A stretch of 20,000 nucleotides of DNA from an uncultured virus (IMG/VR IMGVR_UViG_3300046170_000325) (Duplodnaviria > Heunggongvirae > Uroviricota > Caudoviricetes). This document shows positions 1-20,000 of the stretch, in pieces. The DNA is taken from the IMG/VR virus record IMGVR_UViG_3300046170_000325; one strand, given 5' to 3'. Every line of letters starts with the position of its first letter. Positions within the stretch are counted from its first letter, which is position 1. The position numbers were made by a program, and so were the translations under genes. The notes under the pieces are model-generated. The model was given only the letters and a program-made list of their open reading frames with translations. It searched no databases and was not told the origin of the DNA.

Positions 1-1
1 T

Positions 2-523
2 AACTTTACTGAGAAGCCTAAGTTTATGGACTACTTAAAGTCATTACCTGGTGCATACTCTGACAAGGTACAAAGAGATCCTGACTTTGCTAAGAAAATG
101 ATGGCAGGTTTCTTAAACATGATGAAGCCAGTAGAAGGATATGTTCCTATTAACTCAGCCGTTGCATTCGGTGAGGGATACCTAGGAGAAGAGACAAGAC
201 AAGCTGATATGCTACCTGCTGACGCTAAAATGCTTAAGTTCTTACAAGCTAATCCAGATCTTTATGATAAGTATTTGGAATCTGAATCAGCTAAAGCTGG
301 TGTGTTATTGTCAGATATAAAAGCAGAACAAGGGACAACACTCTTTAATCAATTAGTAGATACAGTAGCAGGAAAACAAAATATATCATTAGATCAAGTA
401 GCCAAAGGTAACTATCAACTTACGTACCAAGGAATACCTGTTGGGCCTTCTGACATAACATCTATACTTGATCAAGGTGTAAGCATTGTTGGTAATCCTG
501 ACTTTAAACTAGAAATAAAATAA
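2..523 (+). CDS. Probable internal virion protein, 5'-truncated by the window edge
   Basis: The frame is open from position 2 (aac ttt act gag aag cct aag ttt atg), so the true start is probably upstream. The stop overlaps the next start (TAATG). Function inferred only from position before the 1291-aa protein. Confidence 0.6.
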   Translation, partial: NFTEKPKFMDYLKSLPGAYSDKVQRDPDFAKKMMAGFLNMMKPVEGYVPINSAVAFGEGYLGEETRQADMLPADAKMLKFLQANPDLYDKYLESESAKAGVLLSDIKAEQGTTLFNQLVDTVAGKQNISLDQVAKGNYQLTYQGIPVGPSDITSILDQGVSIVGNPDFKLEIK

Positions 524-3500
524 TGCCTACCATTACCTTTGCTGATGGTTCTTCTTCTTACATACCTGATAAAAAACCAGAAACTATAGCTGAAGCTAAA
601 AGACGTTACGAACTAAGCAGAAAAGGTGAAGCTAGTGTCTTGGGTGATGTTGGTCGTCAAGCTGTTAGAGGTTTACAAAAAATTGGAGAAGGTCTAGCTA
701 CTACAGTAACTTCAGGTGTTGATCTTTTTGCTGACACTGACCTAACTAAAGACGTTACAGAATACTATCAAGGCATTGATCCAGGCGAAGCTGAAACTAC
801 AGCGGGTGAAGTAACAAGATACATGGTTCAGTTTGGATTACCTGGCTTTGGCGTAGCAGGAGTTTTATCAAGATATGGCAAGATGGGTAAAATTAAATCA
901 GCAGTAGCTGGTGGACTTGTAGATGGAGCTGTAGCTACAGACGATGTAAAGACTCTTGCTGATACATTCATAACTAAAAGCGAATCAGATCAAGATAGAT
1001 TAGCTAGACTCAGCGGTGCAGATGCAGCCAAAGCTAGGCTAACAGATAGACTAGAAGTAGCAGGAGAAGGTGCAGCATTTATACTAGGGCTACCACTTGC
1101 AGGTAAACTTGCATTAACTGTAGGAGGTACAGCAATAGATGCTTTAGCTCCCGCTGCATCTTATGCAACTAAAGCTTTAACATCTAGTAAAAGCGGAGAG
1201 TTACAAAAGACAGCCTTTGATTCTAATACAGGTATGGCTAATACAATTAAAAAATATTTTACTTTTGCTGGAGAAAGACCAGACAATCTTACAGCTCAAG
1301 CAATGGCTACTAAAACATTTCAAGTTAAAGCAGCTCAAGAATCAGTTGATGCTACCTTTGATACTGTAATTAATACAACACAAAAGGCTATGGATCAAGG
1401 AACAATAAATCAAACCAATGCTTTAGCTTTATCAAGAAACATAGAAGACTTTATGTTTCCTAGAATCAGAGTTGACTTTCAATCTCCCAACATGAAAGCA
1501 GCAGACAAAATTAAAGAAGCAAGAAAGTTACAGAAACAAGCTGAACAAAACATTAAAGACTTAGAGAATAGATACATTAACTACAACTCTATGGGACTTG
1601 GAAAAGGATTAGAAATATCTACACTATTAAAAAACAATAGAGATGTGTTTGATACTTACTCTCAAAATGTTTTAAATTATAGTGACGAAGGTGCAGATGG
1701 TTTTATGCACTTATTTATACCAGATGAACTTAGAACTGCTATAGCAGAAAATGCAGGATTGTATGGAACTAGAGCTTACAAAGCTATGGTTGATAATACT
1801 TACACTATAAATCCAGAGTTTCAAAAAAAAGCTATAAAAGAAATACAAGATACATTTGGTATTAATCAAGAACAAGCATACAGAGAGTTCTCTAGCTTAT
1901 TAAATCCTGGGCCTAAGAATAAAAATGCTTTTAGTTTTGAAACAGATCAAATGATCTTGCAAGGATTAAATGCAGACAAGGGTATATTAAAAGGTAGAAC
2001 ATTAAACAACTTACCAGAAACAAGGAGAGCATTAGGTGAATCAGCTGGTTACTTGCAAGGAGATTGGAAGTCTGCTTTAAATAATACCAAGCTTACCGCT
2101 AGTGTTACATCACAAAAACTTTCTAGTTTAGTAGCTAAAACAGAAATGTTTAATAACTTAAAACAATTAGATGATGTTGCTGATAAGACAGGCGGAGTTA
2201 AATTTTTAAGACCAAAAGAATTTGGCATGTCTCAAGATGGAACATTTGCAAAAGAAATAACTCAACCCAATCCTACAAACCCAAGAGAACAAATTGTATT
2301 TAAACAGTTTGATGATGACGCTGGTGCACTTGCAGGATCTTATGCAAGAGCAGATGTTCACGATGCTTTAATGGATGCGGTGACTGATCAAAAATCTAAC
2401 TGGCCCATCCTTGGAAGAGCATACACAGGATTTTTAGGAGTTAAAGCAGCATCACAGTATGGTAAAACAGTTCTCTCTCCTGGTGCACAGGTAAGAAACT
2501 TTACTAGTATTCCTTTCTTCTCTTTACTTAATGGTAATGTTGGTACTACTGGCAGGTTTACTGATGCAGTATCAACAAGTTTCGCTGGTTTGTTTGATCC
2601 AAAGAAAAGAATATTAAAAGCTGACAAGATCAACGAGCTTATAGAAGAAGGCATAATGCAAAAGGGTGGTGCTCAACTTGGTGAGATAAGAGAGATAGCA
2701 AGACTAGCTAGTGATGAGTTTAAATTAGCAGCACAAATAGGTAAAGCTAAAGATGCTAGTAGTATAAAAGTATTTGAGAAAGCATACGGTATGACTGATG
2801 ATGCTGGTCGTGTGTTCGGATACTTAAATGAAAAAGAAAGACTTATGCAATCTTTAATTAAAGAGTCTGATTCTTTAGTGCCAGTAGAAGCTTCTAAAAA
2901 TATTATAAGATTTGCTGACGACATACAATCAGGTACAGGTGGTGCCATGATAAGGCCATCTGAACTTATTAGTAAGTATGGCGATGAAGGATTAGAAATG
3001 TTTGTAAGAGGTGAGGCAGGAGAGATAGCTGCCAACACTATACAGAACTATAAGAGAGTAGTTCCTATAGTCGGCGAAGTAATAAGAAGATCTCCTTTTG
3101 GTAACTTCGTTGCTTTCCCTGCTGAGATCATGAGAAATACAAGCAATGCTGTATCAAGAGCTATAAAAGAATTATCTAGTGATAACAAAGAGATACAAAA
3201 AATAGGCATGAGAAGATTGACTGGAGCTGTTACTACTACCAGTGCACTGCCCTCTGGCTTAGTAGCTCTTGGATCAGCACTAACAGGAGTAGATAAAGAA
3301 AAAGTAGATTCATATAAAAGATCATTTGCTGCACCTTGGGATAGAACAGCGTCATTAATACCTATAGCATCTGATAAGAATGGTAATCCTACACAGTTTA
3401 TAAACTTTAGTTACATGAACCCATACGACTATCTTAAAAGACCTATAACAAGAGTCATGCAAGAAGTTGCTAATGGAGAAAGAGACGAAGAGACGTTACA

Positions 3501-4398
3501 AAAAATATTATTTGATGGCACAGTTGGTGCTGTTGGTGAGTTGTTTCAACCATTTGTAGAGCCAGCCTTTTCTTTACAAGCAATTAATGATTCTATAAGA
3601 GGTGAAACATCTACAGGTAAAAAGATATGGGGATCTTCAGATAGCACTGGAGATAAAATAGCTAAAGGTATGTATCACTTTGCAGATACAGCCATACCAA
3701 CTCTTAGTCCTTACAGAATACAACCAAACTTAGGTGCTGACAAAGGCGTGTTTGGAGTATCTCCACCAGAGTTTGTAGATAAAAACTTTCCCCGTGCAGT
3801 TTTTGGTAGCACCAATAAAAAAGGCGAAGATAAAATCCTAGATAGAATGGGTAATGTTATAGATGTAGAAGAGACATTGGTACAAGCATTCAGTGGATTA
3901 AAAGTAGTCAAGCCACAGATTGATAGATCTTTAAGATACAGAGGCTTTGAAGCTAATGATGCTATAAGAGATGCTACTAATACTTTTAATAGATTGCTTA
4001 GAAGCAATGATCCAAAGCAAGCAGAAGAATTATTACAAGGCTACATGAATCAAAATGAAAATAGATTTAGAGCTTTAAGAGATTTGTATACATCAATAGA
4101 AGACGCTAGAACTTTAGGCTTATCTGAGCAACAGATTAAAGAACAATTAAAAGAAGCTAAGGTTGCCAACTACGAGACAGTCATGAGAGGAATATTTAAA
4201 CCTATAACAGTAGACCAAGGGTTAGTAAGAGAAGCACGTATGAAAGGTACACAAGTTAATCCATCAGCATTCCCTGTTGCTGAACAAAGACTAAGACAAG
4301 ACCTTACAGGTAGATTTATTAATCCATTAGATATAGAAAGATCAAGAGCATCTCAACTATTAAGAGAAGAAGAAGAAAAGAAAATACTAGGAATCTAA
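523..4398 (+). CDS. Large putative internal virion / DNA ejection protein (1291 aa)
   Basis: Long uninterrupted Ala/Gly-rich ORF with no Cys. Segments such as GNFVAFPAEIMR and INFSYMNPYD resemble large podovirus core proteins. It sits at the end of the structural block. The function is inference. Confidence 0.65.
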   Translation: MPTITFADGSSSYIPDKKPETIAEAKRRYELSRKGEASVLGDVGRQAVRGLQKIGEGLATTVTSGVDLFADTDLTKDVTEYYQGIDPGEAETTAGEVTRYMVQFGLPGFGVAGVLSRYGKMGKIKSAVAGGLVDGAVATDDVKTLADTFITKSESDQDRLARLSGADAAKARLTDRLEVAGEGAAFILGLPLAGKLALTVGGTAIDALAPAASYATKALTSSKSGELQKTAFDSNTGMANTIKKYFTFAGERPDNLTAQAMATKTFQVKAAQESVDATFDTVINTTQKAMDQGTINQTNALALSRNIEDFMFPRIRVDFQSPNMKAADKIKEARKLQKQAEQNIKDLENRYINYNSMGLGKGLEISTLLKNNRDVFDTYSQNVLNYSDEGADGFMHLFIPDELRTAIAENAGLYGTRAYKAMVDNTYTINPEFQKKAIKEIQDTFGINQEQAYREFSSLLNPGPKNKNAFSFETDQMILQGLNADKGILKGRTLNNLPETRRALGESAGYLQGDWKSALNNTKLTASVTSQKLSSLVAKTEMFNNLKQLDDVADKTGGVKFLRPKEFGMSQDGTFAKEITQPNPTNPREQIVFKQFDDDAGALAGSYARADVHDALMDAVTDQKSNWPILGRAYTGFLGVKAASQYGKTVLSPGAQVRNFTSIPFFSLLNGNVGTTGRFTDAVSTSFAGLFDPKKRILKADKINELIEEGIMQKGGAQLGEIREIARLASDEFKLAAQIGKAKDASSIKVFEKAYGMTDDAGRVFGYLNEKERLMQSLIKESDSLVPVEASKNIIRFADDIQSGTGGAMIRPSELISKYGDEGLEMFVRGEAGEIAANTIQNYKRVVPIVGEVIRRSPFGNFVAFPAEIMRNTSNAVSRAIKELSSDNKEIQKIGMRRLTGAVTTTSALPSGLVALGSALTGVDKEKVDSYKRSFAAPWDRTASLIPIASDKNGNPTQFINFSYMNPYDYLKRPITRVMQEVANGERDEETLQKILFDGTVGAVGELFQPFVEPAFSLQAINDSIRGETSTGKKIWGSSDSTGDKIAKGMYHFADTAIPTLSPYRIQPNLGADKGVFGVSPPEFVDKNFPRAVFGSTNKKGEDKILDRMGNVIDVEETLVQAFSGLKVVKPQIDRSLRYRGFEANDAIRDATNTFNRLLRSNDPKQAEELLQGYMNQNENRFRALRDLYTSIEDARTLGLSEQQIKEQLKEAKVANYETVMRGIFKPITVDQGLVREARMKGTQVNPSAFPVAEQRLRQDLTGRFINPLDIERSRASQLLREEEEKKILGI

Positions 4399-4399
4399 C

Positions 4400-4729
4400 T
4401 TGTATAACAAATACGGAGCAAAGAAAGTAAGACTTGATGGCTATACTTTTGATAGCAAACTTGAGGCAGCTCGATACAATCATCTTAAAGAACTAGAAGA
4501 GCAAGGTCTAATTTCTGACATAGAGATACACCCACCCTTCCCATGCTTTGTTAATGAAAAGAAAGTATGTCTTTACAAGGCTGACTTTAAATACAAGAAC
4601 ATCAATGGCGATGAGATCATAGAAGATACCAAGGGTATAGAGACACCTATGTTTAGATTAAAGAAGAAACTTGTTGAAGCCCTGTATCCTAGCGTAGAAA
4701 TTATAGTAATAAAAAAAGCCAAAGCCTAG
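4400..4729 (+). CDS. DUF1064-like PD-(D/E)XK endonuclease
   Basis: Typical motifs NKYGAKK..DG.TFDSKLEA.RY, Y.ADF.Y and IEDTKG..T..F.LKKKL. TTG start. Confidence 0.85.
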   Translation: MYNKYGAKKVRLDGYTFDSKLEAARYNHLKELEEQGLISDIEIHPPFPCFVNEKKVCLYKADFKYKNINGDEIIEDTKGIETPMFRLKKKLVEALYPSVEIIVIKKAKA

Positions 4730-5805
4730 AAAGGCACACCTGTTTCAACCCAAGGTCTTATACTAGATATTGTTCCATTCAAAAGCTTTTTAACATTCTC
4801 ACACTGAACGATCAGTTCTTTTGGAAAGTTACTGTTGACAATCTCTATCAGCTCCTCACTAGAATAAAAGTTATCTCCTGTAGATTGTTTGCCCTTAGCT
4901 ACATTGACAAACCTAAAGTCATCTTTCTCGTAGATCACAAAGGTATCATCAACCTGTAATACTTTGGCTGGTATTAGTTCAGGTATGTAGTTGTGGTTTG
5001 CACAACCTGTGGTTTGTCTTTCTTTGCTTATCACTCTATTGTCTTGAGAACAAACCCACTCGCCTGTTTCAATATCTGGATTAGAAAAACGACAAGACCT
5101 ACAGTGTAGTTTCTCAGGCAAAGACCTACCAAGATATGCGGCCTGTTGTTTCTTTGACATATAGTTGCGTATTCTGTAATCAGTTACAGGTATGTTGTTG
5201 TCTGGTGGTGTCTTAGTTTTTAATATGTTTTCAGCTTTCTCCATAAACATTTCAAACTTTAAATAATCAAAGTCGATAACCTCTGTATACAAAGCTGAAT
5301 TGTTCTTGTTATAAACAATAGCTATACAGTGATCTAGTTTAAACAACCCCATATACAAATGGATCTGTGCATCATACTCCTCTGACCAATTACAATAGCT
5401 ACCTAGTTTTTCTAGCTTGTTAAAACGATTGTCGTTAGCTGTCTTGAACTCTAGTAGGTATGGCTTGTTTGGTTTTAGTCCAGGTAAGTTCTTAGCTACA
5501 CCGTCTATGTGTCCCTTTACATGTCCACCTAATGCTTTAGTCTCAAACTGTCTGCCGTCCTTTTGCACATCATATATAGTTGCACCTGGTATCTTGCGTA
5601 GCTTTTCGATCAAGTGATCTTCTACTACATTACCTAAGTCTAGTAACCTAAGAACTCTTGGCTCCCATTCATCAGGCATGAGCCAGCGGTATCGCATCCA
5701 GAGGAGCCTTTGATTTGGATTACCGATACCACTGATACCCAAATAAAATCTTTGGTGTCTCTCAGTATTTGTTTCTACTTCATCAAGCAGATGATTGATT
5801 GTCAT
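4726..5805 (-). CDS. Cas4-like / PD-(D/E)XK phage exonuclease
   Basis: Motifs G..VE, GHIDG, LLEFKT and Q..LYM, plus a C-terminal CRSC..C..C. Start moved to ATG 5805 because GGAGA lies just upstream (5812-5816). Confidence 0.85.
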   Translation of the reverse strand: MTINHLLDEVETNTERHQRFYLGISGIGNPNQRLLWMRYRWLMPDEWEPRVLRLLDLGNVVEDHLIEKLRKIPGATIYDVQKDGRQFETKALGGHVKGHIDGVAKNLPGLKPNKPYLLEFKTANDNRFNKLEKLGSYCNWSEEYDAQIHLYMGLFKLDHCIAIVYNKNNSALYTEVIDFDYLKFEMFMEKAENILKTKTPPDNNIPVTDYRIRNYMSKKQQAAYLGRSLPEKLHCRSCRFSNPDIETGEWVCSQDNRVISKERQTTGCANHNYIPELIPAKVLQVDDTFVIYEKDDFRFVNVAKGKQSTGDNFYSSEELIEIVNSNFPKELIVQCENVKKLLNGTISSIRPWVETGVPF

Positions 5806-6025
5806 TTTGTTTCTCCAACATTTCATCAAAAGATTCTCTAATTAATACAAACAAACTATCTCTTAAATTAGTATGTAATTTGTCAGAGGAGTTAGGATTT
5901 CCAAGAGCTAACCACATTTCTCTAGCCACTTGACACACATAATACTGCTTTGTTCGTTCCATAGATTCTTTTTCTGCTTCTTCAAAAGCATCAATACATA
6001 TTTCTTTTAATTTGGCTTTGTTCAT
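5783..6025 (-). CDS. Hypothetical protein (MNKAKL paralogue B)
   Basis: 80-aa ORF with GGAGA RBS and ATGA overlap with the upstream gene. Same N-terminus as the neighbouring gene. Confidence 0.7.
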   Translation of the reverse strand: MNKAKLKEICIDAFEEAEKESMERTKQYYVCQVAREMWLALGNPNSSDKLHTNLRDSLFVLIRESFDEMLEKQNDNQSSA

Positions 6026-6276
6026 TTTGTTTCTCCAAGATATTTATCTATACAATCATCAAGTAATGGTTTTACAGAGTCATAAGCATACGCATAGTTT
6101 TTTCTTTCTATACCCTCTTTTGATGTATCTCTTGAATAATAATAAGCATGTAAAAATCTTCTACTAAGTGCATAACACATATTCGGTTCTAATTCTTGTC
6201 TTAATGAATCCTTTGATGCTTCATCAATATCAGTTAATACTTCTTCCGCTAGTTCTACTAATTTAGCTTTGTTCAT
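5802..6276. repeat. Two pairs of short direct repeats marking the ends of two small genes
   Basis: tcattttgtttctccaa is identical at 5802-5818 and 6022-6038. taatttRgctttgttcat matches at 17/18 positions at 6008-6025 and 6259-6276. Confidence 0.85.
6022..6276 (-). CDS. Hypothetical protein (MNKAKL paralogue A)
   Basis: 84-aa ORF with GAGGAG RBS and ATGA overlap with the helicase stop. Confidence 0.7.
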   Translation of the reverse strand: MNKAKLVELAEEVLTDIDEASKDSLRQELEPNMCYALSRRFLHAYYYSRDTSKEGIERKNYAYAYDSVKPLLDDCIDKYLGETK

Positions 6277-7943
6277 AATAATATCTCCTCGTTTTGTTTT
6301 GTTCTGATTCCTATAACATTCTCATACTTGCCCTGCTTTTGTAAGACAATCTCTGCTATGTTTTCAAAGGCACCACTGTTTATTAATTCAGCGGCCATCC
6401 ATGGTTGCTTGGGCGATCCCCACTTCTCTGCTATCTTCTTCCACTTACGTACTGCCATGTGGTGTGCTTTGGGATGTCCAAACATCAACGGCATTTTCTT
6501 AGGGAAAAATTCATTCTTAACTGTAAAGATTACTTGACAATACTCACTGCCATTCTGTGACTTGGTTACTGTTGCATAGATGTCAGTGACAGGTTTGTAT
6601 CTAGGCTTGGCCTTCTCTCTCTCATCAGATAACACAGCTTGTCTCTCTGCCTTAGTTCTTTTAGCAACTTCTTTTTCTTTCTTAGTCTGTAGTTCTTCAA
6701 ACTTTTTAGATCCTTCAAACTCTTGACCACACTCAATACATTTCTTGGCTGAGGGTAAATTAATTGCACTACAGTTAGAACATATCTTAGGATGGTATCT
6801 AGCTGGAGCTGACTGATCAGGTTGTATCTCATCAAGACAACCATGCCTAGCTACATTTTCTCCATAGTCAAGTAGTAGGCAGTTGTCTTTCTCCTCGTGC
6901 AGTCTCATCCCCCTTCCGCACATTTGAACAAACAAGCCAACGCTTTGTGTTGGTCTAAGTAATGCTACGCAGTCAGCTCTTGGAGCATCCCAACCTTCAG
7001 TCAGCACACCCACATTACATATAGCATGTATAGATCCAGCGTTGAATCTTTTTAATACATCTTCTCTTTTATCTTTTGGTGTCTCACCTGTAACGCATTC
7101 AGCTTCGATCCCATAGGTCTTCAAACATTGAGTCATTTTCTCTGCATGTAATACTGATACACAAAAGAATACTGTAGCTGTTCTACCTTTGGTATAAGCG
7201 TTATCAATCCAGTCATTAATAACCTGTAAGATCGTATCATCGACCATAGCTATTTTTTCTAGTTCGCTTTCCTTAAAGTCTCCATTCTTAAACTTTAATG
7301 CAACAGCTCCTGCATCAATAATGGCATCCTCATTCACAGCATAGGCTGATAACCTACACAAAAATCCATTACGGATCAGCTCAGGTATTGATACTGAATA
7401 AGCTAGTCCTTTAAAGAAATGATCTTTACGATTGCCATAGATATAACCTTGTCCCATACGATATGGTGTGGCAGTACAGCCCATAACCTTCATAGGATTC
7501 CTGTCTGATAGGGTTGTTATAATCTTTTTGTATCTAGTATGAGAGCTTGGCGGTACGTTATGTGCTTCATCTATGATCATGTAATCAAAGCTACCGACAG
7601 CATCTAATCTCTTGGGTGATGCTAGGGTATCTCTACTTGCTATAAGGATCTGTGAATCTATCTCAAAGCGTTTCATTCCTGCTGCCAATACACCCACTGG
7701 AGCATCGGGCCATACAGTTTTAAGTTTAGTCTCTGCTTGTTCTACTAATTCTTTTCTATGAGCCATAACCAAGAACCTAGCTGTAGGATCTTTGGCTAGT
7801 ATCTCTTTAATAAAATGAGAAAAGATAATGGTCTTACCAGCAGCCGTTGGCAGTACGATCAAAGCATGATCCTCTGCTGGACGATTGGCAAACCAATGGT
7901 GTAGGGAATCTATTGCATCCCTTTGGTAGTATCTAAGTTTCAA
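6273..7943 (-). CDS. Superfamily 2 DEAH helicase, RadD/YejH-like, with C-terminal Zn finger
   Basis: Q motif LRYYQ, Walker A PTAAGKT, DEAH, TATP, VLTEGWDAP, QMCGRGMR, and CSNC...CIEC. Confidence 0.92.
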   Translation of the reverse strand: MKLRYYQRDAIDSLHHWFANRPAEDHALIVLPTAAGKTIIFSHFIKEILAKDPTARFLVMAHRKELVEQAETKLKTVWPDAPVGVLAAGMKRFEIDSQILIASRDTLASPKRLDAVGSFDYMIIDEAHNVPPSSHTRYKKIITTLSDRNPMKVMGCTATPYRMGQGYIYGNRKDHFFKGLAYSVSIPELIRNGFLCRLSAYAVNEDAIIDAGAVALKFKNGDFKESELEKIAMVDDTILQVINDWIDNAYTKGRTATVFFCVSVLHAEKMTQCLKTYGIEAECVTGETPKDKREDVLKRFNAGSIHAICNVGVLTEGWDAPRADCVALLRPTQSVGLFVQMCGRGMRLHEEKDNCLLLDYGENVARHGCLDEIQPDQSAPARYHPKICSNCSAINLPSAKKCIECGQEFEGSKKFEELQTKKEKEVAKRTKAERQAVLSDEREKAKPRYKPVTDIYATVTKSQNGSEYCQVIFTVKNEFFPKKMPLMFGHPKAHHMAVRKWKKIAEKWGSPKQPWMAAELINSGAFENIAEIVLQKQGKYENVIGIRTKQNEEILL

Positions 7944-8227
7944 TGTAGTATTTTTATTTCTTCTACAGGATCTTCTGATCCTGGTTTTTCAAATCCTAGT
8001 ATGTCCATGTGGTCTTGTACCATACTTAGTATTAACTCTAAGGCTTCTTTTTGTGTGAAAGAAAACTTAAAGGTAAGATCAACAGCAAATCTTGTTAGTG
8101 TAATGATTGCTGATCGTGAGTCTAATTCTTTCATTGACCAACCATCAACACATTGCTGCACGTCATCAATAACTGTGTCGCAAGTTTTACTGTCTAAATA
8201 TTCTATAAATTTTTCTTTGTCTATCAT
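7940..8227 (-). CDS. Hypothetical protein
   Basis: 95-aa ORF coupled to the helicase start within the operon. Confidence 0.6.
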   Translation of the reverse strand: MIDKEKFIEYLDSKTCDTVIDDVQQCVDGWSMKELDSRSAIITLTRFAVDLTFKFSFTQKEALELILSMVQDHMDILGFEKPGSEDPVEEIKILH

Positions 8228-8378
8228 CTTTAGTATCCACGTTTAATAATGTTAATTTAGCTTCCTTTACTACAGTATCTAACCCAGAGGGTAGGCTGTC
8301 AAAGTTTTGATCTAAAGAATCTAATAGTGATGTCATTGATTCTACTAAAGCATTCGCTTCTCTTTTATCTATTGCCAT
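8187..8378 (-). CDS. Hypothetical protein
   Basis: 63-aa ORF with GGAGA RBS upstream, in operon orientation. Confidence 0.6.
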   Translation of the reverse strand: MAIDKREANALVESMTSLLDSLDQNFDSLPSGLDTVVKEAKLTLLNVDTKDDRQRKIYRIFRQ

Positions 8379-8400
8379 TTATATTTCTCCAAAAATACAT

Positions 8401-8491
8401 TAGGGTATACAATAACCCTAGGTGCGAGGAGTAGTCTTGGTATTAAGACTACTCACTCGAGTTATTTATTTACTCTCTCTGGTAAATAAAT
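8401..8491 (-). other. Three tandem stem-loops in the spacer downstream of the SSB gene
   Basis: Stems: tagggt/acccta (8401-8420); gagtagtctt/aagactactc (8429-8454, extended by cgag/ctcg across a 1-nt bulge); atttatttac/gtaaataaat (8464-8491). Confidence 0.75.
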
Positions 8492-8991
8492 TATTTGTCC
8501 CAATCGAAATCATCGTCATCTGACTTTGATTCTTCTTTAGGACTTTGCGAAGGAACTGACTTACTGCTTGTCTCAACTGCAAGAAACTTAGCAATCTTGT
8601 TCTTGTCGTCCCACTTCGTTCCGTCTCCCTTATCTCTACCAACTTCAACACTGACCTTGGCTTTGAAAGGAATGTTCAACATGCTCTCTAACTGTTCAAG
8701 ACCAAAGGCATCAACATCAGCTTCCATGCCCATGGATCTTCTCCAGTCTCTTATTCTGCTGATAGATACGTTTAACCCAGCTCCTTCGAGCATGAATGTT
8801 TCCCATATCTTACGACCTGAATGAGTAGGGCCTGTCACATCAAAGGTAATTGATAAGTATCTATCACCCTTAGCACTAGTTTTATTCTCCCATCCAGTAG
8901 CTACAAATTCGTAGTCACCGACTGGCATAAGATCAAACGATCCACCTGTATCCTCGACATCAGTCAAGTTTAAATTAAAATCATCAGACAT
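8491..8991 (-). CDS. DUF669-like phage single-stranded DNA-binding protein
   Basis: FDLMPVGDYE, G..YL.I.F.V..P.H.GRKIW, acidic tail DDDDFDWDK. Directly downstream of a Sak4-like ATPase, which is the known pairing. Confidence 0.82.
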   Translation of the reverse strand: MSDDFNLNLTDVEDTGGSFDLMPVGDYEFVATGWENKTSAKGDRYLSITFDVTGPTHSGRKIWETFMLEGAGLNVSISRIRDWRRSMGMEADVDAFGLEQLESMLNIPFKAKVSVEVGRDKGDGTKWDDKNKIAKFLAVETSSKSVPSQSPKEESKSDDDDFDWDK

Positions 8992-8992
8992 A

Positions 8993-9751
8993 TTATTCTC
9001 CTTTTTTAGATTTTAAAGATTCTTTAAATGCAGACATGAACGCTGTCCAATCAAGATCCAAGGGAGCATTCCCTAAATCAACTCGACTCTTGGCATCAAA
9101 TGCTGCGGTGTATTTATGAAACAACTTACGCTTGCCGTATGACACAGCCCTAGTTGTTTCCTTGAAACCCTGTCCACTAGTACGAGTTGATACCTCGTAG
9201 TTTGCAAACAGGTTGAAGTCTACCCACTCACGTATCATTGCTGATACTTTCTTATGAGTAGCCATCTCCCAACGATCATAGGGCTCACGCTCTGGATCAT
9301 TAAAAGTTCTTATGCCTACATGAGATAGTAAGATGATGTGCATCTTCTTCTTTTGTAGGGCATCAAACATTCTTAGTAGTCTGCCGAATAACTCAGCAGA
9401 TTCTGTAAAACCTTTTCCATATCCCATGGACTCAATAGATTTCTGACCATGAATCTGACATACCTTTTGCTGTACTAATTTCTCAGCCCAGTCAGTTGTA
9501 TCAAAGACCACTGTCTTGTAGTCATGATCTTCTTCATACAAAGTTTTGATTTGTATTAGTATGTCGTCATAACTTTCACACAAAGGAAAGGATGCTGTAT
9601 CTATATAGTTAGTACCAGCTTCTGTCTTAATAAAGATAGGATTAGGTGCTTGACTAGCAAAGGTAGTCTTACCTATGCCATCGGTACCAGATAGGTTTAT
9701 CTTTATAGAAGGGATCTGTATTCCCGTAGTCACGCTATTCAATAGACTCAT
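8993..9751 (-). CDS. Sak4-like AAA_24 ATPase (single-strand annealing recombinase)
   Basis: Walker A GTDGIGKTT, YKTVVFDT, GYGKG, IILLSH, EWVD and AKSR. Start ATG 9751 with GGAGG at 9761-9765. Confidence 0.88.
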   Translation of the reverse strand: MSLLNSVTTGIQIPSIKINLSGTDGIGKTTFASQAPNPIFIKTEAGTNYIDTASFPLCESYDDILIQIKTLYEEDHDYKTVVFDTTDWAEKLVQQKVCQIHGQKSIESMGYGKGFTESAELFGRLLRMFDALQKKKMHIILLSHVGIRTFNDPEREPYDRWEMATHKKVSAMIREWVDFNLFANYEVSTRTSGQGFKETTRAVSYGKRKLFHKYTAAFDAKSRVDLGNAPLDLDWTAFMSAFKESLKSKKGE

Positions 9752-9935
9752 ACTTGTCGACCTCCAAATCATTCATAGAAATTAAACCTTGAGAAGTCAT
9801 TTCATCTGCAACTGTTTCTACATCATCTATGATAGTTAATATTTTATTAACCCAAGCAGAATGTAAACCAGGTGCTACCTCTCTTTTAATCGTATCTTTA
9901 ATTTGCATTATGACTGCACTGTAATGTATGTTCAT
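9735..9935 (-). CDS. Hypothetical protein
   Basis: 66-aa ORF with ATGA coupling and a GAGGGGG RBS. Confidence 0.6.
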   Translation of the reverse strand: MNIHYSAVIMQIKDTIKREVAPGLHSAWVNKILTIIDDVETVADEMTSQGLISMNDLEVDKYESIE

Positions 9936-10132
9936 TTTGACACCCCCTCTATATGTCTTTTGTTATCTTGAAAATCAAAGTTTGTATGAAAAAGATATTT
10001 ATCTGTAGAATTATTTTCCCAAACAGATACAAAATCTTCTGCACAATTAGGTGAGTGCTCAACATAAATAGTTAAGCTACCCGTTTCAATGTAAGTAGAA
10101 TACTTACTTCGTTTATCTATTTTAATAGCCAT
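9932..10132 (-). CDS. Hypothetical protein
   Basis: 66-aa ORF with TAATG coupling and an AGGAG RBS. Confidence 0.6.
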   Translation of the reverse strand: MAIKIDKRSKYSTYIETGSLTIYVEHSPNCAEDFVSVWENNSTDKYLFHTNFDFQDNKRHIEGVSK

Positions 10133-10575
10133 TACTCAGCTCCTTTTAATGGATCAACGAACTGGATGTATGGTCGTTCATTAATCTTGGTTTGTAATCC
10201 TTCTTGAAACTTATCAAAGATGTCTTGATGATTTGCTTCTATCATTTTAGATAGAGCAGCATCTTCTTTGTATACAGTTGTGAAAGGAAATAGATCTTCA
10301 GGTATCTCGTCTTTTACTTTAGATAAAAAACTCTGATCCCATGATCTTGTTATTTTATAATTAACTCGTAAGTCTTTTGGTATGACACCATTAAGATGTA
10401 CCCGAGTAGATCCGCCAGTGTTAGAAAGTCTGTTGACTTGCTTATGCACATCGGGATGTTTGGTGATTGCAAAATCAAGCTGTGCACTTTGTTCTTTTAG
10501 TTCAGCTTGTTTTGCTAGATTCTTTTTCTTCTCCATCAAAAGTTGAGGTAGAGATAGCGTAGAATAGTCTTTCAT
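10132..10575 (-). CDS. Hypothetical phage protein, first gene of the leftward recombination operon
   Basis: N-terminal coiled-coil-like stretch and a WDQ..L motif. The second Met (10575) has GGAG just upstream (10582-10585), so it is preferred over 10587. Confidence 0.7.
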   Translation of the reverse strand: MKDYSTLSLPQLLMEKKKNLAKQAELKEQSAQLDFAITKHPDVHKQVNRLSNTGGSTRVHLNGVIPKDLRVNYKITRSWDQSFLSKVKDEIPEDLFPFTTVYKEDAALSKMIEANHQDIFDKFQEGLQTKINERPYIQFVDPLKGAE

Positions 10576-10605
10576 ATAAGGCTCCATTTTTTAAATACAA
10601 GATAG

Positions 10606-10633
10606 ATGATACGCCTATGAAAAATATTGTCAA
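10606..10633 (-). promoter_or_regulatory. Sigma70-type leftward promoter
   Basis: TTGACA (10633-10628), 16-nt spacer, TATCAT (10611-10606), just upstream of the leftward operon. Confidence 0.65.
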
Positions 10634-10650
10634 CACTTTTGTAATAAAAT

Positions 10651-10682
10651 TCTTTACTTATTGTAAAGAGCAATGTTAAGAT
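10651..10682 (+). promoter_or_regulatory. Rightward extended -10 promoter overlapped by an operator-like palindrome
   Basis: TTTACT (10653-10658), 18-nt spacer, TAAGAT (10677-10682) preceded by TGn. Inverted repeat TCTTTAC-n5-GTAAAGA at 10651-10669. Confidence 0.55.
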
Positions 10683-10688
10683 GATATT

Positions 10689-10779
10689 TGGTATGAGTTA
10701 ATGAAGTTATATATCAAATATAAAACTCCTTACTCAACCCCCTATAAGAGCATTAACTTATACCATTCTATATAAGGAG
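10689..10779 (+). ncRNA. Putative structured 5' leader RNA of the Cro-like/primase operon
   Basis: 15-bp stem 10689-10703/10751-10765 with one G-U pair. The enclosed CTCCTTA (10726-10732) is complementary to the RBS TAAGGAG (10773-10779). Confidence 0.5.
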
Positions 10780-10783
10780 AACT

Positions 10784-10981
10784 ATGGAACTTAAAGACTA
10801 CATTGTTAAAAGAGGTGAAGATAAGTTAGCCAAAGACTTAGGTGTATCTATTGATACTGTTAGATCTTGGCGATACGGAACCAGGCAACCCTCAGTCAAT
10901 CAAGCTAAGAAACTTATTAAGATGACAGGCTATGCTTTAGGTTGGGAAAACATTTATGGATCAGTAGACGAATGCCAATAG
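10784..10981 (+). CDS. Cro-like helix-turn-helix regulator
   Basis: LAKDLGVSIDTVRSWRYGTRQPS HTH pattern. AAGGAG RBS. First gene of the divergent operon. Confidence 0.85.
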   Translation: MELKDYIVKRGEDKLAKDLGVSIDTVRSWRYGTRQPSVNQAKKLIKMTGYALGWENIYGSVDECQ

Positions 10982-12972
10982 AAATAAAACCAAACACAGT
11001 CGGACAAGACATAGCCAATGATGAGCGTAAAGATATGCTTATGTCATATCATGAAAATAATTTTCATCTAATACCATGCGGATCTACAAACGACATCATA
11101 CCTGAATACTTTAAAAGCAGACATCCTTTTGAAGACGATATGGTTTTACAAAAGCGTTGGTCAAAAACACCAAGAGTAAAATGGGCTGACTATATAGAGA
11201 AGCAACCTACTCTTAATGAAGTCAAGCAATGGTATCTACAATTTAAAGATTGCAACTGGGCCGCTATCACAGGCGTAACATTTGTAGTGCTAGATGCAGA
11301 CACCCAAGAAGCATGTGATTTTTGTGAGTCAGGTCAGATAACAAGAACAATGTTAAAACAAAAGACACCTCGCGGTGGCTATCATTACTTCTATGCAATC
11401 AATGATGATCTAAAGATAAGAAACACTACAGGTAAATTAGATATAAGAGGAGAGGGTGGCTATGTCATGGTCAGTCCTTCTGTTAATTACCAGTTCGAGG
11501 TAGTTGAAGGAGCTGTCGTAGATTCACTTGATGATTTACCTACTCTTAATAGTCAAGACATGAATATTATCTATGACTATAACAACACAGGTAAGATCAA
11601 CACAGAAAGTAAAACACCACTAACAACAGATGGTGTGCAAACAGGAATGCGAAACGACACCCTTGCTAGGCTAGTAGGTAAATGGATACTAGAGGGTTGG
11701 GGCATGAGAGAAGTTGTAATCAAAGCATTGGATTGGAATCAAACAAACAACCCACCTATGAGTGTGCAAGAAGTATTAAATACAACTCAAAGCATTTGTG
11801 CTGGACACTTGAAAAGAAATCCTGAAGACGAGACAGGCATACAGAAATGGAATACAAGTCAGTGGCAGATACAATTAACAGATGATCTCAAGGAGATTAT
11901 GGATCAAGAAGATCCTATAGTAAAAGCAAAGGATGATATACAAAGCGATCCTCTTGGACTCAAATCATTTAACGATCCCTTTTGGGATTCAATGGACAGC
12001 AGTAGGATTGAGCAGTATTGGGGAGATGCTTTTGTCTTTGAACAATCCAGAGTCTTACTGCTAGGTAAACCAAAGATAGGTAAGTCGCATTGGCTAGGAG
12101 CATTCGCGGCAGCAGCTACTACAGGCACAGACTTTATGGGTATGAGTTTCTCAAGACCTATCAAAGTAATGTGGCTACAAGCAGAGATCATTCATGAGTT
12201 CTTAAAGAAAAGAATTGAGATGTATTATCAACCCTATCATCATGATCCTGAACTATACAACTTAGGTAAGTCAAACCTTATAGCATCTGGTAGATTAAGA
12301 AAGAACATCATGAGGGACAGCGACATAGATGCTATCGCAGAGAGTATAGAGTTTCATAAACCAGACTTGGTAATGATAGATCCTATTATTAATTTCTTTA
12401 GTGGAGAAGAGAACTCCAACTCAGAAATACATGAGATGCTATCGAGGATAGATAAACTTATTGAACTATATAAAGTAGCAGTGATCATTGCTCACCATAC
12501 TGGTAAAGAAAGGGCAGATGATTTGTCGTTCATGTCAGCTAGGGGTGGTAGTGCTTTCGCTGGGTGGATGGATTCAGGTGTCAAGCTGTCAGGTAAGAAA
12601 CCAAACATAACATTATTCTATGAAGCTCGTAATGCAAGAGAACCTGATCAGCATCTAGCATACTTTGATTTTGAAAAAGGATACTTCAAGGTAGTAGATG
12701 CACAAGACAGTCCTGATGAGGTAGAGATTGCAAGAGTAGTAGCATCAGGTATGAGCAAACAAAAGTTTTATACAAGACAAGAACTAGAACTATTAGCAAG
12801 AGAAACTCTTAAAGAAAATGAGATGGCATCAGGAGAGAGGGCCGCTCGTTATGCAGTGAGTTATGTGCAGAAGTATCTAGGCGAAAGAGTAAAGAATCAT
12901 AACGTACCTGGTAAGAATACTTGGTATTATTTAGCAGACAATGAAATGAAACGACCTTGGAAAGATGATTAA
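10972..12972 (+). CDS. Bifunctional Prim-Pol primase with PriCT and AAA_25 (RepA-like) helicase domains
   Basis: VVLDAD, TPRGGYHYFY and DIRGEGGYV..PS (Prim-Pol); GMRNDTL (PriCT-1); GKPKIGKS, LVMIDP, HHTGK and RGGSA (helicase). Start probably ATG 10972. Confidence 0.9.
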   Translation: MPIEIKPNTVGQDIANDERKDMLMSYHENNFHLIPCGSTNDIIPEYFKSRHPFEDDMVLQKRWSKTPRVKWADYIEKQPTLNEVKQWYLQFKDCNWAAITGVTFVVLDADTQEACDFCESGQITRTMLKQKTPRGGYHYFYAINDDLKIRNTTGKLDIRGEGGYVMVSPSVNYQFEVVEGAVVDSLDDLPTLNSQDMNIIYDYNNTGKINTESKTPLTTDGVQTGMRNDTLARLVGKWILEGWGMREVVIKALDWNQTNNPPMSVQEVLNTTQSICAGHLKRNPEDETGIQKWNTSQWQIQLTDDLKEIMDQEDPIVKAKDDIQSDPLGLKSFNDPFWDSMDSSRIEQYWGDAFVFEQSRVLLLGKPKIGKSHWLGAFAAAATTGTDFMGMSFSRPIKVMWLQAEIIHEFLKKRIEMYYQPYHHDPELYNLGKSNLIASGRLRKNIMRDSDIDAIAESIEFHKPDLVMIDPIINFFSGEENSNSEIHEMLSRIDKLIELYKVAVIIAHHTGKERADDLSFMSARGGSAFAGWMDSGVKLSGKKPNITLFYEARNAREPDQHLAYFDFEKGYFKVVDAQDSPDEVEIARVVASGMSKQKFYTRQELELLARETLKENEMASGERAARYAVSYVQKYLGERVKNHNVPGKNTWYYLADNEMKRPWKDD

Positions 12973-13183
12973 GATAGATAAGGAATCATTAAATGAAGCT
13001 ATGAATGATGTCAGCATAGGATTGATTATGTCCTTTCCGATCAGCTTTGGTTTGCTTAGTCTGTGTAAATACTTAGAGGTAAGTCTTGTAGCTACATCAT
13101 TGATTCAAGTGGCAGTCTTTACATGCATAGCTATAGTCAGGAAGTATATGGTAAGAGTTTATTATAAGAGAAGAGAGAGATGA
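12965..13183 (+). CDS. Small phage membrane protein with two hydrophobic segments
   Basis: SL.EA..DV.IG N-terminus, two hydrophobic stretches and a basic C-terminus (R.Y.VR). Coupled to both neighbouring genes. Confidence 0.7.
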   Translation: MIKIDKESLNEAMNDVSIGLIMSFPISFGLLSLCKYLEVSLVATSLIQVAVFTCIAIVRKYMVRVYYKRRER

Positions 13184-14167
13184 AGATAGATATATACGCT
13201 GGTGATTGCATAAGATCCTTAAAGAATATGCCAGAACAAAGCGTTCATACCTGTGTAACAAGCCCACCTTACTATGGCCTTAGAGATTATGGTGTAGAAG
13301 GACAGCTTGGTTTAGAGCAAACACCAAAGGAATTTGTAGATAACCTGGTCAATGTATTCAAAGAAGTAAAGCGTGTCCTTCGTGATGATGGCACAGTATG
13401 GTTAAACATAGGCGATAGTTACGGAGCTCAGAACGGCAAAGGATTTAATACTAATGCAATTTCAGGATCAACAAATAGATCAACAGAGATGCAAAAGAAG
13501 TACGGAAACATATCAAGTCATAGCACTATGAAGGAAAGAACAGGACTACCGCCTAAAAGTCTTATCGGCATACCTTGGCGTGTAGCCTTTGCCATGCAAG
13601 ATGATGGTTGGATACTAAGGCAAGACATAATATGGCACAAGCCTAACCCAATGCCAGAGAGTGTAAGAGATAGATGCACTAAGGCACATGAGTATATATT
13701 CTTATTCAGTAAGAGTAAGAAGTATTACTATGACAACGAAGCGATCAAAGAAGATTCAGTAACAGTCAACTCCAAAGGAGAAAGAGGTAAGCCTAACAGT
13801 GCAAAGAATGTAGGTAAGTCAACAGAAGATGTAGATGGGTTTGATGTAAGAGGTGGCTTCAAGAATATGAAAGCACAACCTAAGAAAAATAAAAGATCAG
13901 TATGGACTGTAGCAACTAAGCCCTACAAGGAAGCTCACTTTGCAACCTTCCCACCTAAACTCATAGAGCCGTGTGTATTAGCTGGTTGTCCTGAAGGTGG
14001 CACAGTGTTAGATCCCTTTGGCGGTAGCGGAACAACAGCAGAGGTATCGAATGCTCATAGCTAGAGACACAGTTTTATGTGAGCTTAGTGATGATTACAT
14101 AGAGATAGCAGTTAAGAGATTGTCTGGTATGTTTGCAGATATAAATATAATCAAGGAGAATTTATGA
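13180..14167 (+). pseudogene. Beta-class amino (probably N4-cytosine) DNA methyltransferase, interrupted by a 1-nt frameshift near 14062
   Basis: TSPPY, IIWHKPNPMP, HEYIFLF, HFATFP and DPFGGSGTT. TAG at 14062-14064; the expected C-terminus RDTVLCELSDDYIEIAVKRL continues in the +1 frame to TGA 14165-14167. Confidence 0.85.
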
Positions 14168-15462
14168 ATGTATTAAGTTTATTTGACGGCATGAGCTGTG
14201 GTCGTATTGCTTTGGATCAATTAGAAATCAAGGTAGACAACTACTATGCCTGTGAAATAGATAAGTATGCAATGCAAGTAAGCCAAGCAAACTATCCTGA
14301 GATCATACAGCTTGGAGATGTTTGTGATGTTAAGTCAGAGGATCTTCCAAAGATAGATCTTATTCTTGCTGGTAGTCCATGCCAAGGATTTAGTTTCGCG
14401 GGTAAGCAACTCGCCTTTGATGATCCAAGGTCAGCATTGTTCTTCGAGTTCATTAGACTATTAAAAGAATGTAAGCCAAAGTATTTCTTACTAGAGAATG
14501 TAAGAATGAAGAAAGAATACCTACAAGTAATCAGCGAACAGGTGTCAGGATGTTATCCAGAGATACCCTTTGGTATCGAGCCGACTATGATATGTAGCAG
14601 TCTTGTTTCTGCCCAGTCAAGGAAGAGATATTACTGGACGAACATACCCAATGTCACCCAACCTAAGCAAAAAGGCATAGTTTTGAGGGACATATTGGAG
14701 ACGAGAGTTAATCAAGATAGATTATCGGACATGACTAACCAAGATAATAAAGCCTACTGCCTAACAACAACCTATCCTTGTGCTAGACCTCAAAGAAGTA
14801 TGGATAAATCTGAGAAGAGTATGATTCCTGTTGAAGATACTGTTCCTGATTCAACGACACTTATATATGACAGTAAAGATAAATCACACAAACCTAAATT
14901 GGTAGGTAGAGATAATACGCCTGGACATGACATATTAAAAAGAATTTACAGTGAAGATGGTAAGTCACCAACAATAACAGCCCATGCAGGAAAAGGAACA
15001 GTACCAAAAATAGAAACCAAGCCCATACAAGTAGGCATAGCAACAGACATCAACGGACATGACATACTTAAGAGAGTCTATAGCGAAGATGGTAAGTCGC
15101 CTACTGTTAATACCTGTCAAGGTGGCAACAGAGAACCCAAGGTATTGGCGGGAGCTTATCGAGCAAGATCAATAGACAAGGACGGCAACAGAGTATCCTG
15201 GAAAGAAGTAAAGCCTAAGCAGATGTTGGAGCTGAGAAGAGATGAGAAGTCAAACACAGTGACATCAGTACAAAAAGATAATGTCCTAACCCAAGACGAA
15301 GTCTACTGGCGTAAGCTAACACCTCTGGAATGCGAGAGGTTGCAGACAGTACCCGACAACTATACAAATCATGTCAGTAATTCTCAGCGTTTTAAAATGT
15401 TAGGCAATGGTTGGACGATTGAAGTAATCAAACATATATTTAAAAACATGGAGAGACAATGA
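14164..15462 (+). CDS. C5-cytosine DNA methyltransferase with a long modular variable region
   Basis: Motif I LSLFDG, IV GSPCQ, VI LENV, VIII Q.R.R, IX RKLTPLECERLQ and X LGNGW. Confidence 0.93.
   Translation: MNVLSLFDGMSCGRIALDQLEIKVDNYYACEIDKYAMQVSQANYPEIIQLGDVCDVKSEDLPKIDLILAGSPCQGFSFAGKQLAFDDPRSALFFEFIRLLKECKPKYFLLENVRMKKEYLQVISEQVSGCYPEIPFGIEPTMICSSLVSAQSRKRYYWTNIPNVTQPKQKGIVLRDILETRVNQDRLSDMTNQDNKAYCLTTTYPCARPQRSMDKSEKSMIPVEDTVPDSTTLIYDSKDKSHKPKLVGRDNTPGHDILKRIYSEDGKSPTITAHAGKGTVPKIETKPIQVGIATDINGHDILKRVYSEDGKSPTVNTCQGGNREPKVLAGAYRARSIDKDGNRVSWKEVKPKQMLELRRDEKSNTVTSVQKDNVLTQDEVYWRKLTPLECERLQTVPDNYTNHVSNSQRFKMLGNGWTIEVIKHIFKNMERQ
14923..15108 (+). repeat. Intragenic tandem repeat (132-nt period) in the C5 MTase variable region
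   Basis: GHDILKRIYSEDGKSPTI starts at 14923 and GHDILKRVYSEDGKSPTV starts at 15055. Confidence 0.9.
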
Positions 15463-15884
15463 CTGAATGGCATGGTGGAAAAGGTAGTCGTGATCGTACT
15501 AGAGATCGTGATAAATTTAATGAGAACTTTGATAGAATCTTTGGTAAGAATAGAGATAAAGGAGAGAAAAAGAAACAAATGTCCCATAATAAAAATGATC
15601 CTGGTTGTACAAAAAATATACAAAAACGTACGTGCAATGGAGAAATGGCGAATTGCACACCCCCCTCTGAAAGGTGCATTCCTATGCGATTTAGGTGTCT
15701 GTGCGGTTGTGCAGTTGCACATGCCTGCACATACGCACATGCACCTCTGAAAGCCCTAGTTTTACTGGTACGTGCGGTTGTGCGTACGTGCATCTCTATA
15801 GAGAACTATAGAAAGGTGTGTATTAACATACACCTTTACTTAGGAGAGATAGTATTCTCTAGTAGAAATCTTGTTAGAATATAG
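15459..15884 (+). CDS. Small basic phage protein; only the first ~35-40 codons are convincing
   Basis: GGAGA RBS and ATGA coupling. WHGGKGS...F.ENFDRIFGK resembles short phage proteins. The remainder runs through a repeat tract and looks non-coding. Confidence 0.45.
   Translation: MTEWHGGKGSRDRTRDRDKFNENFDRIFGKNRDKGEKKKQMSHNKNDPGCTKNIQKRTCNGEMANCTPPSERCIPMRFRCLCGCAVAHACTYAHAPLKALVLLVRAVVRTCISIENYRKVCINIHLYLGEIVFSSRNLVRI
15627..15837. repeat. GC-richer tract of GTGC/GCAC repeats and palindromes; candidate replication origin or packaging site
   Basis: cgtacgtgca at 15627 and 15783; gtgcggttgtgc at 15701 and 15772; cctctgaaag at 15664 and 15744; GCAC cluster at 15716-15746; palindrome tctctatagaga at 15793-15804; hairpin at 15812-15837. 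Confidence 0.7.
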
Positions 15885-15886
15885 AC

Positions 15887-16378
15887 ATGGAAGAGAAAAA
15901 AAAATTAACAAAAAAACAGGAAACATTTGTCGACCTTATGGTGTATCAAGATTATAAGCAGACGAAGTGTGCTCATCTTGCGGGCTATGAAAATCCAGGG
16001 GTTGCAGCAACTAGGTTGTTGAGTGATCAGCAGTATGCTCATGTGCAAGAGAAGATCATGGAACTCAAAGCTGTGCAAAGAACTAAGAATGAAATTACTT
16101 TTGAAGGCATAGCAACTAAGTTAGGTGAGATAAGAGATGTTGCATTAGCCGATGGAAGTTATGGGCCTGCGGTTACAGCAGAGATTGCAAGAGCTAAACT
16201 TGCTGGGCTTATGGTAGATAGGAAAGAGTTGAAGATTCATAAGATAGACAACATGAGTAGGGATCAGCTAGAGAATAGATTGAAGGAGTTGGTGTTAGAG
16301 AATCAGATTATCTTGGGTACTTCGGAAACTGTAGAAGATGATAAGGATCTTATTGAAGATCAGACTGATCAAGAATAG
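15887..16378 (+). CDS. Terminase small subunit-like protein
   Basis: N-terminal TerS HTH pattern LTKKQETFV...A..AGY....A.RLL....VQ..I.EL, followed by AV.A....AKLAGL. Confidence 0.72.
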   Translation: MEEKKKLTKKQETFVDLMVYQDYKQTKCAHLAGYENPGVAATRLLSDQQYAHVQEKIMELKAVQRTKNEITFEGIATKLGEIRDVALADGSYGPAVTAEIARAKLAGLMVDRKELKIHKIDNMSRDQLENRLKELVLENQIILGTSETVEDDKDLIEDQTDQE

Positions 16379-16538
16379 CTTTGACTCTATCTTCTGCGTC
16401 CTTTAACTTGCGTTCGCAATACTTTACGACCTTAGTTCCTTCTTCAAAAGATTGGATTGATTCTTCGAGGGATATGTTTTCTTTTTCTAAGGAGCTGACT
16501 AAGTCTTTCAACTTAGCCATACCTTTTTCGAATGTCAT
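16350..16538 (-). CDS. xseB: Exodeoxyribonuclease VII small subunit
   Basis: TFE..M..L...V..LE...ISLEESI..FEEG......C...L..AE.RV is the XseB signature. Start ATG 16538 overlaps the upstream stop (TAATG). Confidence 0.88.
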   Translation of the reverse strand: MTFEKGMAKLKDLVSSLEKENISLEESIQSFEEGTKVVKYCERKLKDAEDRVKAILDQSDLQ

Positions 16539-16765
16539 TAACTTACCCTTTGCACACAATATCTTTTAGATGTTGCGTCCTTCCAGAATTGGAACTTGCG
16601 ATCCTTGAAGTGTGCTGTGTAGAAGTTTGATCTGTATTTGTAGACCTCATCTCTACTTAAACCTGTAATCGTATCTCCGATTAAAAGTTTATCGAGTGCT
16701 TGTGTAAATGGTGTTCTAAAGTTTGCTTTCTTTAGTGGCACATCTTTTTCTATTTTAAATCCCAT
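16538..16765 (-). CDS. Small basic hypothetical phage protein (FKIEKDVPL...L.IGD type)
   Basis: Start at ATG 16765 with AAGGAG upstream. N-terminal pattern common in small phage proteins. Confidence 0.65.
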   Translation of the reverse strand: MGFKIEKDVPLKKANFRTPFTQALDKLLIGDTITGLSRDEVYKYRSNFYTAHFKDRKFQFWKDATSKRYCVQRVS

Positions 16766-17048
16766 TGTTCTCTCTCCTTTTTTGGTTAAATAATTTTCTT
16801 TGCCTTTCGTGTTCATCTCCTTTCATCATGTCAATAAGATCCTCCTCACTATGTGGGCTAGGAATATGTTGCTTATGATTAGAGTTAGACCATTCAATTA
16901 CTTGGCTATCATCATTGTATGTAATGGTAAACTTCCAAGGTTTTTCAGGATCTTTCTTTTCGTCAAGGATCATCTTGATTTCTTTACGCCACTTCTCTAG
17001 TTTGATAAGTGTGCGTTGTCGTTCTACTTTTAGATCATGTTCTGTCAT
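16755..17048 (-). CDS. Hypothetical protein
   Basis: 97-aa ORF with GGAGG RBS, overlapping its neighbours. Confidence 0.65.
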   Translation of the reverse strand: MTEHDLKVERQRTLIKLEKWRKEIKMILDEKKDPEKPWKFTITYNDDSQVIEWSNSNHKQHIPSPHSEEDLIDMMKGDEHERQRKLFNQKRRENNGI

Positions 17049-17235
17049 TAGATACCTCCTCTATTTCTAAAACTTCTTCTTCATCATAACCAAGATTAAG
17101 TCCTGTTCCTGTGCTTAACTCATTTTCTGGCTCATAGTTTCCCATATCAACCATTTCTCTAGCTTCATCTTCTGATTTTGCTTCAACTTCTATTTCAGAA
17201 TAGCCTATCCATTTTGTAAATACTTTATACCTCAT
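17035..17235 (-). CDS. Small acidic hypothetical protein (IEVEA.S.DEA motif)
   Basis: 66-aa ORF with AAGGAG RBS, in the leftward cluster. Confidence 0.65.
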   Translation of the reverse strand: MRYKVFTKWIGYSEIEVEAKSEDEAREMVDMGNYEPENELSTGTGLNLGYDEEEVLEIEEVSNDRT

Positions 17236-17862
17236 CTTTTATCTCCTTGTTGATACTTTGTTCTATGTATGTTCCCCATTGATCAGCCATGGCCTTAGCA
17301 ATGCCTGTGTAGAACATACTCCTTTCTTTACCCTTGCCACTACCAATCCACCAAATCCTATGCTTTTCTTTAGGGTGTAGTTTGTCAGTAGCTTCCTTAA
17401 CATTATCTGTTTCAGTCAGCTTGGGTAAATCTTTTAGCCATAAGCAAGTGCGTTTGTATTCTTTGTGTCCAAACTGATAAGGGTTAATCGTTTGATCTGA
17501 TTTCCTTATGTAAGATGAGATAACACTTACTGGATTCTCAATGGCTATATGTTTGATTGGAGCTTCCATAAGTTTTTTGACAAACTCAATAGCGTCATCT
17601 CTTAAATGCATTGGTTTCTTACCCTCAGTAAACCACCTTGCCCCACTAACAGATAGATGAGTGCATGGTGGGTGTCCTATCATCAAGTCCCAACCTTGAT
17701 CCAAGATGTCAAAGACATCTCCTCATAGTGTCTATCTTGTATATCGCTTTCGCATGGTAGTATGTCGCAAGACCAAGCGTCAAAACCTAGTTCAAGGAAT
17801 GCGTCCCTTACTGTTCCACTATACTCACAAGCAACCAATACTTTTATCTTGCTTCTATCCAT
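17225..17862 (-). pseudogene. Short phage cytosine methyltransferase-like gene, interrupted by a 1-nt frameshift near 17722
   Basis: From ATG 17862: MDRSKIKVLVACEYSGTVRDAF...WSCDILP...RHYE. It continues in the -1 frame as GDVFDILDQGWDLMIGHPPCT...IENP...GIAKAMADQW. Unshifted, it stops at TGA 17685-17683. Confidence 0.85.
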
Positions 17863-18052
17863 TGTCTTGCTCCTTTAGTGCGTTTGAATGTTGTTGCCAA
17901 TAGCTTATAAATTGTTCTAGCTTTTCAATGTGCTTTTCTATGTTCTTACTGTCTTCATAGTGAAGCCTGTAATCAATCATCTCTTTTATGTGTTCAAAAG
18001 ACTTCTCTATTTCTTTTAAATCATCTTGTAAAAAACCTACTAATCTACTCAT
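17855..18052 (-). CDS. Hypothetical protein
   Basis: 65-aa helical ORF with GGAGG RBS. Confidence 0.6.
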   Translation of the reverse strand: MSRLVGFLQDDLKEIEKSFEHIKEMIDYRLHYEDSKNIEKHIEKLEQFISYWQQHSNALKEQDNG

Positions 18053-18371
18053 TGTCTACCTCCTCTATTTCTATGACATGAGCAAAGTCATCACACTCAA
18101 AACAGTATGCGTCCTTTCCTGCATGGTTAGTAATTGGTTGACCATTCACATCTTCCATAGTCCATGATTGCGTCCTACATTCTTCGCATACGCTTATCAT
18201 GTTTGGTTTCTTTAGTTCTATACTTATGAAATCATCTAGGTAATAACCCAGTTCATTCATAAAGGTAAGATTAATTTGCGAGTGTAGATCAAGTAAGTCT
18301 TTGGCTTGAATATCGAACTCCAAGCCACCCCTTATTTTTAATATATATGTTTGTTTGTTAAATTTACTCAT
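18045..18371 (-). CDS. Hypothetical protein with C-terminal CxxC...CxxC (possible Zn ribbon)
   Basis: CEEC...CFEC. Start ATG 18371 with AGGAG upstream. Confidence 0.6.
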   Translation of the reverse strand: MSKFNKQTYILKIRGGLEFDIQAKDLLDLHSQINLTFMNELGYYLDDFISIELKKPNMISVCEECRTQSWTMEDVNGQPITNHAGKDAYCFECDDFAHVIEIEEVDNE

Positions 18372-18588
18372 TTGCACACTCCTCTATCATGGTTTGTGTT
18401 GATAAATTTTCTAATAACCAATGTTGCTTTCCTCTATCTGCTGTTTCAAATTTCATGGTATTGAAATCTAAATATACCCAACAGTCCATGTCATCATTCC
18501 ATATAATTTCAACGAAATCTTTTTGGAAATACCAACGTCCATTGCTTATTAAATCTTGGCATTTATTAATTAATTTTTCTCTATTCAT
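18364..18588 (-). CDS. Hypothetical protein
   Basis: 74-aa ORF with AAGGAG RBS and TAATG coupling. Confidence 0.6.
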   Translation of the reverse strand: MNREKLINKCQDLISNGRWYFQKDFVEIIWNDDMDCWVYLDFNTMKFETADRGKQHWLLENLSTQTMIEECANE

Positions 18589-18992
18589 TAGTCTTGCTCC
18601 TTATAACCAAACACTTGATCATTTTTACTTCTGATTTCTTCAACCATTTCGTTGAAGTCATACTCCTGTTGCTCATACCCATCATGGTATTCTCTATCAA
18701 CTATCTCCCAATCTTTGACAACATAAACTCCATTGTCATAGTTATCAGTATCAAGTTGTTTGTATGTTCCAACTCCAAGAGATAGCGTTCCTCCTAGTGT
18801 GTTGCCTGTTAATTGTGATAGCCTTGCGATTGCGTAGCTTGGATCAGCTTGACATCTAATGCCATATAATTTGGCGACATGTAGCAAAGGTTCTACTGAA
18901 TCTCGCCCTCCATTCCAATGAAGATATAGCGACTGCCAATCCTCCTTTGGTGTGTTGTTTTCTTTGATTGTTATTACTGCTCTATTTCCCAT
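18588..18992 (-). CDS. Conserved-looking phage early protein (MGNRA...YLHWNGG)
   Basis: 134-aa ORF with AGGAG RBS. The MG.R...Y.HW.G pattern is typical of a widespread uncharacterised phage family. Confidence 0.7.
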   Translation of the reverse strand: MGNRAVITIKENNTPKEDWQSLYLHWNGGRDSVEPLLHVAKLYGIRCQADPSYAIARLSQLTGNTLGGTLSLGVGTYKQLDTDNYDNGVYVVKDWEIVDREYHDGYEQQEYDFNEMVEEIRSKNDQVFGYKEQD

Positions 18993-18993
18993 T

Positions 18994-19302
18994 CTATGCT
19001 CCTATGTTTATCCAATATCCTGCACTATAAACATGCAATCTATATGGTGTTATTTTTTCTTCGACTTCTAAGTGGCTACCACAAAAATAACCAACTGCTT
19101 CGTCCATTAGGTCAAAATCTTTCTTCATGATGATTGCTTCTTGTTCATCTTTCCAATGCCATGGCTCAGATTTTCTTCCTAAATTGTTTAGCTTGTAGAG
19201 TTTCTGTGCAAGTTTGTTAAACCTTTTAAACCCTACTTCTAATTCATCTCTTGTATATTTCTTCTTTGCCTTTGGCATTTCGTTTACTAAAGTTAGTCCC
19301 AT
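18994..19302 (-). CDS. Hypothetical protein
   Basis: 102-aa ORF with GGAGG RBS, ending SAGYWINIGA. Confidence 0.65.
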   Translation of the reverse strand: MGLTLVNEMPKAKKKYTRDELEVGFKRFNKLAQKLYKLNNLGRKSEPWHWKDEQEAIIMKKDFDLMDEAVGYFCGSHLEVEEKITPYRLHVYSAGYWINIGA

Positions 19303-19304
19303 TG

Positions 19305-19487
19305 CTACACCTCCTCAGCGTCTATAGTTTCATGGTCGCTTATATGCTCCCATTTAATATCATCACAATTATCAATGGCTAAATCTTCTGCTTGTTCCCA
19401 ATCAGTAGCCATGATAATTTTTTCTTCTACTATTGTTGTGATTCTCCTTACAACAAATTCTTTTAAGTCTTTTTTAGTTATATCCAT
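19305..19487 (-). CDS. Small acidic hypothetical protein
   Basis: 60-aa ORF with TAATG coupling. Confidence 0.55.
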   Translation of the reverse strand: MDITKKDLKEFVVRRITTIVEEKIIMATDWEQAEDLAIDNCDDIKWEHISDHETIDAEEV

Positions 19488-19867
19488 TACGCCCTCACTG
19501 AATATTCATCTTCACTTAAACCAACTTCAATAGAACCACCATTGGCAATTCTTTTTAGTTGGTCATCTTGTAGATGTAAGTTGAAAGCAAAGTCATCTCT
19601 ACTTACTAGATATGAATCTTCCCAAACATCTTTGTTATATTTAGGATTGAATCCACTAGCATAGACAACTGTGTTATTAGTTTTTGGTGTCTTATCTTTT
19701 GGTGTTTGATAAGCGTTCATTAAATAAATGCCATCATCTTTTACAAGATAGAAAGATTTATCTGTTGTGTATTTATCTCTATAAGCTACTTTGAAATTAC
19801 TAGCTTTGATAGTTTCCTTAGCCAACTTGACTAAAGACTTGTTAGAATTAAATTTTAATCGTGTCAT
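19487..19867 (-). CDS. DUF3085-like protein
   Basis: LVKDDGIYLM...VVYA.G.NP....D.W.......DDF matches the DUF3085 pattern as I recall it. AAGGAG RBS. Confidence 0.7.
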   Translation of the reverse strand: MTRLKFNSNKSLVKLAKETIKASNFKVAYRDKYTTDKSFYLVKDDGIYLMNAYQTPKDKTPKTNNTVVYASGFNPKYNKDVWEDSYLVSRDDFAFNLHLQDDQLKRIANGGSIEVGLSEDEYSVRA

Positions 19868-19900
19868 ATTTGTTCTCCTTTTTATTTATGATACTCACTA

Positions 19901-19928
19901 ATTATACTCTTATTGCACACATTTTCAA
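19901..19928 (-). promoter_or_regulatory. Sigma70-type promoter driving the leftward small-gene cluster
   Basis: TTGAAA (19928-19923), 16-nt spacer, TATAAT (19906-19901), upstream of ATG 19867. Confidence 0.7.
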
Positions 19929-20000
19929 CTATAGACACACACTTTATAAGATAACAGAAGATAAAAAAAACATTAGATAAACACTTATTATTCTCAAAAA

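Follow-up and report, generated by a model that had tools for sequence, protein, structure and literature searches.

A conserved, folded leader RNA with a C-rich loop heads the cro-primase operon of marine phages

The window analysed here, a 20,000-nt stretch of DNA from an uncultured member of the Caudoviricetes, is part of a marine phage and raises the question of what a long stem at the head of a replication transcript does. Two promoters stand back to back in this locus. One serves a leftward Sak4/SSB/helicase/Cas4 operon and the other a rightward operon that encodes an HTH protein, a primase-polymerase-helicase and two methyltransferases (Table 1). The first-pass annotation had placed a 15-bp stem at the start of the rightward transcript and proposed that its loop forms a pseudoknot over the ribosome-binding site (RBS) of the Cro-like gene, thereby gating the operon.

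Table 1. Features of the leader locus and candidate target regions in the window.
Feature	Coordinates	Strand	Remarks
AGGGGGU RBS of the 66-aa gene 9738-9935	9942..9948	-	Best RBS match of the window loop, 7 bp; predicted candidate target
Leftward promoter TTGACA-16-TATCAT of the Sak4/SSB/helicase/Cas4 operon	10606..10633	-	Predicted; leader short and unstructured
Rightward promoter, sigma70-type	10653..10682	+	-35 TTTACT 10653-58; extended -10 TG-n-TAAGAT 10674-82
P1 5' arm TGGTATGAGTTAATG	10689..10703	+	Pairs with 10751-10765
P2, weak AU-rich inner hairpin	10705..10727	+	ViennaRNA; relatives vary in sequence and length
CUCCUUA, proposed anti-SD	10726..10732	+	In 1/16 contigs with identical Cro and 16/70 leaders; not a conserved element of the clade
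Unpaired C-rich element ACCCCCUA	10737..10744	+	Unpaired probability 0.88-1.0; aligned by MAFFT with CCUCCUU of distant lineages
P1 3' arm CATTAACTTATACCA	10751..10765	+	Two-sided change in 10/11 consensus pairs; 96.3% of cells pair
Linker between P1 and SD, A/U-rich	10766..10772	+	321/395 letters A or T in linkers of 35 representatives
Shine-Dalgarno (SD) of the cro-like gene, TAAGGAGA	10773..10780	+	GGAGA in 35/35 representatives
Cro-like HTH gene, 65 aa	10784..10981	+	Pfam HTH_3, E 6.6e-5; PHROG 35
Primase-polymerase / PriCT-1 / AAA_25 helicase, then two DNA methyltransferases	10972..12972	+	Pfam
Small-gene cluster	16353..19867	-	RBSs are candidate trans targets; "early module" inferred from position and size

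A relative, G003, spans 56.6 kb (98% complete), and its capsid shares 70.6% identity with the capsid of pelagiphage HTVC023P. Among 69 of the 94 called ORFs of G003, none belonged to an integrase or repressor family. A search of bacterial genome contigs gave no prophage match, and alignment of Cro against bacterial genomes and a DNA search of INPHARED also returned none. Every match of the primase in INPHARED lies below 60% identity with partial cover, and the ESM Atlas matches of the first leftward gene are hypothetical viral clusters. The G003 counterpart of a small minus-strand gene of the window (16353-16538) matches a PHROG exonuclease family, and we presume a resemblance of this gene to the exonuclease VII small subunit; the xseB-like gene has matches of 30-49% in taxa unrelated to one another. 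Two overlapping minus-strand ORFs at 17228-17862 (59 aa and 159 aa, the longer without a Pfam match) have, from their translations only, the look of a single DNA-methyltransferase-like gene that a frameshift has broken up. The C5 methyltransferase gene contains a pair of 50-nt direct repeats with 82% similarity at 14923-15104. The late genes of G003 include a group of large genes assigned to unknown PHROG families (L434:10665-15018), and GroES-like and ferredoxin-labelled genes occur elsewhere in the late region.

The stem, here termed P1, withstood inspection. Its coordinates and pairing are correct, it comprises 15 bp with one G·U, and it is the sole 15-bp stem with at most one G·U and arms within 110 nt on either strand of the 20-kb window. 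The plus-strand fold reaches -23.4 kcal/mol (z -3.52), which none of 200 shuffles equals, versus z -1.30 on the minus strand, where 24 of 200 shuffles do. A minor inner hairpin that had also been described (TTATAT/ATATAA, 10707-12/10718-23) is present in the window, where its ViennaRNA version takes up the first 2 nt of CTCCTTA. Among 35 representatives, however, P1 alone is recovered as a consensus helix, and the inner hairpin is variable. A tRNA-like 3' CCA after P1 was considered by eye and is not conserved.

The spacing of P1 relative to the promoter likewise agrees with the original description, which had the stem begin 7 nt after the -10 box, at about the transcription start. A generic promoter scan did not list the rightward promoter, and its placement, together with a start site at or beside G10690, was inferred from the sequence. 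Five scans for relatives were made, and some contigs recur among the resulting loci. Before the fifth scan, the promoter arrangement was found in 253 of the 259 loci with a called cro start; these 253 loci yielded 70 distinct leaders and one short form. P1 starts 6-9 nt downstream of the -10 hexamer in 70/70 leaders. Metatranscriptome contigs were obtained from 4 of 23 listed runs, at a depth (3-5) unable to show RNA ends; one contig spans the promoter. The promoter/terminator scan of the window detected no intrinsic terminator for the leader. Nearly all relatives carry a TTG(T/C)A box behind the -35 hexamer (TTGTA in the window, 10659-10666), possibly a regulator site, and a similar promoter of this type occurs in the early region of relative G008. 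In one relative (L258), an extra small hairpin is inserted between promoter and P1, so that P1 is not at +1 there.

Comparison across relatives identifies P1 as an RNA structure. The 36 distinct arm pairs, related to one another and scored strand-symmetrically, contain 417 Watson-Crick pairs, 39 G·U, no A·C and 9 other combinations. Since G·U pairs occur and A·C pairs do not, P1 forms on the plus strand, as had been surmised from the single G·U of the window. A sequence-only MAFFT alignment was made with 35 representatives, retained from 78 at 93% similarity. In this alignment, 10 of 11 consensus P1 pairs show compensatory change and 96.3% of cells are paired, compared with 38-54% in slid controls of the whole structure; leaders of homologous operons thus covary in the stem helix. 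The leader is a single-copy element of 55-95 nt with a branched interior, in which invariance is limited to a single P1 pair and another C located upstream of the SD. A leader RNA that is real, folded and conserved is very likely.

The same comparison weighs on a different kind of explanation, namely that the site is a DNA element (cruciform, operator or single-strand origin) or serves a small antisense ORF as its RBS. The site adjoins the primase gene, and G·T pairing would also favour a hairpin of plus-strand single-stranded DNA. However, the absence of A·C next to 39 G·U excludes a strand-symmetric element, the position of the structure tracks the start site, and neither the outgroup nor one nested lineage, whose primase is intact, has the structure. 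As for the antisense ORF, the window does hold one of 13 codons with a TTG start on the minus strand, but such ORFs occur in 13/35 leaders, run from 1 to 59 codons and have unrelated sequences. The suggestion that CTCCTTA is merely the RBS of this ORF is disfavoured, as the ORF is not conserved. Explanations of this kind are very improbable.

The leader has also been lost in one lineage. The helix is absent from 13 loci, in which the neighbouring genes are retained with similar identity. In an outgroup-rooted primase tree of 38 rows, which omits 4 of the 35 leader types (primase missing or short), the helix-less loci are nested among leader-bearing phages with support 95/86, and their state is hence one of loss. 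When 9 records were searched with a covariance model, each of the 7 that bear the leader had a single strong copy, the outgroup genome had none, and the leader-lost record gave no more than a weak tail match. In the leader-lost lineage, the weak model matches stop at the start codon and were read as RBS tail only. A pattern scan for the motif in other contexts gave at least 120 stretches, and the model matched 2 of the 80 checked, both of them known family contigs. In eight outgroup contigs, the promoter is retained and the cro AUG lies at position 8, which makes the message leaderless. In these outgroup contigs (L442-L449, e.g. L442:2501), the HTH-gene AUG lies 8 nt after the -10 box and no SD is present. 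One promoter type is followed by three 5'-end designs: leaderless, short SD leader and structured leader.

The proposed function of the loop fared less well than the stem. The letters are as described, with CTCCTTA (10726-10732) complementary to TAAGGAG (10773-10779), and the bare loop-RBS duplex of the window has 7 bp and -7.5 kcal/mol. Among shuffles of the 47-nt interior, 0.44% contain the exact 7-mer and 1.9% some 7-nt complement across the RBS, so the match is unusual in the window sequence, although it is absent from the majority of relatives. Among the 16 closest contigs, which have an identical Cro, 15 break the 7-mer by carrying CTCCTCA. The anti-SD is thus not conserved, and its exact form is confined to 16 of the 70 distinct leaders. 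In the alignment, the CUCCUUA/UAAGGAG register has 44.9% of cells paired versus 96.3% for the stem, and own loops show no excess of pairing with own RBSs over swapped pairs (p 0.42, 0.41 and 0.72). The specific switch put forward in the annotation is, judged by these sequence comparisons, unlikely.

A broader form of cis control would have the C-rich loop pair with the leader's own AGGAG and gate cro-primase translation, perhaps together with a protein or ligand. Loop and SD lie close together on the same molecule, CUCCU (5-6 bp with AGGAG) is present in 39/70 leaders, and the aligned C-rich register against the own SD has 74.5% of cells paired. The central U-A of that register nevertheless occurs in only 13/35 representatives, and covariation with the own RBS is absent. 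Across 16 leaders, linker lengths do not compensate to a significant degree (rho -0.25, p 0.34), and the nested alternative fold is 8 kcal/mol worse. Control by a ligand is further disfavoured by the scarcity of invariant positions, since ligand aptamers have more of them than this phage leader. Looser pairing of CUCCU with AGGAG over 5-6 bp is possible in other (CCUCC) lineages, because the folding tools used cannot score pseudoknots. Cis control in this general sense is also rated as unlikely.

What relatives do conserve is a short C-rich motif. CC(C/U)CC occurs in 29/35 interiors, against 2.2 expected from shuffles. CCUCC is found in 16/35 and UCUCC, the perfect partner of the leader's own GGAGA SD, in 1/35. 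In the window's clade, the element is CCCCC (10738-42), which mismatches the own GGAG. According to the tree, the ancestral interior combined a CCCC-looped inner hairpin with unpaired UCCUCCUU behind it, and leaders of the window's clade have for the most part kept CCCCC alone. Single C-rich seeds are often lost, as in L152 compared with its sister L151. By base complementarity, the loop motif is a better fit to GGAGG or GGGGG than to its own site.

This motif bears on two further explanations. In the simpler one, P1 alone matters as a plain 5' stabiliser or insulator that protects the message and keeps the leader off the SD, and the C-rich tract is incidental. P1 is indeed the only consensus helix and starts at +1, single seeds are frequently lost, the leader leaves predicted SD accessibility unchanged (median 0.64 with it and 0.66 without), and 5' structures stabilise mRNA (PMC3997798). 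A simple hairpin would suffice for this purpose, however, and CC(C/U)CC persists in 29/35 interiors despite turnover of the P1 sequence. The stabiliser by itself is accordingly a rather improbable account.

The second explanation is a protein operator or decoy. The CC(C/U)CC loop would be bound by the primase-helicase, SSB or the Cro-like protein in autogenous control (cf. T4 gp32/gp43), or would mimic the 16S rRNA tail for a host protein. The position at the head of a replication operon resembles that of the T4 operators (PMC3014915), and CCCCC and CCUCC appear interchangeable. For the mimic, the mean longest match to a 16S tail motif is 5.8 nt versus 4.4 in shuffles. These points are offset by the widely varying spacing and context of the motif and by the leader-lost lineage, which keeps the same neighbour genes at similar identity. 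A protein site would also leave a lineage-level match between loops and early RBSs unexplained. It is unlikely to be the answer.

That match emerged from a comparison of loops with the RBSs of small minus-strand genes beyond terS, which were classed as early by position and size. Eighteen leader types were paired with early-RBS sets, some of them linked via terS identity (0.95 or more) rather than by lying on a single contig. The first, energy-based own-versus-other test was not significant (p 0.40 and 0.15). Substring tests, a post hoc statistic on related lineages, gave p 0.005-0.22 for early RBSs, with 7 of 10 variants below 0.05; the corresponding counts were 1/9 for replication-gene RBSs and 0/3 for the own RBS. 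The early-RBS signal was gone after three lineages were dropped (p 0.11).

The lineages concerned differ in their preferred RBS. GGGG-type early RBSs amount to 10/27 in G002, 8/22 in G003, 8/23 in G012 and 11/19 in G013, which form a clade with a CCCCC loop. In the L293 type, also with a CCCCC loop, they amount to 7/17, and GGAGG is absent. This clade and the L293 type are separate in the primase tree, and both lack CCUCC. The L290 type has CCUCC only and carries GGAGG in 6/19 early RBSs, with matches of 9-11 nt that reach into the spacer. Among the top 10 accessible targets, RBSs account for 7 in G002, 6 in the L290 type and 5 in the L293 type. In the window's own subclade, which has a CCCCC loop, GGGG early RBSs number 1/29, 0/12 and 1/17, and one RBS is among the top 10 targets. 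The L171 type reaches 5/25 GGGG early RBSs though it has no CCCC loop. No RBS is among the top 10 targets of the L171 and L479 types, and the single match of the L137 type is not an RBS. The leader-lost lineage has GGGG sites in 1/12 and 0/10, and the leaderless outgroup shows repeated GGAGG early RBSs (5/14).

The early small genes share repeated, lineage-specific RBS cassettes (GAGGAGGT, AAGGGGGAG and GGAGGAAGC), with sites at 16758-19302 in the window, 28879-34677 in G002 and 18569-19824 in G008. By analogy with PeSLs, such cassettes are a likely substrate for gene shuffling.

The best-supported reading of these data is that the C-rich seed may pair in trans with G-rich RBSs of early genes, a lead to be held tentatively. 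Further points speak against trans pairing. Any anti-SD-like motif matches RBSs by construction, and loop and early RBSs are direct DNA repeats, in which short-patch homogenisation could mimic a match. The leader also showed no terminator, and the metatranscriptome contigs, at their depth of 3-5, contained no free small RNA. The proposed course of events begins with the first ~76 nt of the cro-primase transcript, where covariation shows a 10-15 bp helix that brings the two ends of the leader together. From known decay pathways, a base-paired 5' end would be expected to resist RppH/RNase E-type decay, and the P1 helix would also stop 3' exonucleases. Protection of the 5' end combined with the exonuclease block would prolong the life of the message and allow a stable leader fragment to accumulate. 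The leader would then presumably be released or exposed. Its helix encloses one or two unpaired C-rich seeds, conserved as CCUCC(UU) in the ancestral form and as CCCCC(U) in derived lineages. Most likely, these seeds would pair with GGAGG/GGGGG RBSs of other transcripts, chiefly those of the phage's early genes, and so reduce the translation of these transcripts after the replication promoter has fired. The GGAGA site of the leader itself would pair imperfectly and probably stay mostly open. Because one lineage lost the leader, it would act as a tuning device.

A more far-reaching version holds that the leader reads an "SD code", silencing early and perhaps host mRNAs with GGAGG/GGGGG and sparing those with GGAGA, while loop and target RBSs switch together. 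This version is doubtful. If true, it would be an RNA counterpart of T4 RegB and an early-to-middle switch in an abundant marine phage group. Should the seed act in trans, the phage would time its genes by a leader-borne anti-SD RNA and lineage-specific RBS variants; should the leader be a stabiliser only, it would amount to a modest new Rfam-grade motif. In these widespread marine phages, the structured RNA covaries strongly, naturally occurring deletion variants exist, and the outgroup is leaderless.

The annotation's remark that the element belongs to no recognised family was borne out by Infernal searches. Rfam 15 gave no match in the window at the gathering threshold; six chance matches (best E 0.31) lie far below it, and six relatives had no match at E ≤ 1. 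No paper on the motif was found in the literature, and it may be one of the unnamed candidates in the IMG/VR intergenic alignments of Fremin et al. 2023 (PMC10690425). The leader RNA is apparently uncatalogued and, by the comparisons made here, a member of none of the known systems considered.

The conserved unpaired C-rich motif is shared with C-rich trans-acting sRNAs of the RsaE/cuckoo type. In Staphylococcus aureus, C-rich loops of RsaE block RBSs (PMC2790875). RsaE and RNAIII, with a UCCC motif, and the cuckoo RNAs, with CCUCCUCCC loops (PMC4615179), resemble the leader in their unpaired C-rich anti-SD-like motifs, one or two per RNA, and their covarying helices. RsaE/RNAIII and the alphaproteobacterial cuckoo RNAs are, however, stand-alone chromosomal sRNAs, whereas the present element is a phage mRNA leader with one long-range helix and no terminator. 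Cuckoo RNAs are moreover defined by 2-4 serial hairpins, each with a CCUCCUCCC-type loop, and no multiloop (PMC4615179), in contrast to the single enclosing helix found here.

Phage P4 CI RNA and P1/P7 C4 RNA (PMC4825925, PMC12197685) are likewise structured operon-leader RNAs that pair with complementary sites. Replication genes are under the control of P4 CI, and an RBS is what C4 blocks. P4 CI is processed from an internal position, has a target to either side of it (seqA and seqC) and functions in lysogenic immunity, whereas the helix of the leader lies at +1. The flanking complementary sites of P4 CI and P1 C4 are without counterpart, as an upstream site is precluded by P1 beginning at +1 and no conserved downstream site was found beyond the SD core.

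The 5'-terminal stabilising stem-loops of ompA and papA (PMC3997798) and the T4-type PeSL cassettes (PMC2839356) present promoter, stem and SD in series and a base-paired 5' end, as the leader does. Its helix lies within a few nt of +1, judged from promoter spacing. PeSLs are multicopy short terminator hairpins that often overlap the promoter (PMC2839356); the leader is single-copy, with one strong model match per leader-bearing record in all 7, and has a conserved loop motif.

The T4 gp32 and gp43 operators are structured leaders of replication genes, as in this locus. The former is a true pseudoknot, the latter a short hairpin, and neither is described as showing an anti-SD loop in the available part of PMC3014915. 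The same source describes T4 RegB, which attacks GGAG SDs of early mRNAs. RegB is itself a protein nuclease, but its outcome is the one proposed for the leader.
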